DNA from: Hyaloraphidium curvatum SAG 235-1
Taxonomy: Eukaryota; Fungi; Monoblepharomycota
Assembly: GCA_025558095.1 (NCBI GenBank)
Contig: JAIVFI010000013.1
Coordinates: forward strand, 434,001-498,000
Direction: 5' to 3'
DNA length: 64,000 nucleotides
Part shown: positions 1 to 64,000 of the stretch, piece after piece
Position numbering within the stretch: the first letter of the stretch is position 1
Layout: every line of letters starts with the position of its first letter
Position numbers and translations under genes: made by a program
Notes under the pieces: model-generated
The model's input: the letters and a program-made list of their open reading frames with translations, nothing else
The model's database searches: none
What the model was told of the DNA's origin: nothing

Positions 1-1150
1 AGCGTTTTGTCGATTCGTCGGACGACGACAACGATGATACGGTGCCTGCGATGCGCACACCGCCGGCACCTGAACGGAGGGTGTTTGTGGACCGGGAGCT
101 CTTACGTGCTGCCGAAGAACTTCGATCGCGGGGCAACGAGCTTTTTCGAGCGGGGCGCTTTGCCGAGTCGGAAGTTTTGTATTCGGACGCCATAGGATTG
201 CTTCCGAAGGGCGCGTCGGAACTCCTCAATCTCCACAACAACCGAGCCGTTGCTCGATACAAGATGGGAGAGTATCTGCTGTGTACAGAGGACTGCACGC
301 AGGCGCAGATTTTGGAGCCTGGGGAGTCCAAGAGCCTTCTGCGACGAGCCATGGCATGGGAAGGACTGGAGAAGTGGTCCCGAGCCATTGCTGATTACAA
401 TCAGCTCTTGTCGTCGCAACCTGGTCTTTCTGGGGCAGTGCAAGGTCTTTCCCGATGCCGGAAGGCGGAGTATCTGGCATCAGGACCGTCCAATGATTCA
501 CAGGAGCCTCGGACACCAGTCGCACAGCACAGAGAACGGGCTCCTTCCCGCTCCCGAACACCGACGGAGATCGCTAGTGCGGATCCTTTTGCCGGTTTTG
601 AACCCCATTTCCAATCCCGTTCCGGTGCTTCGACCCCGGGTCGGCCGCAGGCTTTGGACGACTTGGCAGCGATGGTTTCGCCGGCGGTCGAAAGGTTGAA
701 ACTGGAGGAAGCGTCTGCTGCGTTGCGCGAGGCCGAGCAGAGTACTTTGAAGGACGCCGTTGATAGCAAGGTGAGGAACCTCTCCGCCGCGGGTTTTCAA
801 AGCACACGCAATGACGCATGTTTCTCACCAGATTGCCGCGTGGCTCGGAAAGCGTGAGAACAACATCCGCGCACTTCTCTCTTCGCTCGATCAGGTTCTG
901 TGGCCGGAACTGGGAGTCCAAAACAGCGCATTGTCTGATTTAATGACTCCGGCGCAAGTGAAGAAGCACTACATGCGGGTCATAACGAGGACACACCCGG
1001 ACAAGGTGAGCAGCTCTTCCACACCGGGCGGAGCTGTCATATAACCCTTCCGTGCACCAGATCCACCCGGACGAGTCCACGGAGCGCAAGATGATTGCCT
1101 CTGCGGTGTTCGCGGCGCTCAATGGAGCCTATGCAAGTTTTGACCAGTAG
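1..1150 (+). CDS. SWA2: Auxilin-like clathrin uncoating co-chaperone (TPR + C-terminal J domain), 5' partial
   Basis: TPR repeats (AEELRSRGNELFRAG..., NNRAVARYKMG, KSLLRRAMAWEGLEKW). After intron 771-831: IAAWLGKRENNIRALLSSL...VKKHYMRVITRTHPDK (HPD motif). Intron 1006-1060; last exon ends IASAVFAALNGAYASFDQ* at 1150. Confidence 0.9.
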
Positions 1151-1165
1151 ACTTGGCTGGCATCC

Positions 1166-1624
1166 TCATGCCTTTCCGCCCCATGGAGTGATGAACGCCG
1201 TCGGAGGCGTGCGAGTGATGACCCGCTGGTACTTGGTTTCCCGCTTTCCCGACATGGCGCGAAGGTCGAAGAACGCCTTCCGGATGTCCGCAAAGTCCAG
1301 TCCTTTCAGCTGGCGCTGGCGCGTCAGCCCGCCGATGTACTCGGCGACCAGCATTGGCGCCGAGTTCGGAGTCGCCTGCACGCAGAACTCGATGCTGGGA
1401 TTCGCGCGAGCAACGTTTGGTAGCTCCCGCTTCACAAAGTCCACGACGTGCCGCGCCGCCAGTCCCGTGCCCTTCCGCGGGTGCGTGTACAGGATGGTCA
1501 TCTTGGTGCAGGGCACCACGAAACCTCCAACGCCATTCTGCTCCTGCGCGATGATCCTCTTTGCCCGTGGAATGATGCCAAGCTTCTTCGCCAGGTTAAC
1601 GGCAGCTCGCGGTCCCAGGCTCAT
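1166..1624 (-). CDS. MRPL51: Mitochondrial ribosomal protein mL43 (yeast Mrpl51-like)
   Basis: Intronless ORF from ATG 1624. QNGVGGFVVPCTKMTILY...FVKRELPNVARANPSIEF...PMLVAEYIGG matches the L51/S25/CI-B8 family pattern. Confidence 0.85.
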   Translation of the reverse strand: MSLGPRAAVNLAKKLGIIPRAKRIIAQEQNGVGGFVVPCTKMTILYTHPRKGTGLAARHVVDFVKRELPNVARANPSIEFCVQATPNSAPMLVAEYIGGLTRQRQLKGLDFADIRKAFFDLRAMSGKRETKYQRVITRTPPTAFITPWGGKA

Positions 1625-1928
1625 CGCGAAGTGTCCTCGGGCCGGGAAAGTGAGGGCCTCTTTGCGCGCGAGGCGCGGAGTTTTCTCTGCGTGCAAAAGG
1701 GTCGATTGGACCAGGATCGAAAGGGACGTCGCTCTTGGACGACGCGGCGTCGATCTGCGTCGATCACGAATCTGCACCAGACCCTCGAACTTCGCCGGGT
1801 CAAACCGGCGCAGCGTCGCAGCAAGTGCCGCCGCACGTGCCGGTGGGCGCGGCGGACGCGCTCGGCCGGGGACCTTGTGTGGGAGCGGCACCCCGGGTCT
1901 CGAGGGGCCCCGCGGTGTTCCTCGTGGA

Positions 1929-3645
1929 ATGCCCCTCGCCGAGCTCGGCAGGCTCGGCGGCAGCGTTGGCTACGACGTTGTTTACGGGGATGCCGGGCCC
2001 ATTGTTTCCTGGAGCTGTTTGTGGAGCCGGACGGTGGACCTCGCGGCGGCGGCGAGTCCGAGGCACTTCCTCGGCTTCGAGTGCCTGTTTGGCGGCAGGC
2101 GGCGCCGCATGCATCTCGCAAGGAACATATTCTCTAGGATTGCGCGGCTGGATCCGCCCTTGGAGGCCGCTGTACAGGGTTCGCTGCCGGCCCCCGCCGC
2201 GGCGCTGGTTGTCGGCCCCCACGCTCTCTGCTGGGCGAGGACTGGCCAGGAAATCAGGGGTAGCATCAAACATCCATGAGGTCTCTGTTTTCATGCATAA
2301 GCGGACGCCGACGTCCACCTTTCGGAGCGCTGCCAACGAGGCCAACGACGGCTTAACACGAGACCCGAATGGGCGCCGGGCGCGCACCGGGACAGGCGCT
2401 TGGGTTTCGGATGTGGACAAGATCCCGGAGCAGCTCTCCAGGAACTGGAGCAACTTCCCCGACGATACAATCGTCGCCGCCATCGACTACGGCTTCAACA
2501 ACGTCGTGACTTGCGGGCGCACAACGCTGGGCCAGATCAGGGCTGCGGAGAACATCTACGTCTACGACAAGAATCCCCTCGACAATCCTCTGCTGTATGA
2601 AGTGGAGGAGATCGTAGCGTGCGAAGTGGACGGCGTCGTCGTGGACCTCGACGGGAGGCCATTGCTCGAACTGTTCGGCGGCACGGTGGTCACCGACGAT
2701 CCGATGCCGCTGGTCGACGACGATCATGTGATGCGGGTCGACGGGGAGGACATCATGATGGAACCCGCCGATCGAACGTGGCTTGCCAGCGACGTAGCGG
2801 AGAAGCTGGTGGACGGCCGCAGGGTCTACGTCCGCAAGGTCAACAAGGGCGACGTGCGCCTCGACTTCTTCACCGTCACGGCTGCAAACGTGAAGAAGCA
2901 TACGGGTGCTGCGCGCCGCGAAAAGGAGACCGCGGAACGATTCGAACAGGTCTTTGGCTGCAAGGACCCGTTCGCCAGTCTTGGGTCTCCGCGCACGTGT
3001 GATGTTCCGAGGCTCAAGGCCTATCTGTGCACCTTGTTTGACAGGGCGGACAGAGTTTGGACAGTGACGCTTGGATCGGACATCGTCCGACTTCGCTTCC
3101 TGAGCTATATCGATAGCCAGCGGTTTTACGGGAACACGCTTGCAGCCTGGGTAGTGGGTGGAAAGGAAAACCTGAGCAAGTCGGTGTGGCTGTTCTCAGG
3201 TGCGGCGGGCCTCGTCTTCAAGAACCGCAAGGGGAACCAGCCGGTCTCCGTCCGGAAGTGCCGCAAAAGCCTATCCTTCGCCCTCAACCCCGGGATAGGG
3301 CAGTTCAACCTGGACACGGGCGGAGAGTACTCGTCTCAGGTCCATGCAGCGGCGCACTTGTGGGAGCACCCTGAGAGATCACTCGTCTGCATCAACCATG
3401 CGGAGGAAAGTCCGGACAAACGGCCACGCGGCCTCCAACGTTGCGAAGGAACAAGGTGTGGGTAACGGCTTGTGCTCTTGCTATTGTGCCAGCATGCGAG
3501 CTCATCATTGCTTGCAGACTCCTGTGGCGCGCACGTGGCTCGGGACAAGAACTCGGCGAAGGATGTCATGGGCATCGGGCTCAGCAACGTGGTATTCGGC
3601 ACGCGGCCTACGGTCTTTACCTATGAATTCTGGCGAAAGCGTTAA
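1929..3645 (+). CDS. Fanzor1/TnpB-like RuvC RNA-guided nuclease, probably degenerate (apparent frameshift near 2270, intron ~3458/3462-3517)
   Basis: RuvC-I IVAAIDYGFNNVVT (D 2485). Bridge region LRFLSYIDSQRFY and G..G..FKNRKGNQPVS. RuvC-II-like GGEYSSQV (E 3325). Zn-finger half LQRCEGTRCG. After the intron, RuvC-III ARDKNSAKDVMGIG...GTRPTVF (D 3544), which resembles the RDxNAA..I...GxRP..F end of Fanzor1. Confidence 0.75.
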
Positions 3646-3852
3646 AGGCAATCAAGGCGATCGACTTAGCGAGGATGAAGGCCCATCTGAGCCTACCATG
3701 CGAGGAAGCCGGCGGAGTTCTTTCCCCGGATTCGAGATAGACAGAAATGAAGAGTAGTAGTGATTTCCGTCATTCTAGCTAAGCAGAACAGACTGTCCGG
3801 ATTGTGTCCGGAGGCTTTGTGGCGCCGCTTACGTGGCGTTCGGCGCGACTAG
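3646..3852 (+). ncRNA. Candidate omegaRNA/fRNA scaffold region of the Fanzor
   Basis: Lies between the Fanzor stop and the element end. Complementary segments: CTTAGC(3665)/GCTAAG(3778), AGAAATGA/TCATTCT, TCCGGA-TTGTG-TCCGGA, GCGCCG/CGGCGC. Confidence 0.35.
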
Positions 3853-4329
3853 TCACAAAAGGGCAGCGGGTCCCTCTCATCACCAAACGTCTCCTGCCCC
3901 GTGCGCTCACCAGCATAGAGCCATGAGGGCCCGCAAGAAGCGCAAGAAATCTTCTCCCGTCGCGCTCTCCCCGTTGAGGGCGCTGTCCTGGTGAGCGGAG
4001 CCGCGGGGCCGGGCCCGGACGCCCACCTGACCTGCCCGTTGCCTTCCTCCCTTACACGACCCTTCGCCCTATTGCTCTGTCCCGGCAGCGCTGCACCGTC
4101 AAGCGCAGGAGCCGCATCCACGACGGCCATGCTCTCGGCTCACCGAGAGAGGTATGGATCTCGGAGGCGGCGCAACCCCTACAGCATGCTGATCTTCTCT
4201 CCTCGGCCTCCCGTGCGCTCAGCATTCATTTTCGCTTCTTTCTTTCTTTCGTTTTCCCGGGGATACATCAAGACCGAGCCGAGACGCGCGGGGGGGCCGC
4301 GCGCCGGGGGTTGAAGACCGCCGAACGCT

Positions 4330-4560
4330 TTCGAACTGGACTTCTCGTGCATCCTTTGCACCCCTCGGCGCAGCGCGCATCTGCCGCTTTGCAGCTCGAT
4401 CAAGGTCACCGAGACAACATGCTCAGCATCCCGACCCCGTGGGCCTCCAACGTTGCCATGAAACAACGTGTGGGTGATGGCCAATGGCTCGCGCGAGCTC
4501 GCGAACTCATCGTCCCCCTTGGCAGACTGCTGTGGAACCGTTGAAAACAGTAGCCAGAAA
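4330..4560 (+). pseudogene. Decayed second copy of the Fanzor C-terminal region
   Basis: 4432-4481 aligns with 3421-3469 (RPRGLQRCHETTCG vs RPRGLQRCEGTRCG, one indel). Intron in the same position (4474-4525), then LLWNR. Upstream FELD..SAHL corresponds to FNLD..AAHL. Confidence 0.7.
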
Positions 4561-5732
4561 ACTGGTAGCGGCGTGGAGGTCGACGTACTGATCTCGGATT
4601 GAGGTCCCTGGGAGTACGGATCTCCAATGTAGCCGCGCCATCGAACTTCGTTCTCCTACACCCTTTCGGAAACCAAGAACTTTGTCCGAGTCTTGTCTTT
4701 GATATTTGTGATGCTGCTAACGTACAACTCTACAGATGGATGATGGAAACGGAGATGGAGCCGCTGGTCAGCGCTTCCTCGTCTCGATCAGCCTTGCTAG
4801 GGCGATTTGTTGGCCCTGGGCGCGAATGGCAATACTCAACTTTGCTCCTATATGTCGAGGACACGAGGGTGCTGCCGCCACAGGTTTTGCGGTACGGAGT
4901 CGCGAGATCAGTCTGGTCGCACCCACTAGACCTTGAAATGACGTCCCACGCATGTAACGGTCCCTACCGCGCGTCGGAGCCACCTTGATCCGCATATCGA
5001 GCTTGATCTGGTGCCCTGTCAGCAGCGAAGGAGGTTGTGTGAGCATGTTTTTGGCCAGATCTTGTCCGACTAAGGCCTGGTCGGCCCCGTGACCGCGTTG
5101 GAACGCTCATTCAATTTCATCTTTCCGCTACTGCTTTCCCAGTGGTGATTCGCTGGCCAGCGCGACGTTGTCCGAGGAAATGGAGGCTGGCGAGCAGCTT
5201 TTCAAACCAAGCCCGTGATAGTGGCAGATCTAGTCCCCAGTGCGCCGCTGCCCCTCAGGCTGTTGACTCCGAGGTAAAAGTCCGCGCGAGAGGATAAGGC
5301 GGGGCATGGATACACGTGACTCGGCACGGTGCTCAAGGTGGTGCTTTGTGGCGATGCTTCGCCTCACTCTCCCTCCTCCTCGGCGCCTGCCTGGCGTTTG
5401 GAAATCTTCAGATCTTTGCAACGCAAGGCTGTAAGCAACGGAGGCGGTTGGGGAGAGCAGGAAGCGCCGGTCGCCCGACAGCTTGAGGTCCGCGTCGAGG
5501 CGACGTCCCAGCTGCCTCCTCTTCCTGCATCGCGCCTGCCTAGCGTTCTGGAGGTCTCGAAACCTCGTGATCTCTGATTATGAGCTTTGAGGAGGGGCTG
5601 AAGAGGACGGGGAGAGCCCGGAGAACGGTTTTGTTTGGTTATTAGTCAGAGTGGACAGTTTTTGCCTCCGACTACACCTTTCGATTCCGAAAGGTATATG
5701 CAAATCATCTGTCAGCAACTGGCGGATCCAGT

Positions 5733-7880
5733 ATGACGGGCGACGGCGCGACGTCGTTGGCGGAAGCCTATGACACCATCCTCATTTTGGACTTCGGATC
5801 CCAGTGAGTTCGGGCGGACGGGAGCATCGAAGTCGTTCTGGCCTCCTCGCCTTTCCACCCCATGATTCGACGGTTCGAAACTTATACGGCAATTCTCCTT
5901 GTTTCAGATATTCGCACCTTATTACGAGACGGATCAGAGAGCTGGGCGTCTACTGCGAGATGCAGGCGTGCACCTTCAAGCTCGCGGACTTGAAGTTCAA
6001 GCCGAAAGGCAAGTCGTAACGGCCTTGTTCCGGACCCAACCTCATGCTTGAGGCGTTTGGACAGGCATCATCCTGTCTGGAGGTCCTTCGTCTGTCTACG
6101 ACGCCGACGCCCCTCATGTGGATAAGGCGGTGTGGTCCCTGGGCGTTCCCATACTCGGAATCTGCTACGGCTTGCAGGTAGCGTTCCAGCGTGCTTTCAC
6201 CGAATTGCCCTAATGACTCTTCTGCGGCGACCAAGGAAATGGCTTGGTCGCTAGGTGGAGAGGTTGTTCCGTGCGACCATCGTGAATACGGCCACGCGAA
6301 CCTGACCGTGGAGCTGGCCGGGAGCCAGCTTTTTGCGGACGTGCCGCACGAGATTGCTGTTTGGATGAGCCACGGGGATCAGCTTCGGAGCCTGCCGGAT
6401 GGGTTCGAGATGATTGCGAGGACTCCCACTGCTCCCCTTGCCGCAATCATGAATCCTGCGCGGAAGTTCTACGGACTGCAGTTCCACCCCGAGGTCACGC
6501 ACACTCCGCAGGGGACAGCGTTGCTGAAGAACTTCGTGATCCGCATCTGCGAGTGCGCAGCGAGCTGGACAATGTCGTCCTTCATCGATAAGGAGATCGA
6601 CAGGATCAGGAGCTTAGTTGGTCCCAGTGGCCAAGTGATTGGAGCAGTTAGCGGTGGTGTGGATAGCACCGTCGCCGCCGCCCTCATGAACAAGGCCATT
6701 GGAGATCGGTGCGCGCTCTGCATGTGGTACGAGCGTCACAAATGGTCTGACGCGCAGCTAGCTTCCACGCCATTCTCGTGGATAACGGGGTGATGCGCCT
6801 CAACGAGTGTGCGACAGTGAAGGCCACGCTGCAGGAGAAACTGGGGATCAATTTGACGGTGGCCGATGCTGCCGATCTGTTTCTCGGACGCCTGAAGGGC
6901 GTTACCGACCCCGAGAAGAAGCGCAAGATCATCGGGAACACTTTCATTGAGGTGTTCGAGGCAGAGGCTGACAGAATCGAGAAAGAGGTCGAGCACAGCG
7001 GAAAGGGCAAGATCGAATTCCTGCTCCAGGGCACGCTATATCCGGACGTGATCGAATCGATCTCGTTCAAGGGACCTTCGGCTACCATCAAGACGCACCA
7101 CGTGGGTTCCCTTCGTAGCGTGCGTTTCGCAGCGCCTGACTGCCCGGCAGAACGTCGGAGGTTTGCTTGACAACATGAAGCTCAAGCTAATCGAGCCCCT
7201 TCGAGAGCTGTTCAAGGGTATGAGGAGGATGTTCAACCGATCGTGTCACTGGCTGATCCTCGCTTGACTGCTTCAGACGAAGTCCGAGCCCTAGGCGAGT
7301 TGATGGCTTTGGACCCCGAATTGGTATGGCGGCATCCTTTCCCTGGCCCAGGGATCGCAATCCGGATCCTGGGTGAAGTCAACCCCGAGCAAGTAGAGAT
7401 TGCACGGAAAGCGGACCACATCTACATCGAGGAGATCAAGAAAGCGGGGCTCTATCGGAAAACTTCTCAGGGTAACTAAGTTGGTTGCTGTGCCAGACGA
7501 CCTCCTCACCACAACGCCTCCCTCCCACCCGCCAACCACAGCGTTCGCCGTTCTTTTGCCTGTCAAGGCGGTGGGCGTTATGGGCGACCAACGCACGTAT
7601 GAGCAAGTGGGCATCTTGGTGGGATATCGAGGGTCCCTGCTTACGGCCGATCCCCAGATCATCGCGCTTCGGGCCGTGGAGACCACAGACTTCATGACCG
7701 CGGACTGGTATCCCATGCCCTACGATGTCCTGAAACGGATCAGTAGCCGCATCATCAACGAAGTCCGGGGCGTAAACCGGGTGGTGTACGACGTCTCATC
7801 CAAGCCTCCAGCGAGTGGGTATGATCGTCGCCGCCTTGGTTCCTCGATCTCACTCTACCGCAGCAATCGAGTTCGAGTGA
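5733..7880 (+). CDS. GUA1: GMP synthase (glutamine-hydrolysing), multi-exon
   Basis: [90 protein letters not shown]. Confidence 0.97.
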
Positions 7881-7918
7881 CGTAGAATCGGATCTGTATA
7901 CCCCTTGATACCCTACAT

Positions 7919-10327
7919 TCACTTCCGTGATTGGCCATCGGCCGCCTCGGTATCTGCCTCCTGGTCGTCAGTGAGCTGGTGCCTATGGGGTCCACGATCA
8001 GATGACATGGGTTTAGACGCAAAAAGACACCCTCACCACTCCCCGCGCGCCTCCGTGTCCTCTTCATCTTTTCTTCGACCCCGATAAAACAGGTATCCTG
8101 TCGCGAGGTGAGCCAAAATGAAACAGGAGCAAAACCGACGGAACCAACCCGCAACCGCGGCAAAGATGCAGACCACAACCAGCACGACGCCCCCGCTACC
8201 GAAAAGTTAGTGCCGCGGCAGAGGCGAGGCAGAGGCCAGACTCACGCAACGTAGTAGCGTTTGGCTGTCGTAGAGCCGGTCTTTGGCGCGGTGGCAGTCT
8301 GCGTGCCACTAGCACCACTGCATGGCTGCGCTGCACCCGACGGTGCAGCAGAGGTGCCGGTTGGAACACCAATGAAGCTGTTGATCAGCTCGAGCATGGC
8401 AACGGGCTTGTCCACTGCCACCATGTGGCTCGCATCAAAGATGACCGCGTACGTTAGATTCCGCTCCGTCTGGAGGGTCCCTGTTGGGACGCCGTCAATC
8501 GACCAGTCCGTCCTTCCGGACTTGTTCTGTTTCTCCACAATGAGCAAACGAAGTCCCGTGCCCACAGCGCAACCTCACTTGGAAACCGGTCGCACCGCCC
8601 CATTCCAAAGCATCAATCATCAACTCCGTGCCCATATGATTGCAAATCAGATCCTTGTCTCCGCTGCGCAGCGGCGTCAACCGACGAGCCCATGCATCAT
8701 GACGCTGCCGTACCTGAAAAGCAGTACCGGCATGTTGGCGAGGATCTTTGGCAAGTGAACGTAGGATGGGGCGCTTTTGTCCCTGTCTAGGGCCGAAGCA
8801 ACAGACTCGTCGCACTCTGACCATGAGCCCCGCTGTGGAGCCCGGTCTGCGTGCAAGGCACCCTTCACATCCTCCCTCTAGATCGTGGATCAGAAGCGTC
8901 ACGTGGCAAGCAAAATTGCGTGCACCTACCGAAAGGAAGCGTTTCATCTCGTCCAGCCTCGGAGGCCAGTCAAAGAGACCGCACCCGCCGTTGGGCACCG
9001 TGTCGCGAAGCCTGACGTCGTACATGTTGATGCACATCTGGCCGCTGCGGAGGCGGTTACGTATGCAGTCCAAATCGGCCGCGGATGAACAAACCCCGTG
9101 CGCGAAAAGTTAATTATCTCGTCAAGAATACTCTCGCAGCTCGGATATCTGATCCTCGGGCCGTACTTTTCGTACATGTTCGCACACTCGGCTTGGTGAC
9201 GCAAGGCCGATGCCTTGTACTCGCCCCCGATGAGGCCGTACTTTTCTGCAAACGGGACGTACCCGTTGTACTGTCCGCCAGAGCCTTAGAGTTCGAACCC
9301 GGCAGCTTCACGCTCCTCCGGCGGTACGAACCTGTCGCTGGGGGTCGATCCAACCGTTCCCAATGGCGACTCCCTTCAAGTTGAACTGGAGCAACGCAAA
9401 GCTTCAGGCCTCCACAGCGCACGACAGGCCACGCGGCTCCCACCTGAACCTTCGCCCCGGCCTCGTTCTTCTTGAGAATGCCGTTGACGATGTATGGAAT
9501 GTAGATGCCGGCGAAGCTCTCTCCGGCAAAGTAAAGCTGCCGCGACGATGCTCCACGTCAGCAGAATACAAAGCAGCGCGGGCCGGCTTACGTCGCTCCG
9601 CAAGTACTCTGGGAAGGCCGCCATGAAATTTACGAGGAAGTTGTAGAACTCGGTCGCAACCTGGCGCAGAGCTCTGAGGAACTGCCAAGCAAGCGGCAAA
9701 GTTTCCCCCACCTCTTCTTCGGTGTGCATGTAAGCCGGAGGGTCGGCGTAGCTGTACCCGACCCCGACCGGCTGATCGACTGCGAAAGGCCGCGTTGGCA
9801 GGGCACGGCACATCGGGCCGACACAGCCCCACCGAACAAAAGATTGGCATACTGCGTCCAACTGTACGGGTTGTCCCGGACTTCCAGGGTGCCATTCACG
9901 TCGTATATCTGGTACGGGCCAATCTCGAGGAACATCCCGTCCATGCTGCTGCAGCCCGGGCCTCCGTTGAGCCATATCACCAGCTTATCCTTCGGCTGGC
10001 GGTGATCCGTTGCGACGAGCCAGAAGAACAGGTTGCTCTTGCTCGCCTCGTCCACAATCATGTGCCTGGTCGCGGGGCGCTCTACCGCGGTTCGACGCGG
10101 AAGGCCAGCTCCACCCACCCGGCCCAATGCCGGTAACGGTCATTCTGAGCTGCTGTTGTCCCCGGAAGCGAAGCGATGTAGTAGTCCCTGGCTTTGGGCG
10201 GGCTCGTATCCTGCCTCCCGGAAATGTCGACCAGGTGCTGCCCACCGAGACCGGGCCCCGCATCGCAAGGGGCAAGGCAGCCGAGCAGAAGCCATGCGGC
10301 CGCTGCTCCGTAAAGGACAGCTCTCAT
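7919..10327 (-). CDS. KEX1: Serine carboxypeptidase S10 with signal peptide and C-terminal TM (Kex1-like), multi-exon
   Basis: Signal peptide MRAVLYGAAAAWLLL. WLNGGPGCSSMDG, GESFAG nucleophile motif, GNGWIDP, GDKDLICN, DASHMV. Ser/Thr stalk, TM segment and acidic cytosolic tail. Confidence 0.88.
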
Positions 10328-10418
10328 CGCCTCGGACGGAGCTGACCGAACATGTTGGACATGCGCGACGGCCTCACGCTGACGTGCCCCACCGGAGCAC
10401 AAACGAGAATCACTCCAA

Positions 10419-11542
10419 CTATATTCGCGTCCACATCCGTGCAGCCAGCCCGAATGCGATCGCGGCCACGACATATCGTACCGTGCCTGCGCCGCTGACA
10501 GTTCTGTCCGGAGGTTCAGGCTGGGCAAGATCGGGCCGCGCGGCGGCTTGATCGCCCCGCGGTGCGATCCGTTTCGTCGCTGCAAGATCGTCCCCCGGCG
10601 GACGGACGCTGCCGTTGGGAAAGTCGGTATCTCTACCCCCGTCTCCCTCAGAGACCGGATTTTGCGCGTCGCCGAGGCGCGAATCCTGGCTGACAAAATC
10701 GCTAGGCGAGGACGCCTCAACCGGCTGCCAAATCCTCAGCAAACGCGCCGACGGGGGAGAACAGCGGCTTACCCGAGCCGCATCCGCAGCAAGCAGCATA
10801 TCGTCGACGTGGGTGACGAGCTGGGATATGGCGTCCTTTGCCCGGCGGCTTTCCGCTAGCAGGCCGTCAAGCGTGGCAAGAAGGCTTGCCAGAGCCGTCC
10901 GATTCGATTCCCTGGAGAAAGATCGGTGAGAACGCGCGATGCATGGCACGGTCCGAGGCTGTACCCTGCAAGCAACAGAGTGCGCGAATCCGCGCCAGGC
11001 CTGCCAGACAGCACGACCCTGCAAGAGACCCTGCTGTACAGGACTGGAATTCCATTCGTCACAAGCCTTCCATCTCGTCCCAAGCGGGTTACTTGCTTTC
11101 GTTGTCGTCCTTCAGGATGTCGACCCCAAAGTCGATCTTGTCCTCGTTGTTCAGCGGATGCTTTTCCGACGTCATCCCCTCGTCGCTCAAACGAACGCCG
11201 TTGACAAAGGTTCCACTGCACAATGCGGAGGCTCTAGCCAGGCCCTCGCTTCCAGGCCGTCGAGTGAGCCGCACTTTGAGCTCCCGAGATCCTGCACATA
11301 GAAGGTCCCATCTTCCAGCCGGCCCATCTCTGCATGATTTCGCGACAGGACTTTGCTCTCAAAGAGCCCGTTGGTGACTTCGGGTGACACCTTCTGCGAC
11401 ACCTTCCTGCGCGGAGCCGTCGATACCCGAGGCAGGGCTGTTCCGCGCCCACGCACCTCCCGATCTTGACCGGGGACGCGACATTGAGGACTTTGCGCTC
11501 AAAGCTCGCATTCAAAGGTTCCAAGACAAGAACAGGGTCCAT
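10419..11542 (-). CDS. FHA-domain, tail-anchored protein (Vps64/Far9/Far10/SLMAP-like, STRIPAK/FAR)
   Basis: VKIGR...NGLFESKVLSRNHAE...QDLGSSNGTFVNGVRLS...IDFGVDI FHA of the SLMAP type. Coiled coil and C-terminal hydrophobic YVVAAIAFGLAARMW. Confidence 0.8.
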
Positions 11543-11622
11543 CTTCAACCCAGTCGCGTGAGGAGTAATGGGGGGTGGCCGGGTTCTGGGACGCGCGATC
11601 CCCGAACACTTCTTCGCTCGCT

Positions 11623-14600
11623 ATGCCTCTCGACCTCGGGTTCCTCCGGACGAGGAACGTCGAAGTCTTGGTCGCAGGTCGGTGGCACATTCCGTGCCAC
11701 AGAGCCATCGACAGTGCGTGACCCAAAGTGACTAGGTTTCCGTGAGGTCGTTTCGGTCTTCTCGCACCCTGCGGACCAAGCGGGGGGCGCAGCCGAGCTC
11801 GCACGACATTTCTTTGACGCATCGCCATTGGGAGACGAGCTTTTGCAACTTTGGGAATGGCAGATTCAGGTCTGCCGAGCGCAGGACGGTCGGGCGAAGT
11901 TTGACAGCTCCCCTCGCAGCACGACGTCCGCGCCCTTGCGGTTCTTGTCCCGCGGACAATTGCCAACCTTCTGCACCATGCAAAGGACGGTGTCGCCCGC
12001 CCGGCGGCGCGGGGCCTTTCGATGCGTCTCTTGGAGGCGAAGATGCCAATGGTGTACCGGTGCCTCGGGGACAAGGACACGAAGCTGGTTATTGCGACCC
12101 TGGAGCTTCTCACGGCTGTGAACGCTGTCGATCCGGCGTGTGCGCAAGAGATGGCGGATAGGTTTCCTTTCGGTGGCAAGCCCATACGGCGACTGCTTGG
12201 GAAGGAACGAGGCGCGGCCGCGCGCGGGGGATCATCCACGGTGCATTCGGGTAGGTTGTTGACGTCTCGACCGTGTCCGACTGTGGCCAAAGCTGTTCCC
12301 AAGGCAGCAATGCCAGGACGGCCCTATTCCTGTTCGCGTTGTCGTTTTTGGAGCACGGAGACATCGCGACGAAGCGCAAGGTATTGGAGATGCGTGATTT
12401 CTTCGAACCGCTGATGGCAGCGCTTGCGACGGAGAGCGACGACGTCGTTCGTCGCTGCGTTGGAGCCCTGCACCATCGAGTTGTTGCGGACAGGCGCCTC
12501 GAACGGAGCTTCAAAGTCCGCTTTTTCACAGCACGGACACTCGGGCATGTGAGCATCTCGTTTACTTCGATGGGCGACTGTTAATGCCTTCCAGCTGGCG
12601 AGGATCTACAGGACCGCATGTCCGGATGATGTGCTGGAAGAGCTCCACAGCATGATGCTGCAGTTGTGCCTCTCGAAAACGTTCGGCATCAGCTTCCCCG
12701 ACAGGGCATGGTACGCAACGAGGGGAAAGCACGCGATTCGCAACATAGTGGGACACTTGGAGATAGCCGGGCGGTGCAAAGACTCACCCTCTTCGTCTGT
12801 CCGAAGATACTGGCACAGTTCGTCCGTGGTTTGCGAGCAGACGAAGACACTCTCCAGGCGGACCTCTTGTACCACATCTTGCGAGAGCACCGGGAGCTTA
12901 TTCCACTCTACTGGTCAAGCTTCTCACCGGATGGGTTCTCCCGGCGAAGCTCGTCAGCGTGGCTGCTGAACCTCGCTTTGGCCTTGCGAATCTTGGATCT
13001 GCCTTTCCCGGCTGCTGTGGCCGATGACGGCGCAGAGGTGCCGGTCGTTGCCGAAGTCGTGCATTCACTTTTGCCGGTTCCGCTACGACGCGCGGAGCTC
13101 ACGAAGTGGCTGCACGCTGGGGAGCCGCTCCCGGTGTTCATGGCTGCCAGCTTCATATCGGCCGTTCTGGGGAAAACTTCTTGCTTGCTGCGAGACGTAT
13201 CTGCGCATTCATCTGTCCCGTGGAAGGACTTTCGCACTGATTTGGTTGACATGTTGGCGAGAGAGTTACCGGATCTCCAAGTAATCACCGCCGCCTTGGC
13301 GCGATCGCATCGCAATGTGTTGAAAGTGGATGGCCGTGCTGGCGCAGCAAATGCGGCATTGGTGCGGCTTTTGCGAGACTATTTCTTTTTCTTGGGGGCA
13401 GTGGATTCGCGGACCGATCTGCGGAAAATGCTGCCTGGAAACAAGCACATGGATGGATCAGGTCCCCTGGAGCACACTGTGTTGCAGGCTCTTTTGATCG
13501 CTCTTGATGGTCGGTGGCACAGCAGCTCAGGTAAGCTTCAACCGCACGCTCCTCCGACATGGGCCAACAACGGCGAAGCAGGCGAAGGGGCTCGCCCTGT
13601 CCGGCTCTTTCTTGATGCAAGTGCAGCGCGAGGCAACGCTTCATCCGCTCGAGAGCTCGCGAGGATCCTACTTCTGGCTTGTCTGCGTTCCTCCCCTGCC
13701 TTCGAAGGTCACGATAGTGAAGTTTTCACATGGATTGACGCCTTGAGCCTAGTACCGCAGTCGCACCTGGAGACTGTGCTCGACTTTTTGGATGAAGGTG
13801 TTGCAGAGCTTTCAGGGAATTCCACGGGCGCTGCTGCATGGATTGGTTCGTCGCTGTGGTCGGAAAGGAGTTTGCTTTGGCGATGGGGCCTCCAACGCCT
13901 GTTGCAGGATTTCAACAGTGGGCGGGATTCTCGAGATCTCGCCTCGTGTCGGGCTGTATCAGGGTACCTTCGCACTGTGCATGTGGTCCTGGGGACAAGT
14001 GCGGGGGGCATCACACCTTTGGAACCTTACTTTGACGACCTTATGAGTGCTTTGCCGACGAAGCCGGCGCCTCGGAAATTGGCGGAGCTCCTCGAGCTGC
14101 TTTCTGCTCGCCCATCAGCACTAAAGAGGAGGGCCCAAAGTGATCGGGAGCATGTCGGGCGACCCCTATCGCGTGCACCTCGTTCGGCATCAGGTCCGTC
14201 TGCTACGCGCGAGGTGTTTGCGATCAACTTGCGATCCGTTGCGCACCATGGGGATGTTGTTCCCATCCTCGGCCGGGCGGCCATCATCTGTTCGTCCGAT
14301 CGATCTTTCCTTCCATATTCAAGCCTTAACTTCAACGATATGGGCTGTTCGGAAGCATTTGATCTTCTGGCTCTGCGTGCCGGTGCGCAACGGAAGAAGA
14401 TGAGCTTGGAAGTGCCGACGCCCATTTTTGGGCTGAAACCAAGTGGCGACGTGCTCGCACGGCTGGCAGCTTACGGTAGGATTCATTCCCCCCTTTCATC
14501 CCCATTACACCTCTAATGCGTCCTAGCATTCGCGGACGACGTGTGGAGCGCTGATTGGCAGGTCAAGAATCCCAGGCCCCTCGCTTCCCTGCAGCGGCCA

Positions 14601-17600
14601 GATGAGGCCTGGACATCAGCGAAGCTCTACTGCCAAGACGCGCTCCATTGCTCCATCGTCGGCGAGGAAGTTCGGGTCATGCTCGGGGTTTCCGCCACGT
14701 GGAAAGCGTGTCGAAATCGTGGATCGCTTGTCGCGTGGGCAATCAGTCGGCCATCTCACACCGTCGGTACGGGACTTGCATGGCTTCTCCAGGCTGAATC
14801 AGGAAGCGATTGCCTGAAGGCTCGGTTGCAATATGCCTCGGAGCAGCACCTGGTGAATGCCGCCTCCCTTGTCACCTTCAGACCGATCTCGACAGTGGAT
14901 CAGCATAACTACCATGATTCGGGCTCGATTTCTCGGGGACAGGATGTGCCGTCAGGACCTACTTTTCGGAGCAACGGTGCAGCGTGGACACTCGGAAGTG
15001 CTTCGCTCCATGGGCTTGGGCTTGTGGGATACACGGGTGCTTGTGCTGCTTGCCCTCCGCCAATCAACCGGGCGGGGGAGGATCGCCCTCCTTCGCCCCA
15101 AGAAGTTGACCTCGCGCATAAGGCATTCCTCGACGGCGAAGCATCCTTGGCTTCGTTCGGATCGGAAATGCTGCATGCCCTTGACGACCCAGCGTGGTCT
15201 CGCGTGCGGGCGGTTCCGGCAGCTACGTGGCTGCAGATCCGGAGCACAGCCTTGGACAGAAGCGTCTTCTTCGCCTGCTGCAGAGATCGCCTGCACATCA
15301 TGCAACAGCCGTCGGTGCTGTCGCTGAAATGGCAGCTGAACTGCGCCATCAGGGTTTTGCACGTCGCGCTGCTCCTCCACACGCGCGGACCGCCGGACAG
15401 TGCCCTTGCAGACGTGTTTGTAGGACCGTTTTCACTGATCTTGGCTGCGGCCAAAGTGCTGAAGTTGGACAGTGCCCGAGTGGCTTTCAACGTTTTGATC
15501 GACGCCATCGCAGCAGGGGTAAACTCTATGGTTGATCTCCTCGGGCACGTCCTAGCAGGCGCAGACAAAACAGCCACGCGCCTTTTGACGCATAACGACC
15601 TGCTTGCTCGCTTCATGGATGCTGCAGTCGTCAGCCAGTCGTTGGATATCACTTCCGCGACCGCCTTGGGACGTTTACTCTGGACCTCAATGACCGATGC
15701 AACGGTGAGAACCCCGCCCACAGGCACTCATTCCCACGCATACACTCACATTTCAGGCACAGAGCATACGCCGCCTCTCGAATCTTCTGGGCGAGTCGCC
15801 TTCGTTACCGTCCTTCATGGTGCTCCTGGGTTCTTCACTTTCTGCCTTCGGATACCAGCGCAAGTTGGGGCCCAGCCAGAAGTCGCATGGATTGGTTGCT
15901 TTGGTTGATGTTGCCAGTGCGCTCCTTTTGCTGTACCCGCGCCATCCCCGGTCTGCGGTTCTCGTTGACGCCCTTGGACGATGCTTCTGTGGGACAGCAA
16001 ATCCCGTGGACAGACGTATACTCGCTGTCTTCAAGACTTTGGAGGATCGCTTCCATACGAGTGTGCGGCACGCTATGCTCGCTTGGGAGCGTCTCCAAGT
16101 TCCAGTTGCTGGGTCGCGTGGGGAATACGAGGATCCGCGTCTTGCAGAGGTAGTCCTGCCTTTGGTGGCGGAGCTGACGGAAGGGACAATCCCGTGGCGG
16201 AGCGTGATTCGGGACAACCGTCTTGGATTCGTGCTGCTGCAGCTCAGCAGTGCAAGAAATGAAGAGCGGAGAGCGGCGTTGGCCGTGCTGGACAGAGTCT
16301 TTGCCAATTTTGAGGTGAGGGCGGTATGCTACTGAGCTATAGGGCCTTTCGTTGATGCTCGACTCGCCCCAGGATGCTATCGAACTGCGCGAGCATCGCC
16401 AGATAGCGGTTGTGCTCGACAGCGTGCGCAACGCGCTGGCGGTGGTCGACGAGGAAGTTCCACCGCGCATTCCGACGGTGGTTGCTTCGTTTGCTTCACA
16501 TGCCCTACACATCGCCCTGCATCCAGACCATGAGCTGTATGTCGGGATCTGCAAGTTCTTTCTGCAACGACCGGTCCTCGATCTCACGGTGGGAATGATT
16601 TTGGTGGCAGCGCCCTCAGTCCTGATGCCCTAGCTAGGATATCCCGATGCTCTACGAGCTGTTCTATGCGAGCGATGAGAACCACAGATACAAACGGCGG
16701 TGGATTCTACAGCTCCTGGCGAGCGGAGTTGTCGCTTCCGACGACTATGCCCCGTATCGTCGGCGCCACGTGCTGGAGCTTTTGATGGGCCATTTCCTCT
16801 CGACTATGGCCGATCAAGTGGAGCGGGAGTGGATTGTTCGTGTGGGTGGATTCATTCCCTGTCGACGCGATGATTCTCAGTCATGTCGCAGGCTATGTTC
16901 CAATTGGCTTCGATTCCGGGTGTCGCAGCAGCGTTGCTGGATACCGGGTGGCCATCGTGGATCCTCCACGTCGTCCGTCAGGAGCGACCAAGAGTGCCGG
17001 AAGGGCTGGTTGTGGGGCTTTGCAGGACCCTGGTAACTGCCCTGCGCAACGCGATGCTACACGGCGGAGGCGAACAAACGCGTCCCTCGAAGGATATCTT
17101 CACCGGTTCGCTCACACGAACAGTAGCGCTTCTCGTGTTTTGGATGAAGCACCGGACCTTGGGCCGCGAAATCGGCCAGTTTGAGAGGTGCCTCGCTGTT
17201 CAAGTGGTTGCGGCCGCGAAGCATGTTGTCCTCCGGGACAAGGTCGACCTCTGCGGGACGGCCAAGGAGCTCGCGTTCACCGTCGGCATCATCGTATCCA
17301 GATGCGCGGTCGTTGACGCCGTGAAGGACTACGCGAGCGATCCTCGTGCTTCGGATTCCGATTTGACTTCAGAAAGCCTGTGCGATGTCAATCCCCTCAC
17401 TACGCCCCAAGAAGCTCGTCTCGTAGAAGATGCTTTTGACGTTGTGCTGGTGTCCAGCGCGCCTCGGGACGAGGATGAGGGTGCCCTAGTGCGCGTTGCA
17501 AAGTGGGCTTGCGAAGCTTTCTCGCGCTGGGGCCGCTTGCGCTACCCGCTGTCGCGGACAAAGCGCTTTTCGTCATGGCTGAGCATGATTTGTCGATCTA

Positions 17601-17704
17601 CAAGCGGCTGGACTCGGACTCTGCGTCCAGAGGATCCCGTGCGTCTCGCACTGGACAGCATGGTTGCTCAGCTAGGAGCTGTCAGCGTAGAATCCCGCTC
17701 TTGA
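11623..17704 (+). CDS. URB1: Nucleolar pre-ribosomal associated protein 1 (Urb1/Npa1), large multi-exon helical protein
   Basis: N-terminal ARTALFLFALSFLEHGDIATKRKVLE...LHHRVVADRRL. C-terminal LHPDHELYVGICKFFLQRPVLD-IPMLYELFYASDENHRYKRRWILQLL...YRRRHVLELL (NopRA1 domain). Start approximate. Confidence 0.85.
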
Positions 17705-19170
17705 ACCCTGTCCAAAGATCTCTCACGGCATTTTCGGCGACGCTGTCGTCGAGCGGGGGGCAAGGCACCATGTACTGCCACGTCGCCTCCGAGGCCAGCC
17801 GAAGGAAGACGTCGCGGGGAATAGCAAGCACGATCGCATGCTCGCCAGCAACCATATTTGCCGGATTGCACAGCTTGCTTTCGGGAGGCGCCGCCGACGA
17901 CTCCAGGCCGCCGAGAAAGCCGAACGCCTGGCCCTTGTGGACCTTGCCTAGGATCAAAGTGCGCGAAGCCACCATCTTGGTCAAGAAAGCCGAGCCCTCG
18001 ACGACCACGTACACATCTCCTGTGCGGGGCGTGCCCTCGACCACCACGCGCTCGTTCACCGCAAAGTGTCGCGCGTGGAGCTGGGCCTGCAGCTCGTCTG
18101 CGGCATCGGATCTGAAAGTATCGAAAATGGAAAGGGCGGTTCCCCGCGGCGCCGATGTCGTCTTGAGCATGATTTGAGCGTAGACCGCGAGCGGCAGCGA
18201 CAGAAGCTGCGTGTTCTCAACCGTCAGGACCGATGCAGTTCGAGGTGCTTCCGGTGCGGATTCTTCGCCGAACCAATCTCCAGTCTTGTATTGCTTGGCG
18301 ACGAACGGCAAGCTTGCGTCGGAAAACTCGGCCACCGTGCCGTTCAAGACGAGGAAGGCGTTCTCCGCCGGCCTGCCCTCTCGTACGACGAGCCTCCCCG
18401 GTCCGAAAGCATCAAAGCGGCCGAGTGCGAGCATTTTTGCACGCTCCTGCTCTCCGAAGCCTTGTAGTCCCTTCAGTGTGCTTCCGAAGATCGCCAGAGC
18501 GGCAATCTCGTTGGCTGCACGCTCTTTCGGCGGTTTGCAAAGCGTGGAAGCTACGGACGCAGGCAAGCTGCCGCGGCTTCGAAACTCCCTGGAACAAACT
18601 GCAGTCTCACTCGGGTTGCATGCGACGATGCGATTGTGCCAGCTCACTCCAGATTGATCCGCGTGCTCTCGTCTGCTCCGCTCGCAACCTTGAGATCCGC
18701 GGGGAGCCGAACGGTGATGTCGAACGCGTTCCAGCGCCCGAACGATACAATCCGATTGAAGGCAGAATGCCACCGGTCGCGGGCCCTCTCCTTGCGCCAC
18801 TGCATGTTGGAGTTTTGGGCCATCCGCGAGTCCCTGCGGCGGCCGGTCGACGCCCAGTCCGCCAGCGAAGAGGATCGTCTCCGCCTGCGTCCATCGCCGG
18901 TTCCTGGCCTGCTGTTTGGTGCAGCGTGTGGTGCCTGCCCCTGCAGAGCCAGGTCTCTGATGCGTGCGGAAACGGTCTCGTGGTCCGCGATTGTAGTTGT
19001 GGGGTCGCTCGGCGCCGCCGTGCCAGCCTCCGGATGCGAAGGAACGCAATGTTCCCGCATTCTGCGAGCCTGTCGTGTTCTGGTCGAGACTCCGCAGGGT
19101 CGCAGCGCCTCGGAATTGCGGACGTGTTTTGTGTGTGGGATTTCCAGGGCCACAACTCACCGACAGCCAT
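17682..19170 (-). CDS. Protein with two cyclic-nucleotide-binding (cNMP) domains
   Basis: VVREGRPAENAFLVLNGTV...GDWFGE...PRTASV and VVVEGTPRTGDVYVVVEGSA...GQAFG. Start approximate. Confidence 0.75.
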
Positions 19171-19189
19171 CTTGTCGAACGCCACCGCG

Positions 19190-20740
19190 ATGCTTCCCGC
19201 CCCGTCGCCCGCGAGGGCGGTGCTCGGTGCCCTGAGAAGACAGGTCCGGACCATCGCTCAAGTGGCTTGCCCACCGTTGACGCGTGTAGCAGCTCCCAGT
19301 CGCAGCCACCCTACAACGCGCACACGCCTCCTCGACTGTGAGCTCCCTATCCCCTGGTCCCGGGACGTGCGGCCCGTTGCTCAACTTCGCGACTGCCCCG
19401 TCGCACTTGCATCTGCTCCTTTCTGTCGCTTCGATGCCGCCGCCGCCAGGCGAAGCGCGTCGTGACGCTCATCCCGGGAGACGGCATAGGACCCGAGATT
19501 TCCAACGCGGTGAAGAGGATATACTCGGCTGCCCAAGTCCCGATCGAATGGGAAGAGACGGACGTCACGCCCATCATTCGCGACAATCAGACCGCGATCC
19601 CGGACGATGCCTATGTCTCCATCAACAAGAACAAGGTGGCCCTGAAGGGCCCGCTCGAGACCCCAGTCGGGAAAGGCCACCGGTCGCTCAATCTCACGCT
19701 TCGGCAGTGAGTCGCCACGGGCAGTGGCGTCGGGACCGAATGTCATTGACGCGGCGACAGGACGTTTGACCTCTACGCCAACGTCCGCCCTTGCAAGAGC
19801 ATAGACGGTTTCAAGACGCCGTTCGACAATGTCAACACCGTGCTGATTCGCGAGAACACGGAGGGCGAGTACAGCGGGATCGAGCACGAGGTAGGCATTC
19901 CGGCTGTGGGATGGAGATTTCCGGTTAAGTTCCTTCTGGCAGGTCGTTCCCGGGGTCATGCAGTCGATCAAGCTCATCACCCGAGAGGCTTCGATGCGCT
20001 GTATTCGATATGCCTTTGACTATGCCCGGAGCATAAAGCGGCCCAGCGTGAGCGTCGTGCACAAGGCGAATATCATGCGGCAATCGGACGGGCTGTTCCT
20101 GGAGTGTGCGAGGGAGATTGCGAAGGAGTATCCCGATATTACTTTCTACGACGAGCTTCTGGACCGTGTCTGCCTTCGGGTGTGTTGCAATGGACTTCGT
20201 GAGCGTGGGCACGGCTTACGCCCTCCCCAGATCGTGCAGGACCCGTCAAAGTTCTCGCACGTCGTCATGGTAATGCCGAACCTCTACGGCGACATCCTTT
20301 CCGACCTCTGTGCGGGTCTCATCGGGGGCCTGGGGTTGACGCCGTCGGGGAACATTGGCCAGAAGGCCTCCATCTTTGAAAGCGTGAGTGTCTCTGTGGG
20401 GGAAGTGTAGCGGGGCGGTCTCCGTAACTGCTCGTCGTAGGTACACGGGACGGCACCGGATATTGCTGGCCAAGACAAGGCCAACCCCACCGCGCTGCTG
20501 CTGTCGTCGGTGATGATGCTGAAGCACATGGGTCTGGAGTCCTACGGGGACCTGATTGAGAAGGCGACGTTGACTACCATTGCCGAGGGCAAGGTCGGTT
20601 GCCAGCCTCGCAAACTGATAGCACGGGGGTTCATCGCCATTATCCCGCAGGCTCGAACAGGGGATCTGGGCGGATACGCTCGCTGCTCGGAGTTCACGGA
20701 TGAGATCCTCCGCAATCTCGACAAACTCAGGGCCGCTTAG
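19190..20740 (+). CDS. IDH2: Mitochondrial NAD-dependent isocitrate dehydrogenase catalytic subunit
   Basis: Basic presequence. [71 protein letters not shown]. Confidence 0.95.
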
Positions 20741-20793
20741 GATGCTGAATGATGTGTGTTTTGTCTATCCGTCTACACGCAAATCCAACGGGT

Positions 20794-21852
20794 TCAAACC
20801 CTCGATTCGGTCTTGGAGAGCTTTTCGTCCTCGGACTCGATAGAGCGCACATACGTGTAGTACGAGCTCCCCCCAAGGATGAGCACGATGCCCACGATCC
20901 TCTGCGTGGTCACGACGTCGCCGAAGAACCACACGGCGAGGATCGTCTGCAGGACGCCTCGGATGGCCGAAGAGATCATGTGGGTCACGGGGGACGTGAC
21001 CTTGATCTGCAAGAATCCGGCCAGGTTTATCAGGAACCCGAACAGTCCGGTCACCAGGGTTCCCCAGACGAGCGTCCCCAGGCCCCCGCTGCCCAACATG
21101 TCCGAAAGGGCCGCAAACTCGGACCAGAGTCCCGAGATGAGCACGATCGGCACGAGCCCAACAGCGCTGAGCACGTTGTTGTAGAAGACCAAGTCGAGCG
21201 TGCTGTTGTTGACGACTTCGAGGCTCCGCGCGATGACGATGGCATGTAGCGCGGTCGTCACGCTTGAAAGGACGCCGAATGTCACACCCCAGAATGAGAC
21301 CTTTATCTCCTTGTCTTCCAGCAGCGTGCCGACGAGGAAGCCCACCACCACGATCCCGCAGGCCGAGAGGACGGCAACCGAAGACCTCTTCTTCAGCATG
21401 ATCCAGCTGAAGGTGACCGTGAGCGGCAGGATGAGCGAGCGCGCCACCTGGTACAGCGAAGCGTCCACAAAGTGGAGGCAGAGGGTGTTGAACGTCAGGC
21501 CGAAGCAGTTGATCAGGACCAGCGGCGCCAGGGCATAGGATATCTTCGGGTCCAGCTTCCGGGGCGTCTTCCAGACGCCCGACAAGTCGGAGGCATAGAT
21601 AAGGAAAACAGCCACGAGAATCTGAAGCCACAGGAAGAATATCGGCGCCGAGACCTGCAGGAGCACCCTCTTGTTGACCGTCACAAGGACGAGTGCCGTT
21701 GAGATATAGAAGGTCACCGCAAAGACTACAGTCTGGTGGAACGGCACTGTCGATTCCTGCAGTTGCTTGCCCATGTTGTCCCCGTCGTCCTCGGCGTCCG
21801 CCTTTGCGAGCGGAGCTGACTCGCCGTCGTCACCGCGGGCAGCGTCGCTCAT
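20794..21852 (-). CDS. Nucleotide-sugar transporter (SLC35C/GDP-fucose transporter-like, TPT family), intronless
   Basis: ~10 TM helices. FNTLCLHFVDASLYQVARSLILP, YNNVLS, QIKVTSPVTHMISSAIRGVLQT. Confidence 0.85.
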   Translation of the reverse strand: MSDAARGDDGESAPLAKADAEDDGDNMGKQLQESTVPFHQTVVFAVTFYISTALVLVTVNKRVLLQVSAPIFFLWLQILVAVFLIYASDLSGVWKTPRKLDPKISYALAPLVLINCFGLTFNTLCLHFVDASLYQVARSLILPLTVTFSWIMLKKRSSVAVLSACGIVVVGFLVGTLLEDKEIKVSFWGVTFGVLSSVTTALHAIVIARSLEVVNNSTLDLVFYNNVLSAVGLVPIVLISGLWSEFAALSDMLGSGGLGTLVWGTLVTGLFGFLINLAGFLQIKVTSPVTHMISSAIRGVLQTILAVWFFGDVVTTQRIVGIVLILGGSSYYTYVRSIESEDEKLSKTESRV

Positions 21853-22043
21853 ATGGCGACGGCAACCATCGGCGTCCCGTGGTCCGTGGCTCGCTCTATA
21901 GCGGGATGCCGGCCGGCTCGGTGTGTCCTCGTTGGGGTTCTCAATCCTACAGCGCGCGCGCCCTGCATGGTTGCAACCCCTCGATCATCCAGCCGCAGCA
22001 GACACGCCTCCCTGAAGGCCCAACGCCTCTCACCGCGTACAGC

Positions 22044-22880
22044 ATGGCATCCGATGCAACGAGCAACGATGCATCCGACGCGAGCGCGCTGTTCCCACTG
22101 CCGAGCTCGATGACCACGGCCGATGCTCTCAAGATCGTTGCTCAAGAACGCGGCTGGACAGCCGAGGAGATGGCCTCGGACCTTCAGGTGCTCCACCGGG
22201 AGAGGCTCAGGACCATCGGAGACTGCAGGTGCGTGGTTCTGCCGCGCATGTCGACGGCGGCCCGGGGTTGACGTGTGATTCGCACCAAACGCGTCTCGCG
22301 ACGCGTTCCGCCGCGGCTTCCAACAGGTCACTCGGAAAAGACAGCTGGAAGGAGATCAAAGACGTGCCTTTGATCGTCCGAGAGTGAGATTGGATGCTGC
22401 GGCGTTCGAGACTGCGCGGGCCAGCTGACGAGTTCCCCCAGCAATCTGCGACGCCTTGCCTGGGCGGAAGTCGCGGCCGCCGGACCCAAGGGTGAAGTCA
22501 TTTCGAAGAAGCAGTACAAGCAGATGGAAGCGGAGTTCCGCAAGAAGGTCGAGGAAGCCCAGCAGCACGCGGACGCCACGGGTGCAGAGGTCGAGGTGGA
22601 GAACCCGATGCGGGCGGGCTTGCTGTCTTCCCTCGGGACTTTCACCGGTGTGCCTACGCTCGTACGTGGACGCAAGCCGCCGCCGCCACCTGCTGTCCCG
22701 CCGCCTCCTCCCGGACCTCCGGGCCCGTACTACCCCTACCCGGCGCCCCCCCCCGGGGTGGCGCCTCCTTCTCCTCCGCCAGTTGCTGCAACTGCCACAC
22801 CTGCAGCGTCACTCGCGGCTGGAGACGATGAGGCGGTCGTGGTTGGAAAAATTGAAGACTTGCAGTTCGGCAAGAAATGA
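22044..22880 (+). CDS. Hypothetical protein with proline-rich C-terminus, multi-exon
   Basis: Coding-like exons (MASDATS...LHRERLRTIGDCR; ...MEAEFRKKVEE...PPPP...KIEDLQFGKK*) joined by GT-AG introns. Family not recognised. Confidence 0.6.
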
Positions 22881-22919
22881 GCCTACGTGTGTCGTGTATT
22901 GATGGTATCACATTTGTGT

Positions 22920-25438
22920 TCATCTCTTCTGCTTCTTCCCCTTGGGCTGGGAGCGAAAGACAAAGTTGGGGAAGCCTTTGGAAGCTTGGGTTGACACCTC
23001 GTCCAGCATGTCCATCATGCATTCCTGCGGACCGCACGATCGGCTTTAGCAGCAGCCAGATCAGAGTCGCGTGCAGGCGAACCCACCTCCGCTTCCCGTT
23101 CTGCGAGCCTCTCGCACATGGGCCGCCACCGGACCCCGCTCTCGTCCAGATCCTGGGGAGGGAACGCAAAGTCCGGCCCAAAGTTCAGTTTCACCGATCC
23201 CCCACTAAAGAGGCTGACCGTGGGATAGTACCCGATCGTCCCGTCGTCCGCCACCGGAGGCTCGGGCAGGAAAGACTCGAGCGGCTTCCGGTGGTCCTCC
23301 GGGACCGCCGCAGCGGCCGGGATCGGCGCGGCAATGTCCTGAAAGGCGGTCCCTTGCGACACGCCGTTCTTGTAAAAGGTGATGTAGGAGCCGCGCAGGG
23401 TGGGAAAGTCCTTGGAAAGGAGCGACGCGTACCACGGGAGGGTCCGCTGGGTGATCGGCGTCGAGTGCGACTTCAGCGTCGCTGCCTTGTTGGACATCAT
23501 CATCCAGGTCAGCAAAGGAGGGATGTTGATGGGCTGATAGTCCCTGGACTCGAGGAAAAGGCCGCCGCGGAACCTGATGGCCGGCCGGTGGCGCTTGCTC
23601 TTGAACATGGAGACGGACTCCGGCGGCATTTTTGACAGATCGTGGATGAGCTGCGGCCTCTCATCCGATCCGGTGCCCTCTCCGTCGTTCTCCTCCTTGG
23701 GTGCAGGCTCCCTCGGAACCACGTTGCCGGCCATCGGGGGCAGGGAGATGAAGCAGCCGATCACGTCGCCGGATCCGAACGCGTCGGCGTACTTGACCGG
23801 CTGCGACTCGTGCAGCTTCTCCCCCGTGGAATCGCGGTAGCCGTATCCGTACGAGTCGTAGCCGATCGGAGCCCCCAGGGTTGCCTCGCGGCGCGACCAG
23901 CCCAGCCGCACATTGGCACCCGTGCGGCCCTCGTTGTCCGTCCGTCCTTCCGAGCCGCCCTTCAGAACGTGCACTTCAAAGTACCAGTTCCCCTCTGCAG
24001 AGGGCGTAGCGTGAGCATTGGGGAAGCAAAGCAGAGCAGGCACGCAACGTACCCTTGACGCCAACGTTGGACCGCACGCTGCGGAAGCCCGCCTTGTTCG
24101 TCGCGGTCACTCCGTCGTTCAGTACCTCAATCTGAGCGCTCCGATCCGTAGGGCTGAGGAATACGGGGGATCCACCCGCGCGGGACCGGAAGTACTGCTG
24201 CGGCCGGAAGTGGGTGTCCCGGAAGACGCCAGCAGGATTGGATTCGCCGAACTCGTACTGACGAGGTGGTGAGCTGGAACTCCCCCAGGCGTAGCACTTG
24301 CAGCCGTTGCCCACCTTGTAGCCGTCCTTGTTCCAAGGGTGCTCGACGTCCCAGTTGTCCGGCGGGATAAAAGCCCTCTGCGTCTCCTCCACCGTCTTGA
24401 GCGATCTCGAACGGTCTCCGGCGGCGGCGGGCTCAAAGAGCGCCATGGCTTCTAGATCAGCCGCTGCCGCCTCGTCGACGTCCCGCTCCAAACGGCGCTT
24501 CTTGTCTGCCGTCTTTTTGGTCCGCGTCGGCTCCGACGGGGCATCCTGCAGCTCGACGGCCTTGTTCGAACTCTGGAGCTCCTAAACCGCGCGTGAGCCG
24601 AAAATGAACTCATCACTGATGAGCACCGGGCAAAGATCACCTGTATCAGCCCGGGCCTGAGGTTGTAGAGGTTCTTCTCGCAGAGGGTAAAGGGCGACGA
24701 GGCGGAACGGCTCTTCTCGTCGAAAGGAGCAAAGAGGCTGGTGTTTGAGTACAAGCAGCTGCCGACCACAACCCAGGCGTTGGCCGATCGCTCGCTTGAA
24801 GAGAAGAGACGAAAGGTCGGCCCAGCGGCGATGGAACGGGGGGACCCGACCCACCGGTTGCGGCACAGAGACCGCCAGTTCTTGTCGATGAAAGGGCAGA
24901 TGTGTTCGTTCTTCTTGAAGTAGTAGGTCGGATCGTCTCCCGGGATCGTGGCATCGTGCATGGATCGCTTCGCGTCCTGCATCTTCTTCAGGGCCAGGCA
25001 CGCGATGGCCGTGACCACGGATTCCTCCCACGAGCCCGCGGTGCGCTCGAAGCGCTCCTCGCCCGGCCAGTCGCCTTCGTCGTCGGCCATGCCCTTTTCT
25101 GCGCGTACGCACAGCGCGCACGTGAAGTTGTAGTCCATCATGAACGTGATGAGGCCCTCGGCCCTAACGGGGGCGGACAGGCAGCTGGCGTGGAACCAGT
25201 TCCGGCACTTGCGGCACTGCAGGTTGACCTCGTTCAAGTTCCTGTCGCCGCCGCAGTAGCAGTAAAGGCCCTCGAGGTTCTGGGTGTGGTTGAGAATCCA
25301 GTGCCTCGCCTCGGGTTCGTACGGCAGCCCGCGGTCCCCGGGGCGCGGCGCCGGCCGCAGCGGCGACGGGCCGGCGCTGAAGTGCCCGTGCGACGCGTGC
25401 GGCGGCGGGCCCCTGCGCGGCGGCGTCGCCAGCGCCAT
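22920..25438 (-). CDS. ASH2: Set1C/COMPASS subunit Ash2/Bre2 (PHD-like + winged helix + SPRY)
   Basis: YCYCGGDRNL...QCRKCRNWFHASC, ICPFIDKNW. SPRY: GFRSVRSNVGV-EGNWYFEV...RLGWSRREATLGAPIGYD...GYYPTVSLF...NFGPDF. C-terminal Sdc1-binding helix. Confidence 0.92.
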
Positions 25439-25562
25439 CTCTGATCTGTTGATGCTTGGGGTCGCCAGTCCCGCTAGCAATTTCTTTGTGATCGACGCCT
25501 CCCCCCAAAATCTCTAAGCCCATTCCCGAGCCCCGAGGAGCGGCGGGGCGCGGCAGCCTCCA

Positions 25563-27135
25563 ATGGCGGCGGTCGAGGCGCGCACGCCGCCTGCGGGCGA
25601 GGGGCGGCCGCCCGAGCCGCGCAAGCGGCCGCCGTCGCCGACGCCGTTCCGCGCGCAGTCGCCGGCGGGCTTCGCGGGCTTCGAGCCGCCGAAGGACAAG
25701 CCGGACCGCAAGAAGACGAAGCGCGCGAAGCCGCACTCGCGCGCAAACAAGCAGCCCGGCGCGCGCGGCCGCCGCCGCTCCGTCGACGACGATGCCCCGC
25801 CGTTGTTGGTCCGCACCGCCCCCGCACCGCCGCCCGCGCCGCAGGGCCGGCTGGGCAAGTCGCTGTTCCAGGACTTCGAGCGCACGCTGCAGGACATCGG
25901 CAAGCTGCTGAAGCGCACCGTGCCCGCGAACCTGCGCACGGAGGACGGCGAGGACGGCGGGGACAACGAAAACGCAGACAGGGATCAGAGGTGGGCGGCT
26001 GCGGCCCGGGCCGTGCGTGCCGGCGGTCTGACTCGTAATTCTGCCTAGGGGCTCCGACAGCGAGGCTCCGTCGCGCCCACAGACCCCCGAGGACCCCGCC
26101 CAGGAATCCAGCGACCCGCTGGCGGAGTCCTTCCAGCGCCTCGACCTTGCTTCCCACGACGAAGAGCCGCGTGCGCCCGAAGTCGTCGAGATCCGCGCGC
26201 TCGACGGCGACGCTGCGGCGGACGTTGGCGGAACCGACGGGGAGGACGTTTTGGCCGGCCCAGCGGCCGCGCCTGCACCCGAGGACGCGGCAGCGTTGGA
26301 TGCCGTGGAAGCGGCGGACCTGGTGGAGTTCGAAAGCTCGCGACGGCGGGTGCGCTTCCACTCGGAGGAGCTTTCCATCGTGCTCGCTTTCCACGCTGCT
26401 GCGCCCCCGGTGGCGCTCTACGACTCGGGGGCCGCATGCCTTGCTTTTCCCGATCCGGGTGACCGCTACTTCGAACTGGAGCGCGAGAGGGAGCGGGAGC
26501 GGGAGGAGGAGGAGCGCAAGTTTGTCCACGGCGTCGTGGTGCACGGCTGGACTCCGTACCCCGCGTACGCGGGCGACGAGCCGTCCACGCTGCGCGTCGA
26601 GGACGTGCGGCTCCGAGCCCGCACCACCGTCGGCGTGACCATCGCCGTGCGCAATCTTGCCTTCAACAAGCGCGTGGTGGTCAGGTTCACGCTGGACCGG
26701 TGGCACTCTTTCCAGGAGGTGGAGGCCAAGTTCGTGACCAAGCTGAACCCCAACGACGATTCCTGGGATCGCTTCCTGGCCGAAATCGAGGTGCCGTCCG
26801 ACATTTTCCGGCGCGATCCGACGGTTTCCGCCGAGCTGGAGGAGCACGAGGACGGCGAGGAGGACCCCGTGCGCGGGACTGCGGGGGGACGAATGTTCTT
26901 CGCCATCAAGTTCCTGTGTCCGGGGGCGGGCGAGTGGTGGGACAACAACCGGGGCCGCAATTTTGAGGTCGAGTTCCGTCGTCGCAGGCGGCAGAACGCC
27001 GCGTGGGAGGGAGAGGCTGTGTTCCGGAACATGCGGCGCAAGGACATCAGGAGGACCGAGAGGACCCGCAGAAAGCAGGAAGAGTGGGACAAGCACTTTC
27101 CGAACGTCGCCGACTCCAGGATAAAGAGGTCTTGA
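25563..27135 (+). CDS. CBM21-domain PP1 glycogen-targeting regulatory subunit-like protein
   Basis: RVxF motif RRRVRFHS. CBM21 IAVRNLAFNKRVVVRFTLDRW...FAIKF...EWWDNNRGRNF. Confidence 0.85.
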
Positions 27136-27310
27136 TGCCGCGTGGGTCGCGCGGTGGGGGGCAAAGGTTGACAGTTTCTTTCGAAATGGACACGTGGGCA
27201 ACTGGACGTAGTGGAGATGATTGGTTTTGCTGGCATCCGTTTGGACCTTCGCGCACGTCATACCCCGAATCGATGTGTAGCTCATGGTTTTTTGGCAATG
27301 CATTTCACGT

Positions 27311-28465
27311 TCACTTCTTTTTCGCCGCGCCCCTGCTCCTCGACCTCGAGTAGCTTCTCGAAGACCGGCTCCGCGACCTCGAGTACGACCGGCTCCTGGA
27401 GCGCCTTTAGAAAAGTTCCCCGGGCGTGCGTTGCGAAACGCTCACCTCGATCGGCTGCGAGACGAGAAGCTCCGGCTGCGGCTCCGACCCCGACCTTTCC
27501 GCGGGGGAGAGCGGCTGCGGCTTGCGCTACGACTGCGCGAGGAGTAGGAGCGGGACCTCGACCGTCCCTTCCGCGGAGCCGGAGACCTCGATCGTCCCTT
27601 CCGCGGGGCGGGCGACCGACTCCTGCTCCGTGACGACCGACCCTTCCGTGGCGCCGGCGCCGGCCTCTTGTCCCTCCCGGAATCTCGGTAGGAGGTCGCA
27701 GCGCCGCGGTTCCACCGATCCCTCGACAGGGAACGTTTCCTGGCGTCCCGGCTGCCAGCCCTGTCGCGGCTGTCGTACGTCGGCCGGTAGCTGTACCGCG
27801 AGTTGGGCGGTGGTGTGCGACCGCGCCGCCTTGCATCCCTGGCGTCCACCTCGTCTCTGTATCCGCGCCCTGCCCGAGCCGGCTCGGCGGGTGGCCGCGG
27901 CTGGACATAGGCGCACGAGACGACGTTTCCGTCAATCTGGGCCCCATCCATGTGCGCAATGGCGGCTTCTGCTTCGTCCTGGGTCGAATACGTGATGAAG
28001 GCGAACCCCTTGTTGGCATCGACTGCCCGGACGGCCTGGTGAGGCGTTTGCGGGCGCACGGAAGCGTCCAAGGTCTCACTTTGCCGGTTCATCGGCACCG
28101 CGACCTCCTTGACCGTGCCGTAGTTTCCGAATATCTCCCGCACATGTCCCTCGTTGACGTTCCGCGTCAACTTTTGCACAATGATCTTTGTCTTGGCGGC
28201 GCCCTCCCCCTCCGGTCTCCGGCTCGGCGCAGCTCGACCGCGGCTCGAGCGCGAGCTCTGGGACATCGGAGACCTGCTCCGAGGCGACCTCGAGCGCGAC
28301 CGGGAGTAGGACCTGACGATGCGGCGTTCAGAGCGGGGAGACGCGGTTCTCGGGCGGGAGCGCTAACCGGCTACGCGACCTCGAGCTCGCTGACCTGCTG
28401 CGGCTGGAATCCGGCGACCGCCGTCGCGACCGCGACCGGCTTCTGTTTTCTTTTTCCACGTCCAT
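27311..28465 (-). CDS. RNPS1: RNA-binding protein with serine-rich domain 1 (RRM + RS repeats)
   Basis: KIIVQKLTRNVNEGHVREIFGNYG...NKGFAFITY...AIAHMDGAQIDG flanked by RS-rich tracts. Confidence 0.88.
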
Positions 28466-28638
28466 CGGAAGACTCGTGGGGGGAAAGACCGAACGACTTT
28501 GCTGCGCGGCGCGACTCCCGAGGCGGTCACGCTCATCACAGGCTCAAGAAGGGGAGGCTGCGGGAAAGGCAACATGCCATGTATCCACGACAAAGAAAGA
28601 CAAATCCAAGGGTATCAACATGCCCAATCTACGTGGCG

Positions 28639-33963
<5,325 letters not shown>

Positions 33964-34103
33964 CGCGGGAACGGGTGTCTGCGCGACCTGGCGAGTGATG
34001 GTGAGCTCACGGGTGCCTCCTTCACCCCGGACGCCTGCGTACGGAAAGGAAAAGAGAGCAGCAGATCCTAGGCAATCTATCGCAACTGCATCACAACTCA
34101 TAT

Positions 34104-35316
34104 TCACATTCCTCCGCGCGTGACCATAGCGCCCTCCTTCTTGGGCATTTGCCTCGTCGGGGTCTGGATAGCCGAGACCCAGCTGAAGGTGGACGCATCA
34201 GCACCATCCAAGCGACCTGAGCAGCGACAACTCACGTGACCCCGTACCACATGATGAGGATCACGGGGATCATGGCAAAGATGGCCTGGAACATGCCGGT
34301 GTTCAGGACCCAGTACTTCTGGAAGAACGGCCGGTCGTTAAAGGCGACGTCGCCCCACGGACCGGTGTAGTTTGCGGGCAGCTGACGCTTGGTGAGCTGC
34401 GGGAATCTTCAGAAACGCGCCGCTGCCGCGACGACGTGCGCTCCCACCACCCGGGCACTGATCTTGCTCGTGTAGATGACGGTCCACTTGTCGCCGGCAA
34501 TCTTGCGCGCGCTGTCCACGAGCTCGCTGAGCTTGTTGTCGTTGGTGGTGAAGTCGTCCACGGGGAGCGCGGGGAGCGTGACGGGGACGACGGACATGCC
34601 GGCCTCGCCCTTCCGGACCTCGCCATCTGCCAGGAAGCGATTAGCCATCGCCGGCTGCCCTGGTCTACACCCAACGCCACATACCGGTGAAGAACTGCGC
34701 GTTGGGGCACATGCCCGAGATCGTCTGCAAGACCGCGTCATAGTTCGAAGTGTGGGCACCGTCGATGGTGCCAAAGTAGGGGATCGTGATGGAGTACTGC
34801 GCCTCGTCCATCGACCGCTTCACGAACGACCCGGTGATGTGCTTCTTCACGGTGGCGAAGTGCACCTGGACGGATTCGGGGTCAGGCAGCGACGAGGCAT
34901 TGGCACGAAGGCAAGCTCACCCCGGGTTGGTCAATGACGAGGGTCACGCCCTCGCAGTCCCCGACGAAAGGCTTCAGCGTCGATGCCAACGACGACTCGT
35001 CGACGAACGCGACGGCTGGGATGTCGGGGTGCGCCCTGGAACCGCGCGATGCCGGTGAGCCCGCGCTCTCCACGCTCCGCCGACGCCACACCCCGCCCGT
35101 GCGCCCTCCAATGCCTCTTCTCCATGTACGGGCGTTGGCCGGGCCCCATCGCCGGGAAGGAGGAGGTCTGCGCCGCCTGGAAGCTCCAGATGTCCGCCCG
35201 CGCCATCGCCCTCACCTCTTCCCGGACCACACCATGAGGGGCGCGGTGTTCTGGAACGCCACGGCGGAAGACGCCGCGCTCACGAGGAGGAGCACAGTAA
35301 TTGACGAACCACGCAT
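34104..35316 (-). CDS. V-ATPase assembly/accessory protein (Voa1/Ac45-like), type I membrane protein
   Basis: Signal peptide followed by NTAPLMVWS. C-terminal PFFQKYWVLNTGMFQAIF-TM-WVSAIQTP pattern. Confidence 0.6.
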
Positions 35317-35545
35317 CGTGGAGGCGAAGGTGGGAGCAGGAGGTGGCGCCGGACTTGATGCTAGCCCGCGATCGCTGATAGGCCTGCAAGCCTCTAACTT
35401 GCACTGGTACACCTCACCACTTCATCCACAAGGCACCCCAACGATCGCAGCAGTCGTAGAACTGGTTTCCAACTGGAGTTGAAGTTATTGGGGGGGTAGG
35501 GAGTCTGGTCTCTGAACAGTAGACGCCCGGCGACGCCGCATTTCT

Positions 35546-37307
35546 TCAAAAGAATACAGGGCGCGTTGATTTCTTCTGCGAGAGCGCCACGTTCCTCGAC
35601 TCGAAGAATTCCTTAACGTCCGCCTCCTTGATCACCCTCCCGCGCTTCGCATACTCGCGCAGGAACTCCGACAGCTCGTCCCGCACCTGGTTGTACACGT
35701 TGACGGCCTCGATCGCTTTGTTGCGCGGCATGCGGTTTAGCTGTTTGAGCGCGAGGTCGTCGGGCGAATCGGTCGCCTCCTCGTCCAGGGGCGGCTCGTA
35801 GAGCTCCTCCGGCTCGTGGAGGAAGACCAGATCGCGGACGTAGTACATGTCGAGGCACTCCTTGCATGCGCAGAGGGCGTCGCGCCATCCGCCTGCGATC
35901 GCGCTCAGCGATGCCGCCGAAGGGATGCCCACGCGACCCACTTGTGCCATAAAGGTCCAGCTCTCCCACATCGGCGTCCGGAAGCTGCTTCAATGTGCAA
36001 ACGCGCGGCCCTTCGCCCTTCTGGGGCGAGCCCGACTGGTCCCCTTTCCGCGGTGACGATCGCGCGGACAGCAATCTCGGCTTCTTTGCCGTTCCGCTCG
36101 GGCCGGGATCGGATCCCAGCTCGTCATCCAGCGGTCTTTTGCCCGCCTGAACGTCCGGTTTCGCTTCGACGACGGGCCTGGCGAAGAATGCCGCGGATGC
36201 GCTGTAGCGCTTGAGGAAAGGGTGCTTCTCCGTGCTGTGGGAGGGGGCGTTGAGCTGCAGTGCTTATGGCGAGCGAGCATTCCCACCAGCGCCGGCAGAA
36301 AAAGTCCTCGTACTCGCTTTGCTCGGGAATCTGGGGTCATCGAGTCAGCGACGGTCACCAAAAGCCCATGAGGAAACTGACCCCGCCGAGACAGCGATCG
36401 TGGTACCAATCTGACCCAGCAAACACGAGCAGACAGACCATCCCGATCGAGTCTTGCGTTAGGACCAAGTCCGCGAGAGGTGGCCAATCCAAGCGCACCT
36501 TCGCATACGAGGCACTGCAGCATGTCGTCGCTTTCCGGCACGTACGCCTTGCCGCAGAGGCAGTACCTGTCCTCGAAGTTCGGGCCGTAGCTGTTCTCCG
36601 GGTTGATCTCCGCGTCCCGGTCCTTGGCCTGCAGTGTGCACGGGGCTGCGGTGCGGGACGCTCAGCGAGGGCCGCGATCCGCGCCCGGACAACCTACACG
36701 GGAAGCGGTGGCCCCCGCAGTCGCAGCGGAAGTGCCTCCGGGCCTGAAGTTCGATCAGATCGTGGTCCGTGTGGCACTGCGACGCAGTCAGCCGATTTAC
36801 AACGCTGGCCCGCGCTTCCACCAACCGAAATGGAGCACGAGTAGCAGATTCCGGCCGGGCTGGTCCCGTCCTTGGCGCAGGTTTGGCAGACGTAGATGTT
36901 TTGCCTCACGTATCCTGTCACGGACGTCGGGACGTCAGGACGGCGCGCGGGCCTGCAGCTAGGGCGCCGACCTTGGTCGAAGCTGCACTCGTCAAACTTC
37001 CGGGGCAGCGCCTCCGCAGCTTCCTGTAAAGCCGAATTCCGACCAGCATTGCAGGTTTATCGCCCGAGGGCCCGCCGTCCGACAGTCAACCACAGGCGTC
37101 GAGGGTGCGCGACGGCTCCACCTTGTACAGCTCGTCCTCCGCCTCGACCCACTCCTGCAGCGTCAGCTCCTCCTCTTCCTCGGCATGGGTCCCGAGCTCG
37201 GAGGTCGGAACGGCGCTCTCGGGCTCCGCGGCGGAACTCGGGACGCCCGTCTCGGCAGCCGTCGGGGCGGGCTCGCCGGCCTCCGCGCCGGGCGGGATTC
37301 CCATCAT
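35546..37307 (-). CDS. UBR7: UBR7-like E3 ligase (UBR zinc finger + PHD)
   Basis: GYVRQNIYVCQTC...GICYSCSI-CHTDHDLIELQARRHFRCDCG. N.YGPNF..RYCLCG..Y...MLQCLVCEDWYH. WRDALCACKEC. Confidence 0.9.
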
Positions 37308-37499
37308 GTCGGGAAATGCAGCGGAGGGATGGGCTCCGCGGGATTGCGGCGGCGGCTCCGGAACGGCCGGGAGAGTTGGGGCCGTCGACGATTCGGATTC
37401 GAAGGAGTTCTGTCGGACGCGACTCCTCAATCATCAGGACCCCTTCGGACGCCTTCACCTCCCTCGATCCATTGCCAATAAGGCGCCAAGCAGTGTAGA

Positions 37500-38719
37500 T
37501 CACGCCCTGAACACCTGCACGATCCTCTCCACCTCCGTCCTGCAGATCGGACACGACCGCACCCCTTCCTCTGCTGCCTCCTCCTCCCAGTACGCCTCGG
37601 CGTGCGGCTGGCCGTGCATCCGCGCCTCCGTCTCCCGCAGCCGCCGACCGCGGTGATCAGGGCGCGGGCCGGGCTGCCGCCGCGAGGGGGCGAGGCGCGA
37701 GGCGCAGGGCATGCAGACGGAGAGGTGTCCGCTGTGGACGGGCGGCAGGGTAAGTAGAATGTGGGAAGCAGGCGCGGTACCACGAACCAGGGGATGATAA
37801 CGGCGTCCACGGAGCGGGAGAAGCAGATCCGGCAGTCCTTGGAGGCCCGTTCGCCCTCCCCCTTTTCCCTGGGTTCGCCCTCCTCCTCCTCCAAGCGATC
37901 AGCGCCGCCCGCCGCAGGCTCCTCGGCGCGGACAACGGGCTCGCGCTCCCGGCCGGCGGCACCGACGATCCACGACACGATCGACTCGGGCGTCCACTCG
38001 TCGAGCCAGCTCCCCGCCCCGTTCCCATCGTCCCCGTCCCCGCCTTCAGGTCGCCGATCGCGCCGTGCCCTCCAATACCGCAGCCTCCTCTCCTCCTCCC
38101 TCCGCCTGCGCAGCACCCCCGCCAGCCGCACGATCTTGCCCGCCTCGTCCTCGCCCGTGCCCAGCTGCACCAGAAGCGCGACGATTTCGGCCTCCTTGCG
38201 CTCCGCCGCGGCGAGCTCCGCGTCGTCGGGCATGCACGCGCGGCAGTCGGTCCATTCGGGAGAGTGCGGGCAGAACCATTCCTTGTACGGAATCTCGACG
38301 GGCAGGTTCGCGTGGGGATTCCATAAGCGCGCCGGGTCCGAGAGGTCCTCCTCGTCCCGGTTCCGCTGTGCCAGGAAGCTCCGGATGAACATCTGCGTAA
38401 TGGGCGATTGACCCGGGATCGTTTCGGGGTCGAGCGGCACGTAGGAGGCGGTGGGGACATCGGGCACGAAGCCCAGGCGGTCCTTGCAGGCTCCGCAGTA
38501 CCACTCCTCCCTGGCAGCCACCGGCAGGAACCCGTGCCCGTCCACGTATTTGAGGTAGGAGCCCCGCTTGCGCACGTCGGGGGGCAGGGCGGCCTCCGAC
38601 GCGGAGCGCAGCACCTCGCGCCTGTCGAGGCACGGGCAGCAGCTGGGCTGCGTCAGCGAGCAGGGCCCATGGCCGCAGGGCTTTTGGAGGCCGCCGTGCG
38701 CGTGCCCGCTGGCCGACAT
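37500..38719 (-). CDS. C-terminal RING-finger (C3HC4_3/IAP-type) protein with Cys/His-rich N-terminus
   Basis: CRICFSRSVDAVIIPC-GHLSVCMPCA...SCPICRTEVERIVQVFRA*. N-terminal C..H..C...CC.C cluster. Confidence 0.75.
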
Positions 38720-38819
38720 CTCTCCGTGCGGGTTGGGAGCGGGAGCCGCCAGCGGGGCGTTGTTGACTTGTCGTTTCGTCGCCTCTTCTTGTCACTTCCT
38801 CCCCGCCCCCTCTCCTCCA

Positions 38820-41800
38820 ATGGCGTACGCGGGCGGCTTCGACTGGGGTGCGTGTGCCCTGCGAGAATGAAGGCAGCAGCTGACCGCGGGTTGTCGCAGG
38901 CCGCGTCGGCGGGCCGCAGCAGGGCGACCGGCGCGACGGCGGGCTCCGCGACGGGCCGCGCGACGGCGGGCAGTGGCGCGGCGGGCGCGGGCGCGGGCGC
39001 GGCGGGCACGGAGGGCGCCACGACGCGCCGCTGGACCCGCGCGCTGAGGCCGAGGCGCGGCTGCGCGACCTGGTCGTCGGCCTCGCGGACCGCCCCGCCG
39101 ACGCAGACAAGCAGCTGCGCAACCTGGCAAACATCCTGTACAGGGACTACGCCGCTCACGCGCAGGTCATGCTGGCCGCGTTCCGCGCCGCGATCGCCGG
39201 GCTGCCGCACAAGGCCGCCTTCTACGCCGTGCTGGTCGGCCTGGTCGCCGCGGAGGAGGCGGCGGCCGCTGGCGGCCCGCCAGCAGTCGACGGCTTTTTG
39301 CGCACCGCGATGCAGGCCCTGGACGAGGCGCTGAGGGGCTGCGAGTGGTGGGAGGTCATGAGCCTGGTAGGCGCCTCCGTCCCCCCGCTCCCCGCCCTCC
39401 TCCTGACCCGCATCCCAGCTCCGCTTCTTTTGCGAGCTCGTCAACGCGGGCGTCGTCGCCCCCGCGTCGCACCTAGCCCTGCTGCGCACCCTGGCGGGGC
39501 CGCTGGCCACGCACCCGACCGGCTCCTCCTTCCCCGACTCGTTCTGCTACATCCTCCTAGATACCCTCCCCCACGCCGCCAAGGCGCTGTGGTCTGCGCT
39601 GCCCGACGAGGCAGAGGCGCTGTACGGCGACCTGGCGGCCTACGTCGAGAAGCGCGCGCCGGAGATGGCGCGCAATGCCGCCAGCCTGGTCTATTTCCGA
39701 GGCTCGGCGACGGGGCTGGACGCGCTGGGCGAGCTGTTTTCGGCCGTGAGGGGCTGCAAGGAGGCCGGCTGGGAGGTGCGTCGACTTGCGGCGTCCCGTC
39801 TTGCTTTTCGAGGCTCACCGCTCTCGTGCAGCTTCCGTTCTTGTCCACGATTCGTGATCGGCAGCCCAAGCTGCGGACGGTGGTCCCGCGGGAGCTGCCC
39901 GGAACCGTCTCCCTGCCTTCTGACAACCCGGACCTGCGGTTTCCCCTCGTGGGCGGCCCGCTGCTGTTCATTTTTGACGATGCTTCGCGGAACGCCGAGG
40001 TTGGTTCGGCGTCCCATCTCGCCGACGCCCGGGATTGACCTTTTCGGGGTATGGCAGCCCGTCATCCACCACCTGCCCTCCACCTCGTCCTTCGACCGGC
40101 ATTACCTCCGCATGCTCGCCCTCCTCCTGCTGCGCCTCTCCATCGAGAACCGCAAGCCCGCCGTGCAGGCCTTCCTCTCCCTCCCCGACCACTTCCCCGC
40201 CCTGCCCGAAAACAATTTCATGGCCTACGAGGCCGTGGTGGAGACCATCGTCGCCGACGTGCAGCGGCTCCCGAACCCGCTCGACTCGGCGCCGCTGTAC
40301 CAGAACTCGGTCATGTGCGACTTCCTCGGGGCCAACCCCAAGGACATCGCGCCGCTGCTGGGGCGCTGCGTGAGGCGGTGGTTCGACCGGATCGACAACG
40401 AGGAGTGCGACGTCGGGTGCGTCAAGCGGACGGCGGAGTACCTCGCCGTGCACCTGAGCAACTTTGGCTGGAAGTGGAGCTGGGACCGCTGGTGGGTTGA
40501 TCCGGCACATTGGGCTCGCCCCGCGCTCATTCGTACTCCCCGCCAGGCTGCCGGCGCTCTCGCTGGACAAGCACACCGCCCGCCACGCCTTCCTCCGCCA
40601 CTTCCTCTCCCAGATGATCCGCCTCTCTTATTGGGAGCACACCCAGGAGGCCCTCCCGCGCTCCTGGCACCCCTCCATGCCCCCGCCGACGGGGACCGAC
40701 TTCCGGTACGCCCCCGAGTCGGGCGCGGACCCCGCCGTGGTCGGCCTTGCCGCCGAGATCGTCGCCGCGGTCCGCTCCCGCAAGGAGGGCTGGCTGGACG
40801 AGGCCCGCGCGGCCGTGGAGCGGCTCCGCGCCTGGGCGCGCGAGAACCCCGCCGCCGCCGCCGCGGCCGTCGGCAAGCCCGGCGACGCCCCCGCCGAGGC
40901 CGAGGACGCGCTGGCGCGGGACGTGGTGATGCAGGCGCTCATGGTCGTCGGCTCCAAGTCCTTCTCGCACGTGCTGGCGGCCATGGAGCGCTCGCTCCCG
41001 CTGCTGAGGGACATGTTCCCCAGCCACCGGTACTCGGCGGACCCGGCGGCGTGGAAGGCCATGCGGCAGGCGCTGCGCGCCGTGTGGGACTTCAACGCGA
41101 GGGCCAACACGCAGTTCCTCGAGATCGTGGTGGACAAGCTGCTCAACTACCGGGTGCTCGACGCGCCGAGCGTGTTCGAGTGGATCATGGACCGCGCGGT
41201 GGAGGACGACATGTATTCCGAGTGGGTCTCTTGCTGTGGCGCGGGGCCTGGATCGATCGCTGACAACCGTACAGGTTCTGGCTCTGGAACATCATGCTCA
41301 GCACGCTCTCCAAGGTCGTGCTCCGCGTCAAGCAGCTCACGGTCCGCGTCGAGGCCGCGCGCAAGGCGCTGGCCGCGCTGCCGCCGCCCAAGTTCGTCCC
41401 GGTCGACTCGGACAACATGGAGAGCGAGGCGCCGGCGGACGAAGAGTACCGCAAGGCGCAGGAGGAGCTCGAGCGCGTGGGCAACCTGCTCAGCGGGGCG
41501 CAGAGGGACGAGAAGGAGAGCTTCGGCACCGTGTTCAAGGTTTGGCCTCCCGTACCCATGCCGATCCGCCGATGTCCAACATCCGCTCCGCAGAAATTCG
41601 TGGCCATGCTCAAGGCGCACATCGAGGCTTCGACCGCGGCGGGGCAGGACCCGGAGCAGGCGCCCTTCTGGCGGTACGCCTCCGGGTTCATGCGGGAGAT
41701 TGGGCGCAGCGTGGGTCCTACCGGCGATCGACGTCCGCATTCCGCCTGACGCATCCCCATTCCGCCTGACGCATCCCATTTGCATCCAGTACGCGGACGC

Positions 41801-41939
41801 GATCCGGTCGATGGTGGTCACGGTCGAGACGCTGGCGTTCGAGGGCGGGAACGAGTACGGGTCGGCGGCGGTGGACGGGCGGATATGGGCCGTTTGGAAG
41901 GAGGTCAAGGACGGCGTGCTGACCCGCAAGGTCGTGTAA
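38820..41939 (+). CDS. NCBP1: Nuclear cap-binding complex large subunit (CBP80/Sto1, MIF4G-like)
   Basis: LPHKAAFYAVLVGL, AEYLAVHLSNFGWKWSWDRW, MIRLSYWE, VGSKSFSH, IVVDKLLNYRVL...VFEWI. Confidence 0.92.
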
Positions 41940-42554
41940 GAGGGCGGATCGGAAGAGTAGCGGCCGGCATTCGGGCTGTCTATGTGGTTGGACTCTTTTC
42001 CGCTGGCCGCTCGGGACAACGTCCGGACAACTCCTTCCTGCTCTCTAATCGCGCCATGGACGCTACGATCGTTCAGTTCTGATGGCGTTTCCGGGCCTGA
42101 GGGGGCGGCCGCACCAGCGGTTTTGCCTCCGATTTCAATGGACTGGGCGTGCGGATCGATCGCCCCTTCGCCCATGCACGACGAATGCATGGGAGCAATA
42201 GAGACGTCGCCAACACTCTCGAAAATGCTACAGCTCCATAGACCGCCCTCAATCAGGGCCTGAAGCGGGGTGTGTGTCCCAGCACTCGATTTTCGGGGTT
42301 TCGGGATCGGTTTTGCCGATCGATTTGATCCCGAGGATCCGAAACAGCGGAGGGCGGCCGAGGCCGACGCCAAAAATAGCCTATCCACTCCGACTGCTCA
42401 AAAGCGAGCGGCGACAGCAAGCGCTCCTCCGCCAACCTCCCATTGCCTTCCTTGAGCGGCTCTCGGCACCGACCGGGAACCCGCACGCAGCACCACACCC
42501 CCGCGCCCGCCCAACACTCCGACCCCCTACCCCCTTGCCGTCTGCCTAGCCAAC

Positions 42555-43992
42555 ATGAGCTCGACGGACAACACTACCCTCTATGATCCCTCGGTCACCT
42601 ATGTGTACAGCAAGGTGCGTGCGGGCGGGAAGTGGCTCGGCTTGGCGACCGGCTCACCGCGAGCACGCCCCCGCCACCGGAACCGGCCCTACCGCCTTTC
42701 GCCAACCTGCAATCCTACTTTGGAACCTCTTTCCACTCTTGGAACCTCATTCAAAACCTCTCCTCGCTCCTGGAACTCAATCGCGCCGCCCTACTGCCTC
42801 CCGGAACCTGCAGGTGTTCTGCCTTGCGGATGCCTACTACGCCCACATCGTGTTCGCCTATTGTGAGCATTTTGCATCGTTTCTGTCGTTCTCCTGGATT
42901 TTCTGACCGTATGTCACCACAGTGGTCATGATTGCTGGCTTCGGGTGCCTCTTCACGAGGTTTTTGCCCCGGATGAAGTTCCTGCACGTCTGGTTCGGCC
43001 GAACCTACATCAACGCGATGCTCTGGTGCATGGGGACTTCGCTTCTGATTACAAACACTGGTACGTTCGCGGTCTTTGGCCCGCTCCTTCCCCCAGGATG
43101 CTGATCGCGCCCTACCTCCCTTTCTGAATCTTGCAACGCTCCACGCTTCCCGGAATTATGTCGCACTCTTACCTTCAGGCCTGCCTGTTGCCGTCCTCGT
43201 TTCCTTCATCTGGGTCGGCGCCGGATTGACCATCGGCTGGGCCGTCATCAACATCTACCAACAGCAAATGCAGGCCGCGGCGACCAAGTCTGTGGGCGAG
43301 AAGCTTAAAGTTGCGGGCGCCGTTCCCGTCGATCTGGGCAAGATGATCGCGGAGGAGAAGGGGATCATCGCCGACTCGCGCACCTTTTGGCAGCGCATCC
43401 TCTCGTGAGTGCCAACACCTCATCAAACGTGTGATAGCTCTGATCATAAGCACCGCTTTCACAGGCTCAAGGCACTCCATGGAGCCTTGATGGTGACCTC
43501 GTGGGTGATTCCTTGGGGTTTATGGGGAAAATGCACCGCTAACCTCCCGATCTCTCGCAGATGGGTCAACATCATCGGCAGGGTGTTCGTCACGCCTCTA
43601 ACGAACGACTTCGAGTGTTATACGTATCCCTATTACAAGGTTTGGACGCCGGAGACCATTCAGAAGCGTCGTTTCTGACCAGATTGCCGCAGCCGATCGA
43701 TACCAACCAGTTCCAAGGCGCGGGACTCGCTCCCCAACCCGTGCCCGAAAACAACCCCAACTACATGAAGCTGCCGTGGGCCAAGATGGGAATCGTTGCT
43801 TGGGGTGTCGCGCTCAGCGTGGGGCCGCTGGTGGGGAGCTACGTGATTGGTATCATTTGGGTTGCCATCGCGAACTACATTCACAAGCGGAAGGCGGCCA
43901 AGGAGGCGAGTGTTGCCGCCGTGCAACCTGTCAACGAGGATGCTGCCGCCGAGACGGTTGCGAAGCCCGTGAAGGCTGCCGAGGCATCGTAA
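42555..43992 (+). CDS. Uncharacterised multi-pass membrane protein with intramembrane His residues
   Basis: Spliced ORF with ~6 hydrophobic helices: YAHIVFAYL-VMIAGFGCLF, LHVWFGRTYINAMLW, KALHGALM. Family not identified. Confidence 0.7.
42600..42915 (+). repeat. Source copy of ~315-bp inverted duplication
   Basis: Near-identical to the reverse complement of 46485-46800. Confidence 0.95.
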
Positions 43993-44197
43993 AAGGATGC
44001 TCGACCTCGTGAACTTGAGTGGCCTGGGGCCGCGCTGGAGCCGGAGACTGCACCTGTGTAATGCCATGCCGAGGAGTAGAATCGAATTGATGCGTTTGCC
44101 ACTAGCATTGGATCAATCCGAAGCCAGCGGGTCGTGATCGCAAAGAGTTGGGTTGGTGAGTCGGACCTGGCACAGCCCCCCGCAAGCCGACCACAAC

Positions 44198-46420
44198 ATG
44201 TCGACGGCGTCGCTTGACGGCGCCCCGTCGCCGCCAGGGAACGATGGAGCTCCTCAGAGCGCTTCGGCTGCTGCGGTGTCAGACGTGCCCTCGGCATTCC
44301 GAGTCCTGTACACTCGGATTGCAAGACTGGATTCACAAATCTCCGCCGGCCTTGCGACCCTGCAGGACGCGGACGATTACCTGAAGGAAAAGGCCAACCT
44401 GGAGAGAGAAATGGGCGAAAAGCTTCAAGCGGTGGCGAAGAAGTGGGTGCTTTCGTTACTCCGACGGGGCGGTCTCTGAACTAGGGCCACCCGACTCCGC
44501 GACGCTCCTTACCCCTGGAATCTTGCTGTCCTGTTTGGATATAAGATACCTCGACCGCAACGAAACTCGCCTCAGCACCCTCGTGCCAAAGACCCCGCCT
44601 TCGCCCGCCATCTCTGCCTTTTCGAACCTCCTGCACTCCCACATAGCATCGGCCAAGGCATTGGCGGCGCAAGGGACGCCCTGCCCGGACCTTGCAGGCA
44701 AGCAGAGCCTCCTTGCCGGCCTGTTGCAGCAGGCGCGCGAGTACGGCGCTACCCTGGACACGGAGGTCGTTCGCCCCGTCGTGGACTCGATTTCGAAGCT
44801 CAGAAAGGACCACGAAAATGCGAAACGCGTTGCTGCCGATGCCGCGGCCAGCTTGGCAAAGGACAAGGATCGCGACGACAAGGCCGTCACCAAGCTGGCC
44901 CTCGCGGCCGAGAGCGCCAGGATGGACGCTTGGGAGCGTGGGGTGGATCTCTCATTGGAAATCGAAGGTCTGGCGAATCTGCTCGAAGGAGTGCTCGGCG
45001 ATACGCAACCGTTCGACCCCATCAAGGCGGCGATGAACACCAGATGCGGGTTCCCTTGCCACTTGAACTATCTCTCGGGCAACTTGCACCAGTCTACGTT
45101 GGAGGCGCTGAAGGCCTCGCTGCTCGAGGTTTGCGCCAGCGACAGGCGTCGTGGGGAGTTTGAGCTCGCCAGGACGGGCGAGCTCGCGAACCTCATCGGG
45201 CCTGTGGACCCCGCCGTTGAGGCGCGTGTCATTCTGGAAAGTGCGGGCGGAAGTGGTGGCGTCGAAATCAAGCGAGGACGGGGCGAACTCGTGCTCCCCG
45301 TGGGCATCGAGATGTCCAACCCCGACGAGGAAGGCAGGTGAGGTGGACGTTTGCCGCGGCTTCGTATCGGAAGAATGACAGAGACCCGGACAGGATCTAT
45401 CTTCACAACAAGCACCTCCACCTCGCCGCGGCGCACGCTGTGATCTCAGCGCAGATCCTAAAATCGGCCACTGCGCTGTCGTCGACGCTTCCGACGTCGC
45501 AATCCCCGTACGGCGTCCACCCCTTTTCTCCTGCACCACTCTCTCCACCGGCGGTCCTCGTGCCTGCCAGGAAGCTCTCGGTGCTGCAGCTGCAGCTCAT
45601 CGTGCCCACGGCAGAACTCGGTGTCTTTTCCTCGCTTGCGTGCTTCGATCCTACCTTGCTCTCCCCGACGCACAACTTCCGGCCCCTCACCCTCTCCATC
45701 TCTACGACGCATTGCGACGTCTGCAGCAACGCGCTGCTCGGGATCGGCGTCGGTCTCAAATGCGAGCTGTGCGGGGCGCGTGTGCACACCGGGCAGTGCG
45801 AGATGAGATGTCCGACAAAATGCATGGGCAAGGGAGGAAAGGACGCGGTTTCCAAAGGATGGGTCGCAAAGCGCAAAGACGTCGTCGACCGTGCGATCGC
45901 GGACGCAAATGCACGCCGGGCCCAGCGGTCGTCCGTGCCCAACAGCAAGGTCCAGTCGAGGAATGGCTCGGCCGAGTTTACGCCTGCGACTTCGCCGCAA
46001 AGCTCCCAAGTAGCGGCAACTTACGGCAGGGCAACAGCCATGTACTCGTATGCGGCTCAGTCGCCGGACGAGCTGACTGTGCAGGAGGGCGAGGAGGTGG
46101 AGCTTTTGGAAGCAAACGGGCACGATCAGCCGTGGGTGCACGTTCGCGGCAATGCCGGGTCGGGGATTGTTCCGGCGTCGTACCTGAACTTTGGAAGCGG
46201 TGCATCGGCCGTTTCGGTTGCCCAGCCGGCAACGGAACGCTTGCAGGTGGGAGCGAGGATGACGATGGCGTTTACGCACACCCCGGGCGGGCAATCCGAG
46301 CTCGGTGCGGCTGAAGGGGAGGCCGTGGAGGTCACTGGATTGGACTTTGCGACGGAGGGATGGGTGAAGGTTCGATCGGCGAACGGAGAAGGACTGGTGC
46401 CAAAGAGCTATCTCGTGTGA
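44198..46420 (+). CDS. BZZ1: F-BAR + C1 + two SH3 protein (Bzz1-like)
   Basis: FCH-like YLKEKANLEREMGEKLQAVAKK. C1 HNFRP...CDVC...CELCGARVH..C...C. SH3s (AMYSYAAQSPDELTV...WVHV...GIVPASYL; GWVKV...GLVPKSYL). Confidence 0.85.
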
Positions 46421-46484
46421 TGCCGCCGTGGTGTATTCTCCCACATGTCAAATCTAAGCCACCTCTCAATCGACTTCTTGCGAT

Positions 46485-46800
46485 GACGTATAGTCAGAAA
46501 TGGGAGGAGAACGACAGAAACGACGTACATTGCTCACAATAGGCGAACACGATGTGGGCGTAGTATGCATCCGCAAGGCAGAACACCTGCAAGTTCCGGG
46601 AGGCAGTAGGGCGGCGCGATTGAGTTCCAGGAGCGAGGAGAGGTTTTGAATGAGGTTCCAAGAGTGGAAAGAGGTTCCAAAGTAGGATTGCAGGTTGGAG
46701 AAAGGCGGTAGGGCCAGTTCCGGGGGCGGGGGCGTGCTCGCGGTGAGCCGGTCGCCAAGCCGAGCCACTTCCCGCCCGCACGCACCTTGCTGTACACATG
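46485..46800 (-). repeat. Inverted partial duplicate (gene fragment) of the 5' part of the 42555 gene
   Basis: Contains the end of exon 1, the whole long intron 1, exon 2 (VFCLADAYYAHIVFAY) and part of intron 2, with few substitutions. No start codon or downstream exons. Confidence 0.93.
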
Positions 46801-46879
46801 GATGATCGACGGTTGGACGTTGCTGGGAAGAGATGGTGGTCTTTCGCGATGATGTGGTGTATTCCTCGAAGGATGCAAA

Positions 46880-48669
46880 CTAAGCAACGTCGCGATCCGA
46901 CTCCTTGGCGACCGCTTGCACGGCAGCGTCCGTCGGTGCAGCTCCAGCCTTGACTTCCACAGCCTCTTCTCGATCTGCGGGGCCATCGCTGGCCTTTGGC
47001 GCCCACAGCTCGTACCGAGTTCTCCACTGGTAACCACGTAGCCCAAGATAGCCCACCGCCACCCCGCAACATGCAACCAAGGCGGCCCACATCGTCAACC
47101 ACCAGGCGTGCATCGCCTCTGTGGCCTGGATGACGACGATGGGAGCGACTGCAGCCACTAAGTAGCGCCCGAGGTTGTACAAACTGATGATAGACGCAGA
47201 GTCCTTGGGGAAAATGTCAACAAGGAACGTTTGCAGAGGCGTGAGAACGATAAATTGGTTGAATCCGATGAGTGCTCCAGCAATGCAGATTACGTAGATG
47301 GGCAGGGCCTTGTACAGACCCCAGGCCATGAGCGTGATCCCCACGGGGAAGCCGACAAAGCCAGGCAACGTGACACGTAATCGCCATTCAGGAATACCGG
47401 GTCCTCCCTGCTTACGCGACTGCCGGATAGCCCAGTCGGCCAAGAAGCCCGCGACGATGTTGCCCGGAATGTTGGCGATCGTGTGCGGCAGGTACAAGAG
47501 TCCGACTTGCGCAGAGGTGATGCCCGGGTACGCCTGCTGAAGTTCCCTGCTGTAGTTGCTTATGTAACTGAACACCGAAAACATTAGCAGGACTGCTACA
47601 AGCACTGCTATTGAAACGAAGCTGTATTTGAGGTAGGTGATCGCCCGGAAGGGGTTCGGCCGCTGGCGCTTTGCCTTAGCTCCAGGAGTCAAATCCAGGG
47701 TCTCCGGAAGGAAGAAGGCGATGCAGAGGGTGACAATGAGACCGCAAGCTGTGAAGGGTAGACGTTTAGCACCACGTTGCGTCCTTTGGCAGCAAACCAC
47801 CGACCTGCGAGCAAGGCAAACGTCCAGCGCCAAGTGGCGTACTCCGCAAGCAAACCACCAATCGGCGGAGCAATTGCAGGTCCGGCCAAGGGGCCTAGGT
47901 AAAAGGCGGAGAACGCACGGGCTCGCTCTCCGATCAAGAACACATCCGAGATTGTGCCCGCGCCGACCGAGAGCACGGAAGAGCCTCCCAATCCTTGAAG
48001 CACGCGACAGAACAGCAGAACGCCAATGTTCGGGCTCAATCCACAGCCGACGCAGCCCGCAATGAAGACTGTCAAAGAGATGAGGTACACCGGCCGCCGG
48101 CCCCAGGTGTCCGCCAGCGTACCCCATCCCAAGGGGCCGATCGCGAGCGCAAGCAAGTACAGGGTCAGACTCAGATTCACCTTGGGGTGCATAAGAGATC
48201 ATGAGAACTGCGACTCGTGCATAACGGCTCCACTGACCAGCATGGCAGACGTGTCCAGATCGGTTTGGATATCGAGAAGCATGGGCAAGTAAATGCCGGT
48301 CCCAAGAGGGACGAGGAATGCTCCGAAGGCCACGATGGCAAGGATCAGGCCCTTCCGGGCCTTGGAGAAGTCCTGCTTGCCGTTTGGCGGCACCTTGGCG
48401 CCGTAGAGAAAGAGATTGATCATCGTCCGCGACGTGGAATGCTCCCCGGGCGGAGGCTCCTCGCTTCGCGACGTCCAGTCCTCTCCCGGTGGAGATTCCG
48501 CGATTTGAGACGTCAAATTCTTCCCGGGCGGAGGCTCCGCGATGGAAGTGTGCTCCGGTGCGCCGAAGTCCGCGGGTTCCGGGAGCGGTTCCTGTTCCAA
48601 CGGTTCGAGCGTCCGCGACTCCGAGTGCTCCGGTTCCTGCTCCGCGACATCTCCCGAACTCGCTGCCAT
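46880..48669 (-). CDS. MFS drug:H+ antiporter (DHA1; Qdr/Aqr/Dtr1-like)
   Basis: IYLPML..I..DL. Motif A GTLADTWGRRPVY, RVLQGLGGSSVLSVGAGTISDVF...ERARA, PEWRL, QTFLVDIFP. Confidence 0.9.
48440..48555 (-). repeat. Three degenerate 39-bp (13-aa) tandem repeats in the MFS N-terminal tail
   Basis: TSIAEPPPGKNL / TSQIAESPPGEDW / TSRSEEPPPGEHS. Confidence 0.75.
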
Positions 48670-48883
48670 TGCGCTCGCAGCTTCTGAGCGATCACGATCA
48701 GGCACGTTGGGAGAGTGGGGGCGGCCAAATGTCCAGCCGTGCCGGGACTCGGGAGGCACCGCCCGATCACTACCCACCCATCGATCCCGGCCTAGCTGGT
48801 GGTCGGCCGCGCTCGAGACGATGATGTTCCAGTGGCAGATGCGGTGTCATGTTCTCTTTCCTTACTCATAATATTAGACAGAG

Positions 48884-49810
48884 CTATCTGAAGGCGATGC
48901 CCTTCGCGTCCTCGACAATCTCCGTCCCTCTCCTTCCCTCGAGGATCGCCTCGAGATCAGCAAGCCCGCCGATCAGCGCACGTTTCCCGGCGGCACGGGC
49001 AAACTCGCATGCTGCCTCAATCTTGGGACCCATCGAGCCGGCAGGAAAGTCGATGGCCTCCAGATCCGCCGGGCTCGCGCGCGATATCGATCGCTGCCCA
49101 GGCTTCCCGTAGTCCATGTACACGCTGTCCACGTCGGTCAGCATCACGAGGGCGTCGGCATCCAGCTGACGAGCAAGCAGCGACGAGGCAAGGTCCTTGT
49201 CCACCACGGCCTCGATTCCATCTAGCCTCGGTCCTCTCATCACTGTCGGGATACCACCCCCGCCGGCACAGATCACGATCGTGCCGCGCTCCAAGAGCCA
49301 CCGAATCGGTCGGTCCTCGATGATCTTGAGCGGTTTGGGACTCGCCACGACCCGGCGCCAGAGCTTCCCGTCCAGCTTGAAGGTCCACCCGAGCTCTGCA
49401 GCCAGCCGGTCGGCATCCTCTTTGGCGTATTGCGGTCCGATGAATTTGGTTGGGTTTGAGAACGCGGGATCGGCTCCGTCAACCTCGACCATTGTCAGGA
49501 GGGTCGCCAGGGGCTGCTCCTCGGGCAAGACATTGCCGAGCTCTTGTTCGAGGATATACCCCACCATCCCCTCAGTTTCCGCGTCGAGCACGTCCAAGGG
49601 CCACGCTTTGTCCGGCTGCTTGGGATTCTGGAGCGCGAGCAGGCCTACTTGGGGCCCGTTTCCGTGCGAAATGACAAGCTGGTGCCGCATCGCGACCGCG
49701 GCCAATGCCTTTGCCGCGGCGCGAACGTTGATCCTCTGGGCCACCGCCGTCATCGGCTCGCCGCGTCGGAGGAGCGCATTTCCGCCTAAGGCCACCACCA
49801 GACGTTGCAT
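48884..49810 (-). CDS. arcC: Carbamate kinase, intronless, prokaryote-type
   Basis: [67 protein letters not shown]; 308 aa. Confidence 0.97.
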
Positions 49811-50043
49811 TTCGGTCTTAGAGAGCTACCCGGGTAGGGCACACTCCCAAAGGACCGGTGGAATGAGCACGGTTTGTTGAATGAGCAGCTTTGTAATGAG
49901 CGCAGTTTGGTGCAGCCCGCCAAAGGACCCGGACTCGAAAGAGGCACCAAGTCCTCGTCGATGCCTGTGATTCGCGCGCGCCGGGTGGCGGAGCAAGACT
50001 GACTCACAACGAACCACAAACTCCGGTTCACATTTGCGCACCG
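49811..50043. promoter_or_regulatory. Shared bidirectional promoter of the arcC / arcE-like pair
   Basis: 233 bp between divergent ATGs. Three AATGAGC(N3-4)TTTG direct repeats (49862-49909) and TGACTCA at 50000-50006. Confidence 0.55.
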
Positions 50044-51614
50044 ATGGCCCGAGAAATCAACCCGGAAGCGAAGCAGGAGCGCGTCCTCATCTTGGGCGCT
50101 GCCGGTGAGGCACGATTCGCTGCCGGTTCGAGCTCCGGATCGCTGACATGTCGACCTTCGCCGGACCGCTCCTCTGCGCCGCACTTGGGACAGGCCGCGA
50201 CTTCCACAACTTCCAATGCCTTTACCGCGAAGGCAGCCGCGACAACGCCGTGGTCGTCGGCTTCACCGCGGCCCAGATACCCCATATCGACGCCCGGCGC
50301 TACCCGGCCTCGCTCGCCGGACCTCTTTACCCCGATGGCCTCCCCATCTGGCCTGAAGCGGACCTCGAAAAAGTCATCAAAGACCAGAAAGTCACCCGCT
50401 GCATGCTGGCGTACAGCGACCTCTCGGACGGGGACGTGATGAAGATCGCCGCACGCTGCCTTGCCGCCGGCGCCGAGTTCTTCCTCGTGCCGCCGGACAG
50501 GACCATGCTCCCGGCCAGGAAGCCCGTCGTCGCCACCTGTGCAGTCCGCACCGGGTGCGGCAAGTCGCAGGTGTCGAGATACGTCATCGAGGCGCTGAAG
50601 AAGCACGGCAAGAGCTGCGTGCTCGTGCGGCATCCGATGCCGTGCGTTTCTCGGCTCAAACCTCCACGCCAAGTGCCTGATCACCGACCGCCCTTCGCAG
50701 ATACGGCGACCTGGCCAAGCAGGCCGTCCAGCGCTTCGAGACCTTCGACGACCTGGACAAGCACGGCGTGACGATCGAGGAGCGGGAGGAGTACGAGCAG
50801 CACATCAAGGCCGGCACCATCGTCTACGCTGGAGTCGACTACCACGCTATTCTTGAGGCCGCGCAGTCGGAGCCGACCGCGGACGTGGTCATCTTTGATG
50901 GCGGCAACAACGACACCCCCTTCTTCAAGCCAGACCTTTGGATCTGCGTCGCCGACCCGCACCGCGCCGGTCACGAGCTCTCCTACTACCCGGGCTCGCT
51001 CAACTTCGCCATGGCGGACGCCATAGTCATCAACAAGGCGAACACGGCCGATCCGGACAAGGTCGAGGCCGTGAAGAAGGCCGCGGCCAAGTACAACCCC
51101 AAGGCCCGGGTGTACGTGACCAACTCGGAGCTCGAGGCCGACGATCCCTCCGCCATCAAGGGCAAGAAGGTCCTGGTGGTGGGTGGTCTTCCGACCGCGA
51201 CATCCGCAGCAAGACATCGCTCATCGCACGCATCCGCCGCAGGTGGACGACGGCCCGACCCTCACGCACGGCGGCATGCCCTACGGCGCCGGCCGCTTCG
51301 CTGCGGAAAAGTTCGGCGCGGCCGAGGTCGCCGACCCCCGGCCCTACTTCGTCGGCTCCATCAATGAGACCTTTGCCAAATACCCGCACCTCGGCAAGCT
51401 CGTCCCCGCCATGGGTTACTGGCCCGAGCAGATCCGAGACCTGGAGGAGACCATCAACGCCGTGCCCTGCGACTCGGTGGTCATCGCCACGCCGATGGAC
51501 CTGCGGAGGGTCGTCAGGATCGACAAGCCCGCGGCCGTGGTGACTTACGCGGTGCGCGACCGCGAGGCGCCGTTCCTGAGCGAGGCGGTCGATGCGATGG
51601 TCGCCAAGCAGTGA
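50044..51614 (+). CDS. arcE: COG2403 / cyclic 2,3-diphosphoglycerate synthetase-like P-loop protein; probable arginine synthetase (ArcE family)
   Basis: Spliced (introns 50105-50193, 50642-50700, 51179-51242): RVLILGAAGRDFHNF...GFTAAQIPHID.R.YP..LAGPLYPDGLPIW.E...AVRTGCGKSQVS...RHPMPYGDL..Q.VQRF...TIEEREEYEQHI...DGGNND.PF...VINK...DGPTLTHGGM...PAMGY...ATPMDL. Confidence 0.82.
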
Positions 51615-51911
51615 CGCGGCGATCGGGCGTGCAGATATCACCTCCTACGCCGGGTCCAGATGTACATATCGAAAAAGGGCCCATTGTACATAGAAAGAGA
51701 GCAGAGAACATTGAGTCAATGCCCTTTCCGGTTTGATTTCGAACGGATCTGTAGACGTTCTGTCTGACGTCATAGGGTTCTCGGTGGAGCTTCCACCAAG
51801 AAATCTACCCTGGAACCTCGCACATTCAAAAGGGCAGCACCCCCCTCCCCGTGCAAAGCACACCTCCGAAACGCCAGCGAAGCAAGCATCCGACCCCTCC
51901 GCCCCGAAGCC

Positions 51912-52157
51912 ATGGCCTCCGCACCCGCGCCCTGCACCCCCAACGCCTGGTTCGACGCCGTCCCCCGGCACGACCCCTCGGCCATCGGCACCAAGGTGCC
52001 CGCCCCCGCGCCGGCGCAGAAGGCGCCCGCACCCGCCGACGCCAAGGACGCGCAGCGCCAGGCGGGGGGCCAGCCGGCGCTGCTTTCGCCCGAGAGCGCG
52101 AGCAAGACGTGCCGCTGGTTCGCGGTGCACGTCGCCGGGCCGAAGGCCAAGCTTTGA
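51912..52157 (+). CDS. Small 81-aa protein ending in AKL (possible PTS1)
   Basis: ATG in GCCATGG context, strong GC3 bias like neighbouring genes, C-terminal -PKAKL*. Confidence 0.5.
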   Translation: MASAPAPCTPNAWFDAVPRHDPSAIGTKVPAPAPAQKAPAPADAKDAQRQAGGQPALLSPESASKTCRWFAVHVAGPKAKL

Positions 52158-52845
52158 ACGCCGGCCTTGACCGGGTCTCCTTTGTGGAGCATGGACTCCT
52201 TGAACGCTGCGCGAACGATGCGCGTGGGTGCCTCGAAGGCGGCAGGCCGCGTGCTCCCTGGTTGGCGTGGGCAACGCTGCGCGACGAGCGGGCTGGAAGC
52301 CTCCAAGCCTCTTTGAACTATCGTCCTGATTCGCGAAGTTGTCTGCTGGCGGTTATCTCGTGGTGTATGTCTCTGACTGGTCATGGAATGTGAAACTGTG
52401 CACAAATGACTGTTCCGTTGAAGACTGCAAAGGTCTGTCCGCGATCGAGACCGATGCCGAGGTGACGTCCAAACACCATAGATGGGTTCGGGCTAACGCT
52501 GCGCAGCGTTGCATCCGCCATGGTGTCGGATGTCGGGGTGCCGGGTGTGCACGCTGCCCACGTGAAGGCCTGCAGGGTACGCACGCATCCGAGGCAGTTC
52601 CAGCGACGGTCCACCGGCGGATCCTGGGGCCCTCCAGCTTCATCTCCAATACCTGTGCTTGCTTCGCAGGGGCTCCGTCCCCTTGCGTTGTGCCTCCGTG
52701 TGTTTGCCCTTCGCCAGCGTCGGCTGAATCGTCGGCAGCAATCCGGTGACTCCTCCCCAGCAAAACACAGGGCATTGCGCCCTCTCCCCGGCTCCTCCTA
52801 CTTTCCCTGGCCACGCGCGCGCCGCTGGCGGCGGCCCCCCTCGTC

Positions 52846-54512
52846 ATGCGCCTCCGCACCGCCGCGCGGGGCTTCGCGACGATCCCGCTGCCGTCGCTCC
52901 TTGCCCGGCTCACCGGGCGGGCGCCCTCGACGGCGCAGGCGACGGCCGACGGGCCCGCTGGCGGCGAGAAGCTGCCCTCGGCGGATCCGCGCGCGTGGGG
53001 CGACAGGCTGTCGGCGCTCGTCGCGCGGGGCGAGGTGCGGGCGCCGCGGGGCGCGGTGGTCCTCTGCCACGGTGCGTTCCTCACGGGGGCTGGAGCCGGT
53101 GGATTTGGGCTATTTAAGGCGAATGCCGGTTCGGGGCGGACCCGGGGGGCCCGCGGGACGGAATGCGGGCCGGGGAAAGACCGGGATCGGGTGGGACCGG
53201 GGGGGTCGGGTGCCGCGGCGGGGCGGTCAGGCGGCACGTGAAGGCGCAAAACAGACGGAGAGGATGCTATTTGTGCCGGTGGAAGGCTGAAGGCGGCTCC
53301 GGGAGGGCCTGGCTGCCTCCACCGCCCCGACATTTCGGGCAGCGGCTGACCCCCCCGCCCGCCGCCCTCCAGGCCTCTTTGGCTTCGACAAGCGGGTGAT
53401 CCTGCCCTTCCTGGTGGACCACTACTGGTCCGACATTTCGCTGGCGCTCGAGCGGATCGGCTGCAAGGTCCTGGTGGCCCGGGTGCCCTCGACGGGCGAC
53501 GTCCGCGCGCGGGCCTGGGCGCTGCGCCGCGTGGTGGAGCAGGTCGACGGGCCGGTGAACCTGCTCGCGCACTCGATGGTGGGTTGCGATCACGGGGATA
53601 CGGATCGACGGCTGACGTGGCCGGCAGGGCGGGCTCGACGCCCGGTACCTCCTCTCGCACCTCCCCCCCACCGCCAACCCGGTGCTCTCCCTGACCACCA
53701 TCTCGACGCCGCACCGCGGCTCCCCCTTCATGGACTACCTCCGCGACGTCCTCGGCGTCGGCTTCCGCTACGACGACCCGCACCTCCGCGAGGAGCTGCA
53801 CCGGCGCGCGGCCCGCGTGGGCGGCGAATCCGACCGCGCGGGACGGACGCGGCAGCTCGCGCGGTCGTTCGAGGCGCTCGAGGGCACCGCCGGCGACGGC
53901 GATCACCCTTCGAGGGCCGAGGCGTCCCCGCTCCGTGCCGCGCTCGAGAGCGCGGCCGAGGCATCCCGCGAGCACCGCGCCGCGGGCGTGGATGCCGCGG
54001 ATGCCGAGGCCGACGCGCTGCTCCCTCCCCCCCCTGACCCTTCCGCCCCCTTTCCTTCGATACCCCGGCGCAACGAGTCCGCCCTGCGGCACCTCTTCGC
54101 ACCCCTGGACCGGCCGGCGTACCACGCCCTTACGACCGATTTCTGCACGCGCGTGTTCAACCCCCTCACCCCCGACCGCCCGGGAACGGCGTACTTTTCG
54201 TACGGCGCGCGCGCGGACGAGCCGCCGCGGGGCAACCTCCTCCGCTTCTCGTGGGGCGTCGTGCGCCGCCGCGAGGGGGACAACGACGGCCTGGTGAGCC
54301 TCGGCAGCGCGCGGTGGGGCGAATACCTGGGGACGGTGGATGCGGACCACTGGGTGGGTACGGCGCGTCGGGGCTGTGCAGGCGCCGACTCACCGCGTCC
54401 GGATCGGCAGGATCTGAACGGGCGGTGGCGGGTCAAGCCCGGGGGGAAGCGGTTCGATGCGCCGGGGTTCTGGGTCGGCGTGGCGACGCGGCTGTGGGAG
54501 AGGGGATTCTAG
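52846..54512 (+). CDS. TGL2: Triacylglycerol lipase (Tgl2-like alpha/beta hydrolase)
   Basis: VVLCHG-LFGFD...YW, NLLAHSMGGLDARYL, LTTISTPHRGS, NDGLVS..SARWGEYLG...DH.DL. Confidence 0.88.
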
Positions 54513-55329
54513 GCGGGAGCGGGGATGGTTCCGGGTGGATGGGGATACGCCCGAGACAAGGGCGACGCCGCCCGGAAAGGTGGCTGCGGACGAAGGTGAA
54601 ACGTCCGCGCGGATGTTGTGTGGGAGCATTTCAAACCAGCGAAATGCGATTCTACGAACCCGATGCTCAAGGGACCGGTGGGGCGGAGTCTGGTTCACAC
54701 ACTGCCATCAGATCGCGACGGCCAAGGCTCCAGACGCCAAGCGCAGTCCGATAAGCATTTCGTGCCGGCGGCGAATAGAAGCTATGCCTGCGTCGCTTCT
54801 TTGTGGTTCTAGGAGGGGCGGCCGGCGGTCTCCCATGCCGGCGATCGCATTGGCGGCGAAAGGGGTCCAAAGGCTGTGAGTTCGGGGGCTCGACCCCTGA
54901 TTTGCGGGCGGCGTGCGGTCCCCGCATCAGCTGCGTCCCTGGCGTGCCGGACCGCCCCGGACGATCCCGGATGCGCGGAATTACTCTGAAAGTGCTGCCG
55001 GACAGGTAGCGGTAGGGTGGCGAGCAAACTTTGCTCCCGAGTCGGCCCTGCGGCCGGATCATCCCATGCCGACGAAACCGGTCGGCACGGTCCCTCTGGG
55101 GTGACACCGAAGCGAATCCTGCCGCCGCCGGATGGCCGTGGCTCCGGAGAACATTGTTGGATGGGCGGCCGGCCGCCGGCGGCGTTTGCGGGCGCGAGGG
55201 GGGGGGAGGCGGCGAGGATTCGCGGCGTTACTGGCCGCGTGGGTCCGGACCACTCGATGATCGAGTCAAGGCACCGTCATTTGGCTCGTCTTACTCACTG
55301 CCACCGGCACTTCCCCCGCCCGTTGCACC

Positions 55330-56208
55330 ATGTCCGTCGAGTGGCCCGCGCCTTCGTGGCCTCCGCCGCCGTCGTACGGGGCGTACCCGCCGGCGTACGG
55401 CGGCCAGTGGGCGCCGCCGCCGCCGGCCGACCCGCGCCATCCTCCGGACTACGCCGCGCACGGCCACGCCGGCCACGGCTACCCGGCGCACCCGCCGCAC
55501 GGCCACGGCTGGGGCGACTGGCGGGGCCCGCCGCCGCCGCCGCCCGCAGCGCACGCCGGGCACCCCGCGCACGCCGCGCACCCCCCGCCCCCGCACGGCC
55601 CCGGCGCGCTGCCCTCGCTGAGCGCGGCCCTCGGCGCCGACTACCCGCACCGCCAGCCGCACCGCCAGCCGCACCGCGCAGAGTCGTCGGTCTCGTCGGC
55701 GTCCGAACCGCGCGCCACGCCGCCCATCGGCTCGGGCTCGGAGCACGCCTCGCCGCCGCCCGCTCCCGCGCGCCACTCGCTGCCGCAGCACAGGAAGCCC
55801 GCCCCGCAGCCGCCGCCGCCCGCGCAGCAGTCGGACGACGACGACGACAACCTCAGCTCGGACGGCGGCTCGCCCCCCGCCTCGTCGTCCAGGGCAAAGG
55901 GCGGCGCGGCGACGATCGCCCCGCGCGTGCTGCACGCCACCGCAGTGGCCCTGTACGGCAGGGAGCCCGCGCAGCTGAGCAAGAAGCAGCTGGACCGCTG
56001 CGTCGCTGAGATCGTCTCGCGCCGCTCGCGCAACACAGAGTACGCGCGGCGGTCGCGCACGCGCAAGCGCGAGCATACCGCAGGCCTCGAGAAGCGGGTG
56101 GCGGAGCTCGAGGCTGAGAAGGAGGCGCTGCAGAAGCGCATCAGGGCGCTCAAGCGCGCGCTGCGGGACGCCGGCAAGGCGAGGGAGGACGGCTACGAGA
56201 CGGCCTAA
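55330..56208 (+). CDS. bZIP transcription factor
   Basis: Basic region RRSRNTEYARRSRTRKREH followed by a leucine zipper LEKRVAELEAEKEALQKRIRAL. Pro/His-rich N-terminus. Confidence 0.88.
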   Translation: MSVEWPAPSWPPPPSYGAYPPAYGGQWAPPPPADPRHPPDYAAHGHAGHGYPAHPPHGHGWGDWRGPPPPPPAAHAGHPAHAAHPPPPHGPGALPSLSAALGADYPHRQPHRQPHRAESSVSSASEPRATPPIGSGSEHASPPPAPARHSLPQHRKPAPQPPPPAQQSDDDDDNLSSDGGSPPASSSRAKGGAATIAPRVLHATAVALYGREPAQLSKKQLDRCVAEIVSRRSRNTEYARRSRTRKREHTAGLEKRVAELEAEKEALQKRIRALKRALRDAGKAREDGYETA

Positions 56209-56587
56209 CGCCGACTCGCCCGAGTGGACCCGATCGGAGCATTTTTGAGGGACGCATGTGCGGCAGTCGGGCCGGCCGCATTGTACATACGAGTGTTTGC
56301 CGTGGATAAGGGGACTCCGTCTATGTCGCCGAGCGCAAGAGTCTGCATCATGGGGATTGGTATAGGAGGACAGACGGGATAGAAGGTGTAGCCGGATATC
56401 AGTCGATGCGAGTCAAGAGACGTCACCGTAGTAATTTTACGGGCGCCGGCTTCGCCTCCGTGGCGCATCCGGGACGCGGAAACTCGGCGTTTTCGCGCCT
56501 CAAAGCCTGAGCTGTTGGCGTGTCGCATCAGCCCCGACCCAATCCCCCACACAGACTCACCAACTCCCTCGCCCATCGCCGGATCCG

Positions 56588-59003
56588 ATGGCGCTCGCCG
56601 GCAGCAGCGCGCCGCAGCTCCCCGCCGTGGAGCCCGCGGGCGCCCTCTTCCCCGAGACGCGCCCCGCCTCGGTCGCCGGCAGCGCGTACCGCTCGCCGTC
56701 CCTCTCGCCAAAGGCCTCGCAGTCGCGCATCGGCGGCGTCGGCCGCACCGCATCGACCCGCGTGCTCGCGACAAAGCCCGACGAGCTGGCGCTGATCGCC
56801 GCCGCGCAGGCCAAGGATGCCGCCGGCGTCGACAGGGCGCTCGCGGCGGGCGCGAACCCAAACGCCCGCGGCACCGACGGCCGCACGGCGCTGATGCACG
56901 CTGCGAGGCTGCAGGACATCGAGACGGCGAAGGTGCTGCTCGCCGCAAACGCCGATCCCAACCTGAAGAACAGTTTCGGGTACACGCCCGTCGCCACGGC
57001 CGCCACGCTGGGCAACGCCGCCATGGTCGACATGCTCCTCGCCGCCGGCGCCGATCCCGAGTCGCGCACGGCCGAGGGCATGACCCCCCTGCTGCTGGCC
57101 GCGCAGGGCAACCACCTCCCCGTGTGCAGGCTGCTCGTGTCCAAGGGCGCCGACGTCGAGGCGCGCGGGCGCGACGGCCGCGGCGCGATCCACTGGTTCG
57201 CACGGCAGGGGGACAAGGAGGCCGTCGAGTGGCTCGTCAAGGAGGGCAAGGCCGACACGGAGCTCAGGAACAAGGACGGGTACACGGCCGTCAACACCGC
57301 CGCGGCGCTGGGCGACCTCGAGATGGTCAAGCTGCTCGCGGACCTGGGGGCCAACCTCGAGTCGCGCAACAACGCCGGGCACACGCCGCTGCTCTCGGCC
57401 ATCCTGCTGCTCCCCACCAAGCCCGGAAACCTCGCCGTGGTCGAGTACCTGATCAAGGACACCAAGGCCAACGTCAACTCGGAGGGCGAGGACGGCAGGA
57501 CGGCGCTGCACCACGCCTGCAGGCTCGGCGAGCTCGACATCACAAAGATGCTGGTGGAGGACGGGGCCAAGGTCGACTCCAGGAACGTGGCGGGCTTCAC
57601 GCCGCTCAACACGGCGAGCTTCTACGGGCAGGCCGACATCGTCGAGTACCTGCTCGATAATGGCGCGGATCCGAACCTGCCGTCGCAGGAGGGATGGGTG
57701 GGTTGGCCGCCGTCACCGCGATTTCGACCGCCACTGATCGTTGGGTGATGATCCGCAGACTGCGCTTCACTCGGCTTCGCACCGCGGCCATCTGGCCGTC
57801 TGCCGCCTCCTCCTCGCCCACGATGCCGAGGTCGAATGGTACGTGCGGCCGCAGCTATACCCCGTCCGCCATCATCTGATCCGCCCCCCGCCCTCCAGCG
57901 TGACGGACGAGGGCTGGACGCCGCTCATCATCGCCGCGCACCAGTCCCACCCCGACATCGTCGCCGAACTCCTCCGCCGCGGCGCGCGCACCGACGCCCG
58001 CTCCAACGACGGCGTCACCGCCGCCGATTTCGCCGCCATGTCGGGCTCGGCCGCCGTCAGGGAGCTGCTCGCGCAGCCGGACGAGTACCGCGTCGAGGGC
58101 ATCGGCGAGATCACGTCCGAGTACAGGAACGTGAGGGACGAGTTCAAGTCGTACAAGATGACGGTGGAGCAGGTCAAGGCCGACGAGGCCGCTGCCGCTG
58201 CCGCAAAGGCGGCCCAAGAGGCCGCAGCAAAGGCGGCCGAGGAGCAGGCTGCCCGCGACAAGGCCGATCGGGAGGCGGCCGCCGCCGCCGTGGCGACGGC
58301 AGCGTTTGCCAACAGCATCCCCAGGCAGCCCGGCGCCAAGGCCGCGCAGCCCGCGGCCCCGGCCCCGGCGCCGACCAACGCCCCCGACGAGCCCGCGCCC
58401 GCGGGGGAGATCGCCGCCGGTGCCGCCGCAGGCGCTGCCGCCGGCGTGGCCGCGGACGAGCTCACCCGCGCCGCCGTGTCCTCGAGCGGGGACGAGGAGA
58501 TGGCCGCGATGCAGAAATCCGACGACGACGGCGCGCTGGTGCACGACGTCGTCGTGCCGCCGCCCTCGGAGCAGCCCGTCGACGGGCTGGGCGAGGACGG
58601 CGACGACGAGATCCCGGCGGCGCCCGAGGTGTCGCTGCCCGAGAACGCGGGGCCCGAGGAGCTCCTGGCCGCCGAGAGGGAGCGCGTGCGGCTGCTGCTG
58701 CTGGAAAACTCCAAGCTGAGGAAGCGGATCAAGGCCGGCGACGCCGCGCTCGCCCTCGCGGTGGAACAGGCCAACGAGCTCCTGCGCAGGCAGGCCGACG
58801 AGGCCAACAGGAAGCTGCGGGAGTCGGCGGGCAAGGCGCAGGATGATCTCGGGAAGAAGCTCGAGGAGGCCAGGGCAAAGTTCACGGAGCAGCTCAAAGC
58901 CGCGGAGGAAAAGATCGCAGGGCTGGAAAAGGGCATCGGAAGCCCGGCGCTGGGACTTTCGGAAAGCCCGATCGCCGCGGCCGCCGAAAGCGAGGAGCAC
59001 TGA
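56588..59003 (+). CDS. Ankyrin-repeat protein (~12 repeats) with C-terminal coiled coil
   Basis: Repeated G.TPL/TAL.AA..G..... V..LL..GA units. Ala/Glu-rich linker and coiled coil. Confidence 0.9.
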
Positions 59004-59201
59004 GTCGGCTCCGACAATCCAAGGGACTCTCTTTCTCTAAGTTATCTAGTAATCCGACTCGGTCTCGACATGCTGTATGGTGAATAGATTATGGGCGCTG
59101 GACTGGAAATGCGTGATGCGGCCACTGGGTCTTTCCCGGGGACTATGTCGAGCCGAAGCGTGCACCCCATGGGCTTCTATCGCAATCGGAGGTTGCGACA
59201 T

Positions 59202-60414
59202 TTAGAGCTTGTTGAAAGCGGCGACGTCGACGGACCTTAGACGGGATTGCGTCAAAACGTGCCTCGCGAGGAGCGCGGACCGGGAACACTCACTGCACGT
59301 GGTCCTCGTCCTCGGCAATCTTCTCCGAGAGGTCGTCGATCGAAACCTTCTCATCCTCGACGACACAGGTGATCTGGAGCTCTGTTGTGGAGGTGTAGGT
59401 GGTCAGAATAGGCATGGAAAGGAGAAGCGAACGAAACCAACTCTTGATGCCGTAACCGACAGGCACGAGCTTGTGCGCACCCCTGAAAGAACGAGTGAGA
59501 CAACCTCACCAATGCAACGTCCGATCCTGCTGGGCCTCACCAGAGAAGGCCGTCCACTAGGGAAGAGAGGAGGGTCAGACCAGATCGTCACTAGACGTCA
59601 CCAGCGCACGCACTCTCGATGGCCTTGACGTTGGCCGTCAGCTCCTCCATGTTAGTCTCGTCGTCCCACGGCTTGACATCCAGGATGACCTGGGACTTGG
59701 CAGTCACGGCGGGCTCTGCGATGCCATACAATGAGCGCGATCCCGAAATAGGCGGCCGCAGCAACCCACTGGCCGACTTCTTGGCGGCGTACTCCTTCAG
59801 CCTCTCCTGCTTGATGCGCTCGGCCTCCTCGTCGACCTCGTCGTCCGAGGCGAACAGGTCAATGTCGTCCTCGTCCTCCTTGGCCTCCTTGGCCTCGGAG
59901 CTCGAGGCGGCGGGCGCCTCGGCCTTGGCCGAGGGCACGAGCTCGGACGCGGCCTTCTTGCTGCCGGGGAGCTTGCCGTGCGACGCCTTGTGGGCGGCGA
60001 TGTGCGAGTACCACCGGGCGGCGTGGGGGTACTTGGCGGCGTCGGGGGCGGCCGAGATCTCGGCAAACACCGAGACGTCGTCCTGGCTGGCCTGGTAGCT
60101 GAAGCATGCGGGCGATTAGCCCCTTGCCGCACGATTTCACGCCCCGATGTGTGCCAGAACGGATCCGGTGCCCCGAGCGTCAGGACCATAGACTTATCAC
60201 CGCGGGGTCTTACGCCGCTCGACAACACGGACCAATGGTAGAAGGTCTCATCCACCGCTCGTAGCACCGGATCCTTTCGCCGCCGGCACCCCGAATGCGG
60301 CCCGGCCGGGCAGGGCGCCGGCAGCGCTTTTGTTTTCCGCGTCCCCGACGCTCACCCAGTGATGTAGGAGCGCGACTCCAGCAGAGCATCGAGGGCGGCG
60401 ATGTCGACGGGCAT
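59202..60414 (-). CDS. EFB1: Translation elongation factor 1-beta
   Basis: [70 protein letters not shown]. Confidence 0.97.
60174..60261 (-). ncRNA. SNORD18: Intronic box C/D snoRNA, U18/snR18 homolog
   Basis: In the long EFB1 intron 1 (minus strand): box C-like TGGATGA (60254-60248), guide TTGGTCCGTGTT (60235-60224) complementary to LSU rRNA AACACGGACCAA, box D CTGA (60183-60180), flanking stems CGAGCG/CGCTCG and GGATCCGGTGC/GCACCGGATCC. Confidence 0.9.
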
Positions 60415-60576
60415 TTTGACGAGGTCTGAGGAAGGAAGGCGGGTCGACGATGGAAGGACTCGGGGTCTGTTCGAGCTCGTGTGTATGGCAGCGTCACTCG
60501 TCTCCACCGCCCTCTTCTCGGCCTCGCTCTGAACGAAACGACTCTCGATCACAGCCACCAGAATGCGATCCCGGCT

Positions 60577-62186
60577 TTATTCGTATCGCAGGATGGCTAC
60601 ATTGAAGCCGTGCATCTTCCGCTTGCCCGGCGGCAGCAACGTATTCGCCCTGCCCAGTTCCGCGACCAGCCCGTTGATCGGACCGGCGTCGTAGCGCAGC
60701 CTGTCCAGCTTCTCGGCGGCACCGAGCCAGGCCTTGGCCATCGGGTTCCCTTCGACATCGGGCAGGGGCTGGTAGAGCAGCTTGAGCGCCCGGAAAGTGC
60801 GGTGACGGTCGCCACCCGTCCCGCTGCGCTTGCCGGCATCGTCGGGCCCGTCCATGTTTGTGAGCACCTCCAGATCCCAAGCCAGAAGCCAGATGAGCAG
60901 CCTGAGGTTCTCGTTGCCGCCAGGGAATGGTCCCGAGCGACCCTTTTCCTCCACGACGAGCCTGTAGGAACCGTGGGTCCGCGCGTCTTCGAGCAGGTCG
61001 CAAACAAAGTAGTCCAGGAACCGCGGGTTGCGGCCGGCATCGTCCGGGTTGCCGGCAAACGAGACGTAGTACAGGGGTATCCTGAAGGTCGTCGGAAAGT
61101 CGTGCTGCGAAGGCGAGTCGTAGAAAGCTTCCCCAATCTTGGAGCGGCACGAGATGCAGGTCACGATCGACGGTTCGAACGGATTTCGCTGCGAGATAGA
61201 AGGTGGTGAGTTAGAATGCCAATCAGACAACCTCCCACGGCATGTCCGCTCCTCAAGTAACTCGACGCGAGGGTCTCGTCGCGTGGAGCGATTCAAAAGC
61301 GGCCACATTCGTTGATCTCGGAAGATTGTATCGACGGCGGAGCGCCGGAGCGCAGCAACTGCTCGCGTTGCCCGTCTTCGTTGATCTTCCTTGCCGCTGC
61401 CGCCCGTACCCGCCGCCCTCTACCGACCTTGGCCGCGGGGACCCGCTGCTCGTCCTCGTCCTGCGGGTCCGTGACCGCCACCGCCCCAGAACTGACGTCG
61501 TCCCCGCTCAGCAGCACGTAACTAGCACCGACGCTCAGGCATCCAGGCTGGCCCTGCGTCGTGCGCTCGAATCGCCCGTTCCGGCCGTAGTCCTCCTGGT
61601 GGCACATCCAGCACTCGACCAGCTCGGCCCAGTGTTCCGACGGCAGGTCCATCACGCGGTAAAAGTAATGCTCGTCCTCCCTCGCCTGTTTGCCCCCGTG
61701 TTTTGGCCGCAGGATCGACCTGCGGCAGTGCGCGCACTCGACGTCCCTCGTGGCCTCCAGCTGCCTCGCGGTCAGCGGCCTGGGCACGTGAATCTCGCGC
61801 CGCCAGCCATTGCTCGAGTCGGGGCCCGCGCTCAGGGCGAGTTTGATGTCGAGCTCGTCCCCAGGGCAAGAGACCTTGGCCGAGCGCGTGTCCACGGTCC
61901 TCGGCAGGGGTATCCGCAGCGTGCTCCCAGCGGCGGAGGATCCGTCCGGCGGGAACAGCGACAACGACAGTTCCACGGGAGCGATGTTGAGCACGGCCAC
62001 CCATTTGGACGAGAGAATGACGCGCTGCGGCGCCCTCTTGATGCCGTCGTCGACGGTCACGCGGAGGTTCGACTTTATGGCCTCGCACAGCTCGCCGAGC
62101 TCGGGCGGCACGGCGAGCGTGAGGCCCAGGGTCCCGATGTTGTTCAGCACCTCGCCAAAGTAGGACACCGGCGATGAGGCGTCCAT
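60577..62186 (-). CDS. HECT-like ubiquitin-conjugating enzyme-binding protein (UBE3D/Ipa1 family)
   Basis: VECAHCRRSI...DLPSEHWAELVECWMCH; CISC; LKLLY...LGRANTLLPPGKRKMHGFNVAIL. Confidence 0.85.
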
Positions 62187-62264
62187 GGGCGGGCCAGTAG
62201 ATGGTTGTTTGTGAAAGCGTCGCCGCGACCCTGCCACGTTCAAACGCGTTCCCCGCCCGGCCGA

Positions 62265-64000
62265 ATGAGCGCGCTGCGGCGCCGCGCGCGGGAGTCCACG
62301 CCGCCGGGCGGCCTGCCGAGCCCTGGCGGCATCGACGACCCGCAGGCAAAGGGCCGCCACGGCCCGCGGAGGGCCGCCGACTACGTGACGCTGTACCGGA
62401 CCCACGAGCACTGGGCGACGCCCGTGCTGCTCACGCTGCTGTCGTTCGTGATCAGGTTCCGGAACATTGGCATCTGGGACAAAGTCTGGTGCGTCGCGGC
62501 GGCCGAATGCAGCGTGCCCGTCGCTGACGCGGCTCGCGGCAGCTGGGATGAGGCACACTTCGGCAAGTTTGCCGCGAGCTACATCCGCAGGCACTATTTC
62601 TTCGACCTGCACCCGCCGCTCGGCAAGATGATGATCGCAGCGGGAGGCTGGCTGGCCGGCTACGACGGCTCCTGGGGCTGGGAGTCGGAGGCGACGTACC
62701 CGGCCAACATACCCTGGATCCAAATGCGGATGTTCTGCGCCACCCTGGGCGCGTTGACGGTGCCCCTGACCTACTACACGGCCAAGGGCATGGGAATGTC
62801 GAACGGAGGGACGATCGCGGCCTCGATCATGGTCATGACAGGTGGGTTCCTGCCGGCACGTTCCTGGTCGCCGCTCACCGGGTTTCGGATCCAGAACTCG
62901 GCTACCTCACCTTGTCCCGCTTCATTCTGCTGGATCCCGTGCTCCTGTTCTTCACCGCCTTGTCGGTGTACCTGCTGGTCGGCTTCCGACAGGTTCAGGA
63001 GGAGGGCGGAGCGTTCAGACCCTTGTGGTGGTTCTACCTCGCTTCCCTCGGCATTTCGCTCGGCTGCGTCTCTTCGGTCAAGTGGCTCGGGCTCTTTACC
63101 GTCGCGACTGTCGGCCTGCACACGATCTACGACCTCTGGCGGCTCCTCCTGGACCCAAAGATCTCGCTCCACAAGGCCTTCCCGATGCACTTCCTCGCGC
63201 GGGTCCTGTGCCTCATCGTGCTGCCGATAGCGACCTACGTGTTCTGGTTCTGGGTCCATTTCCGCGTTCTGAACAAGGAGGAGTACCAGATCCGCGACCT
63301 GCCCTCCATCTTCCACGGCCGCTTCGACACTCCGATCGGGAAACGATGGGATGCCATGCCGAGCGACGTCGCCTACGAGAGCTCCAGGATCACCCTGCGG
63401 GCCGCGCGCTGGAATGGGCCGTACCTCTTCTCGACGGCGGACCAGAAGTACCCCGAGGGCTCTAAGCAGCAGGTGGTCTCGAGCTCCAACTACCAGAAGA
63501 GCCAGTGGACTTTCGAACTCATGTGGCCCAGGTACCACGCCAAGAAGGGCGGCACGCCCGAGGAGAAGGCCAGGATCGACTTTGTACGCAATGGGGACAT
63601 CCTGCGGCTGAGTGAGCTCCAGCTTTTGACCTTGCTTTCGCGAGGAGGCCTGACCGGCACTGTCAGACCACGTCGACACCGGCCGGAACATGCACTCGCA
63701 CCAGATCAAGGCGAACCTGACCCAGCGTGATTTCGAGGTCACGGGCTTCTACCAGCGCGACTTTGGCGACTCGAACGACCACTGGATCATCGAGATCATT
63801 GACGACATGCGGAACCCGCTGAGCTTCGCGTCCAAGTGGTTCCTCCCCGACGACAAGATCCACCCGCTCTACACCCGGTTCCGCCTTCGGCACAACGAAA
63901 CGGGCTGCTACCTCAACTCGGGCTACAAGGTCCTCCCTCCCTGGGGCGGCGGCAACATCGAAGTGACCTGCGCGAGGTTCGAGGGCAAGATTTCGGAGAG
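62265..64000 (+). CDS. Dolichyl-phosphate-mannose:protein O-mannosyltransferase (PMT), 3' partial
   Basis: WDEAHFGKF, FFDLHPPLGKM, SRFILLD, SVKWLGLF, MIR domains (KYPEGSKQQVV, NGDILRL.HVDTGRNMHSH, FRLRHNETGCYL, LPPWG). Confidence 0.95.

Follow-up and report, generated by a model that had tools for sequence, protein, structure and literature searches.

A transcribed and spliced, probably defunct Fanzor1 fragment in the monoblepharid fungus Hyaloraphidium curvatum

The segment from 2255 to 3645 of the window, the 64,000-nt stretch of the Hyaloraphidium curvatum genome analysed here (positions 434001-498000 of contig C13, in an assembly of 31.9 Mb and 55 contigs), is very probably a relic of a Fanzor1 gene: transcribed, spliced, truncated at its 5' end and catalytically compromised. 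Both the front half of the protein and an essential catalytic residue have been lost, and it is for this reason that we regard the locus as the remains of a transposon and not as a working enzyme. The copy belongs to a family of inverted-repeat DNA transposons of H. curvatum resembling SPu-1, and it encodes only the C-terminal RuvC/TNB half, the WED/REC half that binds the TAM and the guide-target duplex having disappeared.

The relic is flanked by host genes on either side. Upstream, and divergent from it, a minus-strand gene (1166-1891) carries a PF05047 (mitochondrial-ribosomal L51/S25/CI-B8) domain; a GMP synthase gene starts near 5.9 kb of the window. The window ORF at 2293-3465, which opens with the first in-frame Met (2293), is 99% identical to the NCBI hypothetical protein DFJ74DRAFT_69501 (P0001, 531 aa), and this public model supplied the spliced protein used here. 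The original prediction had placed the gene at 1929-3645. That interval holds from 2255-2269 onward; its first part, 1929-2254, has no Fanzor homology and no similarity to any paralogue. It is a spurious upstream extension of the ORF in GC-rich intergenic DNA, and probably the 5' UTR of the relic transcript. Similarly, residues 1-101 of P0001 have no homologue and correspond to the intergenic DNA that adjoins the 5' end of the divergent host gene. Long spurious ORFs are frequent in this genome of ~60% GC. What the 531-aa public model describes is a truncated relic to which a spurious N-terminal stretch has been added, and the window copy as such has annotation value only.

Attempts to identify the protein directly were unproductive. 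Pfam recognized no family in the window ORFs or in P0001, even at an E-value of 10; phmmer with the window protein against the PDB sequences gave no match; a word-based protein search with the same query returned only itself; and a profile made from the lineage alone (A4) matched no solved structure in the PDB. A profile of the C-terminal halves of the paralogues (A1) found a single weak match in the PDB, the mimivirus Fanzor2 L79 (E 0.019). Because these direct searches failed, the link to the solved Fanzor1 structures had to be made through intermediate metagenomic sequences and structure prediction. When compared with 1.84 billion representative proteins, A1 found 40: the H. curvatum models P0002 and P0004, their close metagenomic relatives P0003 and P0005, and about 35 other metagenomic proteins of 180-800 aa (E 4e-14 to 9e-4). 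The Cas12f1-like TNB domain PF07282 is present in 18 of the 21 full-length matches. A profile (A3) was built from an alignment of 18 full-length A1 matches that contains no Hyaloraphidium row. It matches SpuFz1 over the whole length (E 9.1e-52), as well as GtFz1 (E 3.1e-41) and PpFz1 (E 7.4e-40), with the mimivirus Fanzor2 reaching only 8.8e-9. The same profile matches the six-frame translation of the window directly (E 7.6e-16), and hhalign aligns the window family (A1) with it over 219 columns at a probability of 99.9% (E 8.5e-32). When the window protein is placed in the first row, a profile built from C-terminal halves reaches SpuFz1 with an E-value of 4.6e-37.

Structure prediction leads to the same relatives. 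The AlphaFold (AF2) model of residues 102-531 of P0001 (pLDDT 77, pTM 0.70) has SpuFz1 as its best Foldseek match (E 2.8e-6). In the VIA comparison SpuFz1 scored a Z of 16.3 (rmsd 4.0 over 259 residues, model positions 27-425 against chain positions 357-633), followed by PpFz1 (14.2), CasPhi (13.3), Fanzor2 (11.9), Cas12f (11.3) and ISDra2 TnpB (10.5). The model of the full-length paralogue on contig C37 (pLDDT 65.7, pTM 0.65) matches SpuFz1, GtFz1 and PpFz1 over the full length (E 1e-12, TMt 0.62). The similarity of the window copy to Fanzor1 is far beyond chance, and both the profiles and the predicted RuvC/TNB fold support its placement in Fanzor1 and not in Fanzor2/TnpB. The original prediction of a divergent Fanzor1 lineage is borne out by the A3 match, the hhalign probability and the first place of SpuFz1 in the structure searches; in the profile and structure comparison with SpuFz1 and TnpB that it had suggested, both similarities were found, the one to SpuFz1 being the stronger (Z 16.3 vs 10.5). 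The divergence of the lineage is also real, with Pfam blank on the window protein and no solved structure matched by the lineage-only profile.

Exon 1 (2255-3457, plus strand, as are all features of the copy) has 68% amino acid identity to the C37 copy and an hhalign probability of 99.9% against the Fanzor1 alignment. It encodes the last WED strand, RuvC-I, an acidic insertion, a helical part, the rearranged RuvC-II and the first half of the TNB zinc finger. In RuvC-I (AIDYG, 2479-2493) the Asp codon (2485-2487) has been kept, and in the alignments of relatives it falls in the column of the invariant DPG-motif D. The canonical RuvC-II position is occupied by Gly (SGAAG, codon 3199-3201), as in 36 of the 38 rows of our alignment, making this a Fanzor-type rearranged site. 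Further downstream are GGEYSSQ (3319-3339), VHAAAH (3340-3357) and, at 3442, the C-EGTR that supplies the first Cys of the second zinc-finger pair. Inside that pair lies a 60-nt GT..AG intron (3458-3517). Exon 2 (3518-3645) contributes the second Cys (3523-3525), the RuvC-III Arg-Asp (3541-3546), the C-terminal helix and the stop codon (3643-3645); RDKNSA begins at 3541 and ...GTRPTVF... follows up to the stop. The R and D columns of RuvC-III are nearly invariant in the 38-row alignment, and exon 2 agrees with the RuvC-III motif of mimivirus Fanzor2 L79. The RuvC-I (AIDYG), RuvC-II-like (GEYSSQ) and RuvC-III (RDKNSA...GTRPTVF) motifs of the original prediction could all be located in the sequence. 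Its CxxxxCG motif survives only in part: the Cys pair exists, but the spacing came from reading through the splice donor, and the spliced protein has C-x6-CG with the second Cys in exon 2.

The intron, which had been proposed from the sequence although the ORF track misses it, is confirmed by RNA. An RNA-derived contig of run X1 joins 3457 to 3518, and P0001 uses the same splice (...CEGTR-Y-SCGAHVARD...). Moreover, the C45 paralogue, which has no intron, is colinear with the spliced product of the window copy. Two X1 contigs, 2109-3298 and 3269-3787, have no mismatches to the window. The depth of the relic RNA is comparable to that of the neighbouring host genes, contig depth being a poor measure, and transcription probably starts in the intergenic region that the relic has in common with the divergent upstream host gene. 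A freshwater polyA metatranscriptome (run X2) contains a contig of 257 nt that matches 2147-2402, the 5' part of the relic transcript, without a mismatch, which suggests that both the organism and the relic transcript were present in an environmental sample.

The acidic insertion was predicted to be of about 100 residues, rich in Val and placed right after RuvC-I; we find it there as 88 aa (2584-2847), with 24% Asp/Glu, 18% Val and a net charge of -12. It expands the β2-β3 hairpin of the RuvC fold, and AlphaFold models it as β-hairpins around a low-confidence core. Only the window and C37 copies have it; C45, P0003, P0005 and all other relatives lack it. Large RuvC insertions have been noted in Fanzor1 (PMC10711439), and that of PpFz1, ~100 aa, forms the FRI domain (PMC11423790). 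Homology between the two insertions was considered and rejected: that of PpFz1 follows the long helices and falls between positions 126 and 143 of the profile, whereas that of H. curvatum is in the β2-β3 hairpin. With such different sites, the two insertions must be independent.

The prediction that His replaces the first Cys pair of the zinc finger also agrees with the alignment, in which the first Cys column holds 32 Cys and 3 His and the second 29 Cys and 2 Ala, and the window copy has His and Ala (VHAAAH). This first CxxC pair has been lost in the whole sub-lineage of the window copy, and half lost in the C45/P0003 group, so that its loss is a trait of the lineage and not decay of this particular copy. 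The motif of Bao & Jurka for the family is D-X(125,275)-[TS][TS]-X-X-[C4 zinc finger]-X(5,50)-RD (PMC3627910). In the window copy the D...SS spacing is 281 residues, which the insertion brings slightly above the range of 125-275; after SS-x-x there is His in the place of the first Cys, the second Cys column has Ala, and the second Cys pair and the RD are both present. The lineage illustrates what the fold tolerates: an 88-aa insertion in a RuvC hairpin, the loss of half of the zinc-finger Cys residues and an intact member of 969 aa.

One sign that the window copy is a relic is at its 5' end. Its similarity to Fanzor begins at ~2255-2269, inside the last WED strand, where the window reads ...HEVSVFMHKR and C37 ...SDVSIQLHKR, and some 530 N-terminal residues (WED/REC) are missing. 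The WED/REC domains, with the TDG motif and REC2, are missing from the window copy; the C37 paralogue has them. Its N-terminal ORF of 589 aa found no match on contig C13, the relatives of this ORF being on C31 and C39. In the VIA alignment the window product corresponds to SpuFz1 residues 357-633, leaving no equivalent of residues 1-356. In the solved Fanzor1 complexes it is this WED/REC half that reads the TAM and holds the guide and the heteroduplex (PMC10432273; PMC11423790).

The second lesion is in the active site. The RuvC-II of Fanzors is rearranged: the canonical site is occupied by an inert Gly or Pro, and the essential Glu is an alternative one some 45 residues downstream (PMC10530073). 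In SpuFz1 this Glu, E541, coordinates Mg together with D383 and D606 (PMC10432273), and mutation of its equivalent in ApmFNuc abolishes cleavage (PMC10530073). In the 430-aa window product the canonical-site Gly is G303 and the alternative-Glu column is 41 residues further on. In our 38-row alignment this column holds Glu in 36 of 37 rows, and Gly (codon 3322-3324, equivalent to SpuFz1 E541) only in the window copy. The original prediction had taken the Glu to be shifted by one residue, but the conserved column argues instead for a substitution. Relatives have GEEYTSQ (C37), GEEYSSQ (C1) and GEDYSSQ (C45); since they read GEE or GED, the window's GGEYSSQ represents a change of Glu to Gly beside a Glu that was already there. 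The same Gly codon is carried by the X1 RNA contig, which covers 3269-3457 without mismatch. Of the catalytic triad the window copy thus retains both Asp residues and lacks the Glu; in C37, C1 and C45 the triad is complete.

Substitution patterns, obtained by comparing the exons separately and then summing only the counts, tell of two periods. Between the window copy and its closest relative, C1, there are seven coding differences, all seven non-synonymous and none synonymous, which is consistent with relaxed constraint, although by itself this count is not significant (P ~0.15). Against the C37 copy, an older divergence, dN/dS is 0.26 and dS 0.83, a ratio that we read from the sequences as the signature of the lineage's functional past.

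The suggestion that intact copies might exist elsewhere in the genome was well founded, as the paralogue search uncovered one apparently intact copy of the same lineage. This is the full-length 969-aa paralogue on contig C37 (P0002), 68% identical to the window copy. The others are incomplete: C1 has a 3' fragment (86% amino acid and 94% DNA identity to the window); the C45 paralogue (36-48% identity) is frameshifted and has neither the insertion nor the intron; C31 and C39 carry N-terminal halves. The C37 gene belongs to an element of ~5.3 kb (~C37:274861-280150) with ends formed by imperfect inverted repeats of ~30 nt sharing ...AGAAACCCGCACTC. The Fanzor stop codon is separated from the 3' end by 67 nt, and no transposase domain was detected in the ORFs of the 1.9 kb that lie ahead of the gene, downstream of the 5' repeat. 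The family, with an RNA-confirmed intron in the window copy, thus resides in multi-copy inverted-repeat elements.

A Fanzor1 copy that lacks the insertion is divided between two contigs, C31 with the N-terminal half and C45 with the C-terminal half; an identical 477-nt LTR abuts both halves (L011:2722-3198 and L008:7428-7904), and a Ty3-like pol ORF adjoins the one on C45. Either a very recent retroelement insertion combined with rearrangement has produced this arrangement, or the assembly was joined through the repeat. The genome also has several further Fanzor1 families of a more canonical kind, with E-values of 1e-53 to 1e-63 against a Fanzor1 profile and open frames of 666-1230 aa (C14:723260-725265, C31:258238-260106, C2:358037-359914, C1:1444950-1446818, C2:416056-417920, C34:484816-486048 and C7:693722-695590), along with many short families. 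Some fragment families are multi-copy, one of them having 12 loci and a frame of 199 aa. H. curvatum is, in short, rich in Fanzor1.

Directly after the stop codon of the window copy there is neither a recognisable transposon end nor an omegaRNA module. Beginning 145 nt after the stop, and outside the gene, there is an ORF-less module on the plus strand (3791-4640). At ~4330-4580 it retains the decayed 3' end of a second Fanzor; a candidate omegaRNA-like structure occupies its terminus (4563-4640), and its 3' inverted repeat is at ~4612-4640. The module is one of at least nine copies in the genome (the window module, L013-L019 and L003) of an ORF-less, or "ghost", element of ~1 kb, the sub-groups of which are 97-98% identical. 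These elements have inverted repeats of ~30 nt, TA flanks in most copies, and a 3' part that holds a decayed zinc-finger/intron/RuvC-III remnant. They match the C37 element over its 5' 130 nt and its last ~370 nt. The 94% identity between C13 and C1 extends from 3266 exactly to the 3' repeat of the ghost module, which implies that in this sub-lineage gene and module moved, or were duplicated, as one unit. The terminal ~78 nt (window 4563-4640, L002:2831-2908 and the 3' ends of L013-L019) have a conserved fold, with 96.5% paired cells and compensatory changes in 3 of 16 pairs, to which only three independent sub-lineages contribute. This is suggestive of an omegaRNA-like structure, without being proof of one.

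In run X1 the RNA over ~3890-4690 (plus strand) is very abundant, at a contig depth of ~20,000-40,000 compared with ~800 for neighbouring genes. It has introns at ~3989-4088 and ~4150-4220 and reads through the 3' repeat at 4640. It looks non-coding, since indels among the copies break any reading frame; possibly, it is an omegaRNA precursor transcribed from a strong promoter within the ghost element. Some 50-100 nt upstream of the start of this transcript, at 3796-3860 and in the same region of L013-L019, there are tandem units of ~13-16 nt (CTTACGTGGCGCCGC-like), one to four per copy. A Helitron-type terminus at ~3850 was considered and rejected: the homology among ghost copies continues through the tandem units, which must therefore lie inside the element, and the termini of the elements are the inverted repeats at 4640.

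How firmly can the window copy be called a relic? Several observations count against this reading. Its frame is open for 390 codons and its intron is correctly spliced, which means that the decay is slight; the count of seven to none is not significant by itself; the RNA depth, for what contig depth is worth, is like that of the host genes nearby; and a Glu, a possible rescue, stands one residue after the lost one. Such a Glu, together with the preserved RuvC-I and RuvC-III Asp residues, could be taken as the sign of a working RNA-guided nuclease in which the neighbouring residue substitutes and the missing domains are dispensable or supplied in trans. This we consider highly improbable: adjacent residues of a β-strand face opposite sides, the equivalent of SpuFz1 1-356, which in the solved complexes recognises the TAM and holds guide and heteroduplex, is lacking, and the stop is not directly followed by a recognisable transposon end or omegaRNA module. 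Lacking both the WED/REC half and the essential Glu, the window copy is very unlikely to be such an enzyme, and its product is most likely non-functional, with nuclease loss deduced from the sequence. It is equally hard to credit that the protein is of TnpB/Fanzor2 type, some other Cas12-like RuvC protein or a set of chance motif matches. The blank Pfam result and the weak, solitary match of the lineage profile to Fanzor2 L79 would fit this, but the intermediate-sequence and profile-profile scores are far better for Fanzor1 than for Fanzor2/TnpB, SpuFz1 (Z 16.3) stands above Fanzor2 (11.9) and TnpB (10.5) in the structural comparison, and the match of the full-length paralogue to Fanzor1 extends from end to end.

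A different objection is that the fragment may have been exapted, as an expressed, nuclease-dead RuvC/TNB-only protein with a new role such as, by analogy, that of a regulator or decoy of the ghost omegaRNA-like transcripts. Nuclease-dead TnpB derivatives have reportedly been domesticated as RNA-guided transcription factors. The gene is transcribed and correctly spliced, its ORF is intact over 430 codons, and a very abundant ghost-derived RNA is made next door; the fragment has also kept the RuvC/TNB surface, to which most of the omegaRNA binding is directed in Fanzor1 structures (PMC11423790). Nevertheless, we think exaptation unlikely. The fragment is a single copy with no evidence of an orthologue, all of its changes since the last duplication are non-synonymous and half of the zinc finger is gone. 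Furthermore, long spurious ORFs are common in a 60% GC genome and the adjacent divergent host promoter can explain the transcription. The more specific proposal that a nuclease-dead, omegaRNA-binding fragment modulates a live Fanzor1 system, composed of the C37 protein and the ORF-less elements providing guides in trans, seems to us, if anything, a little less likely again; were it true, the fragment would be a eukaryotic counterpart of TnpB domestication. We thus favour a truncated and catalytically compromised relic. The intact C37 protein, by analogy with SpuFz1, may bind an omegaRNA derived from the last ~80-95 nt of its element, and the complex would cut DNA matching the flanking guide, as has been shown for SpuFz1. 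For the mining of new Fanzor editors, the parts worth testing are the intact gene on C37 and the abundant RNAs of the ghost elements. No paper in the literature searched linked Hyaloraphidium with Fanzor or TnpB, and the present analysis adds a divergent Fanzor1 lineage from a monoblepharid fungus.

Among the known systems, SpuFz1 and its element SPu-1 of Spizellomyces punctatus (PDB 8GKH, 9CEU-9CEZ) are the closest match in both sequence profile and structure, even if identity to SpuFz1 is only ~15%. As in SpuFz1, the RuvC-II of the family is rearranged, with Gly at the canonical site and the Glu in a D-E-x-x-T-S motif. SPu-1 is 2.1 kb long, with 30-33-nt repeats, putative TA duplications and Fanzor as its only gene (PMC3627910; PMC10432273); the H. 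curvatum element similarly has Fanzor as its sole gene, inverted repeats of ~30 nt, TA-like flanks and an ORF that ends shortly before the 3' repeat. The terminal structure of ~78 nt in the ghost and C37 elements is close in size to the 75-nt omegaRNA scaffold of SpuFz1. Both genomes contain many ORF-less ghosts and copies disrupted by Ty3/Gypsy elements (PMC3627910; PMC10432273), and the H. curvatum ORF-less elements correspond to the "ghost" Spu-1 elements described by Saito et al. There are differences as well. Unlike SpuFz1, the window copy has no equivalent of residues 1-356 or of E541, and its lineage has the 88-aa RuvC hairpin insertion, an intron and no first TNB Cys pair. The intact paralogue is also larger, 969 aa as opposed to 633-638 aa, within an element of 5.3 kb instead of 2.1 kb. 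PpFz1 of Parasitella parasitica (VIA Z 14.2) is likewise a Fanzor1 with a RuvC insertion of ~100 aa, at a different site. Finally, Fanzor2 and TnpB (mimivirus L79, ISDra2 TnpB) have the same RuvC/TNB core fold and RuvC-III motif, but the resemblance is much weaker (Fanzor2 profile E 9e-9; Z 11.9 for Fanzor2 and 10.5 for TnpB) and they do not have the Fanzor1-type REC/WED architecture that the full-length paralogue displays.

Follow-up and report, generated by a model that had tools for sequence, protein, structure and literature searches.

Fungi are taken to degrade arginine via arginase. In a survey of eukaryotes, no arginine deiminase (ADI) was found in Fungi, and Fungi were not named in its text among the taxa possessing carbamate kinase (CK) (Novak et al. 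2016, PMC5052871). The biochemistry of ArcE, an enzyme that works in Thermococcus kodakarensis together with an ornithine carbamoyltransferase (OTC; ArcB) and a CK (ArcC), has been published (Michimori et al., PNAS 2024, PMC11032458; PMC13260591). The 2024 paper also reported arcE homologues in "a few eukaryotes" (PMC11032458), so that a preliminary description of the locus studied here overstated the novelty of a eukaryotic ArcE. Those eukaryotic genes were mentioned without follow-up (PMC11032458); the one described below is expressed, bears introns and is paired with a CK gene. The locus belongs to Hyaloraphidium curvatum (Monoblepharomycota), and its gene pair may allow the fungus to gain ATP directly from arginine.

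Gene Layout and Transcription

The window, i.e., the whole stretch of 64,000 nucleotides that was analysed and to which all coordinates refer unless stated otherwise, contains a head-to-head pair formed by a CK gene (48884–49810, minus strand) and a gene of the ArcE/COG2403 family (50044–51614, plus strand). The arcC-type CK coding sequence, identified by NCBIfam, Pfam and PDB matches, is intronless and encodes 308 amino acids without an N-terminal extension. It is covered by an unspliced RNA contig of 1099 nt (48845–49943, minus strand; record 2, run X1) with 0 differences, which gives a 5′ UTR of ~133 nt and a 3′ UTR of 39 nt, the contig ends being only approximate transcript ends. The ATG-to-ATG gap of 233 bp (49811–50043) is a putative bidirectional promoter; the RNA contigs of the two genes end ~77 bp apart (49943 vs. 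50021). This region holds three copies of AATGAGCR (49862–49902) and a TGACTCA site (50000–50006), which we take, from the motif match only, to be of the type associated with fungal general amino-acid control.

The ArcE-like coding sequence of 1359 nt (452 codons and the stop codon) is distributed over four exons on the plus strand. Exon 1 (50044–50104) encodes MAREINPEAKQERVLILGAA and the first base of a Gly codon, and is followed by the phase 1 intron 1 (50105–50193, 89 nt), the RNA being spliced from 50104 to 50194. Exon 2 (50194–50641), delimited by alignment to homologues and by RNA, comprises the N-terminal domain and the P-loop (RTGCGKS, RHPM); intron 2 (50642–50700, 59 nt) separates it from exon 3 (50701–51178), which on sequence comparison encodes the P-loop NTPase core with the YGDL, TIEEREEYE, DGGNND and NK motifs. 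After intron 3 (51179–51242, 64 nt), exon 4 (51243–51614; sequence and RNA) supplies DDGPTLTHGGM, the C-terminal domain and the stop codon. The exon structure was first read off the DNA and afterwards checked against a spliced transcript contig, which starts at 50021 and lacks the 89, 59 and 64 nt, with GT..AG at the borders. Transcripts of both genes are present, and that of the ArcE-like gene is correctly spliced. The expression evidence is one RNA assembly with no recorded growth condition, whose contig depth is no gauge of expression level or co-regulation.

The genes flanking the pair are eukaryotic and encode a PKA regulatory subunit (PKA-R), CBP80, Npa1, a TPT transporter and a BZZ1-like protein. 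The PKA-R ORF matches an NCBI protein of H. curvatum with 98% identity and shares its 759,491-bp contig with the CK gene, and the base composition of both genes of the pair is host-like with a high GC3. The preliminary description, which reported a CK and a COG2403-type gene placed head-to-head 233 bp apart among ordinary housekeeping genes of a fungus, is thus borne out by the ORFs, the RNA contigs, the flanking genes and the PKA-R match. The four motifs that it quoted were likewise found: GAAG|RDFHNF across the junction of exons 1 and 2, AVRTGCGKS in exon 2, TIEEREEYE in exon 3 and DGPTLTHGGM in exon 4.

Identity of the Two Proteins

The kinase had been regarded as a genuine CK, and its scores exceed both curated cut-offs (459.5 bits against 361 for NCBIfam NF009008; 376.1 bits against 358.25 for TIGR00746 arcC). 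It has the full amino-acid-kinase fold, with Pfam AA_kinase spanning residues 3–280 and an end-to-end alignment of residues 2–308 with the solved carbamate kinase 8crv (E = 4e-122); 1e19, 1b7b and 3kzf were matched as well. The gene is present as a single copy in the genome. Its closest matches are bacterial kinases encoded in arcABC operons (63–70% identity), and judged by these matches the product is a catabolic-type carbamate kinase.

For the ArcE-like protein, also encoded by a single-copy gene, exons 2, 3 and 4 were used as separate queries or rows in every search, alignment and tree. In single bacterial or archaeal ORFs, counterparts of the three exons follow one another in the same order, with identities of 39–66%. 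Exon 2 is 39–66% identical to the compared homologues, and exon 3 is 44–66% identical to archaeal and bacterial ones, the range being 44–63% for those of 80 named genomes. The search with exon 3 returned 923 representative clusters, the top full-length prokaryotic matches being 50–57% identical. Identity of exon 3 to homologues from Desulfurococcales, an order named as arcE-bearing in the ArcE paper (PMC11032458), was 47–50%. The near-invariant motifs of the family are GAAGRDFH, RTGxGKS, RHPMPY, TIEEREEYE, DGGNND and EDGPTxTHGG. Among the near-invariant columns, defined by a conservation of at least 95% over 117 references, 78 of the 80 covered by the exons are identical in the fungal protein, the two exceptions being W to F and E to D; two further columns fall on junction codons and read G and P once spliced.

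The ArcE exons had no match among the NCBIfam models and none to a specific Pfam model; exon 3 gave a weak cobW-domain match. A contig scan seeded with an archaeal-first alignment yielded 37 archaeal loci, none from Thermococcus or Pyrococcus. A homology search started from the bacterial protein P0124 recovered only its own Bacteroidota/Ignavibacteria neighbourhood, from which the fungal protein and its close relatives were absent. By its full-length homology and retained residues, the fungal protein is a full-length member of the ArcE/COG2403 family, in agreement with its first assignment as a COG2403/ArcE-type protein, while its relation to TK2200, the ArcE of T. kodakarensis, is drawn indirectly, from the identity to Desulfurococcales homologues and from a likeness to CpgS (see below) that is limited to the P-loop core.

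A distant relationship was found to cyclic 2,3-diphosphoglycerate synthetase (CpgS). Residues 59–158 of exon 3 match CpgS 9sxb with E = 2e-7, while the CpgS structures 8oru and 8ork were reached at E = 0.59; with a family profile, solved CpgS structures were matched at E = 1.5e-16 and 1.2e-10. Exon 2 had no match to solved CpgS at E ≤ 1. The likeness is therefore confined to the P-loop core in exon 3, the N-terminal domain lacking detectable similarity, and identity as CpgS was rejected. The NCBI label "cyclic 2,3-diphosphoglycerate synthase" on bacterial homologues looks like an over-extended name.

Ancestry and Gene Neighbourhoods

In the ArcE tree the eukaryotic sequences form one clade (96/92), which is sister to Methanosarcinales (Methanotrichaceae; 94/89), and exons 2, 3 and 4 all fall at one place in the family tree. 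The ArcE genes of Methanotrichaceae, the closest prokaryotic sisters, are all CK-linked. The phylogeny of ArcC, proposed as a check in the preliminary description, was also built; here the fungal CK clusters with bacterial kinases encoded in arcA-arcB-arcC operons and is split from the arcE-linked CKs (100*). Since the fungal ArcE is sister to Methanotrichaceae and the fungal CK belongs with bacterial arcABC kinases, both genes are, on these trees, prokaryote-derived but from different lineages, and the pair is chimeric. On the CK tree, we reject a joint transfer of the two genes from a single arcE-arcC operon. We infer that the pair was assembled either in a lineage of eukaryotes or in a donor not yet sampled.

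Gene neighbourhoods were compared in prokaryotes and eukaryotes. Of 80 named prokaryotic genomes, 22 have a CK and/or OTC gene at most 7 kb away from the ArcE homologue, and none has ADI. Among metagenome loci, CK was near the ArcE homologue in 13 of 80 and OTC in 5 of 80. One ORF of 766 aa is a CK-ArcE fusion. Approximately 70–75% of the prokaryotic ArcE homologues have neither CK nor OTC close by.

The linkage in other eukaryotes, which had been suggested as a further check, was confirmed by a second eukaryotic scaffold (L018) with a head-to-head CK/ArcE pair, 159 bp apart from ATG to ATG. At least two eukaryotes have thus retained the two genes as a pair. Beyond the pair itself, no synteny was seen between L018 and H. 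curvatum. Intron 1 of L018 is identical in codon and phase to the fungal intron 1, intron 2 is offset by 1 nt from its fungal counterpart, and the fungal intron 3 is not shared, L018 having its own elsewhere; the idea that all three introns are shared was therefore rejected. In a prasinophyte, the ArcE homologue is located 1.1 kb from a gene for argininosuccinate synthase.

Arginine Metabolism and Compartments

The genome of H. curvatum encodes OTC, ArgG, ArgH and arginase. All three enzymes of an ArcE-OTC-CK route are thus encoded, with OTC unlinked to the CK/ArcE pair. For ADI, the genome gave only weak, DDAH-like matches to the ADI superfamily, none of them convincing. As arginase is present, ArcE would not be the sole route of arginine breakdown. 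The bypass of ArgG and ArgH envisaged in the preliminary description finds little footing here, as the genome has both enzymes together with arginase and nothing suggests a need for it.

A search for a second, cytosolic OTC had also been proposed, and the genome shows one OTC locus only (G000:C34, about 407,000–408,134). Its ORF has 57 residues ahead of the OTCace_N domain, comprising 7 Arg, 1 Lys, 1 Asp and 0 Glu, and this arginine-rich extension resembles a mitochondrial presequence. CK and ArcE, on the other hand, begin straight at their conserved cores, leaving no room for a presequence. A cytosolic CK would consequently miss carbamoyl phosphate formed in the mitochondrion, and the complete pathway with two ATP is uncertain. 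Of the three-enzyme, two-ATP route postulated earlier, the presence of all the enzymes therefore stands, while the presequence-like extension of the lone OTC raises a compartment problem.

Discussion

[quoted passage not shown] The ArcE-like enzyme would most likely run catabolically because ArgG and ArgH are also present. CK would then gain a second ATP from carbamoyl phosphate, set free from citrulline by OTC. For this step, the one OTC of the genome would have to be accessible from the compartment of CK and ArcE. Without such access, only the first ATP-yielding step would be secure. A functional coupling of the two genes is suggested by the conservation of the divergent pair without flanking synteny and by the recurrence of CK linkage and of a CK fusion in prokaryotes.

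The same enzymes could run in the opposite or a cyclic direction, with ArcE converting citrulline, NH3 and ATP into arginine and CK converting carbamate and ATP into carbamoyl phosphate. Together with OTC and arginase this would, if true, amount to aspartate-independent ammonia assimilation or an alternative urea cycle. Fungi whose OTC is mitochondrial normally export citrulline to the cytosol, the apparent location of ArcE. Such an export would suit this direction, as would the biosynthetic gene beside the prasinophyte homologue and the TGACTCA site in the shared promoter region, the latter being a motif match only. ArcE catalyses a reversible reaction, by which T. kodakarensis is able to grow on citrulline (PMC11032458). 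However, we regard this direction as improbable, given that ArgG and ArgH are both present, that the fungal CK groups with catabolic arcABC-operon kinases, that the ArcE authors argue for a catabolic role in organisms having ArgG and ArgH, and that a millimolar Ks for ammonia has been published (PMC11032458).

A compartment barrier could also mean that the enzymes are real and form no three-step pathway. ArcE alone would then give one ATP, with the citrulline recycled or exported, and CK would have a separate cytosolic role, for example in disposing of carbamoyl phosphate or carbamate or in salvaging them. The single OTC locus with its presequence-like extension, the lack of any extension in CK and ArcE and the different prokaryotic ancestries of these two proteins are in line with such a division. 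We find it rather unlikely, however, as the divergent pair is conserved in the second eukaryote in spite of the missing flanking synteny and the association with CK, including the fusion, is recurrent in prokaryotes; dual targeting of OTC could furthermore remove the barrier.

To our knowledge, the only characterised enzyme of the ArcE family is from a hyperthermophilic archaeon, and we know of no assayed eukaryotic or bacterial member. With a single characterised enzyme, most homologues lacking arc genes nearby and the eukaryotic clade forming a distinct branch, the COG2403 protein could have diverged to another guanidino or ureido substrate or to another phosphoryl transfer, which would make "arginine synthetase" a misnomer for the eukaryotic clade. 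This has a low probability in our view, since 78 of the 80 near-invariant residues are retained, the Methanotrichaceae sisters are all CK-linked and eukaryotic homologues have arginine-related neighbours. Bacterial contamination, mis-assembly or dead relics of gene transfer, to which an intronless CK with best bacterial matches at 63–70% identity might have pointed, are scarcely credible, because the three spliceosomal introns of the ArcE gene are removed in RNA, both genes lie within the 759,491-bp contig among eukaryotic genes, they resemble the host in base composition, with high GC3, and their reading frames are intact with the conserved residues kept; ArcE splicing and the eukaryotic flanking genes exclude contamination.

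If ATP is indeed gained from arginine by the pair, a few scattered eukaryotes including a fungus could, as a tentative extension that we would not favour as it stands, run a cytosolic ATP-forming step from arginine to citrulline, coupled to CK and under one bidirectional promoter. Such a eukaryotic "arginine synthetase pathway" would, if true, combine an archaeal-type ArcE with a CK of bacterial ADI-operon type, and Fungi would gain substrate-level phosphorylation from arginine; if true and reversed, it would be an aspartate-independent, ammonia-driven arginine/urea cycle. Were the pathway active, fungal nitrogen metabolism would have a new means of yielding energy or of handling ammonia. The compartment mismatch of OTC poses a clear and testable question, and a culturable early-diverging fungus offers a mesophilic eukaryotic system for studying ArcE chemistry and its physiological direction. 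The locus is also an example of two genes of different prokaryotic origins ending as one transcribed divergent unit.

Comparison with Known Systems

The fungal pair would, from its sequence, represent a further case of the already known eukaryotic occurrence of arcE, with its function predicted by homology. The pathway of T. kodakarensis (ArcE/TK2200, the OTC ArcB and the CK ArcC; PMC11032458) apparently employs the same protein family as the fungal ArcE-like protein, a relation drawn indirectly. As in that pathway, the fungal ArcE is associated with a CK, OTC is present and a convincing ADI is lacking. In contrast to T. kodakarensis, the fungal pair is nuclear, the ArcE gene has introns and the arrangement is a divergent two-gene unit instead of an operon; the ancestries of ArcE and CK differ, OTC is unlinked and probably mitochondrial, and the same genome has ArgG, ArgH and arginase. 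The fungal pair is known from sequence and transcripts, whereas the T. kodakarensis pathway is known from enzyme biochemistry.

The prokaryotic arcE-arcC(-arcB) clusters of Methanothrix/Methanosaeta, Acidobacteriaceae, Aminicenantes and Ignavibacteria (L137, L156, L117, L143, L146, L124) resemble the fungal locus in that ArcE adjoins CK. They are mostly same-strand operons, unlike the divergent fungal pair, and their CKs are split from the fungal CK at 100*, while the Methanotrichaceae ArcE is sister to the eukaryotic clade. CpgS (PDB 9sxb, 8oru, 8ork) has a P-loop NTPase core distantly related to the fungal ArcE-like protein, its identity to that protein being far below that of ArcE-family proteins. 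The classical ADI pathway (arcA-arcB-arcC) of bacteria and anaerobic protists, to whose kinases the fungal CK is closest (63–70% identity), has in common with the proposed fungal route the logic of proceeding from arginine via citrulline and carbamoyl phosphate to ATP. The two would differ in their first enzyme, which is the hydrolytic ADI in the classical pathway and the proposed ATP-forming ArcE in the fungus.

Carbamate kinase and ArcE-like genes as an expressed divergent pair

The minus-strand ORF at 48884-49810 is intronless and encodes 308 amino acids. By sequence its product is predicted unambiguously to be a carbamate kinase (CK), as the preliminary description had proposed: it scores 459.5 bits with NF009008 and 376.1 bits with TIGR00746 (arcC), each exceeding the curated NCBIfam cut-off, carries a Pfam AA_kinase domain and aligns over residues 2-308 with the solved carbamate kinase 8crv (E = 4e-122). 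On the opposite strand, with the two starts 233 bp apart, lies a gene resembling that of ArcE, the archaeal arginine synthetase. Its 1359 nt were derived from the sequence as four plus-strand exons (50044-50104, 50194-50641, 50701-51178, and 51243-51614). The head-to-head arrangement described earlier is thus confirmed by the ORF and exon coordinates, and all four motifs cited for the ArcE-like gene were found in it. Both genes are single-copy in the H. curvatum genome.

RNA evidence came from the transcript contigs of a single public run that contain the locus. The contig carrying the ArcE-like gene starts at position 50021 and lacks exactly 89, 59, and 64 nt, each gap having GT..AG borders. 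CK is covered by a second, unspliced contig (48845-49943). Both genes are thus transcribed, and the three introns are real. The ends of the two contigs are approximately 77 bp apart, suggesting a compact, bidirectional promoter in the intergenic region.

On the CK 5' UTR side of this region, AATGAGCR occurs three times within 41 bp (49862-49902) at spacings of 18 and 15 bp; the 64-kb window holds nine copies against 3.8 expected. A Gcn4/AP-1-type motif, TGACTCA, is located at 50000-50006, about 15 bp upstream of the ArcE contig start, and the window has three such sites. Neither motif is present in the corresponding intergenic region of L018, a eukaryotic metagenome scaffold with homologues of both genes. 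The ArcE contig is 2840 nt long and extends past 51615 to about 53,070, crossing a small ORF (51912-52157) and reaching into the 3' portion of a long ORF on the minus strand that has no Pfam match (52353-54350). This could be due to a long 3' UTR, or the assembler may have merged convergent transcripts that overlap. Directly 3' of CK, on the same strand, is an MFS_1 transporter gene (46880-48715) with an RNA contig over its 5' part (48300-48715). No transporter is found beside the L018 pair, and there is no evidence for this gene as a member of the module.

Monoblepharomycota, to which H. curvatum belongs, is a fungal phylum that diverged early. A nearby PKA regulatory-subunit ORF, on the same 759,491-bp contig as CK, is 98% identical to an H. 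curvatum NCBI protein, and the remaining genes of the window are ordinary eukaryotic genes. Contamination was excluded on these grounds, and the pair does reside in a fungus among ordinary genes, as first described. The GC3 values of CK (0.76) and the ArcE exons (0.86-0.93) equal or exceed those of neighbouring host genes, which argues against a recent, un-ameliorated transfer.

Predicted family of the ArcE-like protein

Exons 2, 3, and 4 were searched separately, and each is a separate row in the trees. Exon 3 matched 923 representative clusters in a set of 1.84 billion proteins. Full-length prokaryotic matches were at best 50-57% identical, and identity to the local homologue was 44-63% across 80 genomes of named species (37 archaeal, 39 bacterial). 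These genomes include Desulfurococcales, an arcE-bearing order (PMC11032458). JGI annotates the homologues as 'predicted GTPase', as was earlier the case for homologues of TK2200, the Thermococcus kodakarensis ArcE (PMC11032458). An alignment of 117 reference sequences has 82 columns with conservation of 95% or more. Of the 80 that fall within the exon pieces, 78 are identical in the window and two differ (W->F and E->D); the remaining two of the 82 are codons split at exon junctions, giving G and P once spliced. A diverged substrate is one rival explanation, and this conservation speaks against it.

Solved cyclic 2,3-diphosphoglycerate synthetases (CpgS) matched exon 3 (E = 2e-7) and the family profile (E = 1.5e-16 and 1.2e-10) over the P-loop core only, and exon 2 not at all, so a CpgS identity was rejected. 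Because of the family homology, the conserved columns, and the restricted CpgS similarity, the 50044-51614 product is predicted to be an ArcE-family member and not a CpgS, a placement made indirectly through homologues other than TK2200 itself. The original COG2403/ArcE assignment is therefore retained. Four bacterial ArcE-family proteins (P0291, P0337, P0375, and P0400) are named 'cyclic 2,3-diphosphoglycerate synthase' in NCBI records; this looks like systematic misannotation, since the similarity to solved CpgS is remote and confined to the P-loop core. Another ArcE homologue, P0256 (806 aa), is split by an intein, which bears a homing-endonuclease domain of the LAGLIDADG type (Pfam Intein_splicing, LAGLIDADG_3).

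Ancestry and genomic association

In the ArcE tree, the three window pieces cluster with L018, L021 (probably eukaryotic), L102 (apparently eukaryotic), P0122 (a metagenome fragment of unknown origin), and proteins of Pycnococcus and Pseudoscourfieldia (UFBoot 96, SH-aLRT 92). This clade is sister to Methanotrichaceae/Methanosarcinales ArcE (94/89), all of them CK-linked. The ArcC phylogeny suggested in the preliminary description placed the fungal and L018 kinases among bacterial PRK12354-type kinases of arcABC operons, with a 100*-supported split from every ArcE-linked prokaryotic CK. Three bacterial CKs were sampled from those best matching the fungal enzyme, and all are encoded in arcA-arcB-arcC operons. 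Since the two ancestries differ, the pair is, as judged from these trees, chimeric; it would have come together in a eukaryote, or else in an unsampled donor, and then been retained.

Within 7 kb of the ArcE homologue, CK was found in 21, ornithine carbamoyltransferase (OTC) in 12, and either in 22 of the 80 named genomes, and arginine deiminase (ADI) in none of the 80. In the 80 closest metagenome loci, CK was near ArcE in 13 and OTC in five. The two genes are on the same strand in most prokaryotic clusters; in a Candidatus Micrarchaeota MAG (L114:6075-8242) they are head-to-head, as in the fungus. In a single ORF of 766 aa (P0223, L191:134-2434), a CK domain is fused to a complete ArcE domain. 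The ORF was found on one contig only, of 2.8 kb and 65% GC, which looks planctomycete-like; the adjacent gene seems planctomycete-type (CxxCH motif).

The survey of linkage elsewhere recovered the same divergent pair on L018, with 159 bp between the ATGs and neighbours encoding a protein kinase and a TLDc domain. Its CK and ArcE are 58% and 62-72% identical to the fungal proteins. Beyond the pair there is no synteny with the window; the first intron shares codon and phase, the second is 1 nt off and the third is elsewhere. In the prasinophyte Pseudoscourfieldia marina (L101:10001-14193, CP150388.1), the ArcE homologue (581 aa) carries a long extension at its N-terminus. Argininosuccinate synthase lies two genes (1.1 kb) away, and there is no CK within 10 kb. 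The fusion and the L018 pair speak against the rival explanation that CK and ArcE are an uncoupled pair.

Arginine pathway and OTC compartment

H. curvatum has exactly two carbamoyltransferase loci, ATCase and one OTC; the second, cytosolic OTC envisaged earlier was not found in the genome. In the OTC ORF, 57 residues with seven Arg, one Lys, one Asp, and no Glu precede the carbamoyl-phosphate domain, an extension that looks like a mitochondrial presequence. Neither CK nor ArcE has residues ahead of its conserved core, and the transcripts of the two genes offer no space for an extension. ArgG, ArgH, and arginase are all encoded. ADI-superfamily matches in the genome are weak and DDAH-like: the loci G000:C20:557028-557749 and G000:C18:477841-478104 (28-37 bits), of which one also hits the eukaryotic DDAH model, probably encode proteins resembling DDAH or amidinotransferase rather than ADI.

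The full route with two ATP proposed for the pair would need OTC in the compartment of CK. CK, ArcE, and OTC are all encoded, but the sequence evidence does not support a shared compartment, as the presequence-like extension is on OTC only. With ArgG and ArgH present, we favour the catabolic direction for the fungal ArcE, by the same reasoning as the ArcE authors (PMC11032458). An anabolic or urea-cycle-like direction is a rival reading; a bypass of ArgG/ArgH, also suggested at first, gains no support from this gene content. The function that we infer for the CK-ArcE unit is directly testable, as H. curvatum is a culturable fungus.

In a survey of ADI-pathway enzymes, ADI is absent from Fungi and the text names no fungus among CK-bearing taxa (PMC5052871). 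Our homology searches returned no named fungal homologue besides that of H. curvatum, and a literature search on Hyaloraphidium and horizontal gene transfer yielded no title or abstract on the pair. ArcE homologues were already stated to occur in 'a few eukaryotes' (PMC11032458); new here are a fungal homologue, a divergent CK-ArcE unit that is both expressed and conserved, the chimeric ancestry of that unit, and the compartment question raised by OTC.
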